Source of the DNA: Octopus bimaculoides
Lineage: Eukaryota
Assembly: GCF_001194135.2 (NCBI RefSeq)
Contig: NC_068987.1
Span: 63,134,460-63,185,990 of the forward strand
DNA length: 51,531 nt
Direction: 5' to 3'
Of the stretch, positions 1-51,531 are shown piece after piece (position 1 is the stretch's first letter; every line of letters begins with the position of its first letter). The notes beneath the pieces were generated by a model. The model was not told the origin of the DNA, searched no databases, and saw only the letters and a program-made list of their open reading frames with translations. Made by a program: the position numbers and the translations under genes.

Positions 1-288
1 TATTTATATATTTGATCCTTTATATTGAACACTCAATATTTCATCTACATTCAATACTTTCTTTCATGGTGTCATCCATTTTTATTTTATTTTATTTTAT
101 TTTATATTGTATATTGTATATCATATTATATATTGTATATTCCATATTCTATACCCCACATTAGTTCTGCAGGAATATAAATAAAACATAAAAAACAGAC
201 AGTGTTGGAACTCTTTTAAGCAAAATAATATATTCCTCTATACACAATCATACAAAAAACCCCCACCTTTTTTGTATTTATTTTTACT

Positions 289-343
<55 letters not shown>

Positions 344-751
344 ATACGTGTTACCATCACCCTGCCTTGATGTTGTGTGATAGTTGTAAACGAGTGTCAC
401 CATCATGCAAGTGGTGTCCTTCATTTCTCATCTTCTGTGAAAACATGTTTAGTAATGGGGAAATATCTTATATGGAAACAAGTGAGGGTTGGTATGGAAG
501 GGCATCTGGGGCTGTAGAAAATTCACCTCAGCATATTCTGTCTGACCCAAGCAAGCATAGAAAAATGGACGTTAAAACAATAACGATGATGATGATGTGT
601 GTGTTTGGTTGGATGAACCTATGTCAGTTTTGATGATGAATATGTAGTTGTTTGATCTACTGAATATATATATGTATGTATGTATGTATGTATATATTAT
701 GAAGTTAAAAGTTACAGCTGGTCATCGAGTGACCATTGGTTTCGCACCTAT

Positions 752-815
752 AAAGTGCTCAGCAGTATAGGCGACTTTGAGTCTGAGGAGTCACTTTTAT
801 GCTGCTAAGTACTTT
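752..815 (+). mobile_element. Penelope pLTR-like fragment with hammerhead 5' half (CTGAGGA-GTCAC), internally deleted
   Basis: Inverted copy at about 1530-1573; arms 752-769 and 798-815 are self-complementary. Confidence 0.5.
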
Positions 816-1017
816 AACCACCCATAACTTTTAACTGCATAAAAAAAATATACATTACTACTCTAATGCTTTAGAGTGTGCTTACTTTTGGGATATATGA
901 ACTATTGACAATATATACATATATATAAGGAAGTTAGTAATTGTTTATTATGTGACATGAATATAATTTCATAAGTGAAAAAGATGTACTTTTGGATGTT
1001 AGTTAAAAGTTATGGGA

Positions 1018-1310
1018 TATCTGCACTTAAACGCATACAAAACGATGAAACAATGATAATTAAACAAGCAGATGAAGGGGGTGCAATTGTCATCATGGAT
1101 GTGGAATACTACAAGGATTTAGTTGAGGAACAACTAAATGACACAACCTTCTATTGTGAAATACCCTCGAACATAGACCACCACATCATGAAGAAGATCA
1201 ACCACCTAGTTTCTAAACACTACAACTCACTCACTGACAATGAAAGAGACTACATCACCAACTTCGAACCAAAACCCAGTAACTTTTACGGCTTACCCAA
1301 AATACCCAAA
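1018..1310 (+). mobile_element. Penelope-like retroelement RT N-terminal fragment
   Basis: Translation ALKRIQNDETMIIKQADEGGAIVIMD...QLNDTTFY...FYGLPKIPK matches the Penelope IIKPADKGGAIVIMD and YGLPKIHK motifs. Confidence 0.85.
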
Positions 1311-1573
1311 ATTCTCAATTCCTTACTTTGTGCAAGGATCGGTAAGTTCGCTTTGGCGATATTAAAGATGTTCTGGTGGCATGGATTTTGTGTCACTATA
1401 AACGGAATGATCTTTTCCTGTTTGTCTTTTCTTTGCGGTGTCCTCAGTTGTTGTATGGGTATTTTCGAAGCCCGCTGAATACCATTTTCTATGAGTCGTG
1501 ATGGGTATTTTTGCTTCACCAGGTACTTGAAAGTGACTCATCAGACTCAAAGTTGCCTATACTGCTAAGCACT
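1311..1573 (-). mobile_element. Penelope-like RT thumb/linker fragment plus pLTR end, inverted relative to 1018-1310
   Basis: Minus-strand translation LVKQKYPSRLIENGIQRASKIP...IIPFIVTQNP...NIFNIAKANLPIL is typical of the post-RT region. Confidence 0.75.
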
Positions 1574-1758
1574 GGCTGTGTGGTAAGTAGCTTGCTTACC
1601 AACCACATGGTTCCGGGTTCAGTCCCACTGCGTGGCACCTTGGGCAAGTGTCTTCTACTATAGCCTCGGGCCGACCAAAGCCTTGTGAGTGGATTTGGTA
1701 GACGGAAACTGAAAGAAGCCCGTCGTATATATGTATATATGTATGTGTGTTTGTGTGT
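1574..1758 (+). mobile_element. tRNA-derived SINE (family B), 5' part
   Basis: ggctgtgtggtaag...ggttcagtccc (A/B-box-like) head, then gggcaagtgtcttctactatagcc...gaaactgaaagaagccc; related copies at 35098 and 45703. Confidence 0.8.
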
Positions 1759-2079
1759 NNNNNNNNNNATAATTGTTTTGTGTCAAGTTACAGCACTCAT
1801 TTGTCAATCTGTCAGAAGTACAGTGAACCAATGATTAGCTTGTTGGAAGTCTGTAATCAATGCTGCTATTGTTCACATGTGATATATAAAATAATGAAAT
1901 CTTATTTTTTTTTTTTTTTTTTTTATAAATCATATTTGTTTGTATTGCTTTTCATATTTTATAATTGATAGAAATGTTTGAAAAAAATCATTGTTAAACT
2001 AGTTGACTGAACTTATAATTATTATTTTTTTTTATCAGTCTTTTTGATATTTATAACTATTCTTTTGATCGTCTTGCAG

Positions 2080-2229
2080 GGGAATGAGATGGGAGAGACT
2101 CTCAGCCGTTTTGCCAATGAACTGAAACTTCCTCAGCATCATTCCAGCCACCGAGACTTGACCCCATATGCTGACCTGATGCTCTGGCTCAAGAATGCGA
2201 ATTTCAATAGTTTTGTGAAACTCTCTAAG
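2080..2229 (+). CDS. EXOC1: EXOC1 exon (GNEMGETLSRFANELKLPQHHSSHRDLTPYADLMLWLKNANFNSFVKLSK)
   Basis: ttgcag|G acceptor and AAG|gtaaaa donor; 150 nt, phase 0-0; resembles EXOC1 LxLPxHHxxHRDLxxYAxLMxWLK. Confidence 0.95.
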
Positions 2230-3200
2230 GTAAAATACAATGGTCTATCCATCCATCGTCTCTGCTCACTATTTCTGGTTGAGTCATGGCGATAGAGTCC
2301 TGAAGCACCTCCTCCATAGGCTTCTATCTGAAGCAGTCGTCATTCAACCTTTCAGCTGGATTCCTAAGCACGACCATCTGAGACTATGGATATTACCCAA
2401 TCATCTCATTCTTGGTCTACCCCTAGGTATCCTACCATCTTGCAATTCTTTCTTCCAACATTCTAATCACACATCTGTTGTACCAGAGCTGTAACCTCTG
2501 AATGTATGATGTAGATTTGAAGGAGATTGGACAGATATTTCTAGTTTTTCGTACAGCCTCATAGAGGCTGTCTCATTGGCTTTTAGTAGCTTTATATAAG
2601 ATAAGCTGGTGGTATTTTTCACTTGCTTTCTTGTAAGCCTTAATAGTATAGCCAACACTCACAAGCAAATATGACTTCATAGCTTGTATCACACTTCTGC
2701 TAATTATTTTTAGTACCTCTGTAGTCTCATGCAAACATAGACATCCTGTTGGCCTTCCTACTCTTGACCCAGCAGCACATCAAGGATGTCACAGTTAGAA
2801 ATAGATAGGGCTACAGCAGTTGGTATTCTTTTTTTTTTTTTTTGGTGGGGCAAGTAGATTAGAGCAATGGGAAATGATGTGTCTTGCTCAAGGACACAAC
2901 CTTCTGCCCAGTCCAAGAATTGAACCTAAAACCTGATGATCATGAGCCCAACTGTAATCACTAAGCCACATCATTTAGGCATCATTGCTTCTTAATAGCT
3001 ATGACACCTAAGACTGGCTGGATAAGTAGGAATGCTGACTTTCCTGCTTTTACAAGGGTGTTAGCAACATCAATGAAATGCTTTCAACTGGAAATAAAAG
3101 TTAGTTTCTAGAATTGTTTTCATTGAAGCTTATATTTTGAGCTATACAGTCATTGCTTTTTACTATTCATTTTGGTCTCTTGTTTTATGTCCTTCTCTAG

Positions 3201-3303
3201 GTATACACAGAATCATTGAGCAAGCTTTATAACAAAGAGATTCAAGATTTTCTAGAATGTGCGAAGCAAAGACTTGTTGGAAAAGGAGAGAAAGGCAAAC
3301 TGA
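3201..3303 (+). CDS. EXOC1: EXOC1 exon (VYTESLSKLYNKEIQDFLECAKQRLVGKGEKGKL)
   Basis: cttctctag|GTA acceptor and A|gtaagt donor; 103 nt, phase 0-1. Confidence 0.94.
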
Positions 3304-3579
3304 GTAAGTAATTCTTACAGTGATTCATTGTGAATTAAATAACAGCTTCATCTTTTGAGTTTTCATTTGCCTTGAGTTTAGGTCAGTATATGCTCTGTTT
3401 GTATTGTAGTTTATACATTTTCTTAGAGCTGAGATTAATGTCACTTGACTTGACAAGTCTTCTCAAGCACAGCATGTTGCCAAAGGTTTCGGTCACTTGT
3501 CGTCTCCATGAAGCCCAAGATTTGAAGATCATGCTACTGGCAATGGACACGATTACATTTTCATGGGTACCAAAAAGAG

Positions 3580-3614
<35 letters not shown>

Positions 3615-4086
3615 GTCATCATCATCATCCTTTGTATTTGTGAATGAATTTTTATTTCCTTCGCATTCACTAGTTGATAAACAATGTTTTCCTGATGATG
3701 TTATTTGCTTGCAGTCCACCACAAAAGCATGTCTGGGTTTCTTGACATATCTTGACATGTGTAGTCTTTGTAAACAAAAGACTCATTCACTTGGTGCCTT
3801 TGTATCCAGTTTGTAAATAGTTTTTATGTCCACAGTGGTACTACAAACAAAGGAGAAAAAGAACTCAGTATGCTAGATAGAGTAAATATTTAATTGATGT
3901 GGTTATTGCTCCAGTTTTTAGCATTCTGTTCATTTGAGTTTAATGTCCTCTGTTCTTGATTATTCCTCTAGTGGGCCTGGCTGATGGAACAGATTCTCTT
4001 CCTGGCTGATTTCAATCTGTCTGATTCATCATTTTGAACCTGCTTTAACAGCCATAGAACATGAAATTCTGATATACACCCCCCTA

Positions 4087-4168
<82 letters not shown>

Positions 4169-4284
4169 CAGTGTGACTAAATGGTTATGCATGGCATCCT
4201 CAGCAAATGTTGTTTTCTCAAGCCTTGGGTCAACCCACTCATTGTGAATGAAATTGGGTCAACAGAATCTGTACATAAGCCCAT

Positions 4285-4520
4285 TGTTTGGATCATCATC
4301 ATTGCTTTTCATGCTGGCATGGGTTGAACGGTTTGACTGAGGACTGGCAAGCCAGGAGGCTGCACCAAGCTCCAATCTGATCTGGCAAGGTTTCTACAGC
4401 TGGATGCCCTNNNNNNNNNNTGCACCAAGCTCCAATCTGATCTGGCAAGGTTTCTACAGCTGGATGCCCTTCCTAACGCCAACCACTCCGAGAGTGTAGT
4501 GGGTGCTTTTTACATGCCAC
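4285..4520 (-). mobile_element. RTE-type LINE/SINE 3' tail with (GAT)n end
   Basis: catcatcat...ccatgctggcatggg...ctggatgcccttcctaacgccaacc motif recurring about ten times in the window. Confidence 0.7.
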
Positions 4521-4679
4521 AATTTTGTCTCACACTATGTCACTCTGATTCTGCCTGGGAATCATTAAGGACACATGCGTCTGTGGAGGCTCAGCCACTT
4601 ACATGTTAACTCAGGAGCAGGTAATTCATTGATGGAACAATTAAATCCTCATTGCCAAATGATGGACGTCTGCCATACA

Positions 4680-4712
<33 letters not shown>

Positions 4713-4761
4713 AAGAGAGAGGGATTTGTGTTTATATGTCATAGCATTTTATATATTTCAG

Positions 4762-4901
4762 ATCAGAAAACGTCTTCATCATCCAGTTTGACCAAAATGG
4801 CTGATAGAGGGCGTTCCTCCTCAATCCAAAGTGTTGATTCTGTAACATTTTCCAAGGATGGATCAGATTTAGATCTCAGTTCTAGGCAATTGTTTGATCA
4901 G
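4762..4901 (+). CDS. EXOC1: EXOC1 exon, Ser-rich linker (QKTSSSSSLTKMADRGRSSSIQSVDSVTFSKDGSDLDLSSRQLFDQ)
   Basis: atttcag|AT acceptor and CAG|gtatgt donor; 140 nt, phase 1-0; SDLD..R..FD motif. Confidence 0.92.
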
Positions 4902-6170
4902 GTATGTTTTAAACAAAGTGAATCTAGCTTGACAAAAATATTTTCTTTCTACATGTTATTGAGCCATGTCTCATTTGTCAACCAGCAGAAAATTTTATGT
5001 AAGTGTTTGGGTTGCTTACTTGAATCCTTTTTACTATAGATAAAATGAACCGAGAAAGACATAGGAAGAAGTAGTGAGTTAAAATCTTGGATGTTGAGCC
5101 TGTCACATGAGACGACAAAATAGTGAGACAGGTGGTAATATGATATGGTACTATGTGATATATATATGATATGATATGATATGGTATATGATACATACAT
5201 ATATATATGAAAAGTGGTATATGATATATAAATATATCTATATGATATATGACATTTTATGTGTGATATCATATAATGCAAAAGAAAAGTTCAAAGGTCC
5301 TTCCTGAGCTATAGGTTCACAAAGCTGATTTCCCAAATTTTGTGGCATATATATTCATGTCCTGGACAGGACACTGGTCTGTTGCAGGATTACTCATTTT
5401 TGCCAGTTGAGTGAACTGGAGCAATGTGAAATGAAGTGTTTTGCTCAAGAACACAGCACATGAACTGGTCCAAGAATCAAAACCACAATCTTATGATTAT
5501 GAGTGCAACACCGCAACCACTAAGTCACACATCCCCACATGATGCAATACAATATGACAGACCTGTATGTCTCATGCCAGTGAAGGAAAATGGAAGGCTC
5601 AAATGATAACGGTGATGAAAATACCACAACTATGATTTAAAAAAAGTTTTAATTTGTATATACTTAAATGTTGTTTAATCAGTTTGGTAGGGAAAAGCCA
5701 TGTTGGATTGGCAAATTGACTTCTATAGATGGTTGTGATATTTTGGATTTGAGGATTACTCGGATAAGACTTATGTTGTTTTGTCACACAAGAAACAAAA
5801 CTTATTCTAAAAGATTTTACATTAAAGACGCATAATAAGTATGCTGACTGAAATATTGATGTAACCCTTTTTTTTTACCGTATTTCTGTTGAAATACATT
5901 GATTTTGTTTTAATTAATTTTCAAAATAATCATAAATTTAGTAAAATAACTTCATCCTTGTTAAACTGGTATTAGGAGTATAAATTAACATGAAATTTTG
6001 ATGGAAGGTTATAATTTGGATCACTTTAAAATGGAAAGTTTGTATCACAAAGCCAGATGATACAAAGGACCTCTCCGATGTGTTAGGTTAAATAATTTAA
6101 TATAGCAATGGTCTTTACATGCTCCACAACCTAATAACATAATTCATCATTCATTTCTGCATTTGTTTGT

Positions 6171-6388
6171 TTAACCCTTCAGCATTCAGATTACTCTGTC
6201 AACTGTAATGCTTATTTATCCATATTGTTTTGAATTAATCTCATAGCTTTGAGATTTTTATTGTGTTATTGTCCATTTTCAGCATGACATTGTAGGGTAG
6301 GTATGAGAGCTCAGACCTGGCCAGTTCGAATATAAAACAGATAGAATATTTGGGCCTGATATGGCTGGTTTAAATGTCTAAGAGTTAA
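6171..6388 (+). mobile_element. TTAA-flanked piggyBac-like MITE
   Basis: TTAA|CCCTT start and ...AGAG|TTAA end; same family at 6518, 10964 and 32514. Confidence 0.7.
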
Positions 6389-6517
6389 AGTGAATTTTGT
6401 ATCCAGTGGGTCCTTATTGCTAAAGCATTAATAAAGAAAGGGACAATCAAGTTGACTCTATTATCAATATAGGGTAACACTGACAGTAAATGCTCAGTTA
6501 TTATTCTTAAAATTCCT

Positions 6518-6774
6518 TTAATCCTTTAGCATTTGAACTGGTCATATCTGACCCAGATATTCAACTTGTTTTATAGTCAAATTGGCCATATCCAGCCTCT
6601 CACACCTACTCTACTGTGTCACTCTACTCATACTTACCCTACAGTGACATTCTGAAAATAAACAGTCATGTCATTGAAATTCTTGAAGCTAAGTGATAAT
6701 TCATGATTAATTCAAAACAATGTGAATAAATAAACATTACATGTGACAGAGTAATCTGAATGCTAAAGGGTTAA
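6518..6774 (-). mobile_element. TTAA-flanked piggyBac-like MITE, inverted relative to the 6171 copy
   Basis: ttaatcctttagcatt...aatgctaaagggttaa terminal inverted repeats. Confidence 0.75.
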
Positions 6775-6803
6775 ATAATAACTATGAAAGTGGTAGTAAG
6801 TTT

Positions 6804-7034
6804 TTAACCATTTTGTTACCAACCTGACTGAAACTGGCTCTGGCTCTGAGTACAAATGTCTTGTTTTCTTAAGTTTTGAATTAAAATCTTCCACCAAACC
6901 TTAGTCACAATTTATGTTCCTAACAACACTAGCTGAATGATAACTAATTTATTTTACTAGATTCTTTGTTATATTTCAAGTAATTGAAAGAAACACAGAG
7001 CATCTCAAAATAAATACAGTAACGAAAGGGTTAA
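6804..7034. mobile_element. Second TTAA-flanked MITE family (related copy at about 37481-37694)
   Basis: ttaaccattttgttacc...gtaacgaaagggttaa termini. Confidence 0.6.
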
Positions 7035-7365
7035 AAAAATTATATAAATATTGATTTGGGCTGTCAATTGGTACTTTGCTGGGTGATACAGCTCTCTGTT
7101 GTTAGTAGTTGGGTTGTTGTATGAGATAAGTGTAACATGAACTAGCAGTGCTAGTTATCTCATGGGATACTCAAATTATCTCATGAGATAAATGATACCA
7201 GCTACAACCACATCCAAGTTAGATATAAAAAAAGAAGAAAAGTGTCATGTCTTCTCTCACAATAATGGGAACAGTATTAATGGGTCAGTATCTGAATCTT
7301 TATTGTATAATCATCAAATTCCATTTCTATCCTTAGTTTTTTTCCCCTCATTATACCTCACACTA

Positions 7366-7563
7366 AGGCAGTTAGCTGGCAGAAGTGTTAGCATGTTGGG
7401 CAAAATGCTTAGCAGCACTTCATCTGTCTTTACATTCTGAGATCATATTCCACCGAGGTTGACTTCACCTTTCATCCTATCTGGGTCAATAAAATAAGTA
7501 CCAGTTGAGTACTGGGGTTACTGCTTCCCTTCTAAATACTGGCCTTGTTTTCAAATTTGAAAC
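7366..7563 (+). mobile_element. tRNA-derived SINE (family A, core tttcatcctttcggggtcgataaaataagtaccag)
   Basis: gagctggcagaa...ctgagttcaaattcc head plus shared core. Confidence 0.75.
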
Positions 7564-7641
7564 CCTTATATCTGATACCCTCCCTGTCAAAATTTTCATG
7601 TTGCTATTTAAAAAAAAAAAAAATCATCTTTTTGTTATTAG

Positions 7642-7737
7642 ATTTTGGATAAAGTATTATCAGAACTGGAACCAGTATGTTTGGCTGAGCAGCACTTCAC
7701 AGTTCGATTTTTCCATCTGGCTGATAATTGTACATTG
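7642..7737 (+). CDS. EXOC1: EXOC1 exon (ILDKVLSELEPVCLAEQHFTVRFFHLADNCTL)
   Basis: ttgttattag| acceptor and TTG|gtaagt donor; 96 nt, phase 0-0. Confidence 0.95.
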
Positions 7738-8167
7738 GTAAGTATACCAAGAACTTGTTATTTGAAACAAAAATTTAGTGATAGATAAAATGAAGCTTTG
7801 TAGCTGAGAGCTTAAAACTTTGGACTATTGACCACACACACACTTACATATATATTGCTATCAGTTCCTATATTACTGCAACTGGCTACAATATTTGAAT
7901 ATGTATATGGAGTGAGACATTGTTGTTTAGTAAAGGAGTTCACTTTTGAACTATGAAATTAGGTGGTTTGTTCCCTCTGTATGTTGTTGGCTAACATTCT
8001 ATACCTCAGTAAAAGAGTCACCCAATAAATACCTTGTGAGTGAAATTGCTAGAGAGAAACTGTAGAAGCCTCTTATATAAGCCTCATTATTTTATATGTT
8101 TTTCTGAATTTGTCCAGTAAAGGGTTTCCTATTGACAGATGATATTATTATCATTGTGGTTTATTAG

Positions 8168-8226
8168 GAACAGAAAACCAGCTCAGAAGACGAATCAGAC
8201 CCTGGAGCTGTGAAAAAAACCAACGA
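8168..8226 (+). CDS. EXOC1: EXOC1 exon, acidic linker (EQKTSSEDESDPGAVKKTN)
   Basis: tttattag|GAA acceptor and GA|gtaagt donor; 59 nt, phase 0-2. It is needed to bridge the phase between the 7737 and 26258 exons. Confidence 0.85.
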
Positions 8227-8329
8227 GTAAGTAATTTAATGTTTCCTACTTCTTTAATCTACCAATAGCTAAAAAGTCTCAGCAGAAGGGCATCCAGGAA
8301 TCATGACCTGGATGTGGCCTGGCCTCTTT

Positions 8330-9600
8330 AGGGTATAAGAAGTTAAGGGCCAAAACACTTGTCTGAGTGGGGTTTCTTCTCTGAAGACCTTCTGCTGTTC
8401 AGGTCTTTTAAGAGTTTCTTACCACTGCCCTTCACATTATTTGCAATGTTTTACTATTTTTAACTATCTTTATTTGCAGACCTTACATATAATGCTGTTT
8501 AAAGTCTTTTTTTGTTTGTACTTTGTGAGTAAATTCTCATCACTTTGTCTGAGTGTTGTGGAAGGGTTCCAACCACCCCTCAAGTGACTAAAGGTGGACC
8601 GGCTCATTGTTATAAAGTAAAGAACTGTGAGCAATTGGCAGTTTAGATTGGTAAGCAGTTTACTGTGAACCATTGATTGAGGGTGTTGAGTCTCGTGAAA
8701 TAGTGATCGTATTGCATCGCATAAATACTTTCCAATACCAGGTTATAAAACTGTGACAGATGAATCATTAACTTCTTGGTTAAGAAGAATGGGATGGGTA
8801 ACCAACATTAATGCAATTAATCTGGAACTCAAAAAGATGGAAGTTAGGATGTTGTTAGATGTTAGGATAATGTTGGATGTTAGTATGCTATGGGCCCTCA
8901 CCTCCTGATGGAGTCTTAGGAGTATCATTGTGACATACTGTGTTTCTTGGTCAATGTTAGGCCTGGTGGAGCTCCTTCCTCTGCAAGCCTGACCACTGTC
9001 AATTTTTTCCAAAGAGAGAAAGAAAGAGAGAGAGAGAAGAATTGATCTCAGGTTAGAGCTGGTATTTTTTTATCAACTCTGAAAGGACGAAAGGCTAAGT
9101 TGATGTAATATTTGAACTCAGAGCGCAGAGAGCTGAAATGAATATGACAAAGCTCCAATGGTTCTGCAAATTCACCATCTATGTTTGGGTATTGTTGGAA
9201 GTTACGAGAGGTTTGGGGGTTTCCCACTGTGAAGTACTCTTTAGAATGAAACATTGTGATTAAAGCTTGGTATGGGTTTTAGAGAAAGGCAGTCTACAAT
9301 GGGTTTTGCTAATACTTGCAAGGGAGAAGCAATAGGTAAATTGAAAGAAAGGCTGGAAGTCAAATTGTCAGGTATATAGGTAAGCTATTATAATGGATAA
9401 TAAAAATAGCAGAGATGAATAACATTGTGGTGGTGAGCTTGAGTTTGAAGATTTTTTTTTAGTAAGGAAATTTTATTGATCATATGATAGCTTTTTTCTG
9501 CATTTGATTAAAGATATCACTGATAGGAAGTGTAGCAAGATTCCATAGTAAAGACTATTTGCACCTTGAAGAAAGTCAGTTATCATCATCTGCAACTACC
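8330..9600 (-). mobile_element. Heavily decayed Penelope-like element (RT tail to GIY-YIG region) interrupted by a SINE A fragment at about 9030-9180
   Basis: Frameshifted minus-strand peptides (GQACRGRS, ...SMVHSKL..KLPIAH) resemble the GIY-YIG region; family assignment is inference. Confidence 0.4.
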
Positions 9601-9617
9601 AAGTTTTGGAGTGGGTA

Positions 9618-10220
9618 GGTGTCTCGTTTGACAATGTTTCTCCATTCATCTTCTGCTGCTATTATTAATTGTTATATAAAGGTAGCAAGCTGGCAGAATT
9701 GTTAGTATTCCAGGCAAAATGTTTAGTGGCATTTTGCCTGTCCTTTATATTCTGAGTTCAAATTCTGCCAAGCTCAGCTTTGCTTTTCATCCTTTCATGG
9801 TTGATAAAATAAGTACCAGTCGAATATTGGGGTCAATCTAATCGGCGTACCCTCTCTCCTGAAATTGCTGGCCTCGTGCCAAAATTTGAAGTCGACTTTA
9901 CCGTTTGCCCTTTCTGGGTCGATAAAATAAATACTAGTTGAGCACTGGGGCCGATGTAATTGAATAACCCCAATTTCCGGCCTTGTACCTATAGCAGAAT
10001 GAATTATTAATTGTTACATGAAGGCAAGAAGGCAGGAAGAATTGTTAACACACTGGGCAAAATGCTTAGTGGCATTTATTCTGGTTTTATCTTCTGAGTT
10101 CAAATTCCACCAAGGTCAGTTTTGCTTTTCATTATTTTGGTGTTGAGCACTGAGGTTGATGTAATTGACTAGCCCCCTCTTCCCAAAATTTCAGGGCTTG
10201 TGCCTATAGTAGAAAGAATC
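9618..10220 (+). mobile_element. Cluster of three head-to-tail SINE A copies/fragments
   Basis: Repeated gctggcagaatt...gagttcaaattc...tttcatcc...aagtaccag...ggggtc units. Confidence 0.75.
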
Positions 10221-10963
10221 ATCAGTTGTTACATCTTCAATCTTGTTATCTCCATAATGTGATCAATCCAGTTTTTTTTTACTAGGTTTTTCTTGTAGCC
10301 TATTTCCAGAGGCTGTTCCATTGGATAATAACTTTTACAGACTATCTGTTTTTGTGAGATGCACTCAATATCTTAAGTATTTGTTAATCAAGTTCTTTTA
10401 CAAAGCACTCTTCAGTTCCAATTTGATCCAACACACACTGATTCATCCTTTTATTTCTGCCCAGCTAATTCTTAACATTCTTCTGTAACATCAAACTCTA
10501 TCTTTTTTTTCTGTCAACTTTTTCAATCTGGTAGGAAAAATTGTAATTAGTTTGTTCTTTACAGAATTCTGGGGTCAGGTTGGTCTAAAAAGATTAATGC
10601 TCTGCTGTCTTTTTTATCTCTCATGACAAAGCCCTGCAGACTAGTCTTTACAGGCTAGTTTCTGTGGACCAGTCTTTGCAGAGCAGTCTTTGCAGACTAG
10701 TGCTCTTGTGAGGGGACAATGTCTATGCTGAAATGATAACATTTAAGCTGGCAAGAGCTGTGCAGGATGTGTTAGTCCAGAATTCATGACCCACTGATGT
10801 GTAAACATGCTCTGGGTGCCACCAAGCTGCTTCTAGTTATTGATAAATATCTAGGCATGACATTAGTACCTTCATACATGAAACCTAGCTTAGAGGAGAT
10901 TACTTTCTTTAATCTCAGATAACAAGTAACCTAAGAAGTCTCTCTAATGTAAGCCACCCTTGT

Positions 10964-11191
10964 TTAACCCTTTAGCATTCAGATTACTTTGTGAAATGAA
11001 ATGCTTATTTATTCACATTGTTTTGAATTAGTCATGCATTATCTTTTAACTTTAAGGTTTCAATGATGTGATTGTTTATTCTTACAGTGACATAGTAGAA
11101 TAGATGTGAGGGGCTGGATTTGACCATTTGGAACATAAAACAGGTAGAATATTTTGGATGGATATGGCTGGATTAAATGTTAAAGGCTTAA
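10964..11191 (+). mobile_element. TTAA-flanked piggyBac-like MITE
   Basis: ttaaccctttagcattcagattac start, similar to the 6171 copy. Confidence 0.7.
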
Positions 11192-12370
11192 ACGGAACTG
11201 GGCAGCAAATATAACTGTATAACTGCCTGGTGAAATAACCTTCATTTATAAGACCTTCGCAAGGATTGACTGCCCTTGTTCATCAAGAGCTGCTTTGTTA
11301 AAAAGTACTGGTACATAAAACTTGACAGTGCAACTGTTTAGATGTTTAAAACTGTTAAACTAGTAAGAACCAACTTAAAAATAAGTATCAACATGGCCAG
11401 TGATACAATTCCATACATGCATGTATGTGTGTATACATAGAGGCATGCTTGGAAAACTGCCTAAATTCTACAAAAATGCCTTGTATCTGGATTGGAGGCT
11501 GGCTTTTTCTCTACTTGGGTGGAATTTGGAACATAAAACCAAATATGAGTTTGCATATATGACCCACAATAATATAAGGTCTGCATGTTAAATTTCCTCC
11601 ATCTTAGTTCCTTACTAACCTAATCAACAAATAACAAAAAAAAAAAAACAGAAGAAAGCTTGCTCCCTTTCAGTTTGTTGTGCCAAACTGAAACAAAAAT
11701 CTTTACCATTTCTAGAAACAGTGAGTCTTTGACAGAATGCCTGGGATAAATATCCAACCACTGATAACAATAACCATGGAATTTCATATTTTTATTTATT
11801 TATTAAATTTCAATGGCGGTAATTTCTTTTAAAATTATGTATTTGTGTGTATATATGGGTATATGTGTATGTAAGTGTGTGTGTTTGTGTGTGTGTGTGA
11901 ATGTGCATACTTGTATGTACATGTGTATGTATATATGTGTATCCATATACCTATACATACATGCATTTATATGTAAGTAAGTATGTATGTGTGTGTATGT
12001 GCACATACGTATATATATATATATATAAAAAAGTGTAGGTGGCATACGAGTGGGTATATATTTATAAAAAAGAAGTTTGAAAACGCCAATATATAAATGA
12101 ATTTTAATTTATAATTTTGTCAGAGATATTTTTAACATGTTTCGGTTCTTGAAAAAACAAACCTTATCAAAAATACATATTTAAAAAAATTAAATTAAAT
12201 GAAAAGTTCATAATTGTTCCTTACTGGTGTCAACATATATATATATATACACACACATTCCACTCTGATTTGAAACAACTATATTTATTTTATTTCATTC
12301 TATTTTGCAGATTTTCCTTTTGCTGTCTTAATATTTTATTTCCTACCATTCCTCTTCTCTCATTAACCCT

Positions 12371-12375
<5 letters not shown>

Positions 12376-12448
<73 letters not shown>
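12376..12448. repeat. (TC)n microsatellite
   Basis: Direct inspection; many other (TA)n, (TG)n, (GA)n, (CAT)n and (CTA)n tracts occur throughout the window. Confidence 0.95.
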
Positions 12449-12454
<6 letters not shown>

Positions 12455-12664
12455 CTACACCCAAACTCTATCCATACATATTTCATTATTTCTGTTTTTT
12501 TTTCTTGCTTTGAATGTTATTTTCCCTTATTTTGTGCACAATATCTTTCCCTTCAAGCTTTGTCAAATTTATTTATTGAATGCTCACACACAAAAAAAAT
12601 GATAAATAAATTCAAAGAACAAACAAACAAACAAGCAAACTTTATTACCCTGATTCATTTTTAG

Positions 12665-12724
12665 GGATTACTTTGTGGAAAATTTAGGGGAAGGATTATA
12701 TCAAAAACGGTCAACGGTGCAAGT
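12665..12724 (+). CDS. EXOC1: Candidate alternative 60-nt EXOC1 cassette exon (DYFVENLGEGLYQKRSTVQ)
   Basis: ttcatttttag| acceptor and |gtaagt donor; length divisible by 3; open in the phase-2 frame of the host intron. Confidence 0.55.
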
Positions 12725-13041
12725 GTAAGTAGCCTGATGGCAGAACTGGTGTTGTTGATGCTATTTATTGTTTGTTGTCTTGGTCTTGTTCCCTTCTTTG
12801 CTCCAATCTTTGCATTTGTTGCCAGTTGAAAGTGGTTTCCCCATTTTTACTACCTCCTTGTTAATTCTGTTTTTTTGTTGTTTTTTTTGTGTTTGGTCAT
12901 TTGTTTATTTTTTGGTGGTATTATTATTATTATTATTATTATTTATATATTTTGTTGTTTTAGTATATTTTATGTCTGAATGTTGTGTGTGTATATGTAT
13001 GTTCAAAGATATGTGTTTATATGTGTGTATGTATGCATGCA

Positions 13042-13081
<40 letters not shown>

Positions 13082-13088
<7 letters not shown>

Positions 13089-13365
13089 TAAATAAGAAAT
13101 TATATATATATATGTATACAATTATATTAGGGGAGCGAGAGTAAAAAGAACAACCTATCTCCAACATGCTTGAATGCTGATGCATTCAGACACTACCAGA
13201 AAACTCCCAAAATATACACGTGTATATTTTTTGAGTTTTTCGGTAATGTCTGAATGCATTGGCATTCAAGCATGTTGGAGATAGGTTGTTCTTTTCACCA
13301 TTGCTTCCTTAATATAATTATATACATACATATATATATATATATAATTATTAATTTAATGTATA
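13082..13365. repeat. Loopless near-perfect palindrome of about 280 bp (foldback/MITE-like)
   Basis: Centre tatacac|gtgtata at 13219/13220; the arms are reverse complements with few mismatches. Confidence 0.9.
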
Positions 13366-13581
13366 AATTATCTATAACTTTTTATTGCATGTTGACTACC
13401 TGATAAAAAATCAGTAACATGATTTTATCCTTATATTCTAGTATGAATTAAAAAATAATATATATAATATATATATACTTCGACTAGAGGTTGTGTTAAC
13501 CTCATGAAGGGATGGTTTCATCCAAGGAAATACTGGTTCAATACCTAGTATTTTGGGGGGAATTAATTTCCTTAAAATAAT

Positions 13582-13614
<33 letters not shown>

Positions 13615-13619
<5 letters not shown>

Positions 13620-13827
13620 GCACATATATAAAAACATATCGCTTATATTCATATAAAAGAAGAAAAAGAAAGTGGAAATTGGGAAGTTAATAATTGTTTA
13701 TTATTAACAGCAAATTAATCATCTTCACTTACAGCTGTATATATATTTGTGTGTGTGTGTGTGTGTGTGTGTGTATGCATATATATATATATATATAAGC
13801 TGCATGTACAAATAATATATTAATGTT

Positions 13828-13876
<49 letters not shown>

Positions 13877-14084
13877 GCACATATATAAAAACATATCGCT
13901 TATATTCATATAAAAGAAGAAAAAGAAAGTGGAAATTGGGAAGTTAATAATTGTTTATTATTAACAGCAAATTAATCATCTTCACTTACAGCTGTATATA
14001 TATTTGTGTGTGTGTGTGTGTGTGTGTGTGTATGCATATATATATATATATATAAGCTGCATGTACAAATAATATATTAATGTT

Positions 14085-14110
<26 letters not shown>
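13615..14110. repeat. Tandem duplication, period about 257 bp, bounded by microsatellites
   Basis: Two apparently identical copies of aaaacatatcgcttatattc...gctgcatgtacaaat. Confidence 0.9.
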
Positions 14111-14118
<8 letters not shown>

Positions 14119-14182
14119 CGTTATTTGTGTGTATGAATATGTACACATGTGCATGGATATATGTATATGTGCATGTATGTGT

Positions 14183-14414
14183 TATTTCTTTACTACCCAC
14201 AAGGGGCTACACAGAGAGAGGACAAACAAGGACAGACAAACAGATTAAGTCGATTATACCGACCCCAGTGCGTAACTGGTACTTATTTGATCGACCCCGA
14301 AAGGATGAAAGGCAAAGTCGACCTCGGCGGAATTTGAACTCAGAACGTAGCGGCAGACGAAATACCGCTAAGCATTTCGCCCGGCGTGCTAACGATTCTG
14401 CCATTTCGCTGCCT
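14183..14414 (-). mobile_element. Young full-length SINE A with 17-bp TSD
   Basis: CpG-rich intact head; TSD tatgtgcatgtatgtgt at 14166-14182 and 14415-14431. Confidence 0.9.
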
Positions 14415-14847
14415 TATGTGCATGTATGTGTGTGTCTTTCCCAACCTAACTATAATTACTCTTTAAGTCTGTACAATTTTCCTTTGCCATTATTTTGATC
14501 TGGGATGATGTCCTTATTTATTCAAAAGTTACTCATGTCACTTCTATCTTTGGTCTAAAGAGCTAAACAGCAACACATATAATGTAATATATATACGCAT
14601 ACAGTTATCATGTGAGTGTCAGCCTAGGGTTTAACAATAATAAAATCACTCTGATTGAGCAAATATTTGATCAAAGGCATTCTAGTCCTCATAAAGCCTG
14701 CATAGTTCAATATGCTCCTTTTTATGATAGTTGGGTATGATTTGAGAGAGATTTGGCTTCTATCATCAACAAGTGAATCAACCACGACGCAGATCCCTTG
14801 TTGGATTGCTATTATCTGTTATTTAATTAAGGTTTTATATATATATA

Positions 14848-15031
14848 TACAAAATTAAGAAGAATGACCACCAAAAGTGGACTCCTATATGCTAGAAATA
14901 GATGCCAAATCACCTAACCACGAAAAATATGTTCTCAAGAAAAAAATGTTTTTCTTGAGAACTAGGTGATTTGACATCTATTTCTAGCATATAGGAGTCC
15001 ACTTTTGGTGGTCATTCCTCTTAATTTTGTA
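14848..15031. repeat. About 185-bp hairpin/foldback element
   Basis: Arms 14848-14916 and 14963-15031; inner stem 14931-14944/14949-14962. Confidence 0.9.
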
Positions 15032-16284
15032 TGTAATATAATTTTAATCTTTGGATTTTTTAAATATGCTAGGCCACTGGGTTTAATTGATTAATATCAA
15101 TTTCTACCCTCATTAAATTTGTAAATAAATTTATATACATATATATATATATATATAAATATATATACAAAGGAAGTAAAAAAAAAGCATCAGTTGATTG
15201 CAACTCTTTCAATATAAAGAGTCTAAAGGAGCATGCAGTGAATGCTGTATGCAGTATAGCTCATGCAATATGCTATATGGAATGTGCCTTATATGTACAA
15301 TGCAATATATGAGACATGCCTCATGAATTGCATTGCATGCTATGTTTGTATGCAATATGCTGTGCTGTGTGCAATGCACTGCATGCTATTTGCAGTATGT
15401 GAACACTGGTGAATACTGGAGTGTCAAATAGCATCTTGTAAGAATATATGGACTAAAGAAGTGCAATACTATCGTTTAGAAAATCATATAAATGGTGAAT
15501 GATGTTGCTGTTTAGCCCCAGGTTAGCCTTGATTGAGCAAGCCTAAGATCAAAGTCATTCCAGCCATGACTATCTGATATTTTTTTTGTTTTTGTTTTTG
15601 AAGCATAGTGTGTATAGGACTAGATTATTCAATGCTCTTTCTTTTCTTAAGATGATGGGATGATGGTGTAATTTGACAGAAAACTTTTGTCTCCTGTTTC
15701 TAATAGTTTGAGTGACCACACAGAGGCTTTCTCTGTTGTTGTATAATTCATATATTGTATTGTGTTGCAATATGTTTCAGTAAATATATGTATGTATATA
15801 TGTTAATTTTTACAAGTTTGTCAGTGAAAGCTTTGAAGTTTCGGTTTGCTCATCAATGTCAGATAGTCTGATGTTAGTGAGCAGGTTGAAACATCAAATT
15901 CATTGTTAACTTTTACCTTGTAAAAATTAATATGTACTCTACTAAGAAGTATTGGGCAATCTTCCAGTTTAATGTTAAATTGTTTTTAATATATAACTTG
16001 ACATAAAAACAAACACTAAACATCTTATATATATATAGTGATGTATTTTAGCTATATAAAATAGTGAAAGATTAGTTGAACAAGGACTCAAGATGGAACG
16101 GAATTGAATTATTTATAATTTAGAAATTGACTGTTACTTCAAACTTTTGTTTAATAAGGTTTTTTAAACTGTTTGAAAAGCGTAATTCATTAAAAATTCA
16201 AATTAATGATCAGTTTCTAACTATGAGAGTTAAAAAATAGTCAAGATTAAAATGATAACAATTATGGTGATGATTAGGATGAAG

Positions 16285-16565
16285 ATATCATCATCATCAT
16301 TTAGCATCTACTTTCCATGCTGGCATGGGTTAGACAGTTTGACTGGAACTGGTAAGCTGGAGAGCTACACCAAGTTCCAGTCTGATTTGGCATGGTTCCT
16401 ATGGCTAGATACCCTTCTTAATGCCAACTACTCGAAGGGTGCAATAGGTGCTTCCTACATGCTATTATGTGCCTCTGGCATATGTGCTCCTATGTGCCAC
16501 CAGCACGGGTGTGAGACACGTGATATCAGCATTGACCACAACTACGATTTCACTTGGCTTGACGA
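16285..16565 (-). mobile_element. RTE-type 3' tail
   Basis: catcatcatcattta...ttccatgctggcatggg family motif. Confidence 0.7.
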
Positions 16566-16573
16566 GTTTTGTG

Positions 16574-16607
<34 letters not shown>

Positions 16608-17929
16608 TGAAGGAGTGCTGGAAAGTTTCTGGCTTTAAGGGTATTGTGAAAGACCTGGTTGGAGAATCAACCTTCTGAGTTCTTTTACAGGGCTTAGAAC
16701 AACCAAGGACTGCTGCAATAAATGTGTGAATCCAAGAGGGGAATATGTTGACTAAAATCATAATTAACTGATCCTCCTTTTACTGATTCTTCTTTTACTC
16801 AAAGCCAGGAACTTTTCAGCACCTCTGCATATCGTTTATTTATTTTACATCTATTTTTTTCATGCTAGCATGGGTTAGATGAAGATTTATTTGATTATGG
16901 CCAGATGGTTTTCCTGCCAACCCTTTACTTGATTTTCAATTAAAGGAGGTTTTAATGTTCCACTTGTCATCAAAAGTGCAGACTGTTCAATTTGTCAACA
17001 GGGAATGTAAACGTTACTTCACTGTTTTACCCTTCTTGGTGACAAGTGAAGATAAAAATGTCAACATTTGTGCACAAACAATGATGGCCAGCTTCCATGT
17101 ATTTTCTGTCTACCAATGCTACTTAAAAGGCATTGGTTGGCTCAAGGCTGTAATAGAAGGCAGTTGCCTAGGGTGTCATGTCGTGAAATGGAACTCAAAA
17201 ATCATGTGGTTATGAAGCGAATACCATATCTACATAGTTATGCCTGCACTGTGTGTGTGTGTTTGTAAATACACGTGTATCTGTATATGTATGCTTTGTA
17301 TATGCAGTGACAGTATAAACCTCCCAGTGTATCTATAGTTTCGTTGCATGTGTGAAGTCTGTCTGTTACCTTCTGTGTCCAGCAGCATTCTATATTATGA
17401 ACGATTGTGGTTTTTATGCTTTGGCTGTTGTTACTGATGTTTTGGTACCCCTCTCCATGTTTGGAACCTAACTTGTGTATTGTATTATAACTCTGTTACA
17501 GTCGTATAAAGAAATAATAATAATAATAATAATAACAACAACAACAACAACAACAATGATGATAATGATGATGGCGATTATGATGATAATATTAATAACA
17601 GTTTGAAACCCTGTGGCTGGGAACTGAATTTCATAACCACACAGCCATGCCTGCGCTTGTTTAGCTTCTTTGTGAATATGAATCCCTGTTTGTATCAACA
17701 TATACAATATTTAATGGTATTGTTAGCTGAGATAAAGTCTGAACCACTACTAGCCAAATGTATCTGAGGCAGTATGAGTGTTTGTGCAGTTGATACTCAA
17801 TCTGTTGCTTGGTTTAACAACTCCACCATTTCCTGATACCTTGGATGCTTATGGTAGAGTCTTCACTCTGTCACCTGCATTCAGGCCAAGTCTTCAGCTT
17901 GAAGATATCTTTCATCCATCAATCTAGAA

Positions 17930-18289
17930 CAGTGATTCTTATCTGGGACCCATATGGCCCCTGAGGGTCCGTATAAAATTTTGGGGGTGGGGGTGGGGTT
18001 CCACATAATAAAATAGTAAATTAGTGATCCACAATAGAATTTGGAGAGCCCCCGAAAAAATTTTGCTTTAGATGTATGTATTGGTATGTATTGCAAGAAA
18101 CAGCTAGTTTTCTTTCTCTAACATTTTACATAGTTCAACCTACACAAATTAATGGGTGAAAAACAAAATAGGAATTTTGAAAGAAGTTTCTATAAAACTA
18201 GTTTTTAAACATCGAATGGCTATGGGGGCCCACCAGAGTAAAATAGTAATCAAAGGGGTCTATACATGAAAAATGGTTGAGAACCCCTG
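17930..18289. mobile_element. hAT-type non-autonomous element with 8-bp TSD ATCTAGAA
   Basis: cagtgattct...agaacccctg termini; TSD at 17922-17929 and 18290-18297; homologous to 43363-43710. Confidence 0.85.
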
Positions 18290-19499
18290 ATCTAGAAGCT
18301 CCTGTATAAGGTTTGTGGACACAGCCTTCTCTTCTGATTAGAAGATTTTTAAAAATTGATGTAAAGTAGCCAGGTGTGTTTCCACATGAGATTCCCAAAT
18401 TCCCTTCAACTACTTTCAGTTTGTAGGTTACTTACTTTATCAATGATTGGTTCAAAGTACATGTAAGAAGACAGTTGCCCAGGCTGTCAGTCATGTGGTG
18501 AGATAGAATTTTAAAAAATCCACAGTGCCTATTACACCTGCAGAAGGCTATGTCACATTCTTAACTTCTACACTCATCCTTACAACATTCATATCTCACC
18601 ATATGTTCCTCACTTTACAGTTGAATCATTACAAATGAATAAATGAGCTTTAGTTGATAGTAAAATAAAACATAATGTTCATGTGGTATGTCATGACTGG
18701 GTGGGTATGATACTTTGGAAATATCTTTTTCTTCAATCCCTAGCCTGCGATGGGAGGGGGAGGCTGTCCTCTCAACCAATATGCTGCAGTGGGTACTGCT
18801 GGATGACAGACTCTGGTGATGATGTTATTCCACACTTTCTGATCCATGGCGCTGGCCTTAGCATGCTTGTGGTCAAAGTGCTGTGACTTCATGTCTCCCT
18901 CAATTTGTTTAGCCTATGCCTTCTTTGGCATAAGTAAAAAAAAAAAAAATTGTTTTCAAAAAATGAAAAGAAAAAATAATTATTCTCACAATTTATGTTA
19001 ATTTGTTCAACAAGCCTATTTATTTGTTTTATTAATTAGTTAGACGAGGAATGGCAACAGCACCTTTGACCTTTGTAGGCCTTTTGCAGACTGATGAAAT
19101 CAATAGTAATGATGTTCTGTCTGAACTTCTGCAGATCACTTCCTGAGGATGAACATGGCCAAGAAGGAAAGTCTAGAGACTGAAACTCTGAAAAGTAATA
19201 TTTGGACAGTGTTCAGCAGTAGATTTTGTTGGGGAGACATAGTAAGGATGATGAGGAGGGGATACACTCACATATACGTGTCTATTGAGTCTGGGTGGAA
19301 GTTGTGAGCAGCTTGTCAGTTTAGAGGAATAAAGATTCTGTCTTTGCCAGTCAACTGAAAAGTCTATTCTTGATGTTTTTCAGACTATAACAGCAGCATT
19401 ACCATCATAGATATGTTAGCACTACTTTTCTCTTTTTCCTTCTTCTCTTGTTCTTTTCTGTCTTGCAAGTTACTTGAGAACCCCATGGAAAAAATAGCA

Positions 19500-19840
19500 T
19501 GCAGTACACACTGTAAAGTGGTTGGCGTTAAGAAGGGCATCTAGCTGTAGAAACCATACCAAAGCTGATGTGGAGCATGATACAGCCCAGTGGCTCACTG
19601 GATTTTGTTAAATCATTAATATATATCTTACGCTCTCGGAGTGGTTGACGTTAGGAAGGGCATCCAGCTGTGGAAACTCTGCCAAATCAGATTGGAGCCT
19701 GGTGTAGCCATCTGGTTCATCAGTCCTCAGTCAAATCGTCCAACCCATGCTAGCATGGAAAGCGGACGTTAAATGATGATGATGATTAAATCCATACCAG
19801 CATAGAGAACAGACATTAAATAATGGTGATGATGATGATA
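19500..19840 (+). mobile_element. Two RTE-type 3' tails (one nested or adjacent)
   Basis: ggcgttaggaagggcatccagc...ccaacccatgctagcatggaaagcggacgttaaatgatgatg. Confidence 0.75.
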
Positions 19841-20197
19841 CTCTAAGAGGGGTCCACTTTAGCTTTGAGAAGGGTTATCAGCTGTTCGGAGCTGACTTTA
19901 AAGAAGGGGTCTAGCAATTGGGATAGAAATTTGGCAATGACATATATGTAAGGTTGCTTTGAGAAATCATTGGGCAGCGTGAAGTGAAACATAGAGACTT
20001 TGAAGGTTTTAGAGTGTGTTTATATGTGGAGAGGGCGTAATGCAAGATTGATTCCATGTTATTGTATCTTTGTAATGCTGAAATTGTCTCTGTTTTTAAT
20101 TGAAGAATGATTTTGAAGTCTCTCTTCATAGAATCAGTGTACACATGAATTGATGTGGCTAGATTATTTGTAGGTGATACTTGTGTGTGAAAGGTTA

Positions 20198-20510
20198 TCT
20201 TTCTTATGCACCCTTTTAAAGCCTAGCCAGGCTCATGGGTCTGGTTTCCCGATTTCTATGGTGTATGTGCTCCCCCCAGCAGGACGGGACGCCAGTCCAT
20301 CGCAGCGTTACTCAAGAAACAGGAAGAAAGAGTGAGAGAAAGTTGGGGCGAAAGAGTACAACAGGGGTCGCCACCACCCCCTGCCGGAGCCTCGTGGAGC
20401 TTTAGATGTTTTCGGTCAATAAACACCCACAACGCCTGGTCTGGGAATCGAAACCAGGATCATCCGACCGTGAGTCCACCACCCTAACCAATGGGCCATT
20501 GCGCCTCCAC
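20198..20510 (-). mobile_element. tRNA-derived SINE (family C head) with 13-bp TSD
   Basis: Minus-strand ggaggcgcaatggcccattggttaggg...ggtttcgattccc head; TSD gtgtgaaaggtta at 20185-20197 and 20511-20523. Confidence 0.88.
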
Positions 20511-21152
20511 GTGTGAAAGGTTAACAAAAGTACAAAGGGTAGTATCATTTGTGAAGAAATGTGTGGTGTGTGCTTTGACATAATAACATGTACAAAAGGG
20601 GAGATTAGTAAGAGATGTTAACAAACCTTGGACCATACCACAATACGTCTATGAAGGAATCTTTTTTTTGGACAAACACTGTAGCTATTGGCTTTTCAGA
20701 GATATATTGACTTACATCAAATATGTCACAAAGATAAAGATTTTAAGAAACCAATATTGGTCTAAGTCATTGAGTCACTATTGATTCCTGATTACAGAAC
20801 CTATTTCATTTATGCCAATAATGCTTTTGGCTCCACTATGCATATTTTTCAATTTTTGTTATATTTTCTTTCAGTTTGCATTTTCTCCTCTTTTTCTTCA
20901 GCGCTTTTTTGTGTTTTTTTTTGTATTGTCTGCATTTTAATCGCTTTGTTATTTGTTTTATTGTTTCCTTTTCTTTTTCTTTTATAAAATTTTATTTTCC
21001 CTTTTTTTCTTTTCACCTTTCCTTTGTTTTTGCAGCTTTCTTTCCTTCTTTTTTACTCTTGCTCTTTGTTTATTTTTAATTTGTTGTGTTTTTGTTGCAT
21101 CATGACTGTGTATATGTATGTTTGTATGTATGTTTGTATGTGTGTGTGTGTG

Positions 21153-21215
<63 letters not shown>

Positions 21216-21599
21216 GTAATTTATTTACTGTACAGTTGTGATTTTTTTTGTTTCTATATTTTTTGTTGGTGTTAAGGTTATGGCTCTTGTTGTTATTGAA
21301 TGGTGTATATATATATTTTTGAATTTATATTGTTGTTTTTGTTGTTCTTCATTACGTTAAAGATCCAAAGATCTTTAGTTCAATGTTGGGGTTCAGCATC
21401 CTGAAGATAGTATTTAGTAGTTTTGCAAATTCTCAAAATTATTAGAGCATCAGACAAATTTCGTCTTGGTATTTGTCCCAATTTTTTTTACATTCCAAGT
21501 TCAAATCCTACCAAGATCAACTTTGCCTTTCATTCCTCCCAGGGTCAGTACGAAAAGCAATACTATGAAAACAACCAAGAGATTGATTGGTAGAATCAA

Positions 21600-22200
21600 C
21601 AGCTTTATAGAAATCTTAGAAATCACTTTGTTTTGATTGTTGCTTATCATCTCCTCCTTGACCAACTTATATTCCTTCACCTTGCCCCAAACTGACAGTC
21701 ATTATCATGCCTCCTTCCCTGTATGCCATTCACTACATCACCCTATATGCCTATCTATATTCCCTGCCTCTGACCATCTGTTATCTCTTACTTGATCCTC
21801 TGTCCTTGTTCATTTCACATTCACCTTGTTTTTTGAGGGTATGACCTGACTCCACATCACCATCACTTTCTCTCCTTTTCCAGCTGGGGTATCCATGTAT
21901 CTCCTCTACAACATCAGTTTCTCCCCAAAACTGATTTTCACTGCATCCACCTCAAACCTCATCTCTAATCATCCATCATACTCTTTTCACTCTAGTGCAC
22001 TTACCTACCCACCCATTTTTCTTTTCCTCTTTCTCTATTCTCTCTTTATGCCTATTCACCCTGTACCCACACCTCATCTCGCTCTGTTTCCAGATGAGGA
22101 AGTTGTGTATTCACTTCTTCAACAAGATTCCTTCTCATGTCCCTCTATCATATTTTTATATCCCCTCAATACTTTACTTAACCTAGTTGAGAAAGTCTTA
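21600..22200 (+). mobile_element. Decayed Penelope-like RT remnant
   Basis: TASTSNLISNHP peptide resembles the Penelope TASNLIxxHP..FY.LPKIHK region; many stops. Confidence 0.3.
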
Positions 22201-23279
22201 TCTTGTAAGTACATGGTGACCTTACCAATGCAGATACCACAAAAAAGAAAAAAAGCACCCAGTACACACTGTGAAATAGTTGGTGTTAGGAAGGGCATCT
22301 AACTCTATGTAAAAACCATGTCAAAGAAGACATTGCAGATTGGTGCAGCTTTCTAATTTGTCAGTTCATGTTGAACTGTCCAACCCATGTGAGCATGGTA
22401 AAAGGGACTTTAAATGATGATGATCGCCATCATTATCATGAATCTAGTGTTGCTGATGCTGATGAGGCCCATTGTATGACAGGAAAAATATTTAAAAAAT
22501 AAAAGAACAACAACAACAACAAAAATCCAGCATGATTATTGTGATGATGGTGTTGGTGGTGATGGTAATGTTGTGGTAATGTCAATGAGAATGTTTATGT
22601 TGATGCTTATAATAATTGTAATCATATATATTTATATATGCTCTTAATTAACAATTTAATCAAATCCTAAATTGCTTTAAAATAAATAAACAAACAAAAA
22701 AAACAGGAAGAATGTGACATTTTGAAGTATGATTGATGATTTACTGATTTCTTGTGCTTAATTTGATTAATCATTTTTCCATTTGTTTGTATTTTAAATT
22801 TCATCATTGTTATTTTTTTGTTTCATTTATTTTTATTTATTTATTATTAATTTCATTATGACAGAATATTCTAAGCTGACATAGCAATGTCATAAGAGTG
22901 TGGATGCATTTTTCTCTCCATGTCTTCCTCTTTCACGCACACACATAATGAGAAAGCTGTTTCTATTGACCTCCCCCCCCATATATATATATATATATAT
23001 ATATATCCCCGAGTTTGTATAATTGTGTATAGATGAATATATTAATCAATGTTATTCCAACATACTCTGATTTTCACATTTTATTATTTAGTTTTACCAT
23101 ATTATAATAATAGAATATTATATATTATTATGATAAAACTAGTACTTTCATGTGTTACGCAATCATCAGGTTTATGTAGTAGTAGTGACAGTCATGTTCC
23201 ACAATTGACATACATATATTGTGTGTGTATAGTTAGATGTATGACTTCTACTGTTGAGTGTTTTGCACTTCATGTAAAT

Positions 23280-23572
23280 TGGTAGTTCCCAAAGTGGGTG
23301 GTACTGCCCCCTTGGTTGTGTATGTATGTAGAAAAATCCAGTGAGGTTTTGAAGAAAAGTGTGGCGATAATGAGGTGGCAAAGAGTGGGTGATGGATGTA
23401 ATAAAACCCCCAAATAGTGGGTTAATTAGGCTAAGTTTTACTTGTGAAATATAGTTGTTTTAAATTTGCTGCAGAAAGTGGTCTATGTTTGTGATAGTGA
23501 GAGGGGTGGAGCATTAGGAATGTGGCCTGGGTGCCAAGTGGGTCGCAACCTGAAAATGTTTGGGAACCACTG
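23280..23572. mobile_element. hAT-type MITE
   Basis: ...gttcccaaa / tttgggaaccactg TIRs; 8-bp TSD atgtaaat / atgtagat (7 of 8). Confidence 0.75.
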
Positions 23573-24253
23573 ATGTAGATTATCATCATCTAATCTCTTT
23601 CCAGTATAGTGGTTTGCTTACTTCTTTACTTAATAGTATCCCTAGTTACGGTATACAAAGCAAATGTAGAAATAGTTATGATCAACATGAGTCTATAGCA
23701 TTTCTTCCCTACATATGTTTCACTGTTGTGGTTGTTTGGAACCTTTATGCTGGAGGTTGCAGAGATTAAATGTTTCTATAAGGGCATCCAGCTGTAGAAA
23801 CCATGCCAAATCTTTTGCAGCTCCTCGCCATTCCCAGCTTGACAGCTCTGGTCACACCATCCAACCCATGCCAGCATGGACTACGGATGTTAAATGATGA
23901 TGAGGATGATGGTATTTGCCTGATGATCCGTTGTTGTTAAGCGTCCAATTGAGTTTGAGGTAAATGGACCATGAAAACGAAGTAGACCGAGAAAAACATA
24001 GAGGGGACAGGTGGAGGAGGAAATTGGGAGGGTTGACTTGAGAAGGGAGGATACCCAAAACAGGGCAAGATGGTGAGATGGTGTGAGGGCGGTTGCTATA
24101 GCTTTGAGGTAGATTTGGCGACCCCTGTTAATGGGGACAAAACCTGGATTTAAAACATTGCATGATGATGATGATGAGTACAGAGGTTCCAAGCAACTGC
24201 AGTGGTGAATTGTACATGAGGAACATATATAAACTTGTGTTTGTCATAATTTC

Positions 24254-24296
<43 letters not shown>

Positions 24297-24329
24297 GTAG
24301 AAATTGTGTGTATAAGTAGATGTATGAGT

Positions 24330-24600
24330 GCTACTGTTATTATGTTTAGAGCTCCATGTAGATTTTCATAATCCAATCTGCTTTCTGTATAGTTGTTAAA
24401 CAATTTCTGTACTGAGTAGTGTTACCAGTTATGAGCTACAAAGCAATTGTAGGAAAAATAAGGGTAATCAGAAGTTTATTAAACTTCCTACACATGTTTC
24501 ACCAATATAGTTGTTTAGAGTCGTGCAATTGGTGCTCAATACATGTAGACGTTCAACCACAATGGATCCTTGGGGAACACTTTAATGTATCAAGTTACAG
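24330..24600 (-). mobile_element. GIY-YIG endonuclease remnant (Penelope-like)
   Basis: Minus-strand peptide ...NCTTLNNYIGET... carries a YIGET motif. Confidence 0.35.
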
Positions 24601-24649
24601 ACAACGATGGACATAGTTACCTCTGTGTATGTGTATGCATGTGTGAAGG

Positions 24650-24870
24650 TGCATGGTGTTGTGGTTAGGTAGTTGCACTCAGTCATGGGGTTGTGGTTTT
24701 GATTCCCAGACCAGCTGTGTGATGTGCTCTCGAGCAAAACACTTCATTCCATGCTGCTCCAGTCCACTCAGCTGTAAATGGGTAGCCCTGCAATGGACTG
24801 GCATTCTGTGCAAAGGGAATGTTGGCATACCTGTCTAGCCAGCAAGGTAGCATCATTTGAAAGCTAAAAT
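24650..24870 (+). mobile_element. tRNA-derived SINE, diverged
   Basis: gtggttagg...gattcccagacc head; ctccagtccactcagctgtaaatggg and ccctgcaatggactggc core. Confidence 0.7.
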
Positions 24871-24909
24871 AGTGTGAAACATACACACACACATGCACTC
24901 GTGCACACG

Positions 24910-24971
<62 letters not shown>

Positions 24972-26257
24972 GTATGTATGTGTGTGTGAATTAGAAGCAG
25001 CTTTTCTTTTAAAAATGTGATTGAAGATACTGTTGTATGTCCCACTTCTTTATAATTATCATTCTTGCAAATATAAGAAAAATAAGCACAATGGCTATGA
25101 GATGAAATAGTTGGTCATAAGATCAAATCTTACTACCATCATTATGCTGAATCAACCACCTTGTCTCACTGAACAAAAATAGGCTGTATTTTTATTTCAT
25201 TATAATACTAGATATACAGTTATTGTGCTTACTTTGTATTAATTATTTCTACTGGTTTAAAATACATAGATAACACCAGAACTTTTGTGTAGTCAAAACA
25301 TGAATATCATGAATTATATATAATCTACAGTAATCTATGTATTATTAACTGTATTTATCAGTGACGGCACATTGCCTAGACTCACTATAATAATATCCTT
25401 GGTTCAATTTCTGTACCAAGCAGTGCAATACATCCTTTGAGCAAGGTACTTCATTTCATGTTTCTCCAGTTTATTCAGTTGAAAATGAATATTAGTGGTG
25501 TTGGTGCTACCTTCAGTCCCACTAGCATCACATCCTCAATGCTCTGCTGAGTTGAGAAGTGTTTTATGTCTGCTTGTGACTATGTTGGTACCTAAAACAA
25601 TTTGCAAAAGCATAGTGAATGCTACCAAATAGTACTTACTTGTGAGTGACAACTAGGGTTTTAATAAATTTGTTTTTTATTGAGATATCTGTTGATGGTG
25701 GTTTCTGAAGTGTTAAGTGTTTTACTCATTTGTATGTTATCTGAATATAGATGGATTTCAGTTGTAATCCACTTGTTGATGTACAATGGAAGACTTAGAT
25801 ACTGTCATTTGTAGAAAAATGCATCAGTGAGGGAATAACAACAGTGCAAATGCTTAATAGAATCTATTGTTCAGCTCCATAAATGTGGGTATTTAGTGGT
25901 GAACTATGCTTGTTAATTTGTTAGATTAATCATTTTTATATTTACATATTTTTAATTCAATTTCTCTACACACCTGAGATTTTACATTTGCAGTCATCAT
26001 ATTGAGAGTTGTTTTTTAAAATTGATATAAAGTACTTTGTTGGTATACAAACATTTCCATTGTTGTTTAATAATTTCAGAATTTAGGATAAGTGTCAAGA
26101 ATGTGTAACTTGGATTATTAAAGTGATTTTAAGTTAATTACTTAAAAATTTATTGTATCTTGTTACTGCCACACTGTACTTGGCAAATTTGTGTCATTGC
26201 AATTGTATGTGTTTCAATTTATTATTAAAATATACCTATTTTTGTTTTCTGCTGCAG

Positions 26258-26281
26258 ACGGCAGATCAATGAAGAAATGCG
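26258..26281 (+). CDS. EXOC1: EXOC1 24-nt microexon (RQINEEM)
   Basis: tttgttttctgctgcag| acceptor and CG|gtaagt donor; phase 2-2; joins to give ERQINEEMRRMM, like the recalled invertebrate Sec3 RQINEEVRRMM. Confidence 0.88.
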
Positions 26282-27606
26282 GTAAGTACTTGGAATATCA
26301 GATACATTCTTCAGTATCAAGTATAGTCTGTTGTGTCAGATCCGCACGTAAATGCATTTCATGGGACTAGTGTAAAATGTCTTGCCAAAGGTTACCCTGG
26401 AAAGGAGACTTCTATGTCATCACTCAACCTTCTGAATGGAGTAGTCGATGTATCTGAACTAAACCATGCTGTTTTAAAATGGTTAAGAAAGCTACATGTG
26501 TAAAGTTCTAAAGTGGAATCAGCTTAAAAATTTACAATGGAAACTGAATGGCCATAGCTAGAAGTATTTGAATGCTTTGTTGAGTGGGCCACCTCCTTGT
26601 AGATGTCTTGAAGGAGAGGTAATTGTGACTGCTCAGCACCAACGATAACTAAAGCACATCGTCACGGTTGTTGCCACTATATTGTACAGTTATTCCTTAG
26701 CAAACAGGCACATCTACAACACTCCAGAATGCTATCTCTCTCATTCAGTTCTGCTAAACATAAGAAATTCACACAAAAAAGTGGCAACATCAAAAACTAT
26801 ATTTTCTCCAAATACTGTATTGGGATACATAGGACCAGTGATAAAAGCAGAGGAATAACATTTGGTATGTTTGAAAAGAGTTAATATCATCCATTTTTGG
26901 TATGGCCACCACTAGAATCTATAGACATATCAAAATAGATTGAACAGTGGATATCATGTTCAAACTCCAACACTGCACCACATACAGTTATCCACTGTCC
27001 ATTGGAATGTGCATTATGACCCTCTGGTGAAAATAATTGTGCATCTTAATGTCAAGGTGCAAGTTACCATTTTAATTGATAGAAATCAATAAAATAAAAA
27101 TCGGATTGAAATAATACTGGGATATATATCGTCTTCAATATAATAGCATGTCTTCAGTTACATTCCATAGTTAATGTTGTTTACTTCTTGATGTAAAGAT
27201 AAAACTAATAAAATAAAAATTTGTAAGATGAAAGAAGTGACAAACATTTAACAAAGAATATAGTTTTCACAGATGTTCTCCACAAGACTGTTCCTTTAGT
27301 TTTACCTGTGTGGATGTTATATCGTCTCAAGAATAAAATATTTATGAAAAACATGGCAATTTCGAAATATTATCTATTTCATGGTTCTCTATAAACTTCC
27401 AGCAAATCTTGTAGTTTTCAAAATAAACTTAGAATTTCAACAGGTATTTCTAGTCTCATATCCCAAAATATTTTTCATGTGAAGTATGTGTTAGGGGCTG
27501 TTACTACTATTTATTTACTTTGCACTAGTGTAGACAAATAGAACAAATTGTTTGATATTTCAATAATTATTAGGCTATTACAATTCTAAATGTATCGTTA
27601 TTTCAG

Positions 27607-27687
27607 ACGTATGATGACTGATTTATTCCCAAGCTTGGAAACTGAATTGGAAAATTTCATTACATTTGCGGACAAACTTGATGGATG
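27607..27687 (+). CDS. EXOC1: EXOC1 exon (RMMTDLFPSLETELENFITFADKLDG)
   Basis: tatttcag| acceptor and TG|gtaagt donor; 81 nt, phase 2-2. Confidence 0.94.
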
Positions 27688-27917
27688 GTAAGTCGATAAT
27701 TTTTGATTAAAAAAAAAAAGATATTCTAATCTATATTAACACTCTCTTACGTATTTTTACTAGTATTGTATTCTATTCCTTCACAAAGTGGATTACTCAG
27801 TTTGCTTAGTTGCAGCAAGTGGCACATAACACTTCAAGTTATGCAGTTAATTACAGAAAGCATCCGGCTATAAAATTACTTGTTCCAAAAATATGTAAAT
27901 ATTTTAAAAAGATGTAG

Positions 27918-27957
<40 letters not shown>

Positions 27958-28086
27958 TTGCCTTATCTTACCTTTGGGTTTCAACATATTCCTATGACTC
28001 ATAGGAATATCTTGGTCAATTTTATACATGGTAGAGCCCAACCCTCTTCAGGTGAGCATAGCCAGTTTCTTCTGGAGAACGTGGGG

Positions 28087-28134
<48 letters not shown>

Positions 28135-28949
28135 AAGACAGACGAATCAATCCTAGTAAGGACTGGGATTAATTTATTTATCAACTCCGAAGGGATAGTT
28201 AGTAAAGTCAACCTGAGTGGTATTTAAGCTCAGAGTTCAGAGAGCTAGAACAATTACTGCAAGGCTTATTTGACAATCTAATGATTTGACCAGTTTGCTT
28301 GTCATTCGAAGTTTTCTTTCCTCAGTCGAGTACCAGATTATCTTTGTAATTTCGGCTGATTATATATATACATATATGTGTGTGTGTATATATATATTTA
28401 TCATGGAAGGCAGACATTGAACGATGATGATGTTTCATCATCATACATCCTTTTCACCATATCCCTTTGTCCATGCTGACTTGGGTTTGACAGTTTAACA
28501 AGAACAGATGAGCCTGAGGCCAGGTTCTGTGTTTGCTTTGGTATGGTTTCTACAGTTAGAAGCCCTTCCTACAACTGGAAACCCCTTTAACAGCTTGAAA
28601 CCCGTCCATTTAACAGAGTGTATTAGGTGCTTTTTACATGACACCAGCACTGGTGAGGTCATCAAGTACCTGCAAGATAAAACACCTCAACTGAGCAGGG
28701 TAAGGACTGGAGAAAGAAACTATGATAATAGGAGAAGGGCAGATGTCTTCTGAAGAGGTGAATACATGGCTTGCCCACCTGGAAAGTGAGAGAGAGAGAG
28801 AGCGAAAGAGATTTCAGGTCTAGGTACAATGTGAATATGAGAGAGAATAGAAAGTGTACTGAGAGAAAACAGATGATTAGAGATAAGGAATGAGTTGGAC
28901 ACAGAGGATATCAGTTCAGTGCAGTGGGGAGTGATGAATATAGAAAATG

Positions 28950-29165
28950 AATTATGGGAGAAGGCTTGACAGAACTTCTATTCTACTGAGATGGACAGAT
29001 CTCCTCAAGCACAGTGTAACGCTGTTCATCTCTGTCTCCAATTTCTCCTCTGAGAGGTCAGTCTTCTCCACTTCAACCCACATTTTCCTAGGTCTAACTC
29101 TTCTACATGCTCCTTCCATGTTTAGTGATTGGTACTTCATGCAACTTCTGTTAGAAGCTTGTGAA
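28950..29165 (-). mobile_element. RTE LINE ORF C-terminal fragment
   Basis: Peptide SLNMEGACRRVRPRKMWVEVEKTDL resembles the RTE VEGxxGRGRPRKTWxEVVxxDL motif. Confidence 0.7.
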
Positions 29166-30099
29166 ACTTTAAGTCACATGGGAATGGACCAAACTGACTG
29201 CCTTAAATAATAAATAGCAGTACCCATGGAAATTCCACGGTAAATGGGAAATTTTTTAGATGGCTGTAAGTTTATATCAAGACATAAAAATTAGCATTCC
29301 TTTATAAATTGTATATTCTGCATAATTTTCATTTAAAAACACCTTTCATTTCTTCTGGATAAGACTGTAATTGAAAGAGCATGAATTTCCCAAACTCTCA
29401 GAAGTTCAGAGGTTCATTTATAAATCTAAAGGCTTCACAATGATTAGAGAATATTCATGTCATTAATGTAACTTTTGACTGTATGTTTACAGGTTTTTTC
29501 TTTTGGTTGTTCTCTCTGATTTACATTTTATATTCCAGCTTGAATACGTCCTCTTATCTGTTGTAAATACGCACTCTATACCCTTTGATTCATATTTTCC
29601 CTTCTACACACTGATGCTCCTGTGCTTGTTCTAGTGTTTTGACCCTCTGCTTGTCTTTTCATTATTGCCTATTCGGTTTTATTCCTTCTGTTGTTAGCTT
29701 ACATCATCTGTCATCTATATTTTATCCACAAATATCAATTTTCAAGTGAGCAGACGATCGATAATTGCACTTATGTGTATGCTTTAAGTGATAAGTGATA
29801 TAAAAAATTTAGTTCAATCAAAAAAAAAAAAAGAAATTACACTTTTCATTATCCACTCACCACTGTCACCTTCACCACCACCACCACCACTACCACCACC
29901 ACCATCACCACTATCATCATCATCGTCTCTCTTTCTAACCTCACCATCAGAACATCACCCCTCTGGTAAAAATATATTTCTAACTCTCCTCCACATCACT
30001 ACCTTCAACTAACTTTTTTATCCATGTAATTATTATTATGTTCCCCCTACCTCATGTCATGGACGCTTCTCTCTCCCTCTTTAGTGTTTAGCACTTATT

Positions 30100-31249
30100 T
30101 CAGTTCAATGTGACCATCATTTGCTTTCTGTAACAGTTCAATCCATTAATGAAATGATGTGCATGTCTTAACTATTTCTTTCTTTTACATTTCACTGAAT
30201 GCTCGCTTGATGTAAGCCTTCAGAGAAGACATACAGTTGTGAGAAGTTGTGTTGGATACTTCTGCAGCTGGGCTCCGTAGCCAAAACTCACACTGATTCA
30301 AATCTTACAAGCTAGAGGGCCAAATATCTTTAGGGACAAACATGGGCAATTCCTTCTTCAAAAATTCTTGCACTCTTTTTGAAGAATGGGCTGGTGCAGA
30401 GTCCTGTACAAACATAACCCAACTTGCATCATAATGCTTCCCAATCCAAGGCAACAAAACTTCTAAGATTTTGAGATACTCTGCTGTGTTGATTTTAAGA
30501 CCTGCTTCAATAAAATGGAGAGGCATCAATTTCCCATCACTTGCAACAGCTCCAAAGACCATAATGGAAGCTGGATTCTTGCTATGCATAGCTGAAGGAA
30601 CTTAGGAAGGGTTGTACACTGTCACTCATGAGTTTTGATGGTTTGCAACTTTGTCTATCATGAAAATCTTTTCATCCACAAAAATGCGGACGTCTCCACC
30701 ACGATGTTTCAGATGACTAAGAAGTTTGGGACGTTTTTCAGCTCAAATGGCTTTGGAGCATGTTACAGTGTTTCCTCACATACGATTTCATATGGAAGTC
30801 TTATCTCACAGCCCCAGAAACGATTGTTTTACTGATTCTTTGATCTTGAGCCAACTTAGATATTGATTTTGATGGGTTTGACTCAATCGATCTTTCAAAT
30901 CCTGTTAAGAAGTGAGATGTGCGTTTTTGGTTACTACAAGGACTGTGAGGCTTTCTTTGGACATCCTGACTTTTCTTCAAATTGGCTACAACTTTAAAAA
31001 CAGTAGATTTGACATACTTTGTGGTTCTAACAATCTCCCCAGCACATTTGCCCATGCGGAATAACTCAGCAATTACACTTCTACAGTTTAATTCTGTATT
31101 AACATTTATAGTTTGTTCAACCCAAAGTATAAAATAGTACAAGTGATTATTCAAGTTGGTAATATTTAAAATTTAGTCTCCAACAAAATCTATACAATTA
31201 GAAATATACCCATTTGAAATTTGTGCCATTTTACCTATTACGCCCTGTA
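30100..31249 (-). mobile_element. Decayed Tc1/mariner transposon, DD37D (maT)-like
   Basis: Minus-strand peptides: HTH region (ELFRMGK..EI...KSTVFKV), RIFVDEKIF, NPASIMVFGAVASDG, FVQDSAPAHSSK, IWPSSL*DLNQCE; 5' TIR-like TA|CAGGGCGTAATAGG; several stops; no 3' TIR found. Confidence 0.85.
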
Positions 31250-31427
31250 TATATAAGGAACTTTATCTTGAGGTTTGATGACAACAAGTCTCTTCAGATC
31301 TCAAGAATCTTTCTGAGGATTCTTGCTGAATATAAGGGGGTACTTTTCTGTTAGTCAACAATGTGAGTCTCAGATACAGCCACTTTCAATCCCTTACTAA
31401 CTACTTTTTTGTCTTTTTTTTTTGCAG

Positions 31428-31554
31428 CAACTCCATGTATATGTTGGTGCGTATGAGCCAACATGTGATTAACACGCAGGATGCTGGTTCCTTCTTAAGC
31501 ATGACATTTGCTAATTGCCTTGTCAAGACCAAACGTAACTTTGATCGTTTCATT
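31428..31554 (+). CDS. EXOC1: EXOC1 exon (NSMYMLVRMSQHVINTQDAGSFLSMTFANCLVKTKRNFDRFI)
   Basis: poly-T tgcag| acceptor and ATT|gtaagt donor; 127 nt, phase 2-0. Confidence 0.96.
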
Positions 31555-31679
31555 GTAAGTGAAAAAAACAAAAAAAAACAAAGACTACTCATAGTTCAAT
31601 TACTTTCAGTAATTAGACTGATCACAAATTTGACCCAAATGTAAAACCTTTATATATAGGTGATTTTTCTAAATTTCAG

Positions 31680-31763
31680 CAAAACAAGATCACTGCCATC
31701 AAAGAAAGCAAGATCTCCAAGAAAAACAAGTGTGGCATCATCAATTTTGTTTCTGATTTTGAT
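31680..31763 (+). CDS. EXOC1: EXOC1 exon (QNKITAIKESKISKKNKCGIINFVSDFD)
   Basis: aatttcag| acceptor and GAT|gtgagt donor; 84 nt, phase 0-0. Confidence 0.95.
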
Positions 31764-32175
31764 GTGAGTATTTTAATTTGTTTGTTGTTCATGTACTGTC
31801 ATTTTTTTTCTCTGTATGTCTGTGTGTGTGTGTTTCTTTTTGTTAAAATAATTAGGTATGCGTGGTTGTGTGTTTAACAAGCTCACATGGTTTCAGGTTC
31901 AGTCCCACTGCATAATACCTTGGGCAAGTATCTTCTACTATATCCCTGGGCTGTAGTTTCAATTTACAGACCAGCTGTGCATTGTGTTTTTGAGCAAAAC
32001 TCTTCATTTCACATTGTTCCAACTCAAGGCGATGCTGGGCACAGGTGCCATCACGATTTCGCTTTCGCTTGCCCCAACAAGTTTTCGCAAGCTGAGTTTC
32101 GTGTCCAATGAAGGAGACGATGTTGGCATGGGTGCCAGTTGTCGAATTTAACTAGATTTCGATTTCACTTGCAAG

Positions 32176-32400
32176 GGTGAGATAAATGGTGAGCTGGCAG
32201 AATTACCAGTATGCCTGGCAAAATGTTTAACAGCATTTTGTCTGTCTTCATGTTCTGAGTTCAGATACTGCCAGGGTTGACTTTGACTTTCATCCTTTTG
32301 AGGTTGATAGAATAAGTATCAGTTGAACGCTGGGGTCGATGTGTTCAACTTATCCCCACCCCTGAAATTGCTGGCTCTGTGCCAAAATTTGAAACCAATT
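32176..32400 (+). mobile_element. SINE A
   Basis: gagctggcagaat...ctgagttcag...ttcatccttttgaggttgatagaataagtatcag. Confidence 0.75.
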
Positions 32401-32513
32401 AATAGCATTAGTTTGATGAAGAATTGTTTGATTAACATTTTAGCAATGATTGATTATCTTGATTTTATTGTGTGGATTGCTATCTGAGATTTAAGAACCA
32501 AAACCTCTCCATT

Positions 32514-33138
32514 TTAACCCTTTAGTATTTAAACTGGCCATATCAGGCCCAAATAATCTACCTGTTTTATGTTCAAATTGACCAGACCAAGCCTCTCACA
32601 ACTACCCTACTTTGTCATTTTTAAAATACACAATCACATCATCAAAATCTCAAAACTCTGAGATAATGTATGATTAATTCAAAACAGTGGAGGCGCAATG
32701 GCCCAGTGGTTAGGGCAGTGAACTCGTGGTCATAGGATCGCGGTTTCGATTCCCAGACCGGGCGTTGTGAGTGTTTATTGAGCGAAAACACTTAAAGCTC
32801 CACGAGGCTTCGGCAGGGGATGGTGGCGAACCCTGCTGTACTTTTTCACCACAATTTTCTCTCACTCTTTCTTCCTGTTTCTGTTGTGCCTGTAATTCAA
32901 AGGGTCAGCCTTGTCACACAGTGTCACGCTGAGTATCCCCGAGAACTACGTTAAGGGTACACGTGTCTGTGGAGTGCTCAGCCACTTGCACGTTAATTTC
33001 ACGAACAGGCTGTTCTGTTGATCGGATCAACTAGAACCCTTGACGTCGTAAGCAACGGAGTGCCAACAACAACAATTCAAAACAATGTGAATAAGTAAGC
33101 ATTATGTTTGACAGAGTAATCTAAATGCTAAAGGATTA
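32514..33138 (-). mobile_element. TTAA-flanked piggyBac-like MITE split by a SINE insertion
   Basis: ttaaccctttag...atgctaaaggattaa termini; the uninterrupted copy at 6518-6774 shows the empty site. Confidence 0.75.
32689..33073 (+). mobile_element. Full-length tRNA-derived SINE (family C) with (CAA)n tail and 13-bp TSD
   Basis: A box tggcccagtgg, B box ggtttcgattccc; TSD aattcaaaaca(g/a)t at 32676-32688 and 33074-33086. Confidence 0.9.
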
Positions 33139-33323
33139 AAGATGGATACAAATGTAGTAGAAGACACTAGCCCAAGATACCATGCAGTGCCACTGAATCT
33201 GAAGCCATATGGTTGCAAAGCAAGCTTCCTAAATATGCGTTTAATTTAAATCAGACATTTTTCAGGAATGTCATTGTTTATTTTGCTGTACATTTCTAAT
33301 TGACCTTTCTGTTATATATTTAG

Positions 33324-33477
33324 GAATTTGCAAAACAAGCTGAGATAATATTCAAAGGTTCTGACAGACGTGCCGATTTGGAAAAAGCCTATTGTAAATT
33401 AGTTCATACAATATCTGATGAAATAGTACGTGTTGCCAAGGAACATCAAAAGACGCCTGAACATGTCATATACATGG
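33324..33477 (+). CDS. EXOC1: EXOC1 exon (EFAKQAEIIFKGSDRRADLEKAYCKLVHTISDEIVRVAKEHQKTPEHVIYM)
   Basis: tatttag| acceptor and G|gtaggt donor; 154 nt, phase 0-1. Confidence 0.95.
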
Positions 33478-34764
33478 GTAGGTATTGATTGCTCTCTCTT
33501 GGACTAATTTGATTTTATTAACGATCATAATTGGTGAACTTGTTGTTATGTTAGTATACTGTTTGATTTTCTATTATAAATGGTAAGCTGAAATGATATT
33601 TATAAATCCAGTGAGGAAGCATATATAGAGTTACTAGGTCTGCTAGTAGAGGAGCTAAACCTCATTAAAGAAAATCTTCCAATTTATATGAAATAATTAA
33701 GATTTTAATCTAAATCCCACGAGACATTATAATCACCAATTTGTGAAAAAAAAAAAAAAAAAAAAAAAGAAAATCAGGCCCATTAGTAGAATTTGAACAT
33801 ACTTATGTATCACTTATCATCATCACCATCATTATCATCATCATCATCATCCTTTAACATCTGTTTTCCATGCTGGCATGGGTTGGATGGTGTGACCATA
33901 GCCGGAGAGCTGTACTAAGATCTACTCTGATTTGGCTTGGTTTCTATGCCTGGATACCCTTCTTAATGCCAACCACTTTACAGTGTGTGTTGGGTGCTTT
34001 TAATGTGACACTGCATTAGCACTTCTATGTGGCTCTGGCACGAGTGCTTGAGTGCTTGCTACATGGCACTGGCACAAGTGCTTTTTATGTGACACCAGTA
34101 CACACTATCATATTATCAGTTACACAAATTACTGGGCTACAGGTGATGATATTGTCATTCCCTCTGTCAACAAATTATCCACCTGCTCTGTGCCTTTGAA
34201 AACATTTGGAACAAGAGGTCTCTTATTTGGAAAGCAGGTAGGAGTTACCAACAGGAAGTTGAAAAAAATAAGTACTTGTCAATAATGGGGATCAGTTAGA
34301 TCAATCATTCTCTCCTTCAAGATTTGCAGTCATATACCACTTTATAAATAGTTGCAGTGAGCTTGGTGTTATAAGTCCAGGGCTAGAGTAGATCCCTGCT
34401 GTGACTCATTTCTGTGCTTAATCCCTTTGGAGTTGATTTTGGCTTATTGTTCCTTCAGTGTTAATAAAATAGCTACAAATCCAGGATACATCATTCAATT
34501 ATATTCCTACCTGTTACAAACAGTGCCATGTAGCTAGGTTTATTGATGAAATCATTATTATTGCAGTTCATAAAAGGCAGTAGATTAACAAAATCAGTAG
34601 AGTGATGGATAAAATGCCTTGAAGTATTTTGTTAGATTTATTACATTGTGAGTTCAAATCCATTCAACATCGACATTGCTTTTCATCTTTTTTTATGTTG
34701 ATAAAATTAACCCAATCAAATATAAGAAGGGATTTAATTGATTGTCTTTGTTTTTCTGTTGCAG

Positions 34765-34785
34765 AAAATTACCACCGAATGAATT
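34765..34785 (+). CDS. EXOC1: EXOC1 21-nt microexon (ENYHRMN)
   Basis: tttttctgttgcag| acceptor and T|gtgagt donor; phase 1-1; supplies the MENxH motif of EXOC1. Confidence 0.9.
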
Positions 34786-35097
34786 GTGAGTATAAATATT
34801 TATTTCACTCTCTCTCCAACATATTTTAGTCTAATATCATTTCTAAAACTGTTTGCTTTGAAATTTTAGTTTTTGTATTAGATGGTAAACAACAGTGTTA
34901 TTAGTTACATGTTTCCAATGAAACTAATCTCCGGTTTGAGCGATAAAGGAGCGTTTATACCTCAGTACATAACAGATACTACTAAGGACTTTGAAGAATA
35001 CTTAATTTTTGGCTTTCTTAATAATGTTTCGTTTTTTATTGATATCAGTGAAAGATGTTCACATACATATACACAGGCACACACATGCACATAAAGC

Positions 35098-35377
35098 GTC
35101 TTCTACTATAGTCTCGGGCCAACCAAAGTCTTGTGAGTGAATTTGGTAGATGGAAACTGAAAGAAGTCCATTATGTTTGTGTGTCTGTGTTTGCCCCTCC
35201 ATCATTGCTTGACAACCGATGTTGGTGTGTTTATGACCCTGTAACTTAGCGGTTCGGCAAAAGTGACCGATAGAATAAGTACTAGGCTTGCAAAGAATAG
35301 GTCCCGGGGTTGATTTGTTCGACTAAAGGCGGTGCTCCAGCATGGCCACAGTCAAATGACAAACATATAAAAGAATA
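35098..35377 (+). mobile_element. SINE B, 5'-truncated
   Basis: cttctactatag...gaaactgaaagaag...taaaggcggtgctccagcatggcc tail. Confidence 0.75.
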
Positions 35378-35384
35378 TGTGTGT

Positions 35385-35710
35385 GTGAGGGAAGATGCGT
35401 GGCTTAGTGGTGGTATTCAACTTACAATTGTAAGGTTGTGAGTTTTATTCCCAGGCAGTATGTTGTGTCCTTGAGAAAGACACTTTATTTCATGTTGCTC
35501 CACTCCACTTGGCTGGCAAAAATGAGTTGTACCTATAATTCAAAGGGAAAGCCTCATCACATTCTGTGTCATGCTGAATCTCTCTGAGAACTATGTTAAG
35601 GATACATGTGTCTGTGGAGTGCTCAGCTACTTGCACGTTAATTTCATGAGCAGGCTGTTCTGTTGGTTGGATCATCAGGAACCCTCATTGTCATAACCAA
35701 TGAAGTGCCA
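35385..35710 (+). mobile_element. SINE sharing the family C tail
   Basis: taattcaaaggg...gtgtctgtggagtgctcagc...ttaatttcatgagcaggctg, as in the 32689 copy. Confidence 0.7.
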
Positions 35711-35895
35711 GTTTTAGTTTTTATATATATATCTCCCTCTTTCATTCCCTTTTACTCACTATATCACTCCGTATGTATGTATGTACATACATACTGCTCA
35801 CAGATATTTTTGAAAATAGATCTTCAAAACAACAGAAGAAAATTATTTTTACTTTGCTCTATAGTTTTCTTAAATTTATTCATTCGTCTTTGTAG

Positions 35896-36020
35896 CCATT
35901 TTGTCGCGGCTTAAAATATCTTGCTTGGAAAGTGAAAAGAAAGACTTCAAACAAAAATATCTGGAGAGTCTACACAAGTATACAACATCACTGCTTGGCC
36001 GACCACTAGAGAAGATTCAC
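35896..36020 (+). CDS. EXOC1: EXOC1 exon ([41 protein letters not shown])
   Basis: ctttgtag| acceptor and CAC|gtatgt donor; 125 nt, phase 1-0; [10 protein letters not shown] motif. Confidence 0.96.
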
Positions 36021-37031
36021 GTATGTCTCATTTTAACATATTAACTCTCCTCCTTGTGAGGTTCACTATGTTTCACCTTTCCATTGCACTTCTTCTTCAA
36101 ACTGTTGCCTTCTGAAATTCTTTTCTCACCTATGTTTTTCCTGTAAATATTCACTTACAAGTATCCAGACTGAACTTCAATGACTTTAATCTCTCTTACT
36201 TGGGAGAAAACACTTTGGACAATATAGTCAATGGGGAACTATGCCTGAAAGATGTCTCGAGTGTTATGACTGGAATGCTTTTGATCAGGACCACGTTGGG
36301 GCCAGTCAGCAACTGCTTAATAATCCTTTCTACTATTGGCTCAAAGCCTGAAATTTGGAAGGAGGGGACTAGGGGACTAGTTGATTACATTGACTCCAGT
36401 GTTTCACTGGAATTTAATTTATCAACTTTGAAAGGATGAAAGGCAAAGTTAACCTTGGCGAAATTTGAACTCAGAACATGAAGACAGATGAAATACTGTT
36501 AAGCATTTTTCCCAGTCTGAGGACTGAGTTTGGGAACAGAATTGTTGTTTCTTGTTTCAAGGTTCCATGATGTGTATTCTGTTACTGCTTGCTAGGATAT
36601 TTGATGTTGAAATGTTCAGTCCAACTAAATTCAATAAAACCTTGAGGTGGTACAAATCACTTCTGTTTATAGTTGTAGTACTGTATAATTGATGGGGTTT
36701 TGAAGTGCTGATATAAGATATGAGTGTGGTTTGGAGAGACAGGCTCTTTCAGTTTTACATGCCAAATACTGATATATGGTTATGAACTGTCTGACTTGGC
36801 TCTACAGTCTATAAGTTTAAGAGAATCACTTTTTAACATGCACAAAAATAATGTAAAAAACTTTTGAAAAAATTAATTGTTTTTGTTATAAAAAGTACTG
36901 AAATTTGAATAGATTATTTTATAGTGAAGAAGAAAATTCTAACAATTTGATTAAGACCCTTTGTTGGAATGAGATGAAATATTTGTTAATTTTGTTACAG
37001 TATTCAACTTTTGTGTATTTCAATTTTACAG

Positions 37032-37154
37032 ATATTTTTCGAAGGGGTTGAAAGTAGAGTTGCTGCTGGTGTGAAAATGGAGGAGGTCGGTTACCAGCTG
37101 GCCTTCAGCAAACAAGAACTAAGAAAAGTCATTAAGGAATACCCTGGCAAAGAG
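37032..37154 (+). CDS. EXOC1: EXOC1 exon ([41 protein letters not shown])
   Basis: ttttacag| acceptor and GAG|gtaaag donor; 123 nt, phase 0-0. Confidence 0.97.
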
Positions 37155-38179
37155 GTAAAGTTGACTGTTATTCTGTATTGGGTTGCTTTAGCACCAAGAA
37201 AATGGTTTAGTCCTTGAATCTTGGAATGATTAAACAAAATTTAAGACAAATTTCTGTGTCTCCTATTGCTAAAGCAGTGGTTTTGTTCCTGGACACTTAT
37301 TTGCTGACCCTCTAAACCCTAAAGGGATCTAGGGGCCAGTAAAGAACAAAGTGTTAAGGTCCCTTACTTAAGCAGCATTAGATGTTCACCTCTTTATAGA
37401 ATTCTGTTTCAGCACGTATTTTCTTGTCAACCATTCAGTCTATGACATCCTAAAAAGGCTATGGCTACTACCAGTCTCTTTTAACCCTTTTGTTACCATA
37501 TTTATTTTAAGATGTTCTGTGTTTCTTTCAGTTAATTTTAAATATAACAAAGAATTTAGTAAAATAACTTAGTTATCATTAAGCTAGTGTGACTAAAGTT
37601 TAGTAGAAGATTTTAATTCAAAACTTATGAAAACAAGACATTTGTACTACAGAGCCAGAGCTGGTTTCAGCCGGTTTGGTATCGAAAGGGTTAATGAATA
37701 TTAAATAGATACTGGTGTCACTTGATGTTTCAGTGTTTGAGTAAGTCAGGGGAGGATGAGCATTGCCCCAGACCTCATTTTGATGGACATTGGAGAACTC
37801 TTAGTTTATCTGTTGACTAGAAACTAAGTCCAAATGCTCACAACAGGATGGGCACTACTAAAGTCACTGAAAAGCCAGTTGGTGATGTTAAACTGGAGGA
37901 CAGAATAAGTTTAATACCCAAGTACAGTCCAGTCAATAGGCTTCCTCACGGTTTCCATCTATTGAATTTCAGTTATTTCAATTGGTCTGAATCTATTGTA
38001 GAAGACACCAGCCCTTGGTGCTGGGTAGTGGGATTGAACAAGAAATCATGTGATTGTGGAGCATACTCTTTAATTACGTTAATGACTATACCTGTAACTG
38101 TAGAAAATATTAAACACTTACTCCAATAATTCATATGTAAATGTTACAGATGCATTGGAATGTGTGAGTGGATAGAGTA

Positions 38180-38766
38180 CAGACATACTTCACCCTTTGT
38201 CATTAATTGGTTCCAGGAGACACGACTTAAGTCGAATTAACTTGTCTCTAGGCTAGAGTAGGCCGAATTTATTTGTCTCTAGGTTAAACCAATAATAACC
38301 GTTCCTAGTTCTGTACTTTGTTTATGGTTAATAATACATGGTTAATAAAAACCTATTTTAAGCTTACAAACAAATAAGTTTTATTTTTTAATAAAGTACA
38401 GTAAAAAAAAAAAGTAATCTAAAATTATTTAAAATTTACCAATACATACATACAATTTGGTGGTTTCGTGATTTCATGATTTTGCTCACTAAGCTACACT
38501 ACTTTATGGTGCATATCTTAACATTTACTGTATGTATTTTAATATGATTTTATATGCTTTTATTCTTATTTATTGTACAGTAACATGATAATATGTGCTT
38601 TTCACAGTTTTCTAGTGATTTTATAATTCCAATATTTGTGGTAGACAGATGTAAAGTTGAGTAAAATGACTTAACATGATTTCTATTTTTCCATATATTA
38701 TTTTTGAAAACTCCTGTATAATCAAGAATGACTTAAATTGAAACGACTTAAGCTGAGGTATGCCTG
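38180..38766. mobile_element. pogo/Tigger-like MITE with TA TSD
   Basis: TA|CAGACATACTTC and GAGGTATGCCTG|TA termini; inner gacttaag repeats at both ends. Confidence 0.7.
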
Positions 38767-39087
38767 TATTGAACTCCAGCTTTTTTTTTGTCAGAGTTAA
38801 AATTGAAGGTGCTTAATTCGACAAAATCACTTGATTTAAATGATAAGTATGTCTATAGTATCTTCTGGGAATGTTTGTGATATTCTGGCATTCTGTTGGG
38901 AAGTGAATTTTAAAGGCCCAGATGCAGGCTGACCCTTTGAAGAAATATTTGTTTCAATAAATGTCTTAAATGAGATTTGATATATAATTGTGTTAGTGAA
39001 TTGAAAAAGAGGAATTGTTTATTGTTTAGAATAGAATTATGGTCTATGACTTTATAATTCAATTTATACATCCATTTCTCTTCAAAG

Positions 39088-39159
39088 GTGAAGAAAGGTC
39101 TGGAACATTTATATCGCAAAGTTGAGAAACATTTGTGTGAAGAAGAGAATCTCTTTGAG
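39088..39159 (+). CDS. EXOC1: EXOC1 exon (VKKGLEHLYRKVEKHLCEEENLFE)
   Basis: ttctcttcaaag| acceptor and GAG|gtgagt donor; 72 nt, phase 0-0. Confidence 0.96.
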
Positions 39160-40011
39160 GTGAGTTTCAGTGCCTTCTATCTTTTCTGTTTTTATTACTG
39201 CTTAGTCATGAGGAAAGGGTGGTGTTCATTACCTTTTTCAAGAACTGCTGGCTGGGAGGGAGGAAGGTGTCCTCAACCTACAGACTTGGTTCCCAAATGC
39301 TTACGACAGAGTGCCTTTCCTAAAAGCTCTCAAGGACCAGTTGTCAGTGTTGAACCATATGATGAATTAAGGCTACTACAAAAGTAACTCCTCATATATC
39401 ACACCATATCATTTCAAGAGGTTACCTGAGGCAGGTTCATATTGTTTTGCCTCATATCAACTCTGATTAAGCAGATTTACAGTCAAAGGTGTTCTATTCA
39501 CAACCTTTCTGTCTTTTTATATGTCATGGTCTACACTGTTCAACACAACCCTCTTTATTTATATTGGTTGGATGTAATTTGAGTGAGATTTAACTGTTAT
39601 TTCTAACAGGTCAGACAATCATGTAGAGGCTCCCTCGTTGATGTGATAGTTACAAAGAAGTAATATATTAATGTTGCATAATGTTCAGCAAATAGTTAGC
39701 TGTGTGGAGTGTAGTATGACTCAGAACATGAATCTATTTAGCTCTCTAGTTTCTTTTTTGTATGGCTGAATGCTCTGGGAAAGTTTTCTTACTTGGTTTT
39801 TATTTTGGAGCCTGATTGCAACTCTCTATACTGAAGTGCTTATAAATCTAGCACAGGATTTGGTTATCATAGGTGCAGTTATTTTTGTGTGTGTCTCTTG
39901 CATATGTGTAGATCCGGTGAAGGAAAGAGTGTTTCAAAAATGATATTGGAGTGTCTTTCTAGTGTATTATTGTTGAGTCTATAATGTTTGTAGGTGTCTC
40001 AGAGAGAGAGA

Positions 40012-40053
<42 letters not shown>

Positions 40054-40400
40054 AAGGTGTTGAATTAGCAGATATTACAAGATATTTGCCTCTGTCTCCT
40101 GTCTTCAAATGCTAATGCTGCTATTGAATTTGCCTTCTGATCTTTCTTCAGAGTTATAAAATAAACATTAGCTATTTGCTTGGGTTGAGGACTGATCCAA
40201 TCAACTATATTTAACCTTTGCTACAGAATGTTAAAGGAAAAAAAATACCAGCTATATACTAGCAGAAGAGGCATTTACATTGAGTCAGTGACTCTGTCTG
40301 CAACTAAAATATCTTTTTTTCTGTCTCTGGAACAAGAAAGAAAGATAGGTACTGGAGTGTCGGACAAAATGCTTTGCAATATTTGGTGTGATTTAAGGTG

Positions 40401-40860
40401 GGGAGCTGGCAAAATTGTGAACATGCCAGGCAAAATACTTAGTGGCATTTTGTCCGTCTTTATGTTCTACGTTCAAATTCCGCTGAGGTTTACTTGCCTT
40501 TCATCCTTAAAAAATGCCACTAAACATTTTGTCCATACCAGTGACCTTTTTTCTGACTTTACTTTCTGAGTTTAGATGTCACCAGGGTTGACTTTGCATT
40601 TCATCCTTTTGGGGTCAATAGAATAAGTACCAGTTTAGCACTAGGGTTGATGTAATCAACTTAAGCCGGTCCCCCTAAGTTGCTGACCTTGTGCCAAAAT
40701 TTGAAACCAGTATTTAACATGGCTGTTTGTGCTTTGAATGTAAATTTTGCTAAGGTCAGCTTTACTTTCATCCTTTTGGTAGGGACCAATAAAATAAAAT
40801 AGCAGTGAAATGCTTTCTGTTTAATCCACTAACACTTCTCTCCTCAAAATTTCTGACCTC
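40401..40860 (+). mobile_element. Cluster of SINE A fragments
   Basis: Repeated head and core motifs. Confidence 0.7.
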
Positions 40861-40906
40861 CCTGTATTAACATGATGTATTTGTTTTCTTTTTTTTTTTC
40901 CTCCAG

Positions 40907-41059
40907 GTGGTTTGGCATACAATGCAAGATGAATTCATTCGAGCATACAAGCATTACGAAAACTTGATAAATAACTGTTACCCTGACTCTTTGATATCGC
41001 TTGAGTTCAGCATGGCTGATGTGCTCGAGTACTTTTCTAATATTGCTCGATTACATTGA
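40907..41059 (+). CDS. EXOC1: EXOC1 last coding exon ([50 protein letters not shown])
   Basis: poly-T ctccag| acceptor; ends in TGA at 41057-41059; matches the EXOC1 C-terminus. Confidence 0.97.
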
Positions 41060-41158
41060 TGCTCTTTAGTCATTTCCATAGCAAAAAAACAGATCTAAAA
41101 AAAGAAAACTAACAAAAAAAAAACATCTTCCCACCTTGAAAAACAAATAACTATATAT

Positions 41159-41164
41159 AATAAA
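41159..41164 (+). terminator. Candidate polyadenylation signal (AATAAA) for EXOC1
   Basis: AATAAA about 100 nt after the stop codon; the region is AT-rich, so a chance match is possible. Confidence 0.4.
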
Positions 41165-41361
41165 AATGTATTTATATATGATTATGGAAAAAAGATAAAT
41201 AGTTGTAAAATGATACATCATGTTGAAGTTGGTGGTAAGTGGCTGAGATAAAATGTGTTTATTGTCTCACAAATTGTCTATAATGTAATGTAATATATAT
41301 TCAGCATATTTATTCTGATTTAGAAAACTGCAGTATACATATATATATATATATATATATA

Positions 41362-41497
41362 NNNNNNNNNNNNNNNNNNNNNNNNNNNNNNNNNNNNNNN
41401 NNNNNNNNNNNNNNNNNNNNNNNNNNNNNNNNNNNNNNNNNNNNNNNNNNNNNNNNNNNNNNNNNNNNNNNNNNNNNNNNNNNNNNNNNNNNNNNNN
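41362..41497. other. Assembly gap (other N runs: 1759-1768, 4411-4420, 45911-45920, 46590-46599, 49037-49136)
   Basis: N characters, mostly inside microsatellites. Confidence 0.99.
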
Positions 41498-41564
41498 ATA
41501 TATAAATAATTTTGTATGTATGTGTATATAAAATTTTGTGTGTATGTATATATATATGTATACA

Positions 41565-41640
41565 CAGGATGGCCATAAGTTGCTTTACCCAGTTCTTTAT
41601 TATTATTAGAAATGGGTAAAGCAACTTATGGCCATCCCTG
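41565..41640. mobile_element. Micro-MITE: about 27-bp Tc1/mariner-like TIRs with about 21-bp spacer
   Basis: caggatggccataagttgctttaccca ... tgggtaaagcaacttatggccatccctg|ta. Confidence 0.8.
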
Positions 41641-42015
41641 TATACACACACACACACATATACCATAACAACTATTTTGGAGCACTTTGGAATACATTAT
41701 GTAGCCAAGCCTCTTTCTACATTACTTCTACTACTACAGCTGCTGCTGCTACTACTACTACTACTACTACTACTACAGTTTTGCAGAAGCCTTAGGTTTA
41801 GAAATTATCATCATCATCATCATCATCATTTAACGTCTGCCTTCCATGCTAGCATGGGTTGGACGATTTGACTGAGGACTGGCGAACCAGAAATCTGCAC
41901 CAGGCTCCAATCTGATAGAATCATGTTCTATTAAACACTTGTCTTTATACATGTATATATGTGAGTATGTATCTCATACATACTAATACATATTCATGCA
42001 ATGTGTGTGAATGTA

Positions 42016-42050
<35 letters not shown>

Positions 42051-42699
42051 ATGTTTGGATTTACAAATGGCTGAAAATATGTACTTGGTACTTGTAGAAC
42101 TTATTTATTTCAAGATAAGGTTTCCTGCTTGTCACTACTCTGAGTTTCTCCTTTCCATTTTATCACAGTGATTGGAATGTGTATTTATACATGTGATATT
42201 AGTTAACTGCTGTTATCTAGTATCTGGTTTTCTAATCCCCTGTAAGATCAGCTGAAATGGATCTAAATTGCTATTTGCTTTGATTAATTACTCACTCCAT
42301 TGACAAATATACAAGCGGATATTTTTCCTGACTTTATGGATTCTTAAATGACTTATAACATCATTCTTTAACATCCATTTTCCATGCTGCCATGGGCAGG
42401 ATGGTTTGACCAGAGCTGGTAGTTACAGTGGCACTATGTTCTAGTCTGATTTGATTTCGTTTCTACACCTGGATGCCCTTCCTAATGCCAACCATTTTAC
42501 TGAGTGTGCTGAGTGCTTTTAACATGGCACTGGCATGAAAGCTTTTATGTAGTGCCAGCACAAGTTCTTTTCACATGGAACCAGCATGAATGCTTTTTAT
42601 GTGGCATTGGCACGAGCCTCTTGCAGGCCAATCCTCTTCATCAGGGGGAGTGGCCTTAACACTGCTGCTGTAGGGTTTCCTTGAGTACAGCAAGGCGCC

Positions 42700-43170
42700 A
42701 TGTATCTCAGTCTTTTGTCGTCTAATATTTATATATGTATAAATAATACAAAATGGGACAAGAACGCAAAACATCCAGACAGTTAGGTGATACAAGAAAG
42801 GGACAACAAAACATCCAGATAGACGATACAAAGAAAACAAGGACAGGTCATTCAGAGTTTTCTTTCATCAGTTGAGATCAAGATTATCTTTGCAATTTCA
42901 GCTGGTTATTCTCGATATTGCTCCAATCTGGCCAGCCCCAAGGAAAAACTAAGCTAAGAGCATTAAATTCCTTGGAAGAAAGCAGCGAATATGTGTTCAT
43001 ATTGCAAATCCTTTACTCTCAGTTTTTGTAAATTTTTGAAGACCAAAGCCTCAAAAATTTCCAAACTTTGTAAAATATCAGAATATTTTTCTGTTATTTT
43101 GCTTTGGCAACAAAGCATTGACACGGAGAAAGTATATGATTCTCCACATGGCTGTGTCAACACTAGGTTA
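42700..43170 (-). mobile_element. Penelope-like 3' region/pLTR (a short homologous piece lies at about 28300-28345)
   Basis: gttttctttc(a/c)tcagt(t/c)gag...agattatctttg(c/t)aatttc is shared by two loci; family assignment is inference. Confidence 0.4.
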
Positions 43171-43362
43171 AGCAGTAAGCTATTATGTATACATTATAGT
43201 AGTAGTGTTGTTATTTAACCATTTGACCGTATGTCAGCTCTGAATAAGTTGGCCTTTGACCAAATGCATTCCAGCCTTGACCACCTACTGTTATTCTATA
43301 TCTAGAATTACATTGTCCAATGTCTCTTTTTATTTTTGAAGCTGCTGCAACAGGGTCTAAAG

Positions 43363-43710
43363 TAGTGGTTTGCAGCTGGGGACCACATGGCCCCTGAAGG
43401 TCTATATAAGAATTTTTTGGTGGGTCTATGCAACAAAATAATAAATTGGGGATCCACAATAATATTTTAAGGGCCCCTGAAAAAATTTTGCTTTAGATGT
43501 ATGCATTGGTATGTATTGCAAGAAACAGCTAGTTTTTTTTCTCTCTAACATTTTACTTAGTGCAACCTACACAAGTGTGAAAAATAAATTAGGAATTTTG
43601 AAAGAAGTTTCTATAAGACTAGTTTTTAAACATTAAATGGCAGTGGGAGTCCACCAGAATAAAATAGTAATCAAAGGGGTGCATAGATGAAAAATGGTTG
43701 AGAACCCCTG
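43363..43710. mobile_element. hAT-type non-autonomous element (same family as 17930)
   Basis: Shared internal sequence; flanks gtctaaag / gtctagac. Confidence 0.8.
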
Positions 43711-45648
43711 GTCTAGACGATAATTGGCTGTTATTTTCAGCAGGCTGGTTGACTACATACAGGCTTTGTTTTTGACATATGTATATATTTATGAATGATA
43801 TCTTCTCTTTCTTCTACTCCTCTCTCTCTCTCCCATTTTGTTCTAAGTTCATAGTTCACTGGATTGTGGGGTGTCTTTGCCTTCTGTCCTCCTTGGGCTG
43901 ATAAAATGGAATGCCAGTCCATTGCAGGGGTTTCTCATTTACAGCTTAGTCAACTGAATCAGTGTAGAATGAAGTGTTTTATTCAAGAACACAACATAGT
44001 GCCTAGTCTAGGAATTGAAACTGTGATCATGAGTACAACACCCTTACAACTAGGTCATGCACCTTCAGTGTATACACCCATCTATACACACACACATGTA
44101 TGTATGTGTGAAAACAGGTTCAGCCATGGGCCCTTCAGTAAGTGTGGGGAGCTTTTCCTAAATGAATATTTGCTGGGGGTTTTTTATGTTGTTATTCAAC
44201 ATTTTACTTTTGAGTGGGTGAGGGGATGGAGTTTTGTGTGTGTGTGTGTGTGTGTGTAAATGCTAGTATAGATTTGTTTACTTTTTTGTTAAGTGTTTGT
44301 TTTTGTTTCCACTGTATATCTTATTCTGTCGTTGATGTTGTAGACAATGACGATGTTGATGATGCTCTATATTAAACCATTCAAAACATCCCCAGACTAG
44401 CCGTCTGTCTGTTTGTCTGTGTCTGTCCGTTTGTCTGTGTCTGTCTGTTTGTCTGTGTCTGTCTGCTAGCCTCTCAGTTCATGACACTTTGATTGGTCAT
44501 TTTTCCATGTTTGTTGCAATCAGGTGGTTGATTCTCTTCTGAGAGGCAGCTTTTCAAGAAAAAAAGTAACAATAAAGAATAAAAAATGAAAAGCAAACAT
44601 GTATATGTGTTTGTGTATGCAAGCATGTGTGTATATAATATATATATATGTGTGTGTATGTGTGTGTGTTATTGATGCTGATAAATTCACTATAAGCTGG
44701 ATGTTCTTTTAGTCTTTTGTTTTTTCTCTCCCTTCTTCTCCCATTTCTTCCCCACCTTTTGAACTTTGCTGGGTCCAGATATATTAAATCTTTAAGTATT
44801 TGTAGTGGTGAAGATAGGTGTTAGGACTTTGAGTCACATTGCTAAAAATGACGGAAGTTTGACACAAAGGATATATCTGACAGATCTGACTAACCCGTCG
44901 CAGTCCAATTCAGCTCAGTCCATGCCAGCATGATTAAAGTTGGTGTTAATATGTTGTTGATGTTGGTAATGGTGATATGAAGGTTGTTAAATATGTATAT
45001 ATATGAATGATATCTTCTCTTTCTTCTACTCCTCTCTCTCTCTCTCTCTCTCAGTTCATAGTTCACTGGATTGTTGGGTGTCTTTGCCTTCTGTCCTCCC
45101 CTGGCTTATAAAATTGGATGCCAGTCCATCGCAAGGGTTAAAATTAAAATTGAGGAAATGAAATTGTGATAACCTGATGTGATTTGATGCTGGTGGTAAT
45201 GGTTATAAGTCTTGGACTCTGAATTAGAAAAACAAATTTTTCTACTCTATGGTTGAAAACTGTGCAGTCATATGGTGCCAAGTTTGATTCCACTGCATGG
45301 AAACTTGAGCAAGTACATCTTCTCTCATAGCCTTGGGTCTACCAAAGCCATGTGAGTAAAATTTGGCCGATGAAAACTGCAGGAGCCTGCTGTATAGACA
45401 CACATACACACACACACACACACGCGCACAATGAAAAATAGGCGTGTTGAACAAAAATGTTTTGGTGTTTGGTTTCATCTCAGTTACCGTCCTTTATGCT
45501 TGGTTGATTTTGTTTGTCTTCCTTGATAAGATGAAATAAGTACCATGTACTGGTGCCAGTCAACATAATCAGTGAAAGTCTTCAAAGATAATGTTCCAGT
45601 CAGCATGATCACAGTCCAGTTACTGATCCCAGTCATTAATATATATGC

Positions 45649-45695
<47 letters not shown>

Positions 45696-45702
45696 TATAG
45701 GT

Positions 45703-45864
45703 ATAGGTGTGACTGTGGGGTAAGAAGCTTGCTTCCCAACCACATGGTTTCGGGTTTAGTTCCATTGTGTGTCGCCTTGGGCAAGTGTTTTCTACTATAG
45801 CCTTGGGCCAACCAATGCATTGTGAGTGGATTTGATGGATGGAAACTGAAAGAAGCCCAATGTG

Positions 45865-45910
<46 letters not shown>

Positions 45911-45920
45911 NNNNNNNNNN

Positions 45921-45962
<42 letters not shown>

Positions 45963-46193
45963 TATGTGTGTGTGTTTTTATGTCTGTGTATGTGCCCCAC
46001 TGCTGCTTGATAACTGCTGTTGGTGTGTTTGCATCCCCGTAACTTAGCGGTTTGGTAAAAGGTACCAATAGAATAAGTGCCAGGCTTAAAAAAACAAAAA
46101 TAAATTCAGGGGTCGATTCATTTGACTGAAAATTCAAAGCAGTACCCCAGCATGGCCTCAGTCTGATAACTGAAACAAGTAAAAGATAAAAGA
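45703..46193 (+). mobile_element. SINE B, near full length, with internal (TA)n expansion and assembly gap
   Basis: Head, gggcaagtg...tactatagcc core and gaaacaagtaaaagataaaaga tail. Confidence 0.8.
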
Positions 46194-46666
46194 TATATAT
46201 ATATATATATATATATTTACACACATATACACATATGCAAACACACACAAACATCTCGAAAGTAAATATACAACATAATTTTTGAATTCTAGAAACAAAA
46301 GAATATCATTTGATGCATTTAAATACTCAGTCTAGTATTTTGTAGACATGCTTTTTGTATAGTTTGTAATGATTTAATCCATTTGGGTATTATACTAATG
46401 AAGAAAATATCTCTACAGGTAATGCAGTATAATTGGTGGTGTCTATTTACTTTTGGAACGTCTCTCCATGTGTATGTGTGTGCGTGCGTGTGTGTGTGTG
46501 TGCGTGCGTGTGTGTGTGTGTGCGTGCGTGTGTGTGTGTGCGTGTATATATATACATACACACACTATATATATATATATATATATATANNNNNNNNNNA
46601 GTAATGTATTTATGGCACATGGTTTTAGGCCAATTTGCATGCTCTAAGATTGAAGCTGTACTTATT

Positions 46667-46708
<42 letters not shown>

Positions 46709-47333
46709 TTCACCCCAATAATGTATTTATGGCATTTGAATTTTGGTTAGTTTACATGCTAAACAATTGAAGTTGCACTTGTTATTGTTACAAATACACT
46801 TCTTTAACTGGAACTGTTAAGAATTGAAACCCTTCTTAGTTTGTATTATGGAATTAAATTAAAAAATGACAACAACTATAATAATAATCACATTATATAA
46901 TCATTTACATAAACATACTTACTCTATTATATATTCCTGTACACGTTTTTCATATATATATTCAATTATTTATATATTTATATACTCAACTATTCATATA
47001 CTTATATATTTATCTATTGCACTTTGCATGATAAACATTAAGAAAAAGATTTAACATAAAATAAAAATATATAAAGTTTTATAAATACACTGATATATTA
47101 TCCCTATTGCTGGTGTACAGATCCTAGAATGGCCATGTCTCATTCTGCCATTCTAAACTTTTAGTTGACAAACCTGTATCCCTTGTACAGGTTTATTTTT
47201 TAAAATTTATATTTAAAAAAAAAATATCTGACATAAACTTTTCAAACTATAAAAAATCTATTTGTTTGTGAGTCAATTTGTATGTCGGACTGTCAATCTA
47301 TCGATCAATCTACCTTCCATTGTTTTTCTTCGT

Positions 47334-47530
47334 TACATTACAACTATTAGTTTTGCCATAACATGGTTCTTCAGGCAGTGAGGGATAAGATTTATGACCC
47401 TATTTTGAAATACTGATTCTTAAAAAAAACTATCATTCTTTTTAAGAATCTGAATATGAACGTGGGTTAATAAATCTTACTCTGCATACATGGTGTGTCA
47501 TTTAATGGCAAAATTAATAGTTGTAATGTA
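47334..47530. mobile_element. MITE with 26-bp TIRs
   Basis: tacattacaactattagttttgccat / atggcaaaattaatagttgtaatgta (1 mismatch); internal hairpin gattcttaaaaa...tttttaagaatc. Confidence 0.7.
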
Positions 47531-47873
47531 GGGCAGAATACAATGAAGAGAGAGATATCTATTTCTTTGTCTGTTCTTTGTCTGTTTAACTAAATGTTTG
47601 TCTATCTCTATTCTCGAATTTTTAAATAGTTATATTTGCTGAAAATTATCACACATACACACAAACACACAGATATATATACACTCACATACTATTTGTA
47701 TTTAATCAAAAGACTGGCACCGTTTTACTGGAAAGGGAGAATAAAGGAAATAATGCATGAGTGTGTGTGTGTGTTTCTGTTTAATATTCTTATCTCACCA
47801 CAATTGGTTATGTGCATATATATCTACATATAAATTAATATAAACAGCCATTCGAAATGTGATACCATAAAGG

Positions 47874-47955
47874 AAAACTATAATCATCACTAAACGTGAC
47901 TAGCAATGTAGATGTCTGGACACCCTTAGTTGCGTTTAGTGACGATTATAGTTTT
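47874..47955. repeat. 82-bp hairpin (29-bp arms)
   Basis: aaaactataatcatcactaaacgtgacta / tagttgcgtttagtgacgattatagtttt. Confidence 0.85.
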
Positions 47956-48332
47956 ATATACATGTATATGTAATTGTCAGTAAAATATTGGAGGATTAAT
48001 TGAATCAACTATTCCCCCTCGTCTCCCTGCTCCTGTGATAAACCAATAATGATGATCAAGTCTGACCACAGCAAAAGTAATAATATGTATTTTTAAGTTA
48101 CAATATCAGATCAGATCTTTTGCAAACAAGAAAACAAAACATACACACACACACACACACATGAGCGCCTGCACATTTAAACAGGCACGCAAACACATGC
48201 TGAAGTACACATTGCTTCATTACCTATGGTAGTTGTATCACTGGTTACATGGTAGTGCTGCCTAGTTTGAGCTATATGCTTGTGCCAAGCTAGCCAAATG
48301 GTTTGTTAGATTGTTTCTTAAATATACTATTG

Positions 48333-48363
<31 letters not shown>

Positions 48364-48999
48364 ATAAATGTGTATGTTCTGACAGAATCGCATATCATGT
48401 TTATGATTGTTTATTGAATTTAGTGATGAATCTTCTTCAGTTCTGGATCCTTATATAATGACTATAAACCACAGTCCTTGACGTACAAGACATACACCTA
48501 TACAAACATACATACATACATACAGACATACATACGCTGTTTCGTTTCCAACTGTATATCACTGAACACATAAGTTGTTAGTTGAAGCTTTAAGTATGCT
48601 CATGTATATGTATATTTAAGCTATAGGCATGCTCAAAAACATATACACACACATATGTATCCTCTAATAAAGTGCAGAATGTTTGTATTTGTAATTCAAA
48701 ATTAAATATGTTTTTGTTTGTTTCCTTTACAGAAGTTCTGTTTCTGTTACCAAAATTAGAAAAAAATTCCTTTCTTTCTAGTTCCCATTGTTCTTTTTAT
48801 TGTTTTTGTTTTAGCAATCCGTGTTTATATATTATTTATAATGAACTGTTTTATGTTTTTCTCCATGGTGAAAATTTGACTGAATGTTGAGAGCTTGGCT
48901 TCGTGTGTGTTGTTGTAAATGCATACAAGTACAAGTGTGTGTGTATATATATCTATACACACGTGTTTGTGAATACATGTGTATGTCTTTCTCTGTCTC

Positions 49000-49036
<37 letters not shown>

Positions 49037-49138
49037 NNNNNNNNNNNNNNNNNNNNNNNNNNNNNNNNNNNNNNNNNNNNNNNNNNNNNNNNNNNNNNNN
49101 NNNNNNNNNNNNNNNNNNNNNNNNNNNNNNNNNNNNTG

Positions 49139-49174
<36 letters not shown>

Positions 49175-49789
49175 TATGTATGAATGAGTGTGCATGTCTT
49201 CCTGTATATCTCTGTTTTAATTCTACCCTAAGTGCATGCATATATTTGCATACTTTTTTTTCTACCTTGGGATAGAATTTTCTATAGCCATCAACATAAA
49301 CTTTCTCACTCATAATGCCTGTATGTTCTGAAAATGTAACTTTCCCAAAATAAAGTGCACTTCATATTCAAGGCTCTGATGAAGCTATAGGATGTTGTCC
49401 TGGTACTCAACTAAGAGTCAACCACATCGTATAGCAGAAACAGCTGTAAGCTAATGAAATTCATTATAACGTTTGGTTTTTCTAGTGTTATCTCTATATT
49501 TTCTATTACCACTCTATACTCATATAACATTTTGTTCTGGATCATACGTATATTGGGCTCTACACTAAGCTATTAGTCTCGCTATGCCTAAGCAAAACAT
49601 AGAAGGCTTGATGTATGTTATTACATAGATACATTTAAAAAATTACTCCGTACGAAAAGTGATAAAATATTTAAATGAAGCATATACTTCACTTTTGGTA
49701 CACTGAGTTTCAGCTTTTGGATCTTCAGAAAATCCTCTGTGTGACTTTATATAATATCAAATGATACAATAGAATATAGTAATAATAAT

Positions 49790-49990
49790 AATGATGATTA
49801 TAATAGTCCTTTCTATTATAGGCACAAGGCTTGAAGTTTTGGGGGAGAGGACTAGTTGATTACATGGAACCCCTCCCTCCCATAATATCACTGGTACTTA
49901 ATTTATTGACCCTGAAAGGATGAAAAGCAAAGTCAACCTCTGCTAAACATTTCACCTGGTGTACTAACGATTCTGCCAGCTTGCCACCTT
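49790..49990 (-). mobile_element. SINE A
   Basis: Reverse complement of the head and core motif. Confidence 0.7.
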
Positions 49991-50739
49991 AATAATAATT
50001 ATAAAAATAAAAATAATAATAATAATAATCTATAAAAAAAAGTGTCAAAGGTCCTTCTTGAGCCAGAGGCTCATAAGGCCTGTTTCCCTTGATTCTGTGG
50101 CATATACATTCCCCTTGGATGGGACACTGGTCTGTTGCAAGATTACTCCTTTCTGTTCTGCCAACTGAGTGGACTGGAGCAACGTACAATGAAGTGTCTT
50201 GCTCAAGAACACATCACCCAGTCCAGGAATCGAAACTAGAATCTTATAATTACGTGTGCAACACTCTAACCACTATGCAACATACTTCCACATACATGCA
50301 CATAGGCAAGCACACACACACACGTGTGTGTGTGTGTGCGTGCGCATGCTTCTCATGCGTATTCTTATACAGTTCTGCATGCAAACATACTCATAATTTG
50401 CTCATGAACACACTTCACACACGCGCACGTGTATATGTATACATACACACTCCCCCACCTTACCTAACTAAACCTTTGAAAACATCTCACCAGGAACAAC
50501 ATCAAATAATTAAATTTACTTGGGTTTTATTCTGTTCTATTTTTGGCTCTGAAATAAATGGATTAGATCCCTTTGTTAAAATGCTTATCTGTATATATAT
50601 ATATATACATACATATGTATGTATGTATGTATGGAAACTATCTTTGAATAAAACTATAAAAATTCATGCTCTTGTTATGCTTTTCATTTCTTTAATGTTC
50701 CTTGTATTGAGTATGTTAATACTAACCTATGTTATGTTT

Positions 50740-51531
50740 CATGCGGATAGCCGCCTCTGAATTAGTTAGACGCTGCGTGCCACGAACGAAACTTCCGGCT
50801 TTTTGGCCGATATATGTGTGAAAAAACAAAACGAACATTACTTTCATAAAATCCTACGAACATATTCCTTAAGCTAAATTGCGTACATTTAGAGTCTAGC
50901 TGATAACGTCGAAGTAATCATTGGTTTTCGAACAAATTAGTTTATGGGACATTTACAAAATTGCAAACGTGTCCTGATAAGGGAGGTAAATATTTAAGGG
51001 AGAGAACTCGACACCGCAATAAAATCCCGAGCGTTTTGGAATTGTGTGCAAGGCGACGGCGATATAATAGTAGGTAATTTGATACCAAATGCTGCGAGAT
51101 GGTGAAATCTTGAGCACGTATATTTGTTCTGGCTCTTTATGTTCTGAGATCGAATCCAGCCTCGGTCAGTTATGCCTTCTATCCCTTTGGAGTTGATAAA
51201 TTAAAGTAACAGTGAAGCGTTGGGATCGATTCAACTTGTTCACGCCCGTAAAAATTTGCTTGTATCGGACCGGCGTCCCTGTAACGAACCGGCGCTGCTT
51301 TCAAGGGGAAAGTTGTGATCTCAGTTACTTAAACGCCATTGAAACCGAGTAACCGTCATTATGAGTTGTAGGAACAAGCAACGTCTCTGTGATTTATTTT
51401 TAATTATCGATATAATCAATTATGTCAACCTCTGTGTTTGACTATTTCCCTCGTCCGAGCATGATGGAAAACGAAGTCGGCGAAGTTCTGGTATAAGCAT
51501 CCCATATAACTCATCATAACATTTTAATTTT
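50740..51531. promoter_or_regulatory. CpG-richer, promoter-like region with ETS site (ACTTCCGG 50791-50798) and DRE-like TATCGATA (51405-51412)
   Basis: Visibly higher CpG density than the rest of the window and no microsatellites; motifs read directly; function inferred. Confidence 0.5.

Follow-up and report, generated by a model that had tools for sequence, protein, structure and literature searches.

A proposed 60-nt in-frame cassette exon in an EXOC1/Sec3 gene, very probably an orthologue of an alternative exon of gastropods and bivalves

Does a short open segment deep in a long intron of an exocyst gene encode an optional piece of the protein? The segment in question is 60 nt long and occupies 12665-12724 on the + strand of the window, by which we mean the whole stretch of DNA that was analysed (51,531 nt); it has ttcatttttag on its left and gtaagt on its right. 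We propose that it is, with high probability, a genuine cassette exon of EXOC1, orthologous to a 60-nt alternative exon common to gastropods and bivalves, a proposal that rests on sequence comparison.

The host gene is readily identified. The spliced exons of the window match the Pfam family Sec3_C-term (PF20654) with an E value of 4.6e-64 and 217 bits, the curated cut-off being 23.7 bits. A protein search with the spliced product returned 308 matches at E <= 1e-10; among the 120 matches listed, all those bearing a functional name are exocyst complex component 1/Sec3, the others having no name or being labelled 'hypothetical protein'. The top matches are EXOC1 of Ruditapes philippinarum (56% identity) and of Pomacea canaliculata (53% identity), both covering 100% of the query in BLASTP. 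The domain match and the named orthologues together bear out the assignment of the host gene to EXOC1/Sec3 in the preliminary description. The exon-intron structure was mapped with the help of transcripts from a related animal (Logan run SRR27666073). One of their products, P0005, shares 69% of its residues with the window protein in BLASTP and 83% in a MAFFT alignment; another, P0129, belongs to the same cluster and maps colinearly onto the exons of the window, the first of them at 2080 and the last closing with the stop near 41059. The features relevant to the segment are as follows (slashes mark splice boundaries here and below).

2080-41059, + strand: 3' half of EXOC1/Sec3, about 16 exons, stop after ...SNIARLH, delimited by colinear tblastn of the relative's P0129
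7642-7737, + strand: first-helix exon, ILDKVLSELEPVCLAEQHFTVRFFHLADNCTL, encoding the Sec3 C-terminal domain helix that adjoins the N-terminal side of the loop
8168-8226, + strand: constitutive exon upstream of the cassette, EQKTSSEDESDPGAVKKTN + GA, encoding a linker of poor conservation and ending in phase 2
8227-26257, + strand: host intron, 18,031 nt long in the skipping isoform and split by the cassette into introns of 4,438 and 13,533 nt
12645-12664, + strand: cassette 3' splice site, a pyrimidine-rich tract plus TAG (ttaccctgattcatttttag), 76% pyrimidines at -20 to -3
12665-12724, + strand: proposed cassette exon, 60 nt, phase 2 at both ends, encoding (E)DYFVENLGEGLYQKRSTVQ(V)
12725-12730, + strand: cassette 5' splice site, GTAAGT, a full consensus match
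26258-26281, + strand: downstream 24-nt exon, cag/A CGG CAG ATC AAT GAA GAA ATG CG, encoding RQINEEMR
27607-27687, + strand: next exon, RMMTDLFPSLETELENFITFADKLDG, encoding the second, conserved helix of the Sec3 C-terminal domain

From 12645 to 12730 the + strand reads ttaccctgattcatttttag/GGATTACTTTGTGGAAAATTTAGGGGAAGGATTATATCAAAAACGGTCAACGGTGCAAGT/gtaagt, and the two ends of the exon are ...tgattcatttttag/GGATTACTTTGTGG...ACGGTGCAAGT/gtaagtag, so placed that canonical AG/GT sites (tttttag/ and /gtaagt) flank exactly 60 nt. Frame 1 alone is free of stops in the segment, and it reads DYFVENLGEGLYQKRSTVQ. Upstream, exon 8168-8226 closes with ...AAA ACC AAC GA/gtaagt, and the cassette is made up of 1 nt, 19 codons and 2 nt, a composition found alike in the window, Pomacea and Mytilus. 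The splice sites and the stop-free phase of the segment are thus as they were first described. The spliceosome would either join 8226 to 26258, skipping the segment, or include it by splicing at 12664/12665 (acceptor) and 12724/12725 (donor). The skipping product is ...KKTNERQINEEM..., with the junction ...KKTN-E-RQINEEMR...; the inclusion product reads ...KKTN-E-DYFVENLGEGLYQKRSTVQ-V-RQINEEMR..., so that the junction Glu is followed by 20 added residues (DYFVENLGEGLYQKRSTVQV). The frame is kept through the later exons in both. The cassette, at 60 nt, exceeds the limit of about 27-30 nt for the class of neural microexons (about 3-27 nt) and was not assigned to it. The 24-nt exon at 26258-26281 does fit a microexon in length, but it appears to be constitutive.

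Within the host intron the segment stands apart from other potential exons. The + strand of 8227-26257 holds six GTAAGT hexamers, one of which is the 5' splice site of the intron itself, and only that at 12725 can be paired with a YAG acceptor preceded by a tract of at least 70% pyrimidines such that the enclosed length is divisible by three and the frame is open. The previous claim that no other perfect GTAAGT of this intron has a matching acceptor is correct. In random introns drawn from a first-order Markov model, 0.03 candidates of this full description are expected; under relaxed criteria the intron yields 3 candidates where 1.24 are expected, and without any filter on splice-site quality it holds 68 frame-preserving, stop-free AG...GT candidates. 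Uniqueness within the intron, taken alone, is a post hoc observation and suggestive. The surroundings of the segment are rich in microsatellites, as had been noted, among them (TC)37 at 12375-12448 and (TAT)8 at 12919-12943.

The main evidence comes from other molluscs. An insert of 20 residues lies at the identical junction, just before RQINEE, in EXOC1 of Pomacea canaliculata, Ruditapes philippinarum, Argopecten irradians and Mytilus californianus. When aligned with the spliced window protein, Ruditapes isoform X2 reads ...KITIQ-EYIVENLGEGLTSRIPTSQL-RQINEEL and, in the same alignment, the Pomacea model PVD35270 reads ...SAANE-EFYVENLGQGLLQKRLTPDM-RQINDEV, while Ruditapes X4 and Pomacea X2 have no insert and join the flanks directly. 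Mytilus californianus XP_052076459.1 (KYFMENLGEGLYQKRRTVLM) was one further carrier, recovered with E = 7e-15 by a HMMER search with a profile centred on the cassette, run exhaustively against 1.84 billion representative proteins. In three of the four species NCBI holds forms with and without the insert, all of them computational models, as follows.

Pomacea canaliculata: with insert X1 (XP_025088335.1, 741 aa); without insert X2 (XP_025088337.1, 721 aa)
Ruditapes philippinarum: with insert X1 and X2; without insert X3 and X4
Argopecten irradians: with insert X1 (XP_069131564.1, 803 aa; NYYMENLGEGLYQRRVSSQM); without insert X2 (XP_069131565.1, 783 aa)

All four share with the window the gene, the junction, the 20-residue length and a core, ENLGxGL. 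In the alignment of the five peptides, E5, N6, L7, G8, G10 and L11 are invariant (ENLG-x-GL); the window peptide is 55-75% identical to the other four inserts and conforms to the pattern x-[YF]-x-[VM]-ENLG-[EQ]-GL-...-[KR]-x-x-[ST]. When all six frames of the window were scanned for the Pomacea insert with BLOSUM62, position 12666 scored 60 and the next best of the 102,950 positions scored 26; the same scan with the Ruditapes insert gave 53 at the cassette and 30 at the next-best position.

The correspondence extends to the genomic level in the two genomes examined, where the length, the phase and the AG and GT positions agree with those of the window. In Pomacea the upstream exon ends ...GCA AAT GA/gtaagt (locus L002, about 17654), the neighbouring exons, the 24-nt exon included, also match those of the window, and the relevant features can be read off directly, together with the one from Mytilus.

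Pomacea, locus L002, 18946-19005: cassette exon, 60 nt, ctgtctttgtag/G GAG TTC ... GAC AT/gtgagt, tttgtag acceptor
Pomacea, locus L002, 22741-22764: 24-nt exon after the cassette, G CGA CAG ATC AAT GAT GAG GTT AG/gtaagt
Mytilus, locus L005, 10003-10062: cassette exon, 60 nt, tttatattttag/G AAG TAT ... CTA AT/gttagt, ttttag acceptor

The introns that flank the cassette are much longer in the window, at 4.4 and 13.5 kb, than in Pomacea, where they measure 1.3 and 3.7 kb. In Ruditapes an additional upstream exon encodes 9 residues (LVDDDSYPR) without a counterpart in the window, where a search for a homologue gave a score at noise level.

The window exon and that of Mytilus agree at 15/19 residues and 47/60 nucleotides, with third-position differences of 7/12 and 6 synonymous against 4 non-synonymous codons; for Pomacea the corresponding values are 11/19, 37/60, 13/22 and 8 against 8. 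Nucleotide identity is 62-78% within the exon and 27-33%, the level of random sequence, in the 60 nt to its left and right, which cannot be aligned. This pattern of substitution is consistent with purifying selection on the peptide. The optional cassette is in fact better conserved than its constitutive neighbour, since the linker exon 8168-8226 is barely alignable across these species. Because the genes of a snail, a clam, a mussel and a scallop carry the same insert at the same junction, the exon is very probably an old molluscan splice variant that is already present in the NCBI models of Pomacea, Ruditapes, Argopecten and Mytilus. The designation of the segment as an in-frame EXOC1 cassette in the preliminary description thereby gains its strongest support, namely an orthologous 60-nt exon, alternatively included, in four other molluscs.

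The phylogenetic extent of the exon was traced as far as the available loci allowed. The ENLGxGL insert is absent from the vertebrate, insect and tick sequences among the 120 best matches; the EXOC1 locus of Priapulus (L009) contains no cassette-like sequence, the best score being 22; and a degenerate DNA pattern of the cassette gave 0 matches in JGI metagenome contigs. Four further loci (L004 and L006-L008) have the RQINEE exon and no cassette, on contigs that hold less than 0.9 kb upstream of that exon. A query of 120 residues that spanned the linker and the cassette matched a single ORF fragment, P0001, from a related genome; the locus of this fragment, L001, ends 2.3 kb past the upstream exon, short of the expected position of the cassette. 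The counterpart of exon 8168-8226 in that genome lies at about 17910-17972 of the locus. The evidence so far thus places the exon, as judged from these comparisons, in molluscs, with one gastropod, three bivalves and the source species of the window.

That the exon is used in the source species, and used as an alternative, we infer from the same body of evidence. In the transcripts of the relative, P0005 and P0129 read ...KKISNERQMNEEM, the skipping form, which is the only form among them; skipping therefore occurs in the lineage.

How inclusion might be controlled is a separate matter. The exocyst functions in neurons, and a neural isoform is plausible on that ground; the preliminary description went further and pointed to Rbfox-type control by TGCATG hexamers that follow the exon. 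Such hexamers are found on the + strand at 13034, 13038, 13386 and 13801; of the positions first cited for them, 13801 was exact and the other three were off by one. In Pomacea, three GCATG motifs do lie within 160 nt downstream of the cassette (+27, +119 and +157), as a cassette dependent on Rbfox and specific to neurons would have them. In the window and in Mytilus, however, no GCATG occurs within 300 nt of the exon on either side. The nearest TGCATG of the window is about 310 nt downstream, within TG/TA repeats, the more distant sites at 13801 and 14058 sit in a perfect 257-bp duplication, and the window as a whole has 47 TGCATG against 44 +/- 7 expected, which is no enrichment. Rbfox-dependent, neural-specific inclusion is on this evidence unlikely, and the sequence around the window exon speaks against the control first suggested for it.

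The exon might instead be constitutive in the source species, always included, with 8226 and 26258 never joined directly. Its splice sites are equal in strength to those of the neighbouring constitutive exons, which is what such an exon would show; on the other side stand the skipping isoforms modelled in Pomacea, Ruditapes and Argopecten and the skipping form assembled from the RNA of the relative, and we regard constitutive inclusion as very improbable. Those same skipping transcripts, P0005 and P0129, could be taken to mean the opposite, that the ancestral molluscan exon is still recognisable in the lineage of the window and has gone out of use there. We give this little credence: the window exon retains an open frame, a perfect GTAAGT donor, a good acceptor and a peptide with 15 of 19 residues in common with Mytilus, its substitutions are biased towards third positions, and an unused segment of 60 nt would lose such features over the time that separates the classes of molluscs. 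That the segment is a random AG...GT pair around an open frame in a long AT-rich intron, never spliced in, would be compatible with the abundance of AG and GT in introns and with the 68 unfiltered candidates found here, but is scarcely conceivable for a peptide that matches the inserts of four molluscs at an equal junction, exon length and phase, that stands so far above the next-best position in the six-frame scan and that is bounded by flanks which cannot be aligned.

A conserved alternative exon of EXOC1 thus remains the preferred interpretation, and its position in the protein can be specified. In the Sec3 C-terminal domain the insert falls into a loop that has the first helix (ILDKVL...FFHL) on one side and the second (RQINEE...LFPSLE) on the other. 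When a Ruditapes fragment starting at the cassette is searched against Pfam, the Sec3_C-term match opens at the last cassette residue, at profile position 37; the match resumes at this position after the insert, which places the insert in a variable loop within the domain. A search of the PDB with the window protein matched no solved structure. Ruditapes X2 was modelled with AlphaFold2 from an alignment of 58 sequences (mean pLDDT 81, pTM 0.68). Helices 275-309, the counterpart of the first helix, and 362-379 of the model are confident, and pLDDT stays below 50 in the loop 316-360. The insert, residues 346-365, is predicted to form mostly two short low-confidence helices in the loop, its end merging into helix 362-379. 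The low pLDDT of the insert may simply reflect the small number of insert-bearing sequences in the alignment and is no proof of disorder. The start of the Pfam match and the modelled loop agree with the location originally given, a variable region before the conserved helix. The best structural matches of the Ruditapes model in Foldseek are the CATCHR-type rods of Exo70 (2PFT and 2PFV; E = 2e-5, TM 0.42-0.53), a likeness at the level of the fold only, which agrees with Sec3 being a rod subunit of the exocyst.

From these features a mechanism can be sketched. Inclusion would lengthen an exposed loop of Sec3 by 20 residues. Their core, [YF]-x-[VM]-ENLG-x-GL, of hydrophobic and acidic character, is a putative short docking motif; after it comes a conserved [KR]-x-x-[ST], which fits the site of a basophilic kinase and may be phosphorylated. 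In cells that include it, the insert may change the binding of a partner or the phospho-regulation of the exocyst, or may tune its assembly. We put forward only tentatively the wider possibility that the ENLGxGL motif and the basophilic Ser/Thr site in the exposed loop of Sec3 constitute a regulated switch throughout molluscs, possibly throughout lophotrochozoans, giving a distinct exocyst isoform with a partner or phospho-regulation of its own, perhaps in neurons or secretory tissues. If true, this would be an undescribed, lineage-specific layer in the control of exocytosis. The length, the phase and the ENLGxGL core have been kept across the source animal, the bivalves and the gastropod while the linker diverged, which would mark the cassette as a functional, regulated module, and its two isoforms, defined motif and candidate phosphosite offer a handle on the specialisation of exocyst isoforms in molluscs. 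What is known of the mechanism of the exocyst and of splicing in general is unchanged by the exon. As the evidence from the four other molluscs is strong, the exon should be added as an alternative isoform if the EXOC1 model of the source genome omits it.

Other splicing events are known or modelled in EXOC1 and can be compared with this one. The preliminary description drew an analogy with the alternatively spliced linker exons of vertebrate EXOC1. In Danio rerio such a cassette (ATLPRKESALKQETES, isoform X8 versus X11) is likewise short and in-frame and lies in a poorly structured linker. Its junction, however, GKGKF/LHGSSGKL for the 15/16-residue cassette, corresponds to 3303/4762 of the window, upstream of the C-terminal domain's first helix, and it has no sequence similarity to the mollusc cassette; a search of the window for a homologue found none encoded, the best score of 18 being noise. 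The analogy therefore fails, both the junction and the sequence of the Danio cassette being different. A literature search on exocyst splicing in molluscs found no description of the cassette. A neuronal microexon of 24 nt has been reported in human EXOC1 (bioRxiv 10.64898/2025.12.16.693263) and Mbnl-linked skipping of an Exoc1 exon in mouse (PMC7498679); both differ from the splicing of the mollusc cassette, which is mentioned in neither paper. The human microexon differs from the cassette in length (24 against 60 nt), and the peptides at its junctions, IDFVNVSSQLLEELPK... and VTEESVPSGENQ..., resemble no part of the window. We take these junction peptides to lie in the N-terminal part of EXOC1. 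In common with the mollusc cassette, the human microexon and the skipping in mouse mark EXOC1 as a target of regulated splicing in animals.

Conservation across mollusc classes is a feature of the 60-nt optional EXOC1 cassette (window 12665-12724), in contrast to the constitutive linker exon upstream of it (window 8168-8226), which has diverged strongly even among relatives, as judged from the related EXOC1 locus L001 (about 17910-17972) and the cassette-skipped transcript product P0129. The linker exon peptide is EQKTSSEDESDPGAVKKTNE (20 aa) in the window and ETQTSSQTDQSHHEGEDGESWQTKKISNE (29 aa) in the relative.

The next exon after the cassette is very short:
Window 26258-26281: 24-nt exon encoding RQINEEMR
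It appears to be constitutive, and it is also found in Pomacea canaliculata (22741-22764 of the EXOC1 locus L002). The genomic open reading frames P0124 and P0125 of other animals (loci L004 and L006-L008) have the RQINEEMR residues joined to the following exon, a difference suggesting that an intron was gained or lost here.

A second optional segment occurs in Ruditapes philippinarum, in which isoforms X1 and X3 (P0131 and P0004) carry nine residues, LVDDDSYPR, directly upstream of the cassette position; together with the cassette, this segment gives four isoform combinations. No recognisable counterpart of LVDDDSYPR was found in the window.

Two repeats lie on either side of the cassette:
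Window 12375-12448: (TC)37 microsatellite, 217-290 nt upstream of the cassette 3' splice site
Window 13585-14118: 257-bp unit, 2.1 copies, 100% identity
The (TC)37 tract could offer a PTB-type repressor a CU-rich stretch to bind; no such tract lies upstream of the cassette exons of Pomacea or Mytilus. The Pomacea cassette is followed within 160 nt by three GCATG motifs, two of them TGCATG (L002 about 19031-19166; about 0.3 expected per 300 nt), and this Rbfox-type signature is not present in the window or in Mytilus. Two TGCATG sites, 13801 and 14058, fall inside the 257-bp repeat, whose perfect identity reflects a tandem duplication of very recent date or else an error of assembly.

The window contains 276 N, distributed as short runs within microsatellites (about 1750, 4400, 41360-41500, 45900, 46590 and 49040-49140); these runs resemble gaps in the assembly or masked sequence. 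Upstream of position 2080, where the visible EXOC1 exons begin, lies a further feature:
Window 975-1475, + strand: open frame of 167 aa, starting VKKMYFWMLVKSYGISALKRIQNDETMIIKQADEGGAIVIMDVEYYKDL
It looks like a putative mobile-element fragment. The translated motif QSLVSGFG[RW]KLKEA recurs at three places adjoining microsatellites (window ~1664-1831, ~35112-35246 and ~45801-46007), which suggests a dispersed repeat, possibly a SINE-like one.
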